DNA of 64,000 nt, taken from Phaeosaccion multiseriatum (taxonomy: Eukaryota > Protista > Ochrophyta, other classes). Under the pieces are notes generated by a model that had not been told where the DNA came from, searched no databases, and saw only the letters and a list, made by a program, of their open reading frames with translations. Made by a program: the position numbers and the translations under genes. Below are positions 1-64,000 of the stretch, one piece after another (positions within the stretch are counted from its first letter, which is position 1; each line of letters opens with the position of its first letter). The DNA lies in NCBI GenBank assembly GCA_965112735.1, contig OZ218951.1, positions 682,001-746,000 of the forward strand, given 5' to 3'.

Positions 1-156
1 TATAAAAAGGTGCACTGTATTTTTTTTTTTTGCACGCCTCCCTCTGGTACTTCTCTCCATGTCCATTGTGTACACTTGAGTGGTATTACCATCCCCTTTA
101 CTCACCCTTCGCCCCCGCCCCCCCCTCCCTTCTCCCCCGCTCCTCCCTCCCTGCAG

Positions 157-2570
157 CCCTGGCCCTGGCCTGCAAGACGCTCGTGTGCAACCCCGCCTGC
201 GCCACCAACTCCCTCGAGGGATGCAACGCCTTCGGCCTCGGAACCACTTGCCAGTTCTCCTACGCCAGCGAGGACTGCGACGTTGAAGAGGACGCCCCCA
301 CCCCGGAGCCCGCGTGCTGTGCCGAGCCCAACGCCGAGCAGGCCGCCTGTAAGTGAAGGAAGGGAAGCATATGGGAGATGCAGAGAGAGTGCCCCTTGCC
401 GGTTGGGATGGTACGCCTTTTGGCGTTGAATGGGTGGGTGGGTGGGGTGCTCAAGTCATCTTGCACACACACATACTCCCCTCTGTTGTCGTGGCTCCAC
501 CCGTGTATGTACTGTGTACTGACACATCTTGTCACCCCGTGCACCCACCCTTCCCCCTCTTGCCTCCTACAGACATGGCCGCCCAGTGCAAGCCCCTCAT
601 CTGCAACCCCGCGTGTCTCACCGGCTCCTACAAAGGGTGTGGCTGGGGCGGACTCGGAGCCAGCTGCCAGCTCGGCGACAGCAACTGCGATGTTGAAGAG
701 GACACCGTCCCCGCCACCGATGCACCCACTCCTCCCCCCACTTCGCCCCCCACGGTGGGTCAAGTGCTTGCAGTTGAAACGCTCTCCTCCGTCGGTTGAC
801 ACGCTCATCTTCTCCACCCCCCCTCCTGTCTTGTCTCCAGGCCGCCCCGACGGCCCCGCCCACCACCCCCTGCTGCGGGGAGGTCTCCGACGAGCAGTTC
901 GCATGTACGTCTGTCTGGTGGACTGGTTTGGTTGGTTGGTTTGGTTGCGATGGGTCTGTTTGTTTCTCTCATCTCTTCTTTCTGCTTTTGGAGACTACGT
1001 TTGTCTCTGTGGTCCTGGGCTTGGCATCAATCACACGCAGTACAGACCACCCCGCCCCTTCCTCATGTACTTCCATCGTTCTCACTTCTCTCGCCTTTCC
1101 CCCCCTTTCTCTCTCCTCTCTACTTCCCGCCCCTGTCACCCTCCTCTTGCCCCCCTTATCTCCTCTCTCTCCACTCTCCTTCTTCTTCCCGCCCCTACCT
1201 CTGCCGCCACTTAGGGCTCGCCTCCCAGTGCAAGACCGTGAGCTGCAACCCCGCGTGTCTCACCGGCTCCCTTAAGGGCTGCGGATGGGGAGGACTGGGA
1301 GAGTCTTGCCAACTCTCTGAGGGCGATTGCTCCGGACCAGGTGGAGAAGACACTGTCGCACCTACAGAGGCGGTCACTGATGCACCCACCGTGAGTCCCG
1401 AAGGCCATTCTCCGGAATCTTGTTGAGGATTTTGTCTGTCGACCGGACTCGTCTTTTTTTTTTTACTTTTAGTGTTGCTCACTTTCCTCTTCTCCTCTTT
1501 TGTCCCCCTCCCCCCCTCTCAGGATCCGGCCACTGTCGCACCTACAGAGGCGGTAACTGATGCTCCCACCGTGAGTCCCAAAGTCCATTCTCCGGAATCT
1601 TGTTGAGGATTTTGTCTGGACTTGTCTTTTTTATTTTACTTTTAGTGTTGCTCACTTTCCTCTTCTCCTCTTTTGTCCCCCTCCCCCCCTCTCAGGATCC
1701 GGCCACTGTCGCACCTACAGAGGCGGTAACTGATGCTCCCACCGTGAGTCCCAAAGTCCATTCTCCGGAATCTTGTTGAGGATTTTGTCTGGACTTGTCT
1801 TTTTTATTTTACTTTTAGTGTTGCTCACTTTCCTCTTCTCCTCTTTTGTCCCCCTCCCCCCCTCTCAGGATCCGGCCACTGTCGCACCTACAGAGGCGGT
1901 AACTGATGCTCCCACCGTGAGTCCCAAAGTCCATTCTCCGGAATCTTGTTGAGGATTTTGTCTGGACTTGTCTTTTTTATTTTACTTTTAGTGTTGCTCA
2001 CTTTCCTCTTCTCCTCTTTTGTCCCCCTCCCCCCCTCTCAGGATCCGGCCACTGTCGCACCTACAGAGGCGGTAACTGATGCTCCCACCGTGAGTCCCAA
2101 AGTCCATTCTCCGGAATCTTGTGGAGGATTTTGTCTGGACTTGTCTTTTTCATTTTACTTTTAGTGTTGCTCACTTTCCTCTTCTCCTCTTTTGTCCCCC
2201 CCCCCCCCTCTCAGGATCCGGCCACTGTCGCACCTACAGAGGCGGTAACTGATGCTCCCACCGTGAGTCCCAAAGTCCATTCTCCGGAATCTTGTTGAGG
2301 ATTTTGTCTGGACTTGTCTTTTTTATTTTACTTTTAGTGTTGCTCACTTTCCTCTTCTCCTCTTTTGTCCCCCTCCCCCCCTCTCAGGAGGCGGCCACCG
2401 CGGCACCTGACTCTTCTTGCTGCGGAGAACTCTCGGCCGAGCAGACCGCCTTTTTGGAGAGAACCTGCAAGACCGTCAGCTGCAACCCCGACTGCCCCAC
2501 CATGTCTATGGACGGCTGCGGCTGGGGGGGGCTCGGAGAGTCTTGCCAGCTCAGCAGCTCCACCTGCTAA
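157..2570 (+). CDS. Cys-rich repeat protein with Thr/Pro/Ala linkers, probably secreted; 5' end lies outside the window
   Basis: GT-AG exons 157-348, 573-754, 841-904, 1215-1390, five 48-bp exons (starts 1523, 1696, 1869, 2042, 2215) and 2388-2570 (TAA) splice in frame. Repeated motif CC-x5-EQxAxLxxxCKxxxCNPxCxxxSxxGC(GWG)GLGxSCQL..C. Confidence 0.8.
1351..2387 (+). repeat. 173-bp tandem repeat; each unit is a 48-bp exon plus a 125-bp intron
   Basis: Near-identical units with exon starts exactly 173 bp apart. Each exon encodes DPATVAPTEAVTDAPT and is flanked by ctctcag| and |gtgagt. Confidence 0.95.
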
Positions 2571-3245
2571 GCGCCCCAGCCCACGCGGGGGGGGGGGTTG
2601 GGGGCGAGTGAGGAGGATGTGCACACGAATCCAAATCTTTCGCTGTTTGCTCATGTGAACGCTGAGTTCGTTCTTTTCTCGAAATCATTTGGTGTCGAGC
2701 TTCTGGGGTGTTGGCCCTTATATTATGTATGTGAAGGGGGGCTCTTCCCCTTGCCACACACAGCAGAAGGGACGAATTTCACCCACTTGCGGAGTGTTAG
2801 GGTGGGCAGTAGCAGTTACAACAGTGGAGGAGGCGTGTCGTTGAATATCCTTTTCATCCCCTTGCCTCATCTTAGGCACCACCAAATGTTACGTGTGGAG
2901 CCTGGCTAGGTACAGTGAGTGAAGAGAGAGAATGCATTTTGTAATCCGGGACGGAGGAGGGGAAGGGGCCATTCGCCCACCTGCCCCAACACTGTTCTCG
3001 TAGTTTAAAGTCTTAACAGTTTTAATGGAGCATTATTGTTGTGGAAATCGATTGTGTGACCTTTTCTGCTCGTCCAGATGCTTCCATTCATTCCTTCGTT
3101 CCTTCTCCGCCTGCCGTCCTCTCTAGGCCGTTGCTGTGCCTGCCACTCAACTTGTCACAGCAGTCTTCCCCTTGGGTCAATACAGTACTCGATCTCAGCT
3201 GTTTGACATGCATCAAATCGAACCCCTCGATGAAAGATTTCGATA

Positions 3246-4080
3246 CTCAGGATGCGTCCGCCAGAATCTGCCCCAGCACTTCCTCGCTCAGCGGAATGGG
3301 ATTGCCCGCCATGCTGCTGCTGCCCGCCGCCAGAGATGCCACCTTGGCCCACTCTGAGGGCTGCAGCCCGTACGCCGAGAGGCTGGGGATGCAGAGGTCC
3401 ACCGCCACTGCGGACAGCCTTGTGAGTTGGTGGACCGGGGGGCGGGGCGGGGTGGGTTGGCGACGACGGCAGCGGCAGAGGGGAGAGTGTGAGGGTAGGG
3501 GGGGGTGGGGGTCGGTTGGGGGGGGGGTGTGCGCACGAGAGGATGAGCATCAAGATGGAGAGTGCGTTGGGTGTTGGAGTGGGGAAAGTGTGTGTGAGAG
3601 TGGAGTGTGTAAGAGCGTGCTTTAACAGTGGGTGGGACTTTGAGTGTGCGAGGGAAAAGAGACTGGATTGGGGAAAGCGAGCAGAGAGGAGCGCAGCGCC
3701 CTGGCTGTTTGGTGACCCAAAGCTCTCTCACAAGTCAGGGAGGGAGGAAGGAAGGAAGGAAGGAAGGAAGGAAGGAAGGAGGGAAGGAAGGAAGGAAGGA
3801 AGGAAGGAAGGAAGGAAGGAAGGAAGGAAGGAAGGAAGGAAGGAAGGAAGGAAGGAAGGAAGGAAGGAAGGAAGGAAGGAAGGAAGGAAGGAAGGAAGGA
3901 AGGAAGGAAGGAAGGAAGGAGGGAAGGAAGGGCACTGTACGGCCTCAAAGGGCCTAAGCTCACACACCCCTCCCACTCACCACGCCACTCCCTCCTCCGG
4001 GCTGGCGGTGGGGCTGCCGGTAATGAGTCGAGCAGTCTCCTCGTGCCTGGCAAGCGCCTCAGCGTACTCCGGCCCCGCCT
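3246..4080 (-). pseudogene. Orphan duplicate of the last two Fe-ADH exons
   Basis: Encodes [33 protein letters not shown] and the [29 protein letters not shown] terminus seen at 10526-11200. No upstream ADH exons are present. Confidence 0.8.
3746..3930. repeat. (GAAG)n microsatellite
   Basis: Seen directly. The matching tract in copy B (~11017-11050) is about 160 bp shorter. Confidence 0.95.
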
Positions 4081-4296
4081 TTGTGGGGGTGAGGGGAGGG
4101 AGGAGACCGAGAAGCGAGGCATCAGTCGAGAGGTGAACGTCGCATGAAATACGCTCACAAGAGGAGCATACGTAAGTGCATACATATACTCGCAATCCCT
4201 ATCCTTTTTCTCTCTATCGCTCTCTCTCTCTCTACTCGATCTCTCTTTCTCTCTCTCTCCCTCCCTCTAACCAACCTCTCTGTAAGCTTCGCTCTC

Positions 4297-4900
4297 TAAT
4301 GGCGCCTTCCACCACGTCCACGTGAACCACATCCGTTTTGGTTGCCTTCAATGCAGCAAAGCAAGTGGGACAGGGAAGGAGAGTCAGGGGCCCAGGGCCA
4401 GCCACAGCCAGGCTTAGGGTCAGAGTGAGAGCGCACCTGCTGGTCGAAGAGTTTGTTCACCCCCTCTGCATACGTGCCAATACCCTTGAGGCTGACGGAA
4501 GGGTCCACGAAGTCGAAGAGAGGGGAGAAGAGGCTCTGATCGCAGCGGCCCGTGACAAACCACGAGTGCTGCCTCAGGCCCTCCTCCAGCGCCTCGGCCA
4601 TGCTTTCTGCAGGCAGGTTGGTCCTCAGCGGCTCTCCTCTGTTCACGAGGAGCTGCTCGGCCGTCAAGGGCTCCTCGGAAGGTAAGAAGTTGCCCAGAAA
4701 GGCCGTCAACCCATCGGAGTACACCTCCCGCTCTTCGCCTGGGCCCTTGGCCAAAAGCGCCATGGATTATGTGGGTGCTATGGGGCGAGCCATCCCTCGA
4801 GCGGCGCTGGCAGAGGAGGATACACGGCTACGTGCCTGGACTTGCTGCTTTCCTTCGAAAGGCTGGACAACGAAGGCACTTGCCCTGCCTGGTGGGGACA
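4297..4900 (-). pseudogene. Truncated SnoaL/NTF2-like (DUF2358-like) gene fragment with a plastid-type presequence
   Basis: Motif WFVTGRCDQSLFSPLFDFVDPSVSLKGIGTYAEGVNKLFDQ. An ASAFVV motif upstream is separated by an in-frame TAA (4767-4769). The next exon is cut at ~4297 by the duplication. Confidence 0.6.
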
Positions 4901-5195
4901 AGGGGGGATCCAAGGGGAGCAAGTGAGACGGTACGGCCCCGGAGAACAAAAGTTATATGCATAGGAAAACAGGCTGGAGCTCACTCACCTTGAGTGAAAA
5001 TCGGCAAAAGAAGGCTTAGGATAGCTCCCCGGCGCCGTCTTCGGTTCGCCATCACGAGCACCACGACAAAGAATCCGCAAATCCGATCTGTTCATTGGTA
5101 TCGTGTTGGTGGTACTCAGCGCCGCCATCTGAAATCGAAACGCCTGCGGACCCCCAGAATCATTTCCGTTCCGTCGCCATCCTTGCGGCGGCGGC

Positions 5196-7448
5196 ATGGT
5201 CACTGGCTGGCTCACGCACGGATGGGACGGAGGGAGGCGTGATCACAACCACGAGCGTCGGAAGCAGCTGCGCTTCCATTTACGGGACGCTGAAGTGCTG
5301 GGGACTGTAAGTGCCATGCATGCATGCAATTATCTCTCCCCCCTTTCTTTCTCTCTCTCTCTACTGGCTGATTCTACTTCTCCCGTCTTGTTTGCTCTAT
5401 TCAGCTCTTCCGAAGGGCAGCTCGGCCTGGGGTCTAGCCCAGCGGCGCGGTAGGGGATTCAACAGGGGAACTGGGTGACAACTTGGACACCACCGACGTT
5501 GGGACTGGGCGCACTGCAATAGCGCTTGGCGGCTCTGACTCCAGCATGTGTGCCGTGCGGGATGACGGCACTGTGGTGTGCTGGGGATTTAATAACAAGG
5601 GCCAGCTCGGAGTGGTGAGTCTGACGTAGGTGGCATCCATGATTGCCTTGCGTGGCGAGCATCAAGTATTAAGCAAGTAGTATCTAACGCCTCCGTTCTT
5701 CTCATTCATTGACCAGGGCCACAAAACCGAAGTAGTAGCTGCCTAGGCCTCTCAAGTGGTGAAATGGGTGACGACTTGACTTCAGTGGACCTCGGCACCA
5801 CGGCCACCGACGTGTGCGGCGGTGAGCAAGTGCAAGAGATGGGAAGCCTACTCTAGCCTCTTTGCGCCCCTTCAATACACTTCCCTTGCCCTTCTCTCCA
5901 CCCCATCGTACTCACAGGCGAATACAGCCACTGTGCCCTGTTGAGCACATCAAATGTCAAGTGGTGAGGTTGGAGGCCTAGCTTGCGCTGCTGCTCTTGG
6001 TGAGGTGACCCGCAATGCCTCCTTACCCGTCCCCCTGTTTCTGTCTTTTCTGCCTCCTCCAGCTGGGGAGATAACGCTTACGGGCAGCTTGGACAGGGAA
6101 ACAAAGACACTTGGGAGACAGTTCCGGAGCGATGTCGTCGTTGGTAAGACGTTGCATGAGGGCCAGACCCAGGTGTAGGTGTGGGTGGGGGGGAGGGGGG
6201 GGGGGAGCCTAATCAATCAGATGACCCAACCCTCGCCTCACATCCTCTCTGATTGTGTCTGATGTGTCTCTGCACCCATAACCGAAAGGCCGTCATTGAC
6301 TTGGGGAGTGGAGTCACGGCAACGGTGATCACATGCGGCTTTAATCACAATTGTGTGGTCAGTGAACAGGGAGTTGGAGAGGGCGAGACGGGTGCCACAG
6401 GCACAAGACTGATCAATAACGCCTTCTTCTCTTGCCCTGCTGTGTGCCGTGCTCCTGTACAGATCACGAACACGGCCAGCGTACTCAAACACTCCTTCTA
6501 TGCCACCTTTTGTCCAAAGGGGGCCTCAGCCATCCGTCTGTGTGCTCTCGTCATCCACTGCCTCTCGACAGGGGAAACAACGCATGGGGCCAGCTGGACG
6601 TGGATGACGGGGACCCCATTGGAGACGGCGCGGGGGAGATGGGGGACAGCTTGGGGGAGACCGATTTGGGAGGGAGTTACACCGCCCTTGCAATTGTGGC
6701 AGGCAAATATCACACTTGCGCGGTGAGACGAAGAGCCAACGTCGAGGACGAGCGAGGCGGAGTACTCTCTGCTGCTTACTGATGTCCTCCCATGGCACTC
6801 CTGCCTCTCCCCCTCTGCCTCCGCGCTATCTCGACGCTCCAGATCCGAAATACCAACGACGTGGTGTGCTGGGGAGAAAATGACTACGGTGAGCTGCTGT
6901 AAGGAGCGAATCGTAACGAGTGATGAAGGCTGAGCGGTGGTGCATGCTGCGGTTGCGGTTACCGTTCAGCTGCAAAACGAGTCCTCCTTCCTCTCTCATC
7001 CACCCATCTTGCCATCTTGTGCTTTGCTTGTTCGCTCGTCTCAGACGGCCATTGACCTGGGCACCGGCACAAACGCCACGGCCATCGCGGCGTGCTATTC
7101 TTCCACGTGCGCCATTTTCGACACAGGTGGGTCACAAAGGCATACGTTGCTGGGTCTTGCTGCCCCCTCCCCTCTTCGAATCCTCACACGAGCATACCTT
7201 GTTTCATTTCCTCCTCCCCTCCCGCCCGCCCCGCAGGAGGCGTCAAGTGTTGGGGCAGGAACGATTACGGAGAGCTTGCTTCAGGGAACAATATTGACCT
7301 CGGGAACGGGTCGAGCGAGATGGGCGATAGCTTGAGCGTCCTCGACTTTGGCACGGGGCGGACTGCGGTGTCCATCACCGGCAAGGGCAACCACTTTTGT
7401 GCGGTGCTGGACAATGACGACATTGTCTGTTGGGGACGCAACAACTAG
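5196..7448 (+). pseudogene. RCC1-repeat gene, pseudogenised fragment
   Basis: Multiple repeats of the type EMGDSLxxxDxGTGRTAxxIxxxxxHxCAxLDxxxxxCWGxNxxGQLG across spliced exons. Frameshifts near 5440 and 5745; premature TAG at 7446-7448. Confidence 0.8.
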
Positions 7449-7699
7449 TAAGTAGTCCGAAGGGGAGCAGCAGCTAGGCCGTAAGCTATGGTCACTCACC
7501 CACCACCCTTCTCACTTCTTCTTTTTCGCCCGACCTAATATTGCGTAAATGAGCCTGTCCCAGCTCCACCACACATTATACACTATATATATTATACATT
7601 ATACACTCGTGTTCAAGTATGTAGTAATTGCTGATGCAAAGCTTGTGCCCACAAACAGGAGAGGGTGCAACGCCAGAGCCGTTGACCCCCCTCGGGACG

Positions 7700-8900
7700 T
7701 GCCTAGGAAACCGACATTCTTATTATACCCCAGAATGTGTGATCGGAAACCCTCAGGCAGGACAATCTACTCAAACTGGTTGAGGAAAGAAAGGAAGACG
7801 GCCGCGAGCCGGCGGAGGGGATGAGAATGGCGGCGAGTCTCTGGGGGTGGCGATGGCGTGTCGCGAATCGCTGGGGATGGGGATGGCTGCCGACGGGTAC
7901 GGCGAAGAGCACGGCCTCGAGGCATTGCTGCTGATGGCGCATCGCGCCCGTGGCGCCTCGCACCGGGGTTCTTGTATCGGTGGTACTGGCCCTAGAGGGA
8001 GGGGGAGGCGGAGACGTATGTTAGACACAATAAGTTGCCAGAGACATCTACTCCTCCAGGTCTTACCCGTGCATCCTCCTCCTGCTCCTCCTTGAATGCC
8101 TCGAGCACAGAGTCGTGATCTCTCCCGCAAGTCGTCCCCCCCGCCTCTCCTGGGCATAGGGCTCGGACTAACACCTTTCGGTCATCACTCGTCCCGGAGA
8201 TTCGGCCCTGTCGATCCAGAAGGAACAAAACAAGTCAGCAAGTAGTAGAAAGCTAGTGTGAAAATAATACGGCTACCCATCACTCATACCATCTGGCTGC
8301 TCACCTTCTCGTTTCGGTGGATGGCGATGCTTCTGGACACCTCCCCCCGCCCACCACCAGGTCTGTCTGTGCAGCTGTGGCACAAATGGGCTTTACCCGG
8401 CGCCACATCGAAGCCCGGCGTATTCGACACGCAAACAACGTGAGGGCCGTCCGGGTCTACAAGGCATATACACACGGCCCGTCGGTACCTCTCCGGCTCC
8501 AGTACTTCACCCTTGAAGTGAACAGGTAGGGGGGCGGCCTTGGCACCAGGTTTCCTACGCCTTGCCGCTGTCACGAGAGAGTGAAGCAACGAGGGGGTGG
8601 ATCAGCGAGACCGCCACGTGTGCATCACCAACTTCAAGTCCTCCCCTCGCTGCCTCTCCCCGCCCCCCCCCACTCACTTACAGTTTCTGGCTGACACCTC
8701 CGACTTGATCCTCCTCTGCAGAAGATGTTTAAGTTGACTTTCCGACAAATCCCCTCGCCCGGCATCCGCCCTTTGAGGCACCCTCTCCTCCACCGAACTG
8801 CTGTCGCCCCCGCCCCCCCCCCTCTTTCCTTTTCCCATCTTCCCCCTCGCCTTGACTGCCGGTGCCTTTCTCTTCATCCTCCCCTGCCCCTTCCCCATCG
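7700..8900 (-). other. Degenerate coding-like remnant of unknown origin, possibly TE-derived
   Basis: Short minus-strand ORF pieces: Lys/Arg-rich N-terminus (8674-8898) and Cys/His-containing piece (8284-8589), with splice-like junctions. No family recognised. Confidence 0.25.
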
Positions 8901-9250
8901 TTGGGCCGTACTTATCGTCCTTCCTCCTCCCCTGTGATATGATGGACCCCCTGGCCCCCTTCCGAGGAAGAGTCCTTTTGACACTCTATAAGAATCCTTT
9001 CTCACCCTGCCTGGTGGAAAGAGCAGCCTTCCCTTCCCTTCCCCTCGCTGGCTGCTGCTGGTGCCCTCCCCCTTGTTGCTCCCCTTGACTCCCTGCCCCT
9101 GCCTTCTTACCCTGTCCCGCTCTCTTGTATCCTTCGTGTCGAACCAAAAATAACACACTGCTGAAAAATAAAGGCCAAACAAGTTTGAGTTTGACATGAA
9201 GTAGCTAACCCAGGGGGCTCATTGACTTATGCTACAGTTACGCTCCCACT

Positions 9251-9702
9251 GTGACCGCGGCACCTGACGACGCTTGTTGTGCCGATCCTTCGGCGGAACA
9301 GATCGCATGTGAGACGTGCCTGTTGACTGGGCGGGGGCACATTTCCTTCGATGCTTTTTCCTGCTTGTGTGCTACTTCCTCTTCCTCTTTCTCTCTAGTG
9401 TGTGCTGCTTCCTCTTCCTCTTTCTCTCTACTGTGTGCGACTTCCTGTGCTACTTCCTCTTCCTCTTTCTCTCTACTGTGTGCTACTTCCTCTTCCTCTT
9501 TCTCTCTACTGTGTGTGCTACTTCCTCTTCCTCTTTCTCACCCTTACCCGCCTCCTTCTCTCCCTCTCTCTCCTTTCCAACAGTTTTGGAGAGAACCTGC
9601 AAGACCGTCAGCTGCAACCCCGACTGCCCCACCATGTCTATGGACGGCTGCGGCTGGGGGGGGCTCGGAGAGTCTTGCCAGCTCAGCAGCTCCACCTGCT
9701 AA
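9251..9702 (+). pseudogene. Orphan 3' fragment of the Cys-rich repeat gene (two exons)
   Basis: TAAPDDACCADPSAEQIA | intron 9309-9583 | FLERTCKTVSCNPDC...SSTC*. No upstream exons are evident. Confidence 0.75.
9366..9540. repeat. ~33-bp intronic minisatellite, about 5 copies
   Basis: Unit tgtgtgctacttcctcttcctctttctctcta(c) repeated with variants. Confidence 0.85.
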
Positions 9703-11418
9703 GCGCCCCAGCCCACGCGGGGGGGGGGGTTGGGGGCGAGTGAGGAGGATGTGCACACGAATCCAAATCTTTCGCTGTTTGCTCATGTGAACGCTGAGTT
9801 CGTTCTTTTCTCGAAATCATTTGGTGTCGAGCTTCTGGGGTGTTGGCCCTTATATTATGTATGTGAAGGGGGGCTCTTCCCCCTGCCACACACAGCAGAA
9901 GGGACGAATTTCACCCCCTTGCGGAGTGTTAGGGTGGGCAGTAGCAGTTACAACAGTGGAGGAGGCGTGTCGTTGAATATCCTTTTCATCCCCTTGCCTC
10001 ATCTTAGGCACCACCAAATGTTACGTGTGGAGCCTGGCAAGGTACAGTGAGTGAAGAGAGAGAATGCATTTTGTAATCCGGGACGGAGGAGGGGAAGGGG
10101 CCATTCGCCCACCTGCCCCAACACTGTTCTCGTAGTTTAAAGTCTTAACAGTTTTAATGGAGCAATATTGTTGTGGAAATCGATTGTGTGACCTTTTCTG
10201 CTCGTCCAGATGCGCTAGACGCCTCCCAGTCCAGACGTCAAGTGGGTGAAGTGGGAAGTCCCGTGCATGTAAATCAGGTGAGACGTCTAGCGCAAGCACT
10301 CCATTTTGTTTGCTCCAGTGTAAGGAGCACACTCCCTTTCCTTCCTTCCTTCTTTCATTCTTTCGTTCTCTCCTCCGTTCCTTCTCCGCCTGCCGTCCTC
10401 TCTAGGCCGTTGCTGTGCCTGCAACTCAACTTGTCACAGCAGTCTTCCCCTTGGGTCAATACAGTACTCGATCTCAGCTGTTTGACATGCATCAAATCGA
10501 ACCCCTCGATGAAAGATTTCGATACTCAGGATGCGTCCGCCAGAATCTGCCCCAGCACTTCCTCGCTCAGCGGAATGGGATTGCCCGCCATGCTGCTGCT
10601 GCCCGCCGCCAGAGATGCCACCTTGGCCCACTCTGAGGGCTGCAGCCCGTACGCCGAGAGGCCGGGGATGCAGAGGTCCACCGCCACTGCGGACAGCCTT
10701 GTGAGTTGGTGGACCGGGGGGTGGGGCCGGGGGGGTTGGCGACGACGGCAGCGGCAGAGGGGAGAGTGTGAGGGTAGGGGGGGGTGGGAGTCGGTTGGGG
10801 GGGGGGTGTGCGCACGAGAGGATGAGCATCAAGATGGAGAGTGCGTTGGGTGTTGGAGTGGGGAGAGTGTGTGTGAGAGTGGAGTGTGTAAGAGCGTGCT
10901 TTAACAGTGGGTGGGACCTTGAGTGTGCGAGGGAAAAGAGACTGGATTGGGGGAAGCGAGCAGAGAGGAGCGCAGCGCCCTGGCTGTTTGGTGACCCAAA
11001 GCTCTCTCACAAGTCAGGAAGGAAGGAAGGAAGGAAGGAGGGAAGGAAGGGCACTGTACGGCCTCAAAGGGCCTAAGCTCACACATCCCTCTCACTCACC
11101 ACGCCACTCCCTCCTCCGGGCTGGCGGTGGGGCTGCCCGTAATGAGTCGAGCAGTCTCCTCGTGCCTGGCAAGCGCCTCAGCGTACTCCGGCCCCGCCTT
11201 TGTGGGGGAGAGGGGAGGGAGGAGACCGAGAGGCAAGGCATCAGTCGAGAGGTGAACGTCCCATGAAATAGGCTCACAAGAGGAGCATATGTAAGTGCAT
11301 ACATATACTCGCAATCCCTATCCTTTTTCTCTCGATCGCTCTCTCTCTCTCTCTACTCGATCTCTCTTTCTCTCTCTCTCCCTCCCTCTAACCAACCTCT
11401 CTGTAAGCTTCGCTCTCT
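9584..11418. repeat. Segmental direct duplication, copy B
   Basis: Matches 2452-4297. Confidence 0.95.
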
Positions 11419-14400
11419 CTCTCACTCACTCTCTGCCTTGCTCTCTCTCTCTTCTTATCCTCCTTTCTCTGTCTCTCTGTCTCGCCCTCTCTCCTCTCCC
11501 TCCGTCTCTCTCTCTCCGTACCTCTCTCAGTGCCTTGACATTGGCGGCGAAGACGAAAGGAAGAAGCCTCGCGCAGATGGCGCCATGAGGAGCTTCCTCG
11601 CACACACCTGCAATTGTGTGAGGACAACACGTAATAGAATGTGTGATGAAGCACATCCATATGGGGGTAAAAAACAGGTTGCGACAATGGCAAGGTGAGG
11701 GGATGGCAGTGGACGAGCGGGGGGGGTTGATGAGCAGGCGCATCTCTTCAGCGATAGCGTAGCGAGGACTTCGTTACTGCCGAAATATCCATACCCATAT
11801 GCGTGTGTGTGTGTCTGTCTGTGCGTGCGTGTAGGTATGTCTCTCTCTCTCTGTGTGTTGTGTGTGCGGCGTGTGTGATAAATGTGTGTGGGTGCTCCCT
11901 GCGCCTCTCTCTTCGCTCTCTCTCCCTGCCTGCCTTTCTTGGCTCTCTCTCCCTGCTTTCTCTCTCTTAGCTCTCTGTCCCTGTCTCTCTCCCTTCCCGC
12001 CTCTCGCCCTGCCTCCCTCTCTTGGCTCTCTCTCCCTGCCTTTCTCTCTCCCTCCCACAGTCTGTTCTGCCTCACTCCCTCCCTCCCAACCTCACCTCCC
12101 AGCACCCCCGCGAAGCCGTGTACCGCCCCCAGCTTGGCATTGGCCAACGCGTAACCGCCCATGACGCTGGCCAACGCCATGTCTTGCCTACGGACGGACA
12201 ACCAACAGCAGCACGAGGAAGGAGGTATATGCCATTAGGAGAGAACCACACAACCAACATTTGCAGCAGGAGGATTAGGCCTTGCCTTGCATGCTCCTTC
12301 ATCAACCCCTGAACAAGTGGGTCGAAAACAATTAGTTCAACACTGACACCCCCTTCCTCCTCTCCTGTCTTCTCCTGTCCTGTCCTGTCCAGTCCTCAGT
12401 GCTCTCTTCTCCTCCTCCTCCTCTTAGTCAGGCAGTCACCTCGCTGCCATGTCGCTGCCGTCTCTATAGGCGCTGCGAATACTCCTCGCAGCGCGGATTA
12501 TGCCCTCTCGTGCAAACGCATCGGTGAAGGGATTGGCCTGGAGACGGAGGGAGAGGGAGCGAGGGAGGGAGGGAGGGAGGGAGGGAGAGACGGGGAGAGA
12601 GACAGGGTGAGAGACAGCGCGCAGGAGATAACACACAAAGTGTGAGGGACCGTGCGAAAATCAAATCAACCCCCTCCTTTGCTTAACTCTCAACTCCCGT
12701 TCCATCTCCCTCCCCCAGTGCGCCATCACGTCCACGCTGATACCAAAGCAGCAGTAGCAGCAGCAGTAAAAACTGAACACACTCACACTGGACACTGGAC
12801 AGGCTCACCTTGCAGCTGACGAAGGGCTCAATGCACTGCGTGAGGGCGTCGAGGCCGGTGCAGGCGGTTACGAGGGGAGACGCTGAAACCGTCAGGAAGG
12901 GGTCCACAACCGCCACATCGGGCATCATGTAGGGGCTGGGAAGGGGGGACGGCAGTGGATGGGGGGGGGGGGGGTGTCAGTGTAGGGAGGAAGACAAGAT
13001 GATAAGATAAGATAAGATAAGATAAGGTGAGACGGCTTCGTTCTTTGCAGGGGTTGGGCATCCTTCTTTACCTTCGGATGGAGGCCTTGATGCCCTGCTC
13101 CTCAGCCTTGACGACGGCGTTCTTGGTCACCTCACTGCATAGCACCGCAAGAGTGGGGGGGGGGGGAGGAGAGGGAGGGAGGGAGGGAGGGAGGGAGGGA
13201 GGGAGGGGATGGAGGGAAGGAGGGAGAAGTGAGGCAGAGGGAGAGGGAGAGAGGAGCGGAGAGGGGGAGGGGGAGGGAGAGGGAGAGGGAGAGGAGAGGG
13301 AGAGGGAGCAGGAGAAATGAAGGAAGGAAGGAAGGAAGGAAGGAAGGAAGGAAGGAAGGAAGGAAGGAAGGAAGATGGAGAGGGAGGGGGAGGGGGGGGG
13401 CTTCAGCTCCGATTCCTTTCCAGTACAAGTAGCGCGAACACAGTAATGAGGCAAAATAAAGTTACCGACAACGCAGTAAGTCAATAGAATCCCTTGCCTC
13501 CCCTTCCAACGCGGCACAGACCTCCCTGTGCCCGCTGTGGTGGGTACAGCGATGTACGGCAGAGAGGGCTTGGACACCTTCTTGCCCCGCCCCACCACCT
13601 CAATGTAGTCCATCACATCCCCCTCATTGGCGAGGAGGCAGGCGAGGGCCTTGCCTGGGGGTGGAGGGTGAGTGGGTGAGGGGGTGGGGGGTTGAGTGAG
13701 TGAGTGAGTGAGTGAGTGAGTGAGTGAATGGTTGAAGGAGCACGGCGCAGCACTGACCCGCATCGACGACGCTCCCACCCCCGATGCCGATGACAATGTC
13801 GCAACCCGCGGCCGTGGCTGTGTCGAGGCCCGCCTGCACCGAGGGAGTAGGACAGCGGGCATGGAGGGAGTAGAGAGACATTAGGCGCCGGCCCAGGCCC
13901 AAGCAATGCGTAGACCGGACAGGTACGGGCAGGTACGGACACAAAGAGGGCAGGACGGAGGGGCGGAGGAGCGGGAGACAGAGACACGCCTAGACGGACT
14001 CAGGTGAGGGGTGGAGCGACTATTAACATCCAAGGAAGGAAGGAAGCAAGGACTGCAGACCTGAATGCTTCCGATGGTGGGCTCTGCCGTTACAGAAACC
14101 ACGCGGCACTTGTCCTCTCCGAAGGCGGCCTGCACGGCGACCACAAGCTCGCCCGCAGAGCCCTCCCCCTTTGCTCCTCGTGCTCCCGTGACGATGAGCG
14201 GCTTGGAAGCGTCGAAGCCCTTGGCGATGGACGGCACCTGAGACGCGCGGGGAGAGAAGAGGGAGAGAGGGGGGGGGAGAGGGGTGGAGAGAGAGGGGTG
14301 GGGGGGTGGGGGTAAGAGGGCGCGGGAGAGAGAAAGAGGGGAGAGATGGGGAGAGAGCGTGAGAGTGGGAGAGAATGAGAGCGAGAGGGGGAAGAGGAGA

Positions 14401-16744
14401 ATGAGACGGAAAGAGAGAGAGAGCCTCTGTATAAAGTGATACATCACTACTCTTAACTGTGATACATCACTACTCTTAACTCCCCGCTTCACTCCCTCCA
14501 TGCAATGCGCCACCTCTCTTCACCTGCGCTGCTGACCCTTCGCCGAAGACAAGTCGTCCCGGGCTGCCGAATTCGAAGGAGGTGGGCTTGTTGGCGGGAC
14601 TGAGATGGACACAACACAGAGAGAGACAGAAAGAGAGAGAGAGAGGGAGAGAGAGAGAGTAGAGAGACAAGAGAGAGAGGGAGAGAGACGGAGGGAGAGA
14701 GAGAGAGAAAGAGGAGAGGGAGAGAGAGAGAGAGAGCGGGTGGAGGATACAAAGAGACGAGAGGGAGGATAAGAGAGGGAAAACAGAGAGATACCGCACA
14801 GCCCATGAGTGATGCGATGCGATGCGGCAGGGGGGTGCGCGTGAGAGGAGAGGAGAACGCCCCCGCTTCGTCCGCCTCTCCCTCTCCTTCTGCCTCCCTC
14901 CCTCCCTCCCTCCCTCCCTCCCGTTATGCCTATACTCTTCACTTCACAGCCTACCTCATGGTGGCTTGGGCGTGGCTGATTGCCTCTGTCCGGTGCCAGT
15001 GTGCGCTGTGCGGGAAGACGGTTACAAACTTGGTCGCCCCCCGGGGTCTGGCCATCATATCCGCCACTGCATCTCGCCATCGGAGGTAGTGCGGTGTCTC
15101 CTTGTGTGCCGCAGGGCCTGCTTCGCTGTTGTACACCTGTTGGGTGATAGGAGGAGGGAGGGAGGGAGGGAGGGAGGGAGTGAGGGAGGGAGGGAGGGAG
15201 GGAGGGGGTGAAGCAGGGAGGGGGTGAAGCAGGGAGGGTTAGAGCCTACGCAGAGGGACGGGTCCCGTGTTGCTTCTCCCGGGGTGGAGGTGGGCCGAAG
15301 TGAGTCTCAGTGCCGCTGTTCTACACGGTAAGGCACTTTGGTGAGCCTTCCTCACTCGCTGCAAGCGAGCCTCACGCACGCACCCACGCACGAGCGTACG
15401 GACGCCCGCCTTTCTTCCTTACTACTTACTCATATGCTTACTGACTTACCTCAACAAGCACGAAGTTGCTGCTGTCCTCGACCCCTCTGAGCAAGTCGAA
15501 GCGGTGGATGCCTCCCTCTCTGACGCTGTTGCGGCAGTTGTCGAGCGTGTGGAGGATGAAGGCCTCCTCCATGCCGGGCTTGACCTGCACATTATCACAC
15601 ACGTGCATACACACACACGTACACACACATACACACACGCACGTCAGAGCATTTGAGTCAGTGAAAGGGCGGCACAAACACACACACACACAAACACGAG
15701 TAAGTTGGGGTGGGGACATGGCAATACCACCAACTAATCAAGTAATCAATAAATCCCCCCCTCCTCCACACACCCCTCCAAACAAAAGCCTACAAGCGAC
15801 GACGCCGCTCCCACACACACCTCATTAACCACCTCCCCTATGTACCCACCTGTACGTCCACAAGGACCGCCAGCATGGGAGGAGCCCCCGCTGACTCCCC
15901 CTCTGCCTCCACCCCCATCGCCGCTGCCACTGCCTGCCCCGCATCCCCTTCCGAAGCGGAGGCCTCCACGTCCCACAAGGGCCCCCCGGGGAAGAGGGTG
16001 GTGTACTTGGAGGCTCTGCGCGGCTCTGCCATGAGCTCTGCGACTGCGTCTCTCCATCCCGCGTAGTGCGCTGTCTCCTTGTGCGCAGCAGGGGCATCGG
16101 CGTCCTTGTACACCTGTTGGTTGTTTGCGTGTGTGCGTGCATGTGTGCGCGTGTTTGGGGGTGTCTGTGTTTACGGGTGTTTGCGTGGGTGGAGTGTGTT
16201 GTTCATTGTTGTTTGTGCCCACGGGACGAAGTGACTGACGGACTGACTGACGGACTGACTGACTGACTGGCTAACCTCTATGAGACAGAAGGTATCGGGG
16301 TCGTCAAGGCCCTTGAGCACGTCGAACCTCGCCACGCCCTCCTCCCGCATGCTGCCCTTGGAGTTGGCCACGCTGCTCTCCCAAAAAGTGGGTCCCGACG
16401 ACGGTTTCAGAGTCCCAAACACGTGCACCGCTAGCAGGCCGTCTACGGCGAGGGGGAGAGAGAGAGAGGGGGGGGGAGGGAGAGGAAGAGAGAGGAAGAT
16501 GTTTCGTTCAGAGCCCGCCCGACCAACCTTGAGAGATGCACGCTTCTGCACAAAAGAAGAGCGCTCCAATGTGCGGCCACTCAACTCACTCACCTCCATC
16601 CCCGCCAGTACTGCTACTGCTTCCCCCGCCTCGCAAGAGAGTCGCCCGCCCAGACGAGAATGGCGTGGCATTTGCTCCTGCGTCGAGGAAGACGCTGCCC
16701 TCCCTGACGTCGATCCTGCCGCCGCCCCTGCCCCTGCTACCACC

Positions 16745-16783
<39 letters not shown>

Positions 16784-17313
16784 GCTGATCCTGCTGTACG
16801 CATGTCCAGTACCCGGTGCGAGAGGGGAGGGGACGAACCCGTGGATGTGATCGGCACTGAGGAGCAGAGCGGTGGCGAGGCGCTTGAGACCGCGGCCTCC
16901 GGTGCCTGCTGTTGCTGCCTACGGTACAGTAAGGTACAAAGAAAGGGAGAGGTTAATTCAGGGATGTGGAGGGTAAAGGGAGGACGACGAGGCGGACGAC
17001 AAGGACGAGGAGAGGGAAAGGAGGGGTCAGGGTATTGACCTTTCAATGAGTGATAGTCTTCCAAGAGGTGGTGTCAAAAAGAGAAAGATGTTAAGTGCAT
17101 GTTTCCGGCCACAGCCCAGGGTGTAGTCCAAGACGGCTCTTCAGCCCGTCGAGCAGCAGCAAGCACGAGAGTTTGCGCGATGGAAGAAGAGGGCACATGG
17201 GAGGAGCGAGCTCCACCCTCTCACTTCATGATGAGAAGAGAAGAGAAGAGCATGAAAGGAAGGAAATGCAAACTCACCCTCGATGAGGATCGACATGACA
17301 GACGCCACAGCAT
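10526..17313 (-). CDS. Fusion protein: organellar presequence + two LsrG-like (ABM dimeric alpha/beta barrel) domains + iron-type (group III) alcohol dehydrogenase
   Basis: Exons 17313-17278, 16918-~16594, 16442-16276, 16113-15850, 15584-15450, 15136-14955 and 14599-14524, then further exons to TGA at 10526-10528, keep the frame. LsrG motif N..S.REEG..RFD(V/L)L..F.L.EVY....A..AHKET.HY occurs twice. ADH motifs [48 protein letters not shown] and GNP. Confidence 0.88.
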
Positions 17314-17635
17314 CGTAGAAAGGACAGCACCGTCGCACTCCGCAAGGAGCAGTTGGGAAAGGAGAGCAAGGCTAGCGAGACGAACAAGGAAAATCCACGA
17401 GGGAGATAATTCCAGCATAATGCGTTGGGGATACGCGCCGTGATTCACAGATTCCCAGCCCAAAAATCTAAAAATCTAATTGCAAAAATCGGAGAGGACG
17501 AGAGAGGACCCTCCTTCTTCAAACTTGGGCCTGCCTTCGTGTATGTGGTCTAGGTTTGAGTCGGCGGAGGTACGGCTCCAACCACTCGAGCTTGGAAGAC
17601 GCAGAAGGGACGCAAAGTAGATAGGATAGGAGAAA

Positions 17636-20431
17636 ATGGCGAAGAAGGGAAGTAAGCCACCTGCGGCTCTCCGCGGAAGGAAAAGCAGTAACAACAGTAC
17701 CAAAAGCAAGAAGAGCAGTAGCGGCAAGGGGGTTCTTAGTAGTCCGTGGGTATCCGCAGCGGTAGTCGCGGTTGTTATCGCCGGCGTCCTTATTGCATAT
17801 CACCAAGGAGAGCCAGCAGCAAAAGGGAGCCACACGACTGGCGAGAGCCAGGCGAGAAAGAAGAAGAGCGCCAAAGCGGATACGGGGAGGCTCCCTGAGG
17901 ACCTATCTAAGCTGCACAAGAAGCGCCTGTTGCAGGTCAACATCGAGAAGCTGCTCCTCTCCTCCAACAACGCCACCATAGAGAACATAATCGATGATAC
18001 GACCAACATGGGCCCTGTCACAGTCTCGTGCCATTACTCCAAGGACGACCAGAAGAAGCAGCTGGTAAACATGACGTTCGGAGATTGGCCAGCGGCCCAG
18101 GACCACACGGCAGTGGCGCTGAGGTCAACAAGTAAGATCTTCGCATCCACCGCGTTTATGAGCTTGGTGGAGTCGGGGCAGTTCGGCCTCAGCCTGGACA
18201 GTAAAGTGGGTGACTTCTTTCCCTCCTGCGGCATCCTCGTCAACTCTTCTATCAGAGAGCTGCTGAGCATGGACTCTGCGCTCGACAATCGCCTCCAAGT
18301 GGCGCTAATGGAGTCGGACTCCTCCGCCGATCACGTGGGCTTCCCGCCCTACTGCGATCGACAGGGCTACAACGTGGAGGAGTGCGTGACGCGTGTAATT
18401 TGCCCTGCGTACCGCCTCCCTGCCGAGCGAGGAGCTGCAGCAGCGGTGGAAAGAGACACCGGGGGCTCGGAGGAGGAAGAGGGGAAGGAAGGGGGAGGAG
18501 AACAACCAAAGGATGGAGCAGAAGAAGAGGAGGAGGAGGAGGAGGAGGAGGAGGAGGAGGGGTATCGCTTCGTGAAGAGCATCTTGGATGTGCCCGATAT
18601 TAGCTGCGTGGACCGCAACGAAAAGTGCGCCCTGTGGGTGAAGCATGGCTTCTGCAGCACGAACCCCCGCTACATGCTCACCCAGTGCCGCGCTGCCTGC
18701 GAGGTGTGCGAGGACAACGGCCCTCTGTGGTACACCAGGGATGAAGCCTTTGGGGTGAGTAGTGACTGGACGGACGGGCGGGCGGGTGGGTGCGTGCGTG
18801 CGTGCGTGCATGCGTGCGTGCGTGGGTGGGTGGGTTGATAGGAGGGTGGAGGCGTATGCGGCTTGGGCGCGGGGATGGGGAGGAAGGGAGGGAGCGAGCG
18901 AGGGAGGGAAGACAAACTGCACTTAGACAAAGAGAAGCGGCCGCGGGCCAGAACTAGATTGATGCGGTGATAGCTCTCCCACGCCCTGCTGCCCCCCCCC
19001 CCATCCACTGCCATCGTTGTTGTGCTTCTGCTTGCTTGTGCTGGCCTTGTTCTTCTGTGGTCACTCGCTTCGTCCGAACAGGGCGGCAGCCTCGTGCGAG
19101 TGGCGGGAATGTCTTGCTCCTACGATAACTACGCATACACGCTCGTCGACGCGATGGTGCGCAGGGCCTCTGGTACGTGACTTACTGACGTTGCCTTGCC
19201 CCTCACCCTTCGCCCCCCCCCCCCCCCCCCCATGCGACAAGCCGCGCTGCATAAGTGGATACGGCACACACTCGAGACCGGCGTGATGCTCTCTTGCAGT
19301 GCTGAGAGCGTCACCTCTTGTGCTCCTTGTTCGCTACTTCGTTCAACAGTTCGAGCTTCTAACCTCCTCCTCCTCCTCCTCCTCCTCCTCCTCGCTCGGT
19401 GCTTTTCTCTCTGCAACCAACGTTTCACGCGTCATGAATGCCCCCGACAACCCCTCGACCAACAAGGCCGCCCTCTGCTGCACTGGATCTTGGAGAACAT
19501 TGCTAAGCCCCTACAGCTGAGCGATATGCTGCACTGCATAGAAGGAGAGGGCAAGGAGGAAGGGGAAGAAGCAGCAGCAGCAGGCGCAGCAGAAGGAGGA
19601 GGGGGAGGAGGAGGAGCAGAAGGATCAACAGCAGGGACAACAGGAGGAGGAGGAGGAGGAGGACCGACCGTGTGCTACGGCCCTCCTGCGGATGGGGACA
19701 TGACCAACTCAACGGCCTGGCCCCTGTGGAGGGGAGGACAAGAGTCGGTAAGCGTGTCACACACACACCGGACAGCGAGAGCGGGAGGGTTGGGGGGGCT
19801 TCCAAGGACTGCTGGACTGTGTCGTTGTCCCGGGTTCTGCTTTGCCCTCACCCCCTCCCCTCCCCCCCCCTCCCCCCCCTCCTCCCAGCAGCCGACCGCT
19901 TGCCCTTCCTTGTCCTCATCTCACGCTTCCCAACTGTTTTGCTTCTGAGCTATTTTGTGTAACTGCCGTCCCCCTGGTCCGTCCGAAGAAGTAACGCTCT
20001 GTTTTGTTGTGCTGATTGGGTATACATTGGTAGGAGAATTGGGTGTCCAACTCTCTGCTGGCCTCTGTGACGGATGTGACGACGTTTCTGGCTATGATGA
20101 CCAACGGGGGCTCTCTCAACGGCACCCGAATCATCAGGTAAGGCACCTTGAGGGTTTAATTGTGTTTGCTTGAGTGGCTCCTGCCCAGCGACTGAATGAC
20201 TTGGAAATCTCTTCACTTGGAGGAGACACGCAGGCGCCATTTGCTCCTCTTGTCCCACCGCTGCTGCTCGCACTTCGCTGTTTCTTCTCTCACGCGCACA
20301 CGTGTCTCTCTTCTGTCTCTCCATCTCTCTGTCTCACGTTCTTCTCTCCTCCCTCTCACCCCTCTTCCTCCTTTTCTCCTCGTTCCTTCCATCGCTCACC
20401 CCTCCCTCTCTCTCCTCTTCTCTCTGTGTCG

Positions 20432-20462
<31 letters not shown>

Positions 20463-21313
20463 CCCTCTTCTCTCTCTGTCTCTCTCTCTCTTTTGGACAG
20501 CCAATCCTCCGTGGATACGATTCTTACTCCTTGGAACAAGCGCGAGTGCCACGGCGTCGATAGCTTCGGCTTGGGCATCGGCACCTGCACAGCCTCTGAT
20601 AACGTGAGTGGAGTGAAGCGTGAGGACGTCACGAGAGAGGGGGGATAGAGGAGAGGAGGGGAGGGGCGAGAGAGAGAGAGAGTATGAGAGTGAGTGTGTA
20701 TATGTGTGAGAGAGAGAATGAGAGAGGAACGGGGGGGGGGGCGGAGGGAGGGACGGAGGGAGGGATGGACGGAGGGAGAAATGCGGGTACGGTAGGGCTC
20801 ATGGAAATTGCGTTGAACAGCTGTGTGGAACATTTGGAACTGAATTTACTTCCTCCTCCTATCCTCCCCCATTCACTCCACGACCGCCTCCCCCCCCCCC
20901 CTCCTTCCTCCTCCTCCTCCTCCTCCTCCTCCTCCTCCTCCATCCTCCCCCGTCCCCCCCCCTTTCAGCCGGCAAGCCTCTGCGAGGCGACAGGGTGGTG
21001 GGGCTGGGGAGGATCCTACGGCACTCGACTTGTCATGCTGCCAGATGTGGGCCTGTCCTGCGCGGTTATGGCCAACATGTCGCCGGGGTTCGGCCACGAC
21101 AAGACAGGGAGAGTCATGCGTTTTGCGTCAAGACAGCACCCCATGGCTCACAGGTTGGCGGCCATCCTGCGCACGATCTGGCCCGAGCCGGGGTCGGAGG
21201 CGGAGGCAGCGTTTGAGACGCAGCTGTGGAAGCAGGAGCAGCAGCGGAAGGCGGAGCAGGAGAGGCTTTTACGGCAACAGCAGCGTCAGCAGCAGAAGAG
21301 CGCGCCACAATAG
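17636..21313 (+). CDS. Membrane-anchored serine beta-lactamase-like hydrolase (class C / family VIII esterase type) with an inserted ShKT domain
   Basis: N-terminal TM helix (WVSAAVVAVVIAGVLIAY). SxxK motif (RSTSKIF), ShKT (CVDRNEKCALWVKHGFCSTNPRYMLTQCRAACEVC), YxN motif (SYDNYAY, exon from 19082) and WGG motif (WWGWGGSYG). Stop TAG at 21311-21313. Confidence 0.8.
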
Positions 21314-21685
21314 TGTTGGCGATAGCCGTAGCAGTAGAGCCACGAGCGCAGATCTACACGCAGGCAGGGAGGGGGAGGGGGCGGTGTTCTTCCTCGCGTT
21401 CCGTTCGAGGCGGGTGGGGGTGTGAGGTAGAATGGTCGTGTTATGTCTTTAGGACATGACTACTTATGTACAAGTGGAACAGGCCTTTCGGGCAGAGCCC
21501 TCTCCGCCCCTTGGCCGCATGCGCTGCCTGGAGGCGTGTCTCTTGTCTTCCTTCCCCACCCCCTTCCCACTAACTATTTACACACGCAAGCACCGCATGT
21601 ACACAAAAAGCTGAGCCCTTCCTGCCCACTGTATCCTCGTCAGCCCATTGCCACTTTCAGGGGCCGTATCCGGTGGGGCGAGGAA

Positions 21686-22733
21686 CTAACCCCACGCCTC
21701 TGTGTGGCTGTAGCTCATGAGCAACTCTCCGTGCGCCTGGAAGCAGCGGAAGAGGTCCGCCAGCGACTGATCCCCGCTGGGTTCGAAGGCGCTGTTACAG
21801 TACACGTGCTGCGCAGGGGAGGGGAGGGGGTGGGGGAGGGCGGGTTTTGAGAGGTGCTGTTGTGTGGTTGCAAGGCGAGAGAAACTGAAGCTGAAAATGA
21901 AACTGAATCTCCCTACGTTAGGGCAGGGAGGGAGGGAGGAGAGGGGCAGCTATCAGCCAAGTCGTGATGACCAGCAACTATGTGGTGCTGTCACAGAAGA
22001 CAACGAGGAGGGGGGGTGTAGTGCTGATTGGATGTAATGGCTTCCGTACCAGAGGCGTGCCGGAGGGGAGCTTGAGCTGGTTCCGCAGAGAGGTGGTCAG
22101 CTCCGCGAAGGACCATGCGCTCTGCACTTGGAACTTCGTCTGAGGGAGGGGCAAGAGGGTACGAACGCACAAAGGCGCAATAGATAACCGTCAGATAGGG
22201 TGCAGAAAATGCATGTGTGGATGGCGGGACCTAATGGCGCAGTGGCTCCCCCCACTCCCTAACTTCACGTCAGTCAATCAATCAGTCTGATCCATGCACC
22301 CGCGCACCTGTCTCAGGATAGGCGCGGAGCCTACGGCCTTGAAATGCACTCTAATTTTGTCCGGGGCCTCGGGAGGAACCAAAGGAGCCACAGGGGGGAC
22401 CGCTTCTCCCTCGAGTGGGCAAGCATCTGAAGCTGGACCATCACTAGCAACAGCAGCAGCGACACTGGCATCAATTTGATCTCCAGCTTCATCAGGTAAA
22501 GCGGCCTCAGTGCTAGGCCCGTCGGCATCTTCCCTTGGGGACACGGAGGCCGCTGTCCCTAAACGCCCTTCAATTGCATCAAGCTCTGCAGCCTGCGCCT
22601 GGGCTACCCCGGTGTCCTCGGTCACTGCTGCTTCAGTTTCCAATGCCGCTTCGCGCCCCACTGCCGTCGCCTGCGTTTTTCCCTCCATCAGCCCCTCAGG
22701 GTTGGTCTCGGAAGGTTCTGTACTCTGCGCCAT
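21686..22733 (-). CDS. ATG12: Ubiquitin-like autophagy protein ATG12
   Basis: Three exons: KIRVHFKAVGSAPILRQ|TKFQV..LRNQLKL..|HVYCNSAFEPSGDQSLADLFRCF..GELLMSYSHTEAWG*. Ends in the C-terminal WG. Confidence 0.92.
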
Positions 22734-22997
22734 CGCGGCTAGACTTCTCGCTTATGCTGCCATCAATTCTTTTACCATACCCTCCTACTTTGTTGGCTGC
22801 TCTCCCTCCTCGTCCATCACACAAAAGACCAGGAAGTTAGCTGCCCGTAATATTGAATATTGAAACATTGAAAAAGAGAAAAAGAGGGTCCTGCCTGGGT
22901 CACGTGTTGTCCTCCAAAATCACAGGCTGGCACCTGGGGCCTAAAAGTAAGAGGTAAGTATCCATAGAGCTTTGCCGGGAGGAAGGAATGCGCTGCA

Positions 22998-25189
22998 ATG
23001 ACCCTGGAGAGGGAAAGGAGCGCTGGAGAGGGCGACCAAGGATTTGGCTGGGAGGAGGTAGGCTTGCCGCCCCCGGCCAGCCTGTCGAACTGCCTGCGCC
23101 AAGCCTTCCCGGGAGTGGTGAGCCTCGCGACGGAGAATGGCACGATTGAGCTCTACTCGATCGACAACGACGTCGCTGGCCTTGATGGTGATGGCGAGGC
23201 AGGAGCTCCCGAAGGCAGCTTTGACTTCTCCTGCGGCAAGCATAGGCCGTGTCGCCTGCCACCTGTTGTTGATGCTGTAGCTCCGCCGGCGCACCTCGCC
23301 ACTCTTGTCATTTCGGCTGTGGATGGCGATCAGGCGCAGGGATGGCAGCGTGGAGAGGTAGCGGGGGCTCGCAAGCTGCAGCAGCGTCAGGATATGTTTG
23401 AGCCAAGTCATCAGAGGTCGAGGCAGGGACAAAAGCAGAGCTTTAGAGAGAGGCGGCAGGAGGAGAAGCAGAGGAGGCGGCAGGCGTCACGCATTTGCCC
23501 GCAAGAGTACCTGCCTGTTGATCATGCTTGGGACCGCCAGGGGACATGCTTGGGTGTTCTTCACCGCAGGAGCTTCAGCCTTTACCAAATGACTCACCGC
23601 AAAAGCTCAGTCGCAGCAGAAGCAGCAGCAGTGTCTGGGAATGGCCGAAAGGGGGGCATAGCAGCGCCTAGTGGCTGTGACGGTAGCTGTGCCAGCAGCA
23701 AGCTCAGGTGCGGGGCAGGAACCCAGGCCACAGGCCGCCACACCAGACGCGGGAGATGCGTAGTCTCGCTGCCTGTCCCCCTGCCCACTCCCTACCAGTC
23801 GCGCTTTCCCCGGGGTGGCGGAGCTGCGGCTGCTGTTCCTGCTGTGTTTGGTAGTGAGGCGAAGGCCATCGCCCTCACATCGTCGCCGCTTGGTACCACA
23901 GCAGGAGCCAGTCGGAGGGAGGGGATGGTGGTGGTCGGCACGATGAATGGAGCAGAGCTGTACTCCTTCACGCTGGGACCTCTCAAGCAGAACCCGGAGG
24001 AGGGAGCGGGGGAGGGAGGCTCGACTATCACTGCTCACCGTGTGCCCTTCTCCTCGGTGGATAGCGCCAGCAGCTCGCACGGCATGGGCATGTCTCACCA
24101 GGGAAGGAGGGGGCGGGGCACAAACATCGGCGACAGCTACTACAGCGCAACTGTCACTCGTCTGCGCGCAATCGTGCTGCGCACATATTCCATTGCCACG
24201 CTCGACTTCTCCCAGAGTGGGCATCTGCTTTGCGCCGTGACCATGTGCGGGCACTTGGGGATGTGGAGCACTCGCAGCGACGACCACCTTGGCAGCGGAA
24301 CGGTCGGCGACCGGACCGAGAATAGTGCTAGCAAGACCCCGGATAGTGCTCATGTCGGTGCCAATGTGAGCGTACCTTCTACTTCGGATGCTCCTGCTCC
24401 TTCGGTTTGGGGTCTCGCCCAATCTATCTGGCAGTACACGGTAAGGTCGAGGCACAGTGGTGGTTTATGGCGCCCCATTACACCCGATTTTGATACCGCT
24501 GCTCTTCCCCCCCCCCCCCCAACGCGCGCACCCACATGCTGCAGCTGGCGTCGGCGACGACGCGTGCCACCTCCCTGCGCTTTTCTCCTTGCGACTCCAT
24601 GATGGCCGTCGGCTGTTGGGACGGACAGGTGCTCATATTTCGCCAGCAAAGGCAAAGGCCGCCATCTGGAGGAGGACGTGAAGAGACACCTCCGCCGCCA
24701 ACAGCAGCAGCGACAGCAGCAGCAGCGACAGCAGCAGCAGCGACAGCAGCAGACATATCAGTGGTCGTGGACAGGAGCGAAGGCTACGGCGACAGCCGTG
24801 GCGGTGCAGCAATGTGGGGTTGGAAGCCGGAGCCCCTTGCTCTGACACAGGACTGCCGCACCTCGGCGGGTGAGCTGGAGGGGACCAGCGGCACCTTTGT
24901 TGGCTGGTGGTCTCTGTCCGACAAGCACGAGCTTGAGTGTAGTCCCGCCGCGGAAACAACCAAGGCGAACGGAGGGGAAGGGCCTGTAGGACCAATGCTG
25001 CTCTTCACACAGCATCACAGCAGCGGGGACGGAGGGGGGCGACCACAGGAGTTGGCGAATGCACTCGTCGCGAGGGTGATGGTGTACGATGCGCGAAACG
25101 GTGTCTGCGTTGGAGCCATTCCGGCGGGGGGGGGGAGGGGTGCAGGGACAGGCCTATCTTCTGACGAGCGGGAAGGATCAGAAGAAGAA

Positions 25190-25263
<74 letters not shown>

Positions 25264-25457
25264 CGAAGGGGGAGGAGAGCACAACCCTCCTCCCCCGAAA
25301 TGCCCCCACGCTCTGTTTCCGATGCCTGCGTCATCTCCGGCTTCGTCCTTCCCTGCGGAGGCGCTGTTTGGCCTCTGCCTCACCCCCGGCGGGCGTGTGG
25401 TGTCGTACAGCGACAGGGGCCGCCTCTTCACCTCGACTTTTCTACGCCGCTCCTTCG

Positions 25458-25506
<49 letters not shown>

Positions 25507-27583
25507 GAGTACTGCTCTTTGTCCTTGTGCTTCTTCCTGCAGAGAGGGAGGCGGAGGCGGAGTCGGAGGCCTCGGGGGGGGCAGGAGGGGGGACATACCG
25601 AGTGATTGGGGAGGAGGCCGCGACCGTGCGCACCCTTCCGGGAAGCCTGCGGGGAATGAAGAAGGAGATGATGGCGATGGGAGAGGGGGGCAGGAAGAGG
25701 AGCTTCTGGTCGCTTCTCGGCACGGTGCGCTGTACCGCGTCTCTGGAGGGGAGAGGTGTGCTGTATCACCAACTGCTACGGCTGCCAGAGCGGCGAATGG
25801 CCCTTCAGAGCCTCTGCTTCTGCGGATAGTGTGGCCGGTTGAGGCGGTTGCCGCTGCGAAGATGGACGCAACAGCAGCGGTTGGTGATACAGCTGCGCCC
25901 AGTGTGCTCGAGTATGGGGCCGGGTGCCACACAGAAGACGCAGGGAGTAAGCGTGAAACCTCCGAGCTAGGCAGGGGTGGGGAAGAGGAAGAGATGTCGG
26001 AGGTGAATGGCGCGGCCGATGCTGTGATGAAGGGAATTACCTGCGAGACGGAGCCGGGAGAGCAGCTGTCGCTCTCAGTCCCTTTCTTGCCGGCGGATGT
26101 GTCGCTCCTTTCAGCCTGCTTGCACCGGCAGGGTAGGCTGGTTGGGCTGCTGGTGCTGCCCAAGCTGATGTACATGCTGGTCGGTATGTCTGGGTCTTGG
26201 AAGCCCCTTAGCCTTCCTGAAGCGTCCATGTGCGTCTCTTTCCTCGTGCCCGGTCCCCTACAACAGCAGCGAGAGCCGGAGAGGGAGGGGGGGGATGACG
26301 GAGACGAAGCTGAAGACCAATGCCATAATCCTCAGCAGCAGCAGCAGCAATCCGAACTCTCTCCTACCGCCTTGGTGCTCTCTGTGTCGAAGCGTGGGTG
26401 CGTGACGGTGTCTGAGGTTGTTCCTGACGCGAAAGGGTGCTTGAAAGCGATGCGGAGGGGCCAGAGTGCTCTGCCGGGTTGGACATCGGCCGATGCTACT
26501 GCGGTGGGAGGAGCAGCAGCAGAAGCAGCAGGGGTTGGTGATACAGGCCCAGCGGCATCGGGGGCAAGAGGAAGGGGGAGCAGAAATGGTCTTCGGGTCT
26601 TCTGCACTACCCAGCGCGTTGCTTCTGTGGATCAACCCCAAGGCGACGCATCTGTTCTCATTGGCGTCGACGTTTCGGAAGAAGTGGCCGCAGGTGCAGC
26701 ACAAGAAGGGACAGCGGAGGGAGGCGAAGCAGAGCGTGCAACAAGGAAGGGGGGTGGCTTGACGGGCAGCAGCCACATCTTCAGCCTGGCAGTGGTGGTC
26801 ACCCCCACAGAGTCCACGTCTGAGCTACTCCGGCTGTGGTCAGTGGACGTGAGGGTGGACCTGAGGAGCGACGAGCGACGCGCACAAGCAGGAAGCATAC
26901 CGGCAACAGTTTCGATAGCATCGACATCGATGGGGGGCCCGGTGACACTCCGTTGGCCCACTGTGCACCTTCGGCCGTTGGCCCACTCCACAGAGAGGCG
27001 GAGGAGCAAGAGGAGGGCGGGGCGGCGTACAGGGGCCAGTGGCGGTGATCGGCCTGAGGAGAGGGCCGAGGGGGGGCGGGAGCGAGTACTCGTGCGTGAT
27101 CACGTGCGTGGAACGGACGACAGCCAGGAGCAAGCCAAGGGTGGGCCCCCTTCGAGATTAAGTAAGAATAGATATGGGCATGGGTGTGGGTGTGGGTGTG
27201 GGTGTGGGCATGGGCACACTCTCGCCACTCGGCCTCAACTGGAGGACGTGGTCGAGGGAGTGCTGGTCTTTCGGTGCTGTCGCTGCTGCCGTCCGAGCCC
27301 CGGCTCCAACCCCGGCAGCAGCAAGGCTAAGGCTCGTGAAGGGAGGGGGTGGATGCTTTGGTGGTTGGTATTGCTCGACGAAGTGGGGCGGTGGGGGGGC
27401 TGTATGGGGGATGAAGAGGAGGATGAGGAGGAGGAGGAGCGCAGGAGTCAGAGGAGACCGCAGACCGGAGGGCTTTGGAAGCCCTTCTGGACGTCGTCGA
27501 ACCTGACTGCGTCTCAAGTGATGCAGCAGGCGCAGGAGGCACAGCAGGCAACAGCTGGCGCCAACGACAGTGTAATTCGTTAA
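22998..27583 (+). CDS. Large low-complexity protein with WD40-like repeats
   Basis: Two long ORFs joined in frame by a GT-AG intron at 24441-24544. WD-like segments IATLDFSQSGHLLCAVTMCGHLGMW and ATSLRFSPCDSMMAVGCWDGQVLIF. Poly-D and poly-S tracts. Confidence 0.65.
25191..25262 (+). repeat. Coding (GAT)n, poly-Asp
   Basis: Seen directly; a (TCA)n poly-Ser tract follows at ~25460-25506. Confidence 0.95.
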
Positions 27584-28033
27584 GGCAACTTTTTTTGTCC
27601 AGTTATCCAGTTATGCCGCCAACCCCCGAGTATTGAAGTTTGCACTTGTCGTAATACACCGCGGGGGGCATCTTTACTCTGTGCAGGGCTGTGATGAGCT
27701 TGCGAGGAGTGGATGTGGGGGTGTGGGGGTGTGTGCATTGATCATGGTGCTCAAGTCGTCGACAAGCGCAGCCGAGTGGAAGGGTGCCATTGCTCACGGG
27801 GAAGAAAAGATACAGATGTCCAACACGCGCACCTGTATCATGTGTACGGAGGTACGAAGTACGAGTTTCACCGAATGTTTTTTTTTTATCCTCCTTCACA
27901 ACTCCTTCATTGCCGAGAAAAGGAGAGGACAGGGCCGTACAGAGTGGAGCTGGGAGTACGGCAGGGCAAGCAGGTGTCCCCTGCAAGAGGGAAGAGGGAG
28001 CGGGAGAGGACTAGAAGCAGGACCGCAGGTAGC

Positions 28034-31000
28034 ATGAGTGCTCCTCGCCTGGTGAGCCTTGTGCTCTTCACGTGCGCTACATGCAGAGCGGCAGAGGTCC
28101 CGCTCCCCTCAGCTGCTTGCGATGATGGCTTCACAAGTGAGTAAAGGGAGGAGGAAGGATGAAGGACCTTGCACAGTGATTCACCGGCCGGAGGTTGAAT
28201 TCATGCGGTCCAGGACGCTTGCGCACACAGAGCTCTGATACCTTTTCCCACCGTCCCAATCACCCATACGACAGCATCCTACGACGCTGACACGGACATT
28301 ACTACTTGGACCGCCTCATCGTCCCTCACGTGCGGTAGCGGCGACAGTCAGCCCGTGTCCGTCACCGACGAGGGCCAAGTCCTCATTGTAAGGGAAAGAA
28401 GGGAGACATAGACACGCTAACGGAAGGGGGCTTGTCCTCCCCTCGTGCAAATTGTTCCTCCATCGCTGACGCTCCACCTCTCCCTCCTCCTCCCCCCCGC
28501 GCCCCTCCCCAACCAAACCCCACCACAGATTGACGTTGGCGCCTATGATGTTATCTTCGACGGCGTCTCCCTTACAGTCGGCAGCTACGCGACAAGCTCC
28601 TGCTCCGGGGGGGCTTCCTTGGACATTACTGGGGATGCGGATGCTGGGTCGGTCACCTTCAACGGCCCTGGAAGCGGAACAGCATTGGCACTCAACGGCA
28701 ACGGCGCCAGTGGCGACATCGGTGTCCCGGCCTTCTTCAACGACTGGGTGAGCTTCTTTAGGGCTTTATATTGTGCCACAAGACAAAACCATCTGTCTGC
28801 CTGTCTGTCTACCCATATGCCTGCTCATTGGTTTCTGTGCACCCTCTTCTCTCTCTCTGCAGACTAACGGAGCCAGTGCGCAGGCGGCCTCTTCATGCTC
28901 CACCAAGCTCACCTTCACGTCCGATGCCATCTTCACCGGCATCACGGGCACAGGGCTGTTCGCTTTTGAAAGTGAGCAGAGAGGAGGAGTGGGCAATATG
29001 CATGTCTGTCTCGTCGCTCACGTTCGACCTGTGCTCCCAACCTCTCCACCCCCTGCCGCCGTTTCACGTGGTGCCCCTCAGCTACCTGGGAAGTGCAAGG
29101 CCGAGCTGCCTTCTACGACATCAGCGGCCGACCGGCCAATCAGATGGGGACCGGGCAGCAGTCCGAGTTTGGAACATGCGTGGAGCTGGGCCCTGGCGTA
29201 AGTCTGCAATTGAGCTCTCGGGAATCACCCTCAGTCTTCTCGACTCGAGGCCTTCCCTACTCCTTTGGCCGCTGTAACACCAACGGCTACGGCTGCTCAT
29301 CCCAAGCCTGTCTGCCTGCCCATACTGCCGTACCCCCCCGCCGGCCTTGTCATGTTGGACTGGACTGCAGGTTCCTGAGCCGGAATCCACGGAGAACTAC
29401 CCCAACCCCATCCTACCCTACGACCTGTGCACAGACGCCATCTACGGCCCTGGGAGTGCATACAGCGGGGTGGAGCTTCCCAGCGACTGCGATGGACTGA
29501 CAAGTGAGTGCAGGCACGAGGCTTACACAAGAGAGGAGGGAGCAGGGGGCGCTGTTAGGCTGCTGTGGGGAGCGGGGGGAGGGGCCGGGTTACGGTTACG
29601 GTTTCCTTTCGCTCTCTTCCTCTTACATGTACGGCCTCGCTGCACCGCTGCCGCTGCTGTTTCGCCACCTTACTGACTCTCCCCCCCAAGTGGGTCCTTC
29701 CTTCCTTCCTTCCTTCCTTCCTTCCTTCCTTCCTTCCATTCCTTGCTGACCCACCACACGTGGTGCCTGATACGAAGCTTTCGCCCTCTACTCCACATCC
29801 ACTGCACTGTGCCGCAGAGACGTTTGATGCCGATACAGACATGACCACCTGGACGGCTTCCTCCTCCCTCACGTGCGGTAACGGCGACAGTCAGCCCGTC
29901 TCCGTCACGGAAGAGGGCCAAGGCCTCATTGTAAGAAGACCTCGTGCTCCCATCGCTGACGCTCACACACACACACGCATGTTTCTCTTCCCGTGCTCCT
30001 ACTCCCCACCTCACATACATGTACACTTGCCTCCCTCCCTTCCCGCTTCCCCATCCTCAACCACAACCACAACCACAGATCGACGTTGGGGCCTACGATG
30101 TCATCTTCGACGGTGTATCCCTGTCTGTCGGGAGCTTCACCTCCTTCTCCTGCTCACACAGCTCCCTCGACATCACCGGAGACGCCGACTCGGGCTCCGT
30201 CACCTTCCAGGGCTCCGGCAGCGGAACAGCCCTGTCTCTCAGTGGGAACGGCGCCAACGCAGATGTTGAGGTCCCGGCCTTCTTCGATGGCTGGGTGAGT
30301 AGGGAGGCTTTGTTGCCTCGAGCCAACCCGACCCCAGGGCCCGTCAGCTCTACTGTCCCCGTTCCTTTGGGGTGCTGCTGCTGCGCTGCAAGTTGAAACG
30401 CCGATTCTTGAAGTGGCATACGACCCCTTCCCTTCCGTCGCCTCTGTGTCTGTTCCTTTTGCGCCTCTCCTTTCTCTCTCTCGTCTTTCTCTCGCTCTCT
30501 TGTTCCTCCCTCTCTCTCTCATCTTTGCCTCTATCTCTCTCTCTCTCTGTGTGTGTGTCCTGAAGGGCTCTGGAGCACGAGTCAGCGCTTCCTCGGGTTG
30601 CTCCAAACTCACCTTCCTATCAGACGCCGTCTTCACCAACATGGCCGACATCGGACTCTATGCCTTCGAAGGTGAGTGTAGAGAGTCGCGGCCCACGCTG
30701 TGGGTGCGTGGGCGCTTCTCGTCTCTTGCTTCCTTTCCCAGCGTATGTACGCGTATACAGCACTAGTTTAATCTTTCCCGCTTCTTTTCCATCTCTCTCC
30801 CGCTCGCTCTCTCTCCCTGCCTCCCTCCCGCTATTGTCTACCTCTTTCCTCTCCATATCTCTCGCTTTCGACCTCCCTTTCATGGGCCTTGTTTCTCTCT
30901 TCTCTCTCTCTGTCTGCCTCCCTCCCTCTCTCCTCCATCTCTATCTCCCTCCCTCCCTTTCTGATCCATCTCTCCCTCCCTCCTTCCGTCTCTTCTCCGT

Positions 31001-31064
31001 CTCTCTCGCTCTCTACCTCCCACTTCATGGGCCTTTTCTCTCTCTTTCCTTTCCTCTCTTCTCC

Positions 31065-31099
<35 letters not shown>

Positions 31100-31378
31100 C
31101 CTCCTTCGCATTCCCTCCTTCGCATTCCCTCCTCTCCCTCGTCTCCCTCCGCCAGGCACCTGGGAAGTCCAGGGTCGCGCTGCCTTCCACGACTCCGCTG
31201 ATTCGGCCACCCAAATCGGCACTGGGCAGCAGTCCGAATTCGGATCATGCGTGGAGGTCGGCCCCGATGTAAGTCTACACATGTAGGGGCAGCACAGTGG
31301 ACTTTCATCGTTGTAACCGTTGCTAGTGGACTTTGCTCTGGTCTTGCCCTTTGGAACAAGGCAGCCCCACCCTCTCTG

Positions 31379-31409
<31 letters not shown>

Positions 31410-31446
31410 CTCACAAAACTCCCTCACTGCCTCTCCCGTCTATATA

Positions 31447-31481
<35 letters not shown>

Positions 31482-32073
31482 CCACCCTCTGCAGGTTCCC
31501 TTCCCGGCCTCTACGGCCAACTACCCTAACCCCATCCTTCCCTACGAGCTGTGCACGGATGCCATCTACGGAGACTCCGTTCGATATGCCGGGGTAGCGC
31601 TTCCCAGTGACTGCGACGGGATGACTCGTGAGTGTGTGATGCTTGTGATGGTTCCTCGGTGGGGAGGCAGGCAGGAGGGGCTGGGAGGCTGCTGAAGGGA
31701 GAGCCGCTCTTCTTCTCGACGCACGGAGTCGCTGCTTCAATGTGCACCACAGTGGTCGCTTCGACTCCCTCTCTCTCTATTTCTAGGCTCGGTCTATCTC
31801 TCCATTGCTTTCTCTCTCACTCTTCCTTGTCTCCCTTCCATTACTGGCTTGTCGGCTTTCCGTCTTCCTTTGCACGCACCACACATGCCTGATGATGATG
31901 ATGATGATCTGAACCACTCACCCTCTTTTGCATACCCCTCCTCCTCCTCCTCCTCCTCCTCCTCCTCCTCCTCCTCCTCCTCCTCCTCCTCCTCCTCCTC
32001 CTCCTCCTCCTCCTCCTCCTCCTCCTCCTCCTCCTCCTCCTCCTCCTCCTCCTCCTCCTCCTCCTGCTCCTCC

Positions 32074-32105
<32 letters not shown>

Positions 32106-34052
32106 CTCCTCCTCCTCCTCCTCCTCCTTCTCCTCCTCCTCCTCCCTCCTCATCCTCCTCCTCCCTCCTCCTCCTCCTCCTCCTCCTCCTCCTCCTCCTC
32201 CTCCTCCTCGTCCTCCTCCTCCTCATCCTCCTCCTCCTCCTCCTCCTCGTCCACGTCCTCGTCCTCGTCCTCCTCCTTCCACAGAGACGTACGATGCCGA
32301 CACGATGACCACAAGGTGGACTGCTTCCTCATCCCTCACGTGCGGCAACGGCGACAGTCAATCCGTATCCGTCACGGAAGCGGATGAAACCCTGATTGTA
32401 AGAATGAAACACGCATGTATGGCACTCTCACACCCTCACACACAAACACACCGCCCTTGTTTTATTGTGCCCTCCCTCCATAAGCCATGTTGCCTCCTCT
32501 CTCCACCTCCACCCATTGCCTCTGCTCTCTCGAACACACAGTCCAACAAGGCCAGACCAGCGGCGAAGCGAGTGGTGCCCTGAAACTGTCTGTCTGTCTG
32601 TCTGCCTGTCTGTCTGTCGGCCTCCCCCAACTGCTCTCTCTCTTTCTCCCTCCCTCTCTCTCTCTCTGTCTCTGTCTTATTTCTCTCTCTACCTCTCTCT
32701 CTCTGCCACAGATCGACATCTTGGTCTACGATGTGGTGTTCGACGGCGTGTCCTTTTCCTTCGGGTCCGACTTTGGCTGCAACGGAGCGAGCGGAGGCAC
32801 CACTCTGTCCGTGGTGGGGGACTTCTTCGGAAGCTCCATCACGTTCCAGGGCTCCGGAACCGGAACAGCCCTCGCACTCAACGGCAACGGACCATCTGCT
32901 ACCTTCCAAGTGCCGGCCTTCTTCCGAGACTGGGTGAGTGAGTGTGGATGTGTGGATGTGTGGATGTGTGGGAGGCGGGTCATCACGGGCAATCTTGACG
33001 TACATTTGGCTTCTTTCCAGTCTCCGATGGCCTGTGCTTGTGGGGTGAGTGTTATGCCGCTCACTCACGACACACACGCTGGTGCACTCTCTCTCTCCCT
33101 CCCCTCTCCCCCTCCGTCTCTCTCTCTCCCTCTCTCCCTCTCTCCCTCTCTCTCACTTTCTTCCCTTTGTCTGTCTCATCCCACAGGCCAACGGTGCGAG
33201 AGTCACAGCGCAGTCAGGATGCTCCTCGCTACTTCTCAACTCTGAGGCTGTCTTCATCGGCATCACGGACACCGGGCTCTACGCTTTCGAGGGTGAGGAG
33301 GGAGGAGGAGGAAGAGGAGGAGGGGGAGGAGGAGGAGGAGGAGGAGGAGGAGGAGGAGGAGGAGGAGGAGGAGGAGGAGGAGGAAGCGGAGGAGGGGGAA
33401 GACGCGGGGAAGGGAAAAGGAGAGGGAGGAGGAGGAAGAAAGGGAGACGAGGGCAGGAGGGCAGGGATCCCGATGGCAGGCGTGTCGTTGCCGTTCTGTG
33501 TTTGTTGGAGACTTGCGGTTGACTCCATCTGCCTTTTGCCCTGCCTGTGGGGCTGTTGTTTGCTCATTGGTCCCATTGCTCAGGCACGTGGACGGTGGGT
33601 GGTCGAGCTGCCTTCTACGACATCGGCAGCCGGTCTGCCACTCAGCTCGGCACGGGGCAGCAGTCAGAGTTCCGATCCTGTGTGGAGCTCGGGCCCGATG
33701 TGAGTCTCTCTCTCTCTCCCTCTCGCTCTCCCCCTCTCTCTCTATCTCCCTCTCGCTCTCCCTTCTCTCTCTCTCGCATTGAGCGTGCGCTGACAAGAAG
33801 CAGGTTTCAGTTTTGAGTTTATGTGACCTTATCAATATCGAACACCATAAATGGGATTGATATCGATATCGAAGCTTCTGTGCTTACTACAAAGGAGCAG
33901 GGTCTATAGACTCAGGAGGATCTAACCGTGCCCTATCTTCCACTGACAAGAAGCAGTGCGCCTGGGGATAAGTCAGTGAAGACTTGCTCTGCTGGTGCGA
34001 CCTCTCCTGCCTGTCTCTCCTATGCTGTCCATCTGACCCCCACCCCCACGTC

Positions 34053-34084
<32 letters not shown>

Positions 34085-35883
34085 CCCTCTCTATTTTGCA
34101 AAGGTCCCTCTCCCGGCATCGACCGAGAACTACCCTGACCCCATACTCCCCTTTGAGCTCTGCACCGATGCCCTGTACGCACAGGCCACCATTTCTCCAA
34201 CGAGCACTCCTACCGGAGCGCCGACCGCAGCCGCACCCACCCCGACGCCTACTGCTTCTCCTACAGGTGGGCCGGTGGCCCTGACAGCCTCTCCCACATC
34301 GTCACCTTCATCGTCCACCGGTTCGCCTTCTCCTCCTCCATCGCCTACCTTGAGCCCTACTGAAGCATCCTCTCCACCACCCACACCCACACCCACACCC
34401 ACACCCACGTTCACTCCTACTCCCCTTCCCACCATCGACTCGCCCACAGCTCAACCATCATCTACAACAGATGTCCCTTCCTCTTCGCCACCCACCTCCG
34501 CTCCAGCACCTTCTCCTAGCATCGCACCAACACCTGCCACCCTCACCCCTACTCCACCCCCTACCCTTGCTCCTACATTACCTCCGACGGTGCCCGATAC
34601 GGACTCCACCGCTGCACCATTAGCAACAGGAGAGGTGAGGAGCGGACCTCGCGCCCGTCTGTGTTTGGGCTCTTCCTTTTGTCCTTTTTCATCTTTCCCT
34701 TTTTGTCTCTTTTATATCTCGCCCTCATAGCCGCGGGTTTCCGCCGCTTGCTTTTCATGTGCTCATCCATCGATGGCGAGTCTAGAGGGAGGGAGGGACG
34801 GAGGAAGAGAGAGAGCCCGCCCGATCTGATCCTCTCTTCATGTCTGCGTGTATGCATTCGCCCCGTAGCTCGCGCTGACACCGCCTCCCCCTGCCCTGCT
34901 CCTTTTGCTCCTTGCTTCCTCTGCAGACCCTCTCTCCCACAGGCACCACGCCAACAAACCCGACCGACTCGTCAGACTCATCAGACTCGACAGACCCGAC
35001 AGACACCGCTAGCCCTACATCCCCGACGGACCCAACCACAGGCACAGGCACAGGCACAGCGACGACGCCAACAGACCCGACAGACTCGACAGATCCTACA
35101 GACACCACAGACCCAACAGATACAGACACGACCGACTCAACGGACCCGACAGGTGCAACGACAGCGCCAACGAACCCGACCGACTCAACGGACCCGACAG
35201 GCACAACGACAACGCCAACAGACCCGACCGACTCGACAGACCCGACCGACTCAACGGACCCGACAGACCCAACCGACACGGCAACAGACTCTACAGACGC
35301 AACAGGCACGACGCCAACAGACCCAACGGACTCAACGGACCCAACAGATCCAACAGACCCGACGGACTCGTCAGACCCGATAGACACAGCAACAGACTCA
35401 ACAACAGACTCAGCCACAGGCACAACGACAACGCCAACAGACCCTACAGACTCTACAGACTCTACAGACCCAACGACAACGCCGTCCCCCGCCTCTGCAG
35501 ACGGATCCCCGACAGCGGCGCCAACGACGGCCACCGACGAGGAAGGTACCGGCGATGGAGACAGCGGAGACAGCGGAGGCAGTGGAGGCAGTGGAGACAG
35601 TCCCACTCCTACCCCCACCCCCACCCCCACCCCGAACGGAGGCGGAGATGAAGACGGTGGTGGTGACAGGGATGGGGCGGATGGGGAGGAAGAAGGCGAT
35701 CTCAACGCAGGCGGCGCTGGGGTTTCTGGCTCCTCCTCGTCCTCCTCCAGCCTTTCTGGAGCCCCGCTGGTTGCACTCATTGTGGCCGGCTCCGTGGTCG
35801 GGATCGGAGTCGTGGGTTATGGGGTAGTGAAGGCAAGAGAAGGGATGGCATCCTCATCGCCCGACCCGCGCAGGGTGGTGTGA
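28034..35883 (+). CDS. Type I cell-surface glycoprotein: signal peptide, three tandem ~230-aa Cys-containing beta-rich domains, Pro/Thr/Ser and TDP/DST stalk, TM helix, short tail
   Basis: Signal peptide MSAPRLVSLVLFTCATCRA. The same 5-exon block occurs three times (YDADT..WTASSSLTCG; IDVGAYDVIFDGVS; ..WEVQGRAAFYD..GTGQQSEFGxCVELGP; NYPNPILPYxLCTDA). TM helix LVALIVAGSVVGIGVVGYGVV. Stop TGA at 35881-35883. Confidence 0.85.
31938..32278. repeat. (TCC)n intronic microsatellite
   Basis: Seen directly. Confidence 0.95.
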
Positions 35884-36077
35884 GTGTGAGTGTGAATAGG
35901 TGTGGGTGTGGGCGTGGGTGGTGGGTGTGGGAGAGGGAGAGAAGCGATGAAACGGCAAGGGCCTCACTCCGCAGCACCCTCGGAAGTTCGTGTGAGTGGG
36001 AGTGGGAGTGCGAGGAGGAGGCAATGGATGCAGCATGAGGCAAGAGGGGGAGGAGGAGGATGAAGGGGGGGGGGCGG

Positions 36078-36230
36078 AGGAAGAGGAGGAGGAGGAGGAG
36101 GAGGAGGAGGAGGAGGAGGAGGAGGAGGAGGAGGAGGAGGAGGAGGGGTAGGAGAAGGAGGAGGAGGAGGAGGAGGAGAAGGAGGAGGAGGAGGAGGAGG
36201 AGGAGGAGGAGGAAGAGCAGGAGGAGGAGT
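36078..36230. repeat. (GGA)n microsatellite
   Basis: Seen directly, in the 3' intergenic region. Confidence 0.95.
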
Positions 36231-37043
36231 TCTATTGTTTTGTTTTGGGGATTTGTTTTGATCAGAGAAGGAGGCGCCTTTTGCTTTTGGTCGGCGCACA
36301 GGAGCAAGGGCAGTCAGTCGACTGAGCCTGCAAGCCTGTCTCACTAGAAGGCAGGGTTTATCGACAGTTTTGTACCCAGAGTACGTTGAGAAGACGTATG
36401 CACCTACCCATGCTCACCCAGCAGGACCTTGGTCGGTCGGGGGAGAAGGCATACACCATGGCGAGAAGAGAAAAGGCACTTTCCTTTTGAGTAGTGCAAT
36501 CTCTCTTGAAAGAGAGAAAAGAGATTAAAAATAGAAATACAATTATATATAAAATTAGAAATGATTTGCATCGCCAATCCATTGAAGGCCGCAGTCGGCG
36601 CTGCTACATCTACAACTATACATGTTCACTCATAAAGCCCGTAAGAGTACGTACGATCGGAGCTGGCCGGCCCGCTGGTCTCCGTTTCAGCTTTTCAGTC
36701 GCCCCGACAGCCCCCATCCCACCCCTCCTCCCCCCACGACGAGAGGAGGGGCACCCTTTATGTACAATAGTCACAGAGCAATGTCCAACGCCACCGCTTC
36801 GACAAGAGAGGGGCTGGGAGGGGGTGCCTGGGTCAGGCGTGTATTCACACGCTCCTTTCGTTCTTTCATCCTGTTGCTGCCTCCTGTGTCCTTCAATAAA
36901 ACCGGACTCTCCTCCCTTACGCACAAAGAAGAGAAGCCAACACCACTTTCGCAGCATCAGACTGACTTGACTGAGACAGACTCACAAGAAAGGGTCTCAC
37001 AGGGAGACAACCAACAGGCTCACGGGGAGGCAACCAACAAGGC

Positions 37044-38859
37044 TCACAGGCAGGGGCGTGCGATAATGTCCTCCGCCATTGTCCTCTCCTCCGCCAGCTC
37101 CAGCGTAGTGGCGGCAATGCCCTCGCTCAAGTCTGGCCCCCAGCCCCCCAACTCCGTCGCCACCTCCCACTTTCCGTTGGCGCAGCGAACGGGCATGGAG
37201 AACATGAGGCCCTCAGGGATGGAGAGGAAGCGCTCGCCGCCTTCTGAGTACACACCCATTGACACCACGCCTTCTGTGGCGCCGCTCGGAGTGAGCCAGT
37301 CGCGGAGGTGGGCGGCAACGGCATTGGCGGCCGACAGAGCACTGCTTAGCTTTCGAGCCGCGATGACTGCAGAGCCTCGCCCCTGCACGGCTGTCGTGAG
37401 CTCAGCTCCCAGCCACTCGCGGTCTTCGTCTGTTCGCAGTAGGTCATGGACTGAGAACCATTTGCCATTCACACGGGCTTCAGCACTGGAGGTATCTGGA
37501 ACCTGTGAATGGGGGGCAGGGAGGGAGGAAGATGTGTCACACACACACTAGCACACACACACATACACAAGTACACACACGAACACACACAAACACACCC
37601 ACACATCCACAACACAAACACACACGAATAGACACACACACACACACACACACACCTACAAGTACCTGCGTCTGACTGTGGTTTCCCCAAATGACGACGT
37701 TCCTAACCAAATCGCACGCCGACCCGAGGCTGCTCGCCTCGCTGCCACAGCTGCTGCCGACGCTGCTCCGATCCTCCACCATGTTCACACGCTCCCTCAC
37801 CATGCCCCGTAGGCGGTCGTGATCCAGGCGGGTGAGGCAGGTGAAGTTCTCTCGGGGAAGAGAGGGGGCGTACTTCATGGCAATGAGGCAGTTGGTGTTG
37901 GCGGGGTTGGCGACGACCACCACCTTGACGTCACGAGAAGCGTACTTCTCGAGGGCCGTGCCGTGCTGTTTGAAGATGCCAACGTTCTTTTCGATCAGGT
38001 CCTGGAGTGTTGGGGTGGGCGGGTGGAGAGCGATAGACAGAAACAGAGGGAGAGAGGATGAGAGACAGAGACAGAGAGAGAGAGAGAGACAGAAAGAAAG
38101 AGAAGAGGCGCTAGAGGGAGTCTTGGGAGCATGGGTCGGGGCGAATCGCAACAGCCCATCATCCATCCATCCACCGGTCAATCAACGAGACGTGGACACG
38201 GACGGCTGGACGGACGGACGGGGCGGAGCAACCACGCGACTTTGCTTGTGTCTTGTTCTGCCTTCCTATCTACCTCACCTTACGCTCCATGCCCGCCTTT
38301 CGGGGAAATCCCGCCAACAAGATTGCTACATCTACGCCCTTGAAGGCGGTGGCCAAGTCCGTGGTGACTAGGATCTCGTCAACGAGACTGTAGGCAGCGT
38401 CTTGGATCTCCATGGCCACGCCTACATTGAGCCGCAGGCCAAACATTAAATCAGTCGGGGGGCCGGAGGGAGGGGAGACAGAGGATGCAAAGTTAGACCA
38501 AAGAAGAGGGTGTAAGGGAAAAAAAGGGGGGGGGGGGGGGGGACGTTAGTGGGTGCTCGCGGAAACGGAGAGTCTCGAGAGAACCGACGACAGTTCGCTT
38601 GTGGTCGAGGCTCACGTAAATTGGAACCGTATGCTTCGTCCTGCCCACTCCCCTTAATGCTCCTACCCCCCCGAGCCAGAGTCTTAGCTCCATCTATTCG
38701 AAATCGTCGTAACGTACCACCGAGTGCTTGCTTGGCCGGCTCTATGTCCAGCAATTGCAGGGTGATTCGGGTGCTTGGGCCGAAAACGAGCCCATTGCAG
38801 ATGAGCGGGATGAGGGAGTAGGCGATCTGCCCAGCTCCTCCCGTCACAAGGACCTTCAT
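37044..38859 (-). CDS. MDH1: NAD-dependent malate dehydrogenase, cytosolic (MDH1) type
   Basis: Four exons. Motifs [58 protein letters not shown] and [11 protein letters not shown]. Confidence 0.95.
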
Positions 38860-39187
38860 AACCCTTTCTAACTCTCTTCGACCCTTCTCCCTTTTCGGCC
38901 CTTTCGGCTTGTTCTTTACAATCTCACTTCCGTTCGTTCTTGTCCTGGGTTCCCCTCGCGGCTCGTCGGGAGTGAAAGCTGTGGCGTCTTTGCTCCCTGC
39001 GTTTCCTCCGTCAAATAGGTGACGGTCTTTTTATTTATAAAAAGTCGGCGCGAATCGGACAGTGACGAGGAAGGGGGGGGGGGATTTGGAGGCATACGAT
39101 GACCCTGACACCAAGCATCACCAGGAAAAGGAAAAGTTAAAAGAGGAAGGACGCGAGCAAGAGAAGAGAAAGAGAGAAGAGAAGACC

Positions 39188-39843
39188 ATGTCTTCAGGAT
39201 TTGGTCTTGCAGGGAGCAAGGGTCGGTGCAGAGATTTCTTCATGAACTTCCAGGAGTGCTTGGTGAGCAGATAGGGGCATGGCAAGATTGGGAGAGGAGA
39301 CAGAAAAGGAGGGGAGCGGGTGGGAGGGGGGAGGGGGAGATGGAGAGGCAGATCCCTGGAGGCACCAAGTGCAGTGGTGCTTGGGATTGGTCCCTCGCTC
39401 ACACCAGCATTTGCAGGCAGAGGTGGCAGGTTTTTTCAGAGAGACACAGCAATCGCCGGACGCCCTCTTCTTTTGAGGGGCTTTGGGCAAGCAGCGGTAG
39501 ACTCTCGTTATGTTTGCGGGACTGTTGTGTCCTAGCCTTGCGTGTGTCCGAACCACCAGAACCTCGTTGATGTCCCGCCTTGCTTCTAAGCACTGTCGAT
39601 GCTCGCTAACACATGCGACCTCAAACCCTCTCTCCCCTCCTCCCTCCGTGCTGCTGCCCCGGCTTGTCCCTACTACAGAAAACCGCCATCCAACGGAAAG
39701 ACTGCGATGACTACCGGGAGGACTACTTTGAGTGCCTTCACCACAAGAAGGAGTATAAGAGAATGCAAGCCATTAGGGACCAGAAGGCGGCAAACGACCA
39801 GCTGCTGCCAGGGGGGGATGGGAATGGCGGAGGGGGGCACTGA
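39188..39843 (+). CDS. NDUFS5: Complex I 15-kDa subunit (NDUFS5-like, twin CX9C type)
   Basis: Exons 39188-39262 and 39679-39843: MSSGFGLAGSKGRCRDFFMNFQECL|KTAIQRKDCDDYREDYFECLHHKKEY. Confidence 0.88.
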
Positions 39844-40410
39844 CACGACACATTTATACACCTCATCTACAATATCTAATACATATGTATGCGACTGCTC
39901 ATCGCCGCACCAGGCGTTGTTTCTTTTGCTTTGAATGACAGTGGCAGTGCTCATAGCGTCATTAGGAGGAGGGGGGGTGGAAGGTGCGTTGTTAATTACA
40001 AAGCCTACCAGTACTACTATCGTGTCAGCAATCCAAGTGCTGACAGTTTGAGTAGCGGTCGCTGCTACCACTGCAACCCGGCCCCGCCCCTTCCCTCTAT
40101 GCACACTGGACCAACTGTGCCACCAGGTTGTAGTTGAACTTTTTGAGGAGTGAAGAAGCTGTTGGACGTCTCCATAAACTCTCAGTGAGGCATCACGTCT
40201 CTCTGATCATCCTCCTGGCACATCCCACCTATGCCTTCCCGGACACCGCATCACTGCCCAATCCACGCTTCACTCCGCTCTTCCATCGCCCCTTGAGTGA
40301 TTTAAGGATGGAGTTACTGTGACAGCAGTCAACGGGATCCTTCCTTCCTCGCAGGCAGGCGGGCATTGCATTGTATTGCAAGGGGCTGGGCCCTTTCGTG
40401 TTGCCCCTGT

Positions 40411-40960
40411 CTAGAGCTTCTCGGTTGCCGCGAGGTCGGCGGCCCGCAAAAGCTGCTGATCCAATTCCGTCCCTGAGACAGAGGAGGAGAGGCAAGAGGC
40501 AACTAATTAGCCACACAAGCCAAACAAAGCAACCAAGCAGGAACACACTGTTACACTAGTGCACCTTCATGGCGGCCACAGGTGGGGAAGGACGGCTTGA
40601 GAGGCGGGAGGGTGGAAGACAGAGCAAAGCAACGAGCATGCACTAAGGGGGGAGGGCCGCGGGCAAACTCGCAAGCTGGCAAGACCGGAGGGAGGGAGGG
40701 CCCACCGATGCCGCTACTGCTGGTGCTACTGCTGCTGGTGGTGCTGCTGCTGCTCACTCACCGTAGACGGGGAAGGAGTAAAGCACGGGCCCTATTCGGA
40801 AGAGGATGTGTGGCGCCACAATGGGGAGGCCCGGGAAGCTCGCGTTGATGTTCCGTCGCGTGAAGAAGTCGAGCGTGTCCGGCGAGAGGGCTTGCTTCAG
40901 GGGTACCCCGGCGTGACGGTAGCCCAACAGCTGCAGGGCAGGTGGGACGGGCTGTGGACG

Positions 40961-41029
<69 letters not shown>

Positions 41030-41759
41030 CAGCAACAACAACAAGAGGGACAGGGGAGAAGTCAGGGTGGAGGCCATCGCGAGAGGCTAGCTCCCTCAAC
41101 ACTCGCCATTGTTGACTTACATCTTTCTCGTTGAAGCACCTCAGTCCACCGAAGGGTACCTGTTTTCCGCAGCAGCCGCACGTACGCGTAGACACAAAAA
41201 ACAGCGCAGTCAAGGCAAGTAGGAAGAAGAGTGCAGGGAGACAAAGAGTTAGCATTGGCATTGGAGCTTCAGCCGTCGGGTCGGTCCCACCTCGGACTGG
41301 GTTCTAACCCTCACTTCCGTCGCCCCCCCCTGGGTGATCCTGACTGCTCCCATCGATGGTCTAGTAGATTATCCCCTCCTGCCCCCGTTTCCCAGTCAAG
41401 CCCAAAGACAACGAAATGTCCCGTTTCCCTGCCCCTCCCCTCCATGTGTGACTCACTCACTCCCTCACGTCTCCTCTCTCCCCTTCTCTCCCGCTCCCTC
41501 TTTTCTTTCTCTCTCTCTCTCCCTCTCTCATTATCTCCCTCCCTCTCTCTCTTTCCCCCTCTCTCTTTCCCTCTCGCTCTGTCTCTCTCACAAGCATGCA
41601 CTCACAACGTGTGTCTCCAGATGATCTGAAAAGGCCTTGTTGCCCACCGCGGGGCTGGCGAAGGTGATGAGGGTCGGCGAATAGCGAGGGCTGAAGTACG
41701 CCGCAGCGAGACAGGCCAGGGCGCCACCTACACGCACACATTGACCACGCGCACACACG

Positions 41760-41791
<32 letters not shown>

Positions 41792-44700
41792 CACGCACAC
41801 ACAAACGCACGAACAGGGGGGGCACCGGAACGAGTTAAGCTTCGAAATCGTTGAAGGAGCAAAAGGCAACAAAACAACCTGGGGGGGGGCTGAGCCTCCT
41901 CCTGCAGCACATTCACACTCTCACCCATGCTATGCCCGGTGAAGAGAAGCGTGTAAGGCTCGCCCTCCTCCTCCTCCTCCTCCTCCCCGACCCCGACAGC
42001 AACATCCGCCCCTCCTGAAGAAGTCGGGCAAGGAGGGCAGCACCGCTCTACCACCGCCTCGAGCTCTGCTCTGAGGGACTCAAAGGCCTGGGAGAAGCCC
42101 AAGTGTGCCTGCATCACTGGCGGCCCTCCTCCTCTGTCCGCCTGCCCGTCCTGGCTGGTGTCTTCCTGGCTGGTATTGGTGCTGGTGCTAGTGCTGCTGC
42201 TTGTGCGCTGCTGCTGGTTCGGTCTTTGCCATGGCTGGAAGGGAGTGGGTATGAGGGACACATCCGTGAGAATGTCTTGGGGGTCCTGAGGGAGGGAGGG
42301 AGGTTGGAGGCATATGGGGAGGGGAGATAAAGCGGGTGGGGGAGGTGAGAGGAAGCAGCAAGGACGCGAGACAGGATAAAACAAAGAGGAGGGAAGAGGG
42401 AACAAAACCAAACAAAACGTCCAAAGGAGGATGCTTCGACCCAGCCGCAAGCCACAGCACACCACATCACAGCACAGCACACCACAGAGAAAACGCTCTA
42501 CCTGTGATAGCGCCGACAATGCTTCATCCCCCCCCCGCCTTCAGCACTGGGCACTGTGCCCTGGGCCCTGACCAAGCACCTCACCTTGGTGCCTCTAAAG
42601 CTGACGATGAGTGTCCGCGCTGCTGGCGCCTCGGTGACAACGGCGCAGGCCAAAGCGGAGGAGATGGTGGACACGAGGGTAGTTGGGTCTGTGCCCACCC
42701 CCACCCCCAAGCTCTTGCGCTTCAGCATCTCGATGGTGCCGCTGCGGCTGCGGGCGGAGGCCGAGCCGTGCAAATTGTCTGTGTCGTCTTCGTCTTCTTC
42801 TTCTTCTTCGTCGTCTTGCTGCTCAACTTCCCCCCGTTGCTGCTGCTGCTGCTGCTGCTGTTGTTGTAGTTGTTGCTGCTGCTGCTGCTGGTGCTCTTGC
42901 TGCTGTTGTTGTTGCTGCTGCTGCTTCTGGTTGGGCAGCGTGAGGCCCAAGAGCGGGAGGGGGTCTGTGAGACAGGCATTGTAAGGTGCCTGCGCCGCAA
43001 GGGCCGCGCTGTGGAGGAGCAAGGGAAAGTTGACTCTGTAGGAGCTTCCCACCACCGTGTGCGACGGGTGCGAGATGACGGAGAAGGCCTCCTCCCAGTG
43101 AAGCGGCTGCTGCTTTCGGTCCTTTTGCTGCTCTTGGTCCTTCTGGTCCGACGCCTCCTTCGCTATGCCCATGCCTGGCTTCGGGTCCGCCGTCGTCAGC
43201 ACTCGGAGCACGCTCAAATCGCGACTGCTGCCGCTGCTTTTCTCCTGGTCTGTCTCGACGTGCTGCTGTCCTTCCTTTTCCTCCGCCTTCTCCTCCTCGT
43301 GCCGTAGCACCAACTGCTCGCCACCTTCCCCTTCGCTCCCCAGCCCAGCACCAAGACCAGCAGTACCAGGATCACTAAGAAACTCCGTCCTGTCGTCGCC
43401 ATGACGCTCCTCCCCTCCAAGCTTGCCCTTGATAGCGCGTCGAATACGCTTCCCTCGCCCCTTTAGTCGGCTCGCACCCACACCCACCCTCCTCTTGAGG
43501 GATGATGTGAGGATTGGTGCTCTGGCCGCCAGCGTCGCCAGGGATGTGTTGAGTGAGGCCACGAAGGCAGTCTGTAGACAGGAGAGGGGGGAGAGAGAGA
43601 CAAAGAGGAGAGAGAGGGAGAGGGAGGGAGAGAGAGAGGGGAGAGAGGGAGAGAAGGGAAACGACATGTCAGATGACTAACGAACGTATCATCTAAGCGC
43701 TCTTCTTTTCTTCACGCCCGTCTTTCACATCCCTGCCCCTTCTTCTCCGCGAGGGCGATCGCCCTTCTCACTGACCTTCTCGCTGACCTGCTCCTCGTCA
43801 ATGGCGCTACTTTGACTGCCGCTACTTGCAGCAGTGGTATCTGTCTCTTTCTCAATCGCGCTCGGGCCACCGCTGCACATGCTCGCCCTCTCCTCCTTTC
43901 CAGACACCCCTCCTGCACAGCACACAGCGTACAGAGCACAGCGAAGCGGGAGCGTGGGTATGTGTGGGTGGGTGGGTGAATGGGTGGGGTGGGTGGGTGG
44001 GTGCGTGCGTGTGTGTGTGCGTGGGTAGATGGGTGTGTGGGCGTGTGGGTGTGTGGTGTGTTAGAGGTGCAGGGGCATGCATACAGATGTGGTGGACAGG
44101 AGGGTCGGTATACCGACATTCTCAGTCATGCAGGGTGATAAGATTGGGTTGTTGGTCGACTCATGAGGGAATTCCCTTTCTGGCCCACTCTCTGTGGCCG
44201 CCGACTCATCGTACCTGATGAGGCCCCTTTCCCTCTCCCTCTCCCTCTCCTTCTTCTTCTTCCCCAGTCCTTCGCTCCCTCCTCCCCCTCCCCATCCCCC
44301 GCCGCCGCCGCAGCAGCAGCAGCTTCAGCAAAGGCCTCTGCAGGGGGGATTCGAAAGGAGAAGTCGTACGGCAGCCCGCCCAACCCGTCCGGGGCATCGC
44401 AGTGCGAGTTGTAAAAGAGGATCTCACTCGGGGCGCAGTGCCGCGACAGCAGCTCCAGGCGCCTCAGGATGACGGAGGCAAGCCTCGAGGCGGGCACTGA
44501 GGAGGCCGTTGCTGCTGAGACTCCGTTCTGCTGCGGCAGGGAAGACGGAGACAGGCCAGCACATGGAAAGAGCCAGCAGGGCGGCGGTGGTGGTGGAGTG
44601 GTGGGGGTGGGGAAGGAAGGGAGGGAGGGGGGCAGGCAGGCAGGCCGGCAGGCAGGGGGAGGGAGGGAGGCAGAGAGCGGAGGAGAGAAGGAGGGAGGGA

Positions 44701-46116
44701 GAGAGGGGTCAAAAGCGGTTTGAGGGTCAAAAGCAGTGCCTACAGAGACGTGCAACTTGGGATGTCAATCATCTCGAGCTACAACTGGCACGGACGAGGG
44801 CGGGTTGTGTTTTTATGTTGTTGTGCTGCTCATGTGCCAGGCTCCTTTACTCCCTCATCTGCCATGTGCCCGCTCACCTGCTGGGGAAGCAACTGCTTGA
44901 CTCTCTTCTCCACCATCTGCAGCTGGTCCCCGAGCTCCCACTCCAGTGCGAGCAGCATGGCCGCCTCTTCGAAGCCGTCGCCAAATCGTACTACCAAATC
45001 GTCGAGGAAGGACGACATCGTTGTGCTGCTGCTCGACGGTGGTGGTGTGTTCGTCGTGTTCGCTTGCTTCTTGCTGTCCTTTTCTTTTCCTTCTCTTTCT
45101 TCTATCTCTTCCCCCTCTTCTTCTTCCTCCTCCTCTGTCTGTGTCTTCGTTGCCTCATCAGCAGCGATCTGCTCCTCCTGCCTTTGTTTCCACTCCCAAG
45201 TGGACTCAGCAACACCTCCGAGGGTAGGCAGCACTGCCCATCCCTCCTTTCCCTCTCCTGCTCCTCCTGCTCCTCCTCCTCCTTCTTCTTTTTCTTGTTG
45301 TTGCTGCTGTTCAACCTCCTTCCCACCACTACCCAATGCAAAGCTCGCCGCACTGCGTCGTTGTAGCGCCTTCCAGGGCTTGCGGAGTCTCCTCCACCAG
45401 CCGCCTTCTTTTGGCGCTCCATCACCAGCAAAACCCACACCTTCCTGAGACGATAGCGCTCGACTCAGAGCAGTGCCTTCATCATCATCACCAGTAGCAG
45501 TAGACCGGGGAGGAGAAATCGCAGCTGCTGCCGCTGCTGCTGATGCAACTGCACTTGTGCTGATTGCTCCGATACCTGCAGTGGCTGCGTAGGCCTCGAA
45601 GAGCGTCCGCAGCCTTCCTCTGATGGTGGCCGTGGCGCTGGAGCGGTCGTCCGCAGCAGCAGTGTCGGAGCCAGGAGGGCCACCATCGTCGCCCTCATCA
45701 TAAACAACAGCAGAACCAGGCGCAGCTGTCACATCACTGTCACCCTCACTATGGGCAACAGCAGCACCAGGCGCGGCTGTCGCGGTGGAAGCACCGCTGG
45801 AGTACTCTACACTATGACTGTTGCTACTGCCGCTACCACTGCCAATGCTGGTGGCGGTGCGAGTGGTCTTCCTCGGGCGGCAAACAGCTTCTCTCCCTTC
45901 CCCTCCTCTTGCTCCTCCAGATTGCAGTCGCGTTCTTCCATCCGCACACAAGCCGAGTTCAACAAATCCCCCAAATGATGCAGATGGAGGTAGTGGTGGT
46001 TGCCTCACCTGTAGCGGTGGAGCTGTGAGGAGGTAGGGCGCCACTGCCCGCAAACCCAAGAGACAACAAAGCAGCAGGAGTTTGAGCCCTCGTTGCCAAC
46101 TTGTTCCGAACTCCAT
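40411..46116 (-). CDS. Class 3 lipase (Lipase_3) with signal peptide and a long low-complexity N-terminal region
   Basis: Motifs IVSFRGT, AHLGFSQAF, LFTGHSMG|GALA, ITFASPAVGN, NEKD|PVP and GYRHAG. Last exon GTELDQQLLRAADLAATEKL* (TAG at 40411-40413). Internal N-terminal exons are approximate. Confidence 0.82.
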
Positions 46117-46502
46117 GTTCAGCTGCAGCAGTCTCCACAGTACGCGCGGAAGGAGAGCGTCATGTCTTCATATCTTCTTCCTCCATTGCGGGTTATTCTT
46201 CTCTTTCCGCCTCGCTTTGCCCTACCCTTCCGTTCGCCGTTTTGAATCTGCTTCTGCGCTTCTCTGCTTCCAGTGCCTCACTACCTCTAACCTCCTCTGT
46301 CTAAGACACGATTGCCTCCTTTTACGCAGTGAAGACCGAGCGAGGAAGGAAGAGGAGGCAGTGAAACGTCAATGAATCAAGGAGGGGGGAGATCGGGGGG
46401 AGGAGGGGATCAGGAGGGAGGAGGAGAGGCAAAAAAAAGCAGAAGCATACGGGCCGAGCGTGGCAGGTGTTATGGTGTTATTGAACATTGCAAAAAGAAA
46501 GA

Positions 46503-48820
46503 ATGGAAAGCTCCGGAAGGCGCAGGCCGAGGCGCATTGGGACAAAGCATATAGCCTCCTCGGCCCTGCTGCTTTACCTAGGGGCGAGTGTGGCCGAAGC
46601 TTTTACGCCCAACGCAATAACAACAACATCAGGACGAGGGGGGCGAAGGCGACAGAGGGCCCAGGGATGCCACTATCGCCAACCTCTTCCCAATAGGAGG
46701 AGGACGTTTGCAGTCGGCGGTGTAGCTTCTGACCAGGAGCCGGGCTCGGGCGGAGACAGACATGCAGCCACCCGCACAATGGAGGGAGACAAACCTGACT
46801 CGATTGTGACGCTTCCGGAAGACCTGCCTCGCAGCACGGCATATCTGCAGAGCAGAGGCAAAGGTACCAAGGTCTGCCTCGTGGGCTGTCTTCACGGCGC
46901 CCCTTCGAGGTGAGAGGATCGGCGCAGTATAAAAGCTGTGGGGGAGGAGAGGGAAAAAAAACAAATCCTTCTTCCCTCTCAACCCTCTCTCTCGCCTCCT
47001 GTCCACCCTCCCCCTAGTTGTGCTGCTGCTCTTACCTTCGCCACCCCCCCCGCTCGCTCTCTCCCTTCCTCCCTCGACTCAGTGGCGAGGACGTGCGGCG
47101 AGTCATTCGCGGAGTGGAGCCTCAGGCGGTGGTTGTCGAGCTGTGTGCACCGAGACTCCACTCTTTGCGCAAGGATATGGTAAAGCAGCTCAAGCTTGAG
47201 GCCGATCCGAACCGCCCACCGCCTCCCACGCAGGTGGACAGGATCAAAAAGGAGTTCCGCGACTGGGGGCGCCTCATCGTCAAGACCAGTAAGTGACGAA
47301 AGGAAGCTGGTTCTCTCGCTCTACTTGCTGAATTGCCAGCTTGCTAAGGCAAATCGAGACTCAACCCCCCACTCGCTCCTGTTGACGTAATGTGTGTAGA
47401 GGTACTCTTGTCTAACCCCCTGTTGCTTTTCTCTTGGAACGCCCACAGGTGACAAACGAGGCCTTGTTCAAGGCTTCGTGACGGGTTTTGTTTCCTTCGC
47501 TTATGTGCTGCAGAAGCTGGCCAATTTCGACCCTGGAGTCGAGTTTAAAGAGGCCTTGCGTGCAGTTGATGTCCTCCAGCAGCAGCAGCAGAAGCAAGGC
47601 GGGGGCAGCAGCAAGGGTGGCGGCGAGTGTGAAATTGTGCTGGGGGATCAAGATGTCTACCTCACACTGGGCAGGCTGGGGGGCAAGAAGATGGTGGACA
47701 TTCAGCGAGAGCGGCGTGAGAAGGAGCGGCAATGGGCCGAGAAACAGGAGCAAGGGGGCGGTGGATCGGACTTTGCTGATGAGTATGGTGTTGATGCCGT
47801 TGGTGCTGCCGGTGCTGCCACGGACGTTTCTTCAGCCGTAGCAGTCACCGCCTTTCAGCCCGCTTCCTTCTCTCCTTTACGTGCTGAATCGGCCCCACAA
47901 GCATCGCCCTCATCATCATCATCGTCATCATCATCATCATCATCACCCCCTTCACCGCTGGTGCTGGACTGGGACATTGGGTCCTACGCCGGACGCGACG
48001 GCTTCTCTTTGTCTCCTGCCGAGCTCTGGGACGATTTCTCAACGCTCTTGACGGCGCTGGGAGTGGGCCCTCGGGCGGGAGTGTGGCCCTCCTCTGTCAG
48101 CGTATGGGAAACAGTGGCGGGGCAACCGCAGGCAAGTGGTTGCGCAGTGGGGAAGGGGGGGATTGAACACGCGTGTGTGTTGTGCGCTTGGACCTGTGGC
48201 CCTGGTGCCCACCTACCCCTTACCACGCGCACACACGCAAGCACACACACACACACACACACACGCACTCAGGCACCTCCCTCTCCTCCAAGAAAGCGCC
48301 AGTGGAGACAGACAACCTCACAACTGACGACTGACATCCGCTCTTCACATATATATATATATATACAAAGCACTCCCCCACAGCATGCGCTCAACGCCCC
48401 TCTCCGCCCCTCTACCCCTCAACACCTCGCGCTCTCTCTCGTCCGTCTGTCCCTCCGCTCCGACCCCTTTGTACCGTCGTGCCGCTTCCCTCTTCCCACA
48501 GATCTTGAAGGACCTCTTCGGGCTGCTGGCGCCCCTCTCTCTGCTCGTGCTGCTCCTCTCCGAGGGCGTAGACCTCGCGCTGGAGGTGTGGATGCAGCAG
48601 TGGCAAGACCCCTCGGTGACTGCGGCGGACCAGGGCCTGGGCGCGGTACAGCAGCAAGGAGGGGAGATACTCGGGGGTCTCGGAGGGAGTCTCGGAGGTC
48701 TCCTCGAACCTCACAACGCGGAAGCCCTCTCTTCGACGCTGGCGGCGGCCGGGCATTTGCTGGAGGCAGGCATCGCGCTAACGTCGCTGTATGTCACTCT
48801 GAGGTGAGTACACACAGACA

Positions 48821-48886
<66 letters not shown>

Positions 48887-49141
48887 TATACGTACGGAGG
48901 CACGCATACACACACGGGCGCGCGCGTTTGAGGCAGACATAGGCAATGAGCGTATTGGTCACGCCCGTCACTCTGCGGACGGGGATGGTATCGGCCATTC
49001 TAACCCACTTCCCCGCTGCTCCCTGCCTCCGCCTCTTCCCATTCCATCGCGCCACGTGCTGTGCCGTGAAACATCTTCTCCCTGCTCCTTCTGCTCCTCC
49101 TCCTCCTCCTGCTACTACTGTACTACTACGATACGACGACG

Positions 49142-49187
<46 letters not shown>

Positions 49188-49450
49188 ATACTACTACTCT
49201 CCTCCTTCTCCTCCTGCTCCTCCTCCTCCTCCTCCTCCTCCTCCTCCTCTTCCTCGCTGCTCTCGAACCCTGCCCCCCCCCCCCCCCCAGGTTCTTCCGC
49301 ACCGTCATCAAGGAGAGGGACGTGTTTCTGGCAAGGTCCATTCTGGAGGCCGCGGAGAGGCACCCAGGGGGGTCGGTGGTGGCTGTGCTGGGGTTGCTGC
49401 ACATCAACGGAGTGTCAAATCTGCTGAGGGAGGAGACGGACCTGGAATGA
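46503..49450 (+). CDS. TraB/PrgY/GumN (TRABD-like) family protein, predicted plastid-targeted
   Basis: Motifs VCLVGCLHG, PQAVVVELCAPR, DPGVEFKEA, IVLGDQDVYLTLGRL, ERDVFLARSI and VVAVLGLLHINGV. Signal peptide ends AEA-FTP. One GC-AG intron at 48132-48501. Confidence 0.85.
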
Positions 49451-49497
49451 ATGCAAGGAAGGGGATGAAAGACCTTATCTACTTGGAATCTCCTCTC

Positions 49498-49537
<40 letters not shown>

Positions 49538-50113
49538 CATCAATCAATCAGCGGCAGAGAGACAGAGGGCTTTTTGTCCTCTCAGTATGGCGATGCGACA
49601 GCAGCGCAAGCAATCAATCAAGGCGGATAGAAAGTGTGTGCAAAGCAGCAGAGAAGGAAGGGAGGCTTTTACATCCCCACTCTCTTGGGCGTGTAATTAC
49701 ATCAAAAATTTGCATTGACATTTCTTCTTGTTCGCACCATTGCCCGTCGATGCTCTGACCGGCCGTCGTGAGGCGACGAGCAAGTTGTTGGCCGTGGACA
49801 CCTGAGCAAAGAAGCTTGTCGATTCTAACCGTTGTGCAACGTACGTGACCCGTCCCCCGCCAGAGGAGACTGACTGGGACATCGATATCGGTCTATACCG
49901 GTGGAAGAACCGCGAAGTGCGAAGCCCTCATCCCATGCAGCGTAGAGACAGATGGATTGCCTCTTGAGCCAGCACCCTCGCCGTCAGCTACACACCCTCC
50001 CCCCTTCTCCTTCCCCACTATACATGTACACTGAACTGGAAATCCCTCTTGGACTGACTACACCCATCTCCTATTCGAAAGAGCATCCCTCTTGGACTGA
50101 CTACACCCATCTC

Positions 50114-51039
50114 CTATTCGAGCTTGTGCATCTCCCTGGCCTGCCTTTGCTCCTCCGGGGTCTTGGTCTCCTCCGTCTCTGCCAGCGTGACAATTGCTCG
50201 GGCCCTGGCCAGGAGCTTCCAGTTGGCGAGCTTGCTCACGCTCGTAATGCCCAACTTGCACAGGATGGCGTCGGCCCCGGCGCTGAGGCCCTGTGATACA
50301 CAGAAGACATGGGAGTGGAGGCGAGTAAGCGGCCAGTTAATATCTCTCCTTCTCTCTACCGGGAAAAGGGGGGGGCGCTGGTGGAGACGAGACACACAAA
50401 CAGCAGGAAAGAAAGAAGCCTACTTGCCTGCAGCACGTTGACGTGCATGTCGGCCATCTCTGAGAGAGACTTGAGCTCGTGCTCCTTGATGATGGCGTTG
50501 TCAATGTTCATGAGGGAGCCTGCCGGCCGCTTGCCCACTCCGATCTCCTCCGTATCGGCCAGGATGCAGATGGCCTGGGCCCACTTGCCGTATTTCCTGC
50601 GATGACGTGGGACATGGGTGCGGGGCGCGGGGCGCGGGGGATGGGGGGGGCGACAAAGAAACAAGAGTTCGCGTAAGGCCGCCTGACTCAAAGATACGAT
50701 ATGGTATGAGTAAGTCCTTTCATCTGTCCCAGCCGCCACACATACACGCCCGTACCACTCGGCGAGCTGGCGGATGGTGTGGCAGCCCAAGGCGGTCATT
50801 AGCTCCTCTGAGTGTGTGGTCATGCCCTCGAGCGTGTGCACGGGTGCGTCGGCAAGCTCGTGCAGCGACTTGCCCTCCGAGTCCTTCATGACGGCCTTGT
50901 TGATGTTGAGCGTGTGCACGGCGGAGTGTGCCACGGTGGAGGCGGGGGCGTCCGCGGCCACGGCGTTGCCCTCCGAGTCTTTCACCTTCTTGGTGGCGGG
51001 CTCCCCCCCCGCGGGTGTGGCGACGGCTGCGTCAGACAT
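50114..51039 (-). CDS. Uncharacterised protein with two tandem ~70-aa helical repeats (HhH/SAM-like)
   Basis: Three exons. Repeat 1: NINKAVMKDSEGKSLHELADAPVHTLEG..LGCHTIRQLAEWKYGKWAQAICILA. Repeat 2: NIDNAIIKEHELKSLSEMADMHVNVLQGL..LGITSVSKLANWKLLARARAIVTLA. Confidence 0.8.
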
Positions 51040-51678
51040 GGTAGTGTTGGTTGGCTTTAGCGGCGGGAACGACACAAGCGGCCGCCAAGCCAGCAGGGTC
51101 GCAGGCGACAGCAGGGGGAAGGGCGGAGCGCGGGTGAGTGTGCATTAGGAGTGGCAGAGAGCGTGAACAAGGGGGCGGAGCTCGAGAGGAGAGTGGTGTG
51201 GGAGGCGTGGGTGCACTTGAACAGAACTTGAACAGGCCAGGGCTTGTTCAAACGATCCTTGAAGTAGCCAAGGATGGAGGCTGGGCCGCGCAGAGCGCAG
51301 GTGCGGTGTGGACCGAGAGAGCACAGCCCCAGGCACACCCTCCCACGCGCCGCGTGCGCCCATCCGCTTTTCCTCTTTCCGACCGCCCTTCCTCCCCTCC
51401 CCCCCCCCGTTCCCCCCCCCCCCCATCCGCAATTCTTTCTTGGCCTGCTCTACCCTCAGGCCCACCGCTCCCTGCCCTCTGCACCCTCACTCGCATCCCC
51501 AGCACGCTCTATCCCTCCCCCCCTCCTCGCTTCATCACCACACACCTTCTTCTTAATCTTTTTTTGCGTTTTACTCTTGTGTGGATTGATTCAAAAGCAG
51601 CAGCTCTTCCCCCCCCTGGGGAAACATGGCAATCAATCAATCAATCAATCAATCAGTCAATCATCAGAGGGCGTATAT

Positions 51679-51930
51679 CCCTAAACCGCAAATTTAAGAC
51701 CCACTAAAGTGGGTCTACAACTTTGGAGGCCCAAAAGCAGGTGATCCCGTCGGAGATGACCCATGCATCTCTCGTACAAAATGAAAGATCAAGATGTCCT
51801 TAGTCGGTATAGAAAGTTGTGCGGGTAACGGGGGACGAGAAGAGGCCATTTGGGATGAAGGAAAATGCTCAGTCAAAATTGTGGCTAAGACCCACTAAAG
51901 TGGGTCTTAGCGGGTGGGTTTCTAGGGGCT
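51679..51930. mobile_element. MITE-like element with imperfect termini and paired subterminal palindromes
   Basis: CCCTA...TAGGG ends. Palindrome AGACCCACT-AA-AGTGGGTCT at 51697-51716 and again within 51884-51911. GTATAT on both flanks. AT-richer than its surroundings. Confidence 0.6.
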
Positions 51931-51971
51931 GTATATGAGTATTGGTGCCCTCCCAGAGGCCCTAGTGTGGC

Positions 51972-53000
51972 TCACCGGAGCGGTGAGAAGTGTTTGTAAC
52001 ATACAAGACCGCTCCCCTCCACCCCCATGGTCACCTCACAACAAATGGCGTGCACAGGTGCACCACACGTCTTGCACTTGTGGTTTCTCTCTTCCACCAT
52101 GGGCATACGGCACGCTTGCCCGCCACCTGCGGCCGCACACGCGTGTCGCCCTCCCGTTGTACGTATCGATCGACTCTTGTTCCCCCTTCGTGCTGCTGGC
52201 CCTGTGGCACTGTCCGCGGCTGTCGGCTTTCGGCTCTGCTGTGCGGTCGTCGCGAGCTCGTCATTCGAATCCTCCCTGAAGTACTCGTGCGAGCGCGTCG
52301 CGGCCTCCTTCTGCCGCCCCCGTGGCTGTCTCGAACTCGCCTTCTTCCCTACATGCCGACCAGCAACCCCCTCTGCTGGCTGCTTTGCCACCACTGCTCC
52401 TTCCGCTGCGGCCCTCATGCCGCTGGACCCGACTCCACTGCTGCCCCTCGGCGGATGCGCTCTGTCGCGTGATGCCGCTGCCGCCCCTGCACCGTCTCCT
52501 CCCCTCCCGCGCCTCTCCTCTCCTCCCGCAGAGTCTCTCCTCCTCCTCGTCCCCTGAGCCTTGCTTGCTTGTTCCGTCCGCCCCCCTTCTTCCTTCTCCA
52601 CTTCTAGCTACCACTGCAATTGCTCGAGACAGATCCTCCGTCCTCCCCTCCTGCGCAGTCTTCTCCTCCGCGACCACCAGCGCGTCCTCCGCTGCCCCCG
52701 CCCTCCTAAGCGGCGGTGGGCAAGCGCGTGATGGTGGGGGCTTCCGCCAGTGCCACTGTCCCCCCCCCCCCCGACGTCGTCGAGCCGGTATAGCTGTGTC
52801 TCCTGGGCGCCCCCACCTGTGCCCTCCCTCCCTGACCTGCGCCTGCCGCAGGAGCGCTGTGCCGTCGGTTGGCTCCTCCTCCGCCTCCTCCTCCACTCGC
52901 TCCGCCCACACGTCCGCTCCCGCTTTTCCCTGAAGTAGTAGAGTGCCCTCTCTGGGCGGCACATCCCGCAGCTCCAGCGAGTCGCTTGCGGGTGTGCCAT
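51972..53000 (-). pseudogene. Broken ORF with a C-terminal Cys/His zinc-finger-like motif, probably TE-associated
   Basis: Overlapping frames end in CAAAGGGQACRMPMVEERNHKCKTCGAPVHAICCEVTMGVEGSGLVCYKHF. Directly adjacent to the MITE-like element. Confidence 0.4.
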
Positions 53001-53646
53001 CTCCGGAAGCACGCCTTCTCTCCTTCCTTCCCCCACCCTATAATCTGAAACCGAAATCGAAATGAGGCGGTTTTCAGGTTTGCCCCGGGGGGGCGTTGTG
53101 ACGATGGAGAAAAAAAGATACATAATTTGATGAGACAGCTTTTAGGTGAAACCAAGTAACAGCTGGGACAGCGCAGCAGCAGCACACAGCGGCCTTTTCT
53201 CGCTCATCCCCATTGCACAGTACACAGTTGACTGCACACTTTGCACTCACGACATCTGCAGGAAGAGGGAAAGGGGGCGCGTGAGAGGGCAAGCAGCAGC
53301 TGGAAGACTGACATCGGCAATTGCGCAGAGGCTCCTGTTAGGCAGCTGCGTAGACGAGCCGCGGCCACGCTTGACGGTTTCGTAGAGGGGACAATAGACC
53401 ACGGGGAGAAAGGGGGGGGAGGGGAAAAGGGGGGACTGTCAGCCTGGGTGTGCCATAGGCAGCAACCGCGGCGGCCCTTTTGGATTGGGGCGTCACTGAA
53501 GTAGGCGCTTGCCAGCGCAGTATAGCACAGCGGGCCCAGAGGGGGACAGGCGGACAGGCGGACGCATGGCGGATACGAGGTGCACGAGGGCGAGGGGGCT
53601 GAGTGGGAGAGACCTGCAGCAAAAGAGCCCGAGGGCGTGTCGAAGG

Positions 53647-55242
53647 ATGGAGCACAGGGGACAAAGCTGTGCCCTGGCGCTCTCCGTGCTCGTGGCGCTG
53701 CTCTCTGGCATCACCGCCGCGGCTGCTTCGGTAAGTGGGAGTGCAGTGTGCAGTAGTAGCGCAGGAGCGTCGCCTGTGGTGAATTTCGCTGCTGGTGAAT
53801 CTCGCCGCAATACGAAACTCACCCATGCTGACGTGGGGTCACGTGTGTGTCGGGGCTGGGGGAATCTTTTCGCCGCCGCTGCGGCTGTGAAATGCAGTTG
53901 CCTGCCTCTGCGTCACATTGTTTCATCTCCATGGCCTGTCTTAACTCTTGGTAGGGAAGCACTGCTGCACACGTACGTGCGGTGGGTAAACAGCATTGAA
54001 GCCTGTGTCACCCATCCAGGGCGCGGCGAGCGCAGACGTGCTCCTTAAGTGGTCACGGGCCAGCCGTTTCATCACTACAACACACGCATACCCACGATCG
54101 CCAACCTTTGTCTGACCCACCCTGCCGACTCCCACCGCCCTCCCTCGGTACATCCATATGCAACACAATAAATACAGTACGGCGGCGGCGCAGGCAGCAC
54201 AGCGGCCTTCGTCATGGCACCCTCCACCACAACGCGCATGTTTTCGGGGAGCAGCAGGAGCAGCAGCAGCAGTGGACGGAGTAGTTTTGGTATTAGCGAT
54301 AGGGTGTTGGGAGGAGTGAGGGGGAGTGTGGCGGCGTGGGGAATGAGCATGTTGGGCTCAGAACAGCATCACCCAATGTCGGCGGGTACCCCAGCAGCGC
54401 GCAGGTCAGGCCCAGTAGCGCCGCTATCAGCCTCCTCAGTACACCCCAACATCTACGCCAGGCCCCGGAGGCGCATGCCTTCCGGCCCCGAGCTGGAGCT
54501 GGACCGACAGCAGCAGCAGCAGCACCAGGCGAGGCAGCACGAGCAGCAGCAGCAGCAGCAGCAGTCCAGCGGTAGCACCGACGACAGCAGCAGCGGCTCG
54601 GCCGAGCGACCCTTCCTCCCCACGCTCACCGTCGGGGATTTGCGCGACCTGCAGTCCGGGGAGAGGGTGCAGAAGCAGACGCGTGACGGCCGCAGCGGTA
54701 CAGGTGTGGTGTGCCTCGATGTGCGCGCCGACAAAGACACAGTGATGGGGCTCCTGTCTGACTTTGCCGCCTACACCACCATGATCGACACAGTAAGAGA
54801 GACCAACATGCTGGGCCGACGCGGTGATGCCGAGCGGGCAGAGTTCATGGTGTCGCGTTTCCGCCTCCAGATTCGCGTACTCATGAACCGGTCCAAGAAA
54901 AATCCCGACCTCATCAATTTCTCGCTGGACCCCGAGGGCGCGGGGGGGGGCAAGAAGGCGGTGCTAAAGGAGGCGGAGGGGTTTTGGTTTGTGGAGAGCC
55001 CCACCGACCGCCCCGACGGATACACGCGCGTGTGGTTGTCTGCACGCGTTGTGACGTCATCCCTCCTGCCGGGCTTCGTGGTGGACTATGCCGCGCGAAG
55101 GGCGCTTCCCCGGGCCTCTACCTGGTTGCAGCCAGCCTGTGAGGCCGCCCAGCGACGGGCGAGCTTGCAAAAGCGGCTACGAAAGAATGTCAACGCCATG
55201 ACTGCGGCATCGGCAGTTACACAGGAGCAACAGCAACCGTAG
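53647..55242 (+). CDS. SRPBCC/START (polyketide cyclase/COQ10-like) domain protein, predicted plastid-targeted
   Basis: Signal-peptide exon 53647-53730, intron 53731-54177, then in-frame TAAFVM and the domain VMGLLSDFAAYTTMIDTVRE..EAEGFWFVE..LLPGFVVDYAARRALPRASTWL. Confidence 0.75.
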
Positions 55243-56712
55243 ATATTTCGACCTCACCCAGGTGCACGTGAAGATACGTGCGCGCGCAAGACCGAATTCG
55301 GCAAAGCTTCGTGGGAGGGGAGGGAGGAGGAGTGGATGGGCGGAGGTCGAGGACACAGGGAGCGGCGGGGGGGGGGCCAACGAGTTGGAGGGGAGGGGGA
55401 CAGAGGCTTTGCTTATTTCTCCCTGTCCTGTTCTTTTTGGTTCGCTCGCCCCGTCTGTTCGTCGGCTTCCACCACCGGTTTGTGCTTCCCGCGGGCGATT
55501 TTGTTGTGTTTTTTTTTCTGCTGGGAAGGTCTTGGAGCTGCTGCCAAACAAATGTAAAGGTGCAAGAGGAGGGAGAGGGCGGGGTGGAGTTATGGCGGGA
55601 GGAAGGCATTTAGTTGGCCTTCTCTCGCGAGCTCCACTTTACTTCTACGCCTTCGGGGGGAATGGGGGGTTGTTCGGGTACGGACGGGGTGTATATTGAT
55701 GAATTAGCTTTTGACGGTGATTAGTCATAGTTGCCAGTCTATTCAGCCATTAGTCAGATAGATAGTTTCTAGTCAGTCAGTTAGGTGGAAGCAAGTCGTT
55801 TTTGCTGGACCTTGCGGTCTTGCCGGGTACAAGAGTAGTGCTTACGTAAGCCGTGGTTCGTGTTGTCGTTCAAGGGCGGTGGGTCATCCCACCTTTCGGT
55901 ATAGTTATAGATAGTTATTAGTCGTTTTCTCTTCATCGTTGCTTTTCACTTTCGGTAACACATAAATGTAAATCATGGCAATAGTTCTGCTGCCTCCCCG
56001 AAGACACACGCAGTAGGGTGTGTGTTCCTTCACTCACTCACTCACTCACTCACTCACTCGCGGGTAACAGGGTGGACTTCAAGGGGCTGCAAAGGCTATC
56101 ATGAGCCTTCGGGAATTTATGTGCGGTGCGTTTAGAATACAGTTCTTCCTCCGCGGCACGACAAGGGTGGGTTTCCTCTTTCCACCTACAGTACAAGAGC
56201 ACATCTCCGCCGCCCTCGCCCCCGTGCCAACCGGCATCAGCTGCCATCGCTCTTTGGCTTCCACCCACGCCACGCTTGCTCGCTCACTCCGGCTGGCTCG
56301 CCTGCTTTTGGTCGAAGTCTGTGGAGAATGACTGGTCAGTACTGTCCTTTCCCCAGCACGCACCCTCCCCCATTCCTCTCCGTCTCTCTCTCGTTCTCTC
56401 TATCCACCAACAGCTGCCACTCTCTCCTTGACCGGGTCCCTTGAAGAAAACAAATAAAAAACAAGTCAAATGAGGGCGATGTATATTCTTTATGCCTTCC
56501 CTCCTCCATTCGTTATTCGAGGCCACACACCGCCGTCACCCCCCCCCAACACACAGCCAGCCGCATAATCCACGCTCAAACGCACGTCCATCGCTATCTC
56601 GCGATAAAACACACACACACACACACATACACACGCACGCGCACGCATGCACATCTGTCCTGTTCTACACCTGTGTGCCGATCAGCCATAGCGATCAGCC
56701 TTGTAAGCCTGC

Positions 56713-57568
56713 CTATCGGTCAGCCATGTAGGAGGTAAGCTCAGCATCCAAATCCTCCGCAGATACTTGCTTCTTCTCCGGCCTTCCTCCGCCCCTGCCG
56801 CCCCCTCCGCCTCGTCCTCCTCCTCCTCCTCCCCCTCGGGGTCGCTCCTCCCTCCTGTCTGGCATAGACCTTCCTCCTCCTCCTGCTCCCCCTCCTCTCC
56901 CCCATCCCCCGCCAAAGCTGCCCCCACCGCCACCGCCGCCTCTATTCCACGAGCCCCCACGAGGCTGTTCCTCCCCCCGTCGAGGTGCCCACTGTTGGGT
57001 CTGTCGCTGCCCACCTCCTCCGCCACCACCTCCTCCTCCCCCCCTTCCCCCTCCAATGGTGACAGAAAATTTGACATTGTTCCCGCGTCCCCTGTCGCCG
57101 CCGTCGTTCTCCTCGTCCTCAAAGGCGCCATCGTCCTCATCGTCATATTGGGCACTGGTGCCAAACAAACCCTCCCGCACATTGCCACCCCCGCCGCCCC
57201 CACCTCCTCCACCCACCACCCCAACCGGGCCTGATGCAGAGGAGGAGGATACGATCTTCTGCTGCTCCGCCTCGTCTTCAATTTCGACGAGCATCGGGCT
57301 GCCGTCCAGGGTCCGCGTGTTGAACAGCTTTACCGCCTCCACTGCATCCGAGCGACGTGCATATCGCACCACGGACTCGCCGATTGAGCGGCCCGCGCGA
57401 TCGAAGGACATTTCCACAGACTTCAGCTCCCCCACCTCTCCGAACAGCTCCTCAATATCCTCCTTCAACACGTCGAAGTTCAGATTGCTTACGTAGACCT
57501 TCGTCCCGCCCCCCGCCCCACCACCCACACTCCCGAGGCGAGAGAACACCGAGGACTTGCTCTGCTGC

Positions 57569-57604
<36 letters not shown>

Positions 57605-58173
57605 GGTGGTGGCTGTCGCTGCTGTCGCTGCTGCGACTCGCCATACGGGGCTGAAGCGCTGGCTCGCATCTGCCGGCCCCCACCTCTCACCACCTTCCCT
57701 CCCCCTCCTGACTTTGCCCTGAATTGGGCCAACTGGGCGTGCTGATCCTCTTCCTCAACCTCGTCGAACTGATCGTGCCCCCACTGTCCATCAATGTCCA
57801 TGCCTCCGCCTCCTCCGCGCCTTGCCCCCCCTCCACGCCCCCCCCCGCCCCGATTCATCGGTCTCCCTCCTCCCGCATTGAGCACAGGTCGCGTATCAGG
57901 CCGGCCACCACCCCCTCGACCCATGGTGGGTCGCCCACCTCCTCCACCACCACGACCTCCCCTCCCATTGAGCCCGCCGCCCCCTCCTCGACCCCCTCCT
58001 CCTCTTCCCGTCGGGCCTCCTCCTCTGCCGCCCCCTCCCCTTCCGCTCGCCCCTCGTCCTCCTCCTCCTCCCGCTGGCCTGGGTGCCTGAGCCGGCTTTG
58101 GGGCCGGCCTTCGCTTGGAAGATATGTCGTCCAGGCTCATGGACAACAGATCGGTCACATCGGGGTTAGACAT
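56713..58173 (-). CDS. ALYREF: mRNA export adaptor ALY/REF (THO complex subunit 4)
   Basis: N-terminal box LSMSLDDI, RGG regions, RRM (TKVYVSNLNFDV..DIEELF..FDRAGRSIG) and C-terminal box SAEDLDAELTSYM. Confidence 0.92.
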
Positions 58174-58471
58174 TGCTCCGTTGCAATCGCTGTGCTCAAC
58201 TGCTGGTGCCTTTACGTTGTCTCTCTTCCTTTGTCTTACCGCTTTCTTGTCTAGCTAGTCTGTGAGATCAGGTGTCCCCGGGGGGCTGGTGGTGTTCCCT
58301 CTTTTTCCTCAAAGCCTTCCCCCCCTCCTTGTAATAAGAGGAGGAGCGAAGGGGAGATGGCAAGGAGAAGGTTGGCAGGATAGAGGAGAGGGAAGGAGCA
58401 GGGAGAAGGAAGGAGGAAGGAGGAGACAGAAGGGAACGAGCAAGAGGGGAAGGAGAGGAACTTTGCGCGCC

Positions 58472-61400
58472 ATGCTGAAGAAGAAAACAAAGGGGGCGGC
58501 GCATCCCGCCAGTGACCCTACCCACGGCCTCCATGTCTCTCGCAGCGCCGGCACCGAAGGCAATCACATGGATCCCAACGAGAGCAATGGTATCGGCAGC
58601 CGCGTCGCGAGGGGAGGAGGAGGAGGGGGAGCAGGAGGGGGAGCAGGAGGAGGAGGAGCAGTGGGAGGAGGAGGGGCGGCTGCAACAGCGGTGGGAAGGC
58701 CGGGAGGAGGGGACGACGGTAGCGGAGGCCTACCTGCAGCACCAGCGGCAGCGGCAGGCAATAGGAAGGGGATGAGGGGCTTCCGGACGTGGAAGCGGAG
58801 AGCTGGGGAGAGGGCCATGCAGCGCTTCGGTCTGTCGGCGGTTAGCTGCGACGAGAACACAGGCCAATTGAGTGAGCCCTTGCAAAAGTTCAGTGAGACC
58901 AAAGAGGCGCTCCAGGAAATGCAGGACCAGGTGAGGAGGCGGAGGCGGAGGCGGAGGAGGAGGAGGAGGAGCGGAGCGGAGCTGGCTGGCTACAGTATAG
59001 CGGCGCCCAATCGTTACCCCTTTCCTCTATTTCTCTCGTCCTTCTTATCGTCCTACATGTACATGCGTGGAAGTCCCAAGCATTGCACCAATTGGGCAGG
59101 CACCCCATCAAGCATGCGTACACCTCTGTCCGTGACTGAGCACTCCCCTCCCTTCGCCTCCCTCCCTACTTGCAGGTGAAGCAGTACCTGTCGGCGGTGG
59201 AGGGCATGTTCGCAGCGGCCAACGGAATGAGCTTCTTGTACGCCTCTCAGGCGGGAGAGACCGCCAAGCAAGTCAAGTTGAGTATGTGCAGAGCGGCTGT
59301 GCAGGTGAGTGGGGCGTGGAGATAACTCGTCACGCCGAGGCCAGGCTCAGGGACAGGCTCCGGGGCAGGCTCAGGTTCAAGGTCCAACGTGGGAGGTCAG
59401 ACGTCAGAGGTAGACGTGAAAGACGAGAGGAAGGCCTTCGTCATGGCAGAACCTCCCTTCGCAATGAAGATGAGAGACAATGAAGGGAGCTTTGAGTCGG
59501 TTTAGTCTCCTTCCTTACCTCATCGTCCTCATGTGCGTGTGCGTGTGCGTACGTGGTGTCAGGACTCGATGGTGCGGGGCCTGAAGGAGTTCCTGTCGGC
59601 CCCTCTGCAGGCCTGTCTCGACTTTTGCGAGCACATTGAGGGTCTAGCCAAGCGCCGCAAGACCCTCCTGCTCGACTATGATCACCACAGAAGAAAGCAC
59701 GAGCACGTCCTCACGCGCAGCAGGGGGTGGACAGTAGGGGGGGGAGGGGGAGGAGCAGCAGCAGCAGGAGGAGGAGGAGGAGGGAACGGGTCCGGCAGCG
59801 GTGGCGGTCTGGGGCTATCCAGTAGTGGGCCGGTGACCTTGAGCAGCAGTGGCAACATCGTTAGGAGCCGTCATAACTCAGGTGCGGCAGTGAGTGAATA
59901 AGTGGCTGTCATGTGTCGTGTGTCGTGTGTTGTGTGTCAGGCAGTCAGGTAAGCGGTTGTTGGGAGTGTAGGAGCTTGCAATGGTGTAGCTGTGTCCGGT
60001 TGGTAGCCGGTGCCGAGGGTCAGTTACACGGGCAACACAAGAGTGGTCGCGCAGGCTTCAATGAGTGGGAGGAAAGGAGGAAGGGAGAGTGGTCGGAGGG
60101 TCAGCCTCGTTGGACAGCTAGCTTGGCACGGAGGGAGTATCCGGGCCCTTTTCATTGACTTACGCACAGTCTCCCACATCCCCCAACACGTGCTGGCTGC
60201 CACCCCTTGGTGCTCTCCACTCCGCATTGACCTTTACGGCCGTTGCTGCAGGAGGAGGGGGCTCCGGCGAAGGAGGGGACGCAGGGGCCGGAGTAGAAGC
60301 AGAGGAAGCGAGAGGAGGAGGAGGAGGAGGAGGAGGAGCAGGAGGAGGAGGAGGAGGAGGAGGCACGGCAGGGGGCGGGGGAGGAGGAGACGGCACATCC
60401 GCGGAGAATGGTATAAATAGAAACGCCGGAAGTAGTGGCGACTTGTTTCTCCAGCAGATGAACAGCAGCTCGAGTGCAGACATGAATCACTCGCCCCTCC
60501 CGTCCCCGACGGTGGGCGTGCCCGATGGGGATCACTTACAGTTTAAATCTCGGCAGCTCAAGCTGGAGCTGGCCATTCGGAACCTAAGGTACGATTGACA
60601 ACATGCGGTGTGTACGTGCATGTGTGGGCGTGTGTGTGTGGGTGGGTATGCGTGTGTGGGTGGGTATGCGTGTGTGTGTGGGCGTGTGCATGTATGCGGG
60701 ATATGATATGTGTGTATATATGTGTGTGTGTGTGCGTGTGTGGGTGCGTGTGTGTGTGCGTGTGTGTATGTATGCGTGTGCATGTATGTGTGCGTGTGTA
60801 TGCGGGATATGATATGTGTGTATATGTGTGTGTGCGTGTGTGGGTGCGTGTGTGTGCGTGTGTGTATGTATGCGTGTGCATGTATGTGTGCGTGTGCATG
60901 TATGTGTGTGCGAATGCGCCATGTGTGTCATCGTTTACGTGTGTGTGAGGAATGCGTGTGCGCAAAAGACTTTCAACTGGGGGGGCTGGGGAGGAGGGTG
61001 GCTTATGGTACAGTTGAGCACACAGAGTACCTGATAGAGGCCCCGAGCAGAGGCTGGTAGAGCCCCGCTCCCTGACGCAGAGCCCGCACGCAGAGCTGAG
61101 GCCTTGTCAAGTTGCCCGTATGCTTGCTTGCTCGGCGGCATGTACTCACCCAAGTTATGTATGTGTGTGTGCCGTGTGTGTGCTCCCCTTCAGGGATTGT
61201 AATACGGAGCTGTCTGCACAGATGGCGGCGTTACAGAAGGTGGAGCCTCAACTCAGAGAGAGCGTACATAAGGGTAAGTAAGCTTACAAAGATCCTTTCG
61301 CATGCTCGCACGCACGCACACCAGCCTGCGTCTGTACAGAGAGAGAACGAGAGGTGCAAGGGTAGAGAGGAGTGCATGTGGTGCAGAGAGGTACTTCGCG

Positions 61401-61472
61401 GCACTCGTCCCACTGCGGACCCTTCGAAGCATCTGCAGAGTGCAAAGGCAGAGACACACAAACACAGCTACG

Positions 61473-61531
<59 letters not shown>

Positions 61532-63113
61532 GCACACAAACACGTGCTCAACTCCCCCGTTCTCCCCCTCCTTCTCCTGAACAGGGCTTGCGGCCTGTCA
61601 AATCTTCCTCTGCCAAGCCTCTCTGGCGGCCTTTGAGGGGGACGTTGTGGAGGGAGAAGACATGCAAAACTACATCCTCTCCCTACAGCGCTCGGCCACT
61701 CTGCTAGAGCAGAACCTCCCACTCGACCCTCCTGGCAACCACGCCAGCCTCTTGCAGCACAGCCTCAGTGCCGCTGTGGAGGAGCTCAGCAGGGGGGCTC
61801 CTGGCGGGGGGGAGGTGTACGGGAGGTCACTCACCACCTTTGATCAGGTGGGGAAGGGAAGGAAGGGGGGCCACCGATATCGATATCGATGTCAATGTCG
61901 ATGTTGACGTCGATGTCGGTGTCGATGTGATTGCCTGCCCATCGGTACATGCATGGGCATTGGCGTATGGTTATCGGTTGAGGATGGTTTGGGGTGGGTG
62001 GCGGTGTTGTGGCGGAGCTTGAACATGATTCGAAGGGTGGGGTGGTCTCTCGGGTGTGCGGTAGGTAGCCCAGGCAGCTCTATGGTCTCATCTCAATGAC
62101 TTCCGACTTTGAAAACGCTCAGGTACCCCCGCTGCTGCTGGAGTGCATGGGGTTTCTAGACGGACATGGGCTGTATGTACCCGGGCTGTTTCGAGTCCCG
62201 GGCAACAGCGAAGTCGTGAGCGAGCTCAGGAGGGCATTCGACGCTGGGGTAAGTGGAGACGGAGGGAGGGATCCATGGGAGGGGAGAGTGGGGTCGGAAA
62301 CCCTTGTGTGTTTGTTTAGGGTTGGGGTTGGGGTTGGGATCAAGAATAGAGAATAGAGTGGTGTCTGACTACTCTTGCCCCGCAACCCCGCGCCCGCCTT
62401 CGTTGTTCGCTTTTCTCCCCTCTCTTCACTGCACCTCGACCACTACCACCCCTATCCGAAACTGCGTCTGGCGCACCCCCCGAAACCACCCCAACCCACC
62501 CCCCGAAACCACCTGAAACCACAAACTTCAGGACGACATCGACTTCATCGAAGCCACTCACAGCGTGCACGACGTCGCTGCGCTGCTCAAGATGTTCTTT
62601 CGGGAGCTTCCAGAGCCCATCATCCCCTTTGAGCACTACCACACTCTGCTCGAGGCCTCCAGGAGCCTCTCCCACTCCACCTCCACATCGTCGCCATCTG
62701 CTGCTACTACTGCTACTACTTCTAGTGGTGGTGCTGCTGCTTCTTCTGCTACTGCTCCTGCTGCCACGGATGATGCGGCGGCATTGGAAAAGTTTCAAAG
62801 CATCGCTCGGGCAGCCCTCACCAGCAGCACCTTCCCCAGCATCAACCTGCACTGCCTCCGTCTGCTCTTCGCCTTCCTCTACCGGGTCAATTTGTGCTCC
62901 AGAGACAACCGCATGACTGCAGAGAACCTGGGCATTTGCTTCGCCCCGAATCTGCTCCGGGCCCCCAACTCGTCCGATTTGAGTCAGAGTCAGTTTACGG
63001 ACCTGCAGAACTTGCAGGACTGCATCAACGCGGTGAAGCTCGTCATTGAGTCAGCCCCGCAGATCTTCCCCGACTTGTGGCAAGGCTATCCGTGCAGCCC
63101 CCCCAAGGACTGA
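58472..63113 (+). CDS. BAR-domain + RhoGAP protein
   Basis: N-terminal helical exons with BAR-like KRRKTLLLDYDHHRRK. RhoGAP motifs VPPLLLEC, GLFRVPG (arginine finger), DVAALLKMFFRELPEPII and NRMTAENLGICFAPNLL. Confidence 0.82.
60600..60965. repeat. Complex (TG)-rich intronic satellite with a ~106-bp internal duplication
   Basis: gtatgcgggatatgatatgtgtgtata occurs at ~60692 and ~60798 within degenerate TG/CG repeats. Confidence 0.85.
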
Positions 63114-64000
63114 GCTGAGCTGAGCTGAGCTGAGCTGAGCTTAGCAAAGGACTGATGCCGTCCGCGCAACAAGTACACATGTGTGTGTGTGTACGGTGCC
63201 GATGTGCTCTGCTATGTGCGGCACAGTACAGTACTGTCCAGTACAGCCTGCGCTTCTTACGGAGATTTGGTGTATTTGCACCTGCAGGGGGTGGGGGGGG
63301 GGGGTGGGGCGACGTACAGAGTGAGTGCGGTGCTTTGCCTCACCACACCGGAGAGAGAGAGAGAGGGGCTGTTCCGCGTACGACAGGCTTTTCTACTCTG
63401 GCCTCTTGCTGCTTTGGGAGGGGGGAGTCGAGATGCAGGGCGCTGTAAGTACCCTTCCTCCCTTGGCTCCCTTGGAACTTCGACGCACCGCATCTTTGCA
63501 CGACTTTTGACACTCGCGCTGTGACTGTGCGAGAGTGCAGTAACGACAACCCCCGAGGTGCGCGAGTGGTGTGCGGTGTGCGGTGTCGACGAGGGGGGGG
63601 GGGGTAGACTGACGCACGACTTTACTTGTGCGCGTGGAGCGGATCCGTCTTTTGTCTTTTTCCTTTCGGATGATGGAGCAAGGCAAGCGGACACCTCCAG
63701 CGAAGCGAACGAACGGAGTTTCAGTTTCAGTTTTCAGCTTGACATCATCCTAGTCAGAGGAGCCCAGAGAGGTCAGCATGAGAGCGTGAGCTCAGGTATG
63801 CATCTCCCGCCTCGCTTCGAACCAAGTTCCCACCGCCCCAGGGCCAGGACTGGCATCTACCGCGGTACCGCCCTAGCGGCCTACCACACCGGCTGCTACT
63901 AGTAGTACTACTACTGCTGCTGCTGCTACTCCTCATGCTCTGGCTGAGATGTTGGCCGAGAGGACGGGCAACGCAGCGAACGTACCCTCCCTGGCTGGGC

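Follow-up and report, generated by a model that had tools for sequence, protein, structure and literature searches.

A predicted fusion of two LsrG-like ABM domains with an iron-type alcohol dehydrogenase in the alga Phaeosaccion multiseriatum and its counterpart among bacterial gene pairs

Introduction

LsrG, the (4S)-4-hydroxy-5-phosphonooxypentane-2,3-dione isomerase of Escherichia coli (b1518; PDB 3QMQ and 2GFF), is encoded in the lsr operon together with LsrK, LsrF and a transporter. Its residues N25, E54, H65 and H70 are those that we take to be catalytic, and a catalytic role of this Asn/Glu/His/His set was reportedly described by Marques and co-workers in 2011. ABM domains can also be oxygenases or non-enzymatic binders, and LsrG-like ABM proteins are widespread well outside AI-2-processing bacteria. 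The described group III alcohol dehydrogenases (ADHs) include the methanol dehydrogenase 8ZRL, DhaT (3BFJ) and FucO (1RRM), and their canonical metal ligands presumably correspond to FucO positions 196, 200, 263 and 277. The yqhD-dkgA pair of E. coli combines an Fe-ADH-family reductase with a DkgA-type aldo-keto reductase (AKR), both of which counter reactive aldehydes and dicarbonyls. ArqI (PA0709) of Pseudomonas aeruginosa, an LsrG-like ABM protein encoded in an operon with the glyoxalase GloA2 and co-induced with it by glyoxal, binds PqsA and carries a glyoxal-derived modification (PMC12274486).

The window considered here, a stretch of 64,000 nucleotides of P. multiseriatum, carries a gene in which ABM domains and an iron-type ADH are predicted to be joined. 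E. coli LsrG and the window ABM domains have the fold as well as RFD, HK and PR motifs in common, and the first of these domains aligns with LsrG at 34% identity over the full 96 residues with no gap. Unlike LsrG, the window ABMs form a tandem pair fused to a dehydrogenase, and the bacterial relatives of the window ABM adjoin an Fe-ADH gene instead of lying in an lsr operon. The best solved-structure match to the halves of the first ABM domain (E = 1e-9 for exon 4; 7e-5) and to the Vitrella orthologue is PDB 2OMO ‘DUF176’ (124 aa), an uncharacterised structural-genomics protein with a single domain rather than a fused tandem. ArqI, also LsrG-like and tied to alpha-oxoaldehyde stress, differs from the window protein in being a hexamer that acts by PqsA binding and in having a glyoxalase and not a dehydrogenase as partner. 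YqhD and DkgA have the same two folds as the reductases found fused to tandem ABMs, but the E. coli pair has no ABM partner, and YqhD is a distant relative of the window-type ADH (E = 1e-15).

Results and discussion

Gene structure

Rebuilding the gene by script yielded a minus-strand model at 17313-10526 with 17 exons, in which all 16 introns are of the GT..AG type and the coding sequence of 2307 nt forms a 768-aa frame without internal stop. An earlier reading made from the sequence alone had proposed one continuous frame through all parts, and the rebuilt model bears this out. The predicted product begins with a leader, continues with two ABM (LsrG-like) domains and ends in an iron-type ADH. 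Database searches were performed with single exons or with orthologues, and the whole spliced model was analysed in local scripts. The features of the gene within the window are as follows.

17313-17278, 16918-16594, 16442-16276, 16113-15850, 15584-15450 and 15136-14955, minus strand: exons 1-6 of the script-built model
14599-14524, 14237-14061, 13833-13758, 13654-13522, 13134-13072 and 12935-12809, minus strand: exons 7-12 of the script-built model
12537-12440, 12187-12096, 11607-11522, 11197-11100 and 10697-10526, minus strand: exons 13-17 of the script-built model
17278..17313, minus strand: exon 1 (12 aa), start codon ATG at 17313-17311, the sole in-frame ATG able to feed exon 2; donor GTGAGT
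16594..16918, minus strand: exon 2, N-terminal extension (residues 13-120), Ser/Gly/Arg-rich, presumed organelle-targeting leader
15973..16437, minus strand: ABM domain 1 (residues 123-223), spread over exons 3-4 and interrupted by intron 3 (16275-16114); the exon 3 half scores 18.1 bits with Pfam ABM
14996..15876, minus strand: ABM domain 2 (residues 256-356), end of exon 4 plus exons 5 and 6, with introns 4 and 5 inside; Pfam ABM 21.3 bits on exon 5
14955..14995, minus strand: ABM2-ADH linker at the end of exon 6, 13 residues and then Ser370 across the splice; motif FPxxxHWHRTE..TH common to the Vitrella and Chromera fused proteins
14600..14954, minus strand: intron 6, which joins the domains; 355 bp, GT..AG, 66% pyrimidine like other introns
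10529..14583, minus strand: iron-type ADH domain (residues 376-768), exons 7-17; Pfam Fe-ADH and ADH_Fe_C, with NCBIfam Fe-ADH models matching exons 10, 12 and 14
14195-14166, minus strand: VTG....K dinucleotide-site motif
13782-13762, minus strand: GGGS
12856-12827, 12126-12106 and 11596-11576, minus strand: ADH metal site, D..Q, H and H, respectively
10528-10526, minus strand: stop codon TGA

Fusions in algae and a gene pair in bacteria

The ABM-ABM-Fe-ADH architecture is not unique to P. multiseriatum. A search across algae, as the sequence-only reading had advised, found it in chromerids, chrysophytes and a pelagophyte, with about 40 protein clusters including Vitrella, Chromera, Mallomonas, Epipyxis, Pedospumella and Chrysophaeum. 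MMETSP transcripts appear among these clusters, as does an uninterrupted 653-aa open reading frame on a 2.2-kb contig. UniProt already lists the layout as ‘ABM domain-containing protein’ (Vitrella, Chromera, Chrysophaeum). A second type of fusion, in which two ABM domains are followed by a DkgA-like AKR, was seen in at least four clusters. Chattonella and other algae possess a separate, complete ADH with its own leader, and ABM-ABM-only proteins occur as well; thus, the fusion is not obligatory. The literature search revealed no paper on an ABM-ADH module and no characterised enzyme of this layout, in line with the earlier assertion that none was known.

Scanning bacteria with the ABM alignment matched at least 588 stretches, and among the best 80 loci, which were examined for their neighbours, 76 had room for one. 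An ADH gene lay directly downstream of the ABM gene on the same strand in 58 of these 76, so that the test suggested in the sequence-only reading, whether the bacterial best matches of the two parts are operon neighbours, turned out positive. The paired ADHs share 48-66% identity with the algal type (in most cases more than 50%), and the loci carrying the pair span at least 10 phyla. The Fe-ADH was the only recurrent neighbour in the 80 loci; neither a conserved third gene nor lsr-type neighbours (LsrK kinase, LsrF thiolase, Lsr transporter) were found among them. A bacterial fusion of a single ABM with an ADH also exists. By sequence comparison, what is an ABM-ADH gene pair in bacteria is fused into one gene in the alga. 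Because the genes lie side by side in so many bacterial groups, the ABM and ADH parts almost certainly act together on one small carbonyl compound.

The ABM domains

Both domains belong to the ABM superfamily (PF03992). The exon halves of the window gene score 18.1 and 21.3 bits, each covering part of a domain and each below the cut-off of 23.1, and fused orthologues reach 41-92 bits. LsrG was the only NCBIfam family matched by the ABM part, and in an exon-wise scan its model matched both domains collinearly, including both halves of ABM domain 1. As had been claimed from the sequence alone, both domains carry the N/E/H/H pattern at LsrG positions 25, 54, 65 and 70; in ABM domain 1 the Asn (N26 of the exon 3 piece) lies within 16371-16351, the Glu within 16284-16102 and the two His within 16089-16063. 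The same four residues are kept in 80 of the 80 bacterial ABMs and in nearly all fused orthologues. The scores are far below the equivalog cut-off of LsrG (NF007791, 135 bits), and the domains are closer to 2OMO: the window exon pieces reached 13-23 bits each, the Vitrella orthologue 117 bits as the sum of its two domains and a single bacterial relative 66 bits. In the tree, the two domains cluster with ABM domains of fused proteins, the second falling among the ABM2 rows. An AF2 model of the Chrysophaeum orthologue (pLDDT 92.6, pTM 0.92) points to three domains packed into a compact body, in which both ABMs adopt a ferredoxin-like fold, each a beta-alpha-beta-beta-alpha-alpha-beta unit with pLDDT above 90.

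The ABM family is named after cofactor-free oxygenases, and JGI labels relatives of the window domains ‘quinol monooxygenase YgiN’. The ABMs could accordingly be oxygenases of the ActVA-Orf6 or YgiN type in an oxidative pathway, for which the ADH would prepare or recycle the substrate, and the proposed order and direction of the two steps, being deduced, would leave room for this. We nevertheless regard it as rather unlikely, as the sole named family matched is LsrG with its four key positions invariant, the nearest solved structures, 2OMO and LsrG, are not oxygenases, and both fused partners, the Fe-ADH and the DkgA-like AKR, belong to carbonyl reductase families.

The ADH domain

Membership in PF00465 and PF25137 is clear, as exon 10 alone scored 32.5 bits (cut-off 31.3), ADH_Fe_C was matched on exons 14 and 17, and the ADH parts of orthologues scored 126-157 and 98-113 bits with the Fe-ADH and ADH_Fe_C profiles, respectively. 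The window ADH is 50-55% identical to bacterial ADHs of 384 aa. With the group III enzymes it shares the full-length Fe-ADH plus ADH_Fe_C arrangement, an Asp and two His as metal ligands, and GGGS, the first Gly of which is invariant among the 163 sequences compared. It departs from them at three positions. Instead of the canonical Asp-His-His-His set, the window gene has Asp-Gln-His-His, and the second position is Gln in 160 of 163 family members, whereas the PDB templates have His there. The residue equivalent to His267, Gly in the window gene, varies among Gly, Ala and Ser within the subfamily. Finally, the Asp that specifies NAD is replaced family-wide by Gly (VTG, not VTD), with an Arg or Lys nearby; this Gly is probably of the NADP type, which would point to NADPH as cofactor. 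Thus, the layout of leader, two LsrG-like domains and group III ADH given in the sequence-only reading was correct, but the ADH is not of the textbook type, and its chemistry is uncertain because of the His-to-Gln change at a metal ligand. None of the named Fe-ADH equivalogs (FucO, GbsB, 4-hydroxybutyrate DH, ErcA, SarD, EutG, YqhD) was reached by the Vitrella orthologue, the bacterial fusion or a bacterial single ADH, whose best scores were about 240-250 bits against cut-offs of 500-700.

The junction between ABM domain 2 and the ADH

The splice between 15136-14955 and 14599-14524 was reproduced exactly as first proposed, exon 6 ending in AG and exon 7 beginning with T to give Ser370. The only public runs that contain this DNA are genomic contigs, in which no splice joint was seen, and the predicted 14955/14599 junction rests on homology. 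In BLASTP, residues 106-768 of the spliced model aligned with residues 41-691 of the Vitrella protein (691 aa) in one segment of 54% identity, which runs straight across this junction, and the linker is conserved among fused orthologues.

An in-frame TAG (14952-14950) follows directly after the exon 6 donor, so that retention of intron 6 would at once yield an ABM-ABM-only product. Intron 6 also contains one ATG (14806) and one formal mini-exon (14806-14751) that can join exon 7 in frame, and an ADH-only isoform could arise in this manner. One might therefore suppose two neighbouring genes or an ADH-only isoform, with the ABM-ABM part ending at the TAG past 14955 and the ADH starting inside ‘intron 6’, all the more as both separate products, including complete ADHs with their own leaders, occur in other algae. 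We consider this improbable. The ADH frame has no ATG upstream of exon 7, the donor of the mini-exon (GTATCC) is weak and its peptide is a translated CT-repeat; intron 6 resembles the other introns, the linker is typical of fused proteins, and both the single-segment alignment and the grouping of the two ABMs with those of fused proteins speak for one polypeptide.

Proposed function

It appears reasonably probable, judging from the sequence, that this single nuclear gene encodes a three-domain enzyme, probably plastid-located, with a two-step isomerase and NADPH reductase activity on an alpha-dicarbonyl or hydroxy-carbonyl metabolite. The tandem pair of LsrG-type ABMs is probably an intramolecular copy of the usual ABM homodimer. 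In the first step, modelled on LsrG with phospho-DPD, the ABM domains would isomerise a vicinal dicarbonyl or alpha-hydroxy-carbonyl through keto-enol (enediol) chemistry that needs no cofactor; in the second, the ADH domain would reduce a carbonyl of the same compound, probably with NADPH.

By analogy with ArqI, the ABMs might instead be non-catalytic, sensing or binding an aldehyde or another ligand and regulating or scaffolding the ADH. For ArqI, likewise LsrG-like, no enzymatic activity is known, and its action depends on protein binding (PMC12274486); the pTM of the orthologue model suggests that the ABMs are packed tightly on the ADH. There is only a slim chance of this, in our view, given that strict conservation of the LsrG-type residues extends to both copies and to all 80 bacterial partners, that separate operon genes are the ancestral state, and that ArqI was absent among the PDB matches listed for the exon queries at E<=1; the list for the whole orthologue reached down to E<=1e-10.

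The resemblance to LsrG and the life of algae among bacteria could also suggest quorum quenching by destruction of bacterial AI-2 (DPD or phospho-DPD), but this is most improbable, since no kinase or transporter partner was found, the bacterial loci lack lsr-type neighbours, the LsrG equivalog score was not reached, the plastid-type leaders of orthologues would place the enzyme away from external signals and most members of the phyla in which the pair occurs (Verrucomicrobiota, Chloroflexota, Acidobacteriota, Planctomycetota) are not known to use LuxS/Lsr.

Returning to the isomerase-reductase reading, one specific form of it would be metabolite repair in the plastid, which we put forward as an unlikely though concrete case. 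Phosphorylated 4-hydroxy-2,3-diketones derived from pentose phosphates, formed spontaneously or by enzyme error, would be isomerised in the manner of LsrG and, at the expense of NADPH, reduced to a 1-deoxy-pentulose phosphate that is harmless or can be reused. Phospho-DPD arising from ribulose 5-phosphate and pentodiulose phosphates produced by Rubisco misfire are candidate substrates, and the product might resemble DXP and feed the MEP pathway. In engineering work, ribulose 5-phosphate could be diverted to DXP by RibB(G108S) or the putative xylose reductase YajO (PMC8227265). Should the substrate turn out to be a damaged sugar phosphate of this kind, plastids and many bacteria would have a new route of metabolite repair, and the bacterial ABM-ADH pair would constitute a widespread, unrecognised damage-control module.

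This ABM subfamily is tied to carbonyl reduction by the bacterial pair, kept in at least 10 phyla, by its fusion in several lineages of algae and by the second fusion, which involves a different reductase fold. A ‘conserved hypothetical’ thereby becomes a concrete, assayable hypothesis of an isomerase plus NADPH reductase acting on a dicarbonyl, and the analysis defines a subfamily of Fe-ADHs whose Asp-Gln-His-His metal site is unusual. New here are the bacterial pairing, the DkgA-like AKR fusion, the Gln and NADP-type Gly of the ADH subfamily, and the N25/E54/H65/H70 set in both ABMs.

Leader and localisation

Inspection by eye of the orthologue leaders revealed the bipartite pattern of red-plastid algae, a signal peptide with Phe at the cleavage site ahead of a transit-like stretch, in Vitrella (SALA|F) and Chromera (AGA|F), and such leaders were equally clear in several further orthologues and in ADH-only algal relatives. 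In algae with red-derived plastids, the fusion protein is thus probably imported into the plastid, as far as leader sequences can indicate. The window gene's own 120-aa leader is atypical, with only a short hydrophobic stretch before ...HG|FVP (by eye), and exon 2 contains a (CTG)17 microsatellite (16746-16796, plus strand) that encodes poly-Ser. A divergent neighbour lies beyond the start of the gene, its long open reading frame beginning at 17636 on the plus strand, 322 bp upstream of exon 1.

Structure and domain composition of the fusion gene

The minus strand was read from 17500 to 10300 and spliced by script, which gave a gene of 17 exons whose 16 introns (103–488 bp) all have GT..AG borders, and whose coding sequence of 2307 nt specifies 768 amino acids. 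The parts of the locus needed here are as follows.

17313-10526, minus strand: fusion gene, from ATG (17313) to TGA (10526)
15136-14955, minus strand: exon 6
14954-14600, minus strand: intron 6
14599-14524, minus strand: exon 7
17636, plus strand: a divergent gene's long ORF begins here, 322 bp upstream

The sequence-only reading had placed the junction between the ABM (LsrG-like) part and the alcohol dehydrogenase (ADH) part at exons 6 and 7, joined by a serine codon. Script splicing reproduced these coordinates exactly, exon 6 leaving AG and exon 7 supplying the T of Ser370. The 5′ end of the gene is bounded by the divergent ORF. Pyrimidines make up 66% of the coding strand of intron 6, which resembles most of the other introns in this respect. 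Four public runs contain DNA of the window, all of them genomic contigs from one sample, and no splice joint was found in these genomic contigs, all listed joints being repeat artefacts of 20–29 nt. A (CTG)17 microsatellite (plus strand, 16746-16796) encodes a run of about 11 serines in the exon 2 leader, and because of this the length of the leader is probably polymorphic.

As the spliced 768-aa model has no reference record, database and profile searches were run on single exons or on orthologues. Pfam recognized ABM on exons 3 and 5 and ADH_Fe_C on exons 14 and 17; its Fe-ADH profile matched exon 10, which exceeded the cut-off alone (32.5 bits). Several NCBIfam Fe-ADH models matched exons 10, 12 and 14, and the NCBIfam LsrG model aligned collinearly, with weak scores, to the four ABM exon pieces (model positions 17–47 and 56–96, then 10–52 and 56–96). 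Among solved structures, ABM1 was matched best by 2OMO (‘DUF176’), followed by both LsrG entries. Escherichia coli MG1655 LsrG aligned without gaps over all 96 residues to ABM1 and to ABM2, each with 34% identity. The Asn/Glu/His/His pattern attributed earlier to both domains was found in each of them at LsrG positions 25, 54, 65 and 70, which are reportedly the catalytic residues.

Occurrence of the fusion in other organisms

That the two ABM domains and the ADH form one protein in this alga is very probable, and the comparative evidence for it is strong. A scan with exon 6 against 1.84 billion representatives returned many proteins of 650–725 aa, each with two matched stretches. Six of these were analysed with Pfam and showed the order ABM, ABM, Fe-ADH, ADH_Fe_C in all six, but with a single ABM in the database protein P0077. 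A word search with the Vitrella brassicaformis orthologue (CEM19686.1/A0A0G4FWS3, present also as an MMETSP transcript) yielded about 40 clusters with the ABM-ABM-Fe-ADH layout; the named members, besides Vitrella, come from Chromera velia, Mallomonas marina (MMETSP1167), Epipyxis, two Pedospumella species and Chrysophaeum taylorii, and one is an unbroken ORF of 653 aa on a 2.2-kb contig. BLASTP aligned window residues 106–768 with Vitrella residues 41–691 in a single segment (54% identity), and the linker following ABM2, FP...HWHRTE..TH, is common to the window and chromerid proteins.

As a counterpoint, the fusion may not be obligatory. A TAG immediately follows the donor of exon 6, and intron 6 contains one ATG and one formal but weak mini-exon able to feed exon 7. 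Furthermore, complete ADH-only proteins with a leader of their own occur in Chattonella and some other algae, and ABM-ABM-only proteins are found too. The ADH-only members of the eukaryotic clade (P0188 and P0298–P0300, from Chattonella subsalsa and MMETSP transcripts, P0194 and P0196) each carry a signal peptide and Phe leader. As such members occur among ochrophyte algae, both the fused and the split state exist in that group.

Clusters from different sources, at least four in number, represent a second fusion of the tandem ABM unit, in this case to an aldo-keto reductase (AKR). The AKR part matches DkgA/DkgB best and the methylglyoxal reductase YdjG more weakly. One such gene, intronless and DkgA-like, lies on a Tara Oceans scaffold (locus L083, 1969–3798); its product has an Arg-rich, mitochondrial-looking N-terminus. 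For the AKR-fusion protein P0156, the ABM tree places both ABM domains closest to one another, which weakly hints that duplication and fusion may have been independent there. A search for further fusion partners among two-ABM proteins of 320–470 aa revealed only incomplete versions of the ABM-ABM-Fe-ADH fusion, or proteins consisting of the two ABM domains alone.

Features of the ADH subfamily

Across 163 members of the ADH family, no variation was seen in the first Gly of GGGS, in the Asp or in the two His residues further on. At the position of the second metal ligand, 160 of them carry Gln, and the position equivalent to His267 holds Gly, Ala or Ser with a single exception. In contrast to the window protein, the methanol dehydrogenase (8ZRL) and DhaT (3BFJ) templates read GLDALTH.IE at the metal site. 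The motif VTG....R follows the second strand of the family; where NAD-type enzymes carry Asp, 159/163 members have Gly, with Arg five residues further on in 149/163 and Lys in the window. By comparison with FucO and DhaT, such a pattern suggests NADP(H) as the probable cofactor. None of the named Fe-ADH equivalogs was approached in score.

Predicted structure and localization

An AlphaFold2 model of the Chrysophaeum orthologue, built from an alignment of 67 rows (mean pLDDT 92.6, pTM 0.92), gave two ferredoxin-like ABM units and a two-lobed ADH, low confidence being confined to two linkers (residues 121–130 and 245–254). So high a pTM for three domains suggests that these are held in a fixed mutual arrangement; an ABM pseudo-dimer is putative, as is any channel.

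Leaders of the fused orthologues comprise a signal peptide, a Phe and a transit-like stretch (Vitrella SALA/F, Chromera AGA/F, and others), and ADH-only relatives have the same leader. This arrangement is the usual import signal of red-derived complex plastids, and the algal fused proteins look plastid-bound as judged by their N-termini. The 120-aa window leader, rich in Ser, Gly and Arg and with a short hydrophobic stretch before HG/FVP, is not decisive. Colourless Pedospumella retain the fused gene, and a role outside photosynthesis itself is therefore conceivable.

The bacterial gene pair and ancestry of the fusion

One genome per bacterial or archaeal species was searched with the ABM-family alignment; at least 588 stretches matched, of which the 80 best loci were retained. 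Whether the bacterial best matches of the two parts are operon neighbours, a question raised by the sequence-only reading, could be answered positively: of the 76 loci with downstream room, 58 had an Fe-ADH gene in the same orientation directly after the ABM gene, usually starting within a few tens of bases of its end and in some cases overlapping it. Two additional loci had the Fe-ADH 1–2 kb downstream. The paired loci belong to Verrucomicrobiota (18), Chloroflexota (12), Acidobacteriota (10), Planctomycetota (6), Myxococcota (3), Gemmatimonadota (3) and others. Their ADHs are mostly 50–66% identical to bacterial ADHs of 384 aa, the nearest non-fused relatives of the algal ADH domain.

No conserved third gene was found in the best 80 loci. 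Candidates for it (regulators, ABC-F ATPases, ThiF and sulfatases) each occurred in at most 10 loci, and an apparent 31-locus neighbour cluster, unannotated, consisted of antisense shadow ORFs of the ADH as judged by coordinates. An AKR was near the ABM gene in just five bacterial loci. The 18 ABM loci without an ADH had no common partner (an alpha/beta hydrolase occurred in three), and no ABM neighbour was present at the locus of the stand-alone Anaerolineae ADH. A single-ABM-Fe-ADH fusion of 489 aa is encoded on the bacterial chromosome OW818685.1 (locus L002, 8001–9470). It is flanked on one side by a glycosyltransferase/sulfotransferase cluster and on the other by psp genes.

In a FastTree phylogeny of the ADH domain, 41 eukaryotic fused rows (40 database proteins and the window model) and four eukaryotic ADH-only rows formed one clade (SH-like support 95–99) with no bacterial row inside it; in this tree, taken as unrooted, operon ADHs from Sorangium and proteobacteria were its sister group, with weak support. 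That the gene pair is so widely distributed among bacteria argues for a bacterial origin of the fused gene. In the ABM tree, ABM1 domains formed a clade (support 89) and ABM2 domains almost did; the ABM duplication is therefore older than the spread among algae, with support kept modest by the few columns of the alignment.

Possible function

The observation of the sequence-only reading, a tandem ABM unit fused to an Fe-ADH, was thus confirmed, and its interpretation was supported in part. Most likely, the protein is a two-step enzyme in which isomerization is coupled to reduction, in either order. The ABM step would be an LsrG-type enediol isomerization of a vicinal dicarbonyl or hydroxy-carbonyl compound, and the ADH would carry out an NADPH-dependent reduction coupled to it. 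The best functional clue is the joining of one tandem ABM unit to two unrelated carbonyl-reductase folds. The closest functional precedent for the ABM part is ArqI, an LsrG-like ABM protein of Pseudomonas aeruginosa that is co-induced with a glyoxalase by glyoxal (PMC12274486).

Metabolite repair is an attractive but hypothetical role, with phospho-diketones from pentose phosphates as candidate substrates and a perhaps DXP-like product, for which the RibB(G108S)/YajO route offers a comparison (PMC8227265). Quenching of AI-2 by the algal protein, the other role considered earlier, is weakly placed, since the bacterial loci have no lsr-type neighbours and the algal proteins look directed to plastids. 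Moreover, the phyla carrying the ABM-ADH pair are not known as typical LuxS/Lsr users.

The literature search retrieved no characterized enzyme with the fused architecture, in line with the earlier reading, nor any description joining an ABM domain with an Fe-ADH, of LsrG-like proteins by that term, or of such an operon. Sequences of the relatives are already in databases under generic names; the module itself, with its gene pair, fusions and odd metal site, appears to be undescribed.

Other features of the window

Several further elements were seen in and around the gene.

17636-18838, plus strand: first ORF (400 aa) of the divergent upstream neighbour, with a partial beta-lactamase-family match (24.7 bits) that includes an STSK motif, followed by a ShK-like domain (31.2 bits), an unusual pairing
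6253-7448, plus strand: overlapping ORFs with RCC1-type repeats (RCC1_2, 35 bits)
16232-16269, 5′ end of intron 3: (TGAC)n / TGACTGACGGAC microsatellite
14436-14481, intron 7: exact 23-bp tandem duplication, two copies of GTGATACATCACTACTCTTAACT
25763-25775, 25878-25890 and 43304-43316: dispersed word CAGTTGGTGATAC, with at most one mismatch

The ORFs at 6253-7448 indicate a multi-exon RCC1-like gene that runs towards the fusion gene and meets it at the 3′ end. Summed contig depth at the bin of the intron 3 microsatellite exceeded the depth of neighbouring bins 100- to 1000-fold in each of the four DNA runs, and the motif is therefore highly repeated in the genome. The intron 7 duplication contains GTGATAC, with which the dispersed 13-mer also ends; the three occurrences of this 13-mer in the window compare with 0.05 expected, and two of them lie 115 bp apart on opposite strands.
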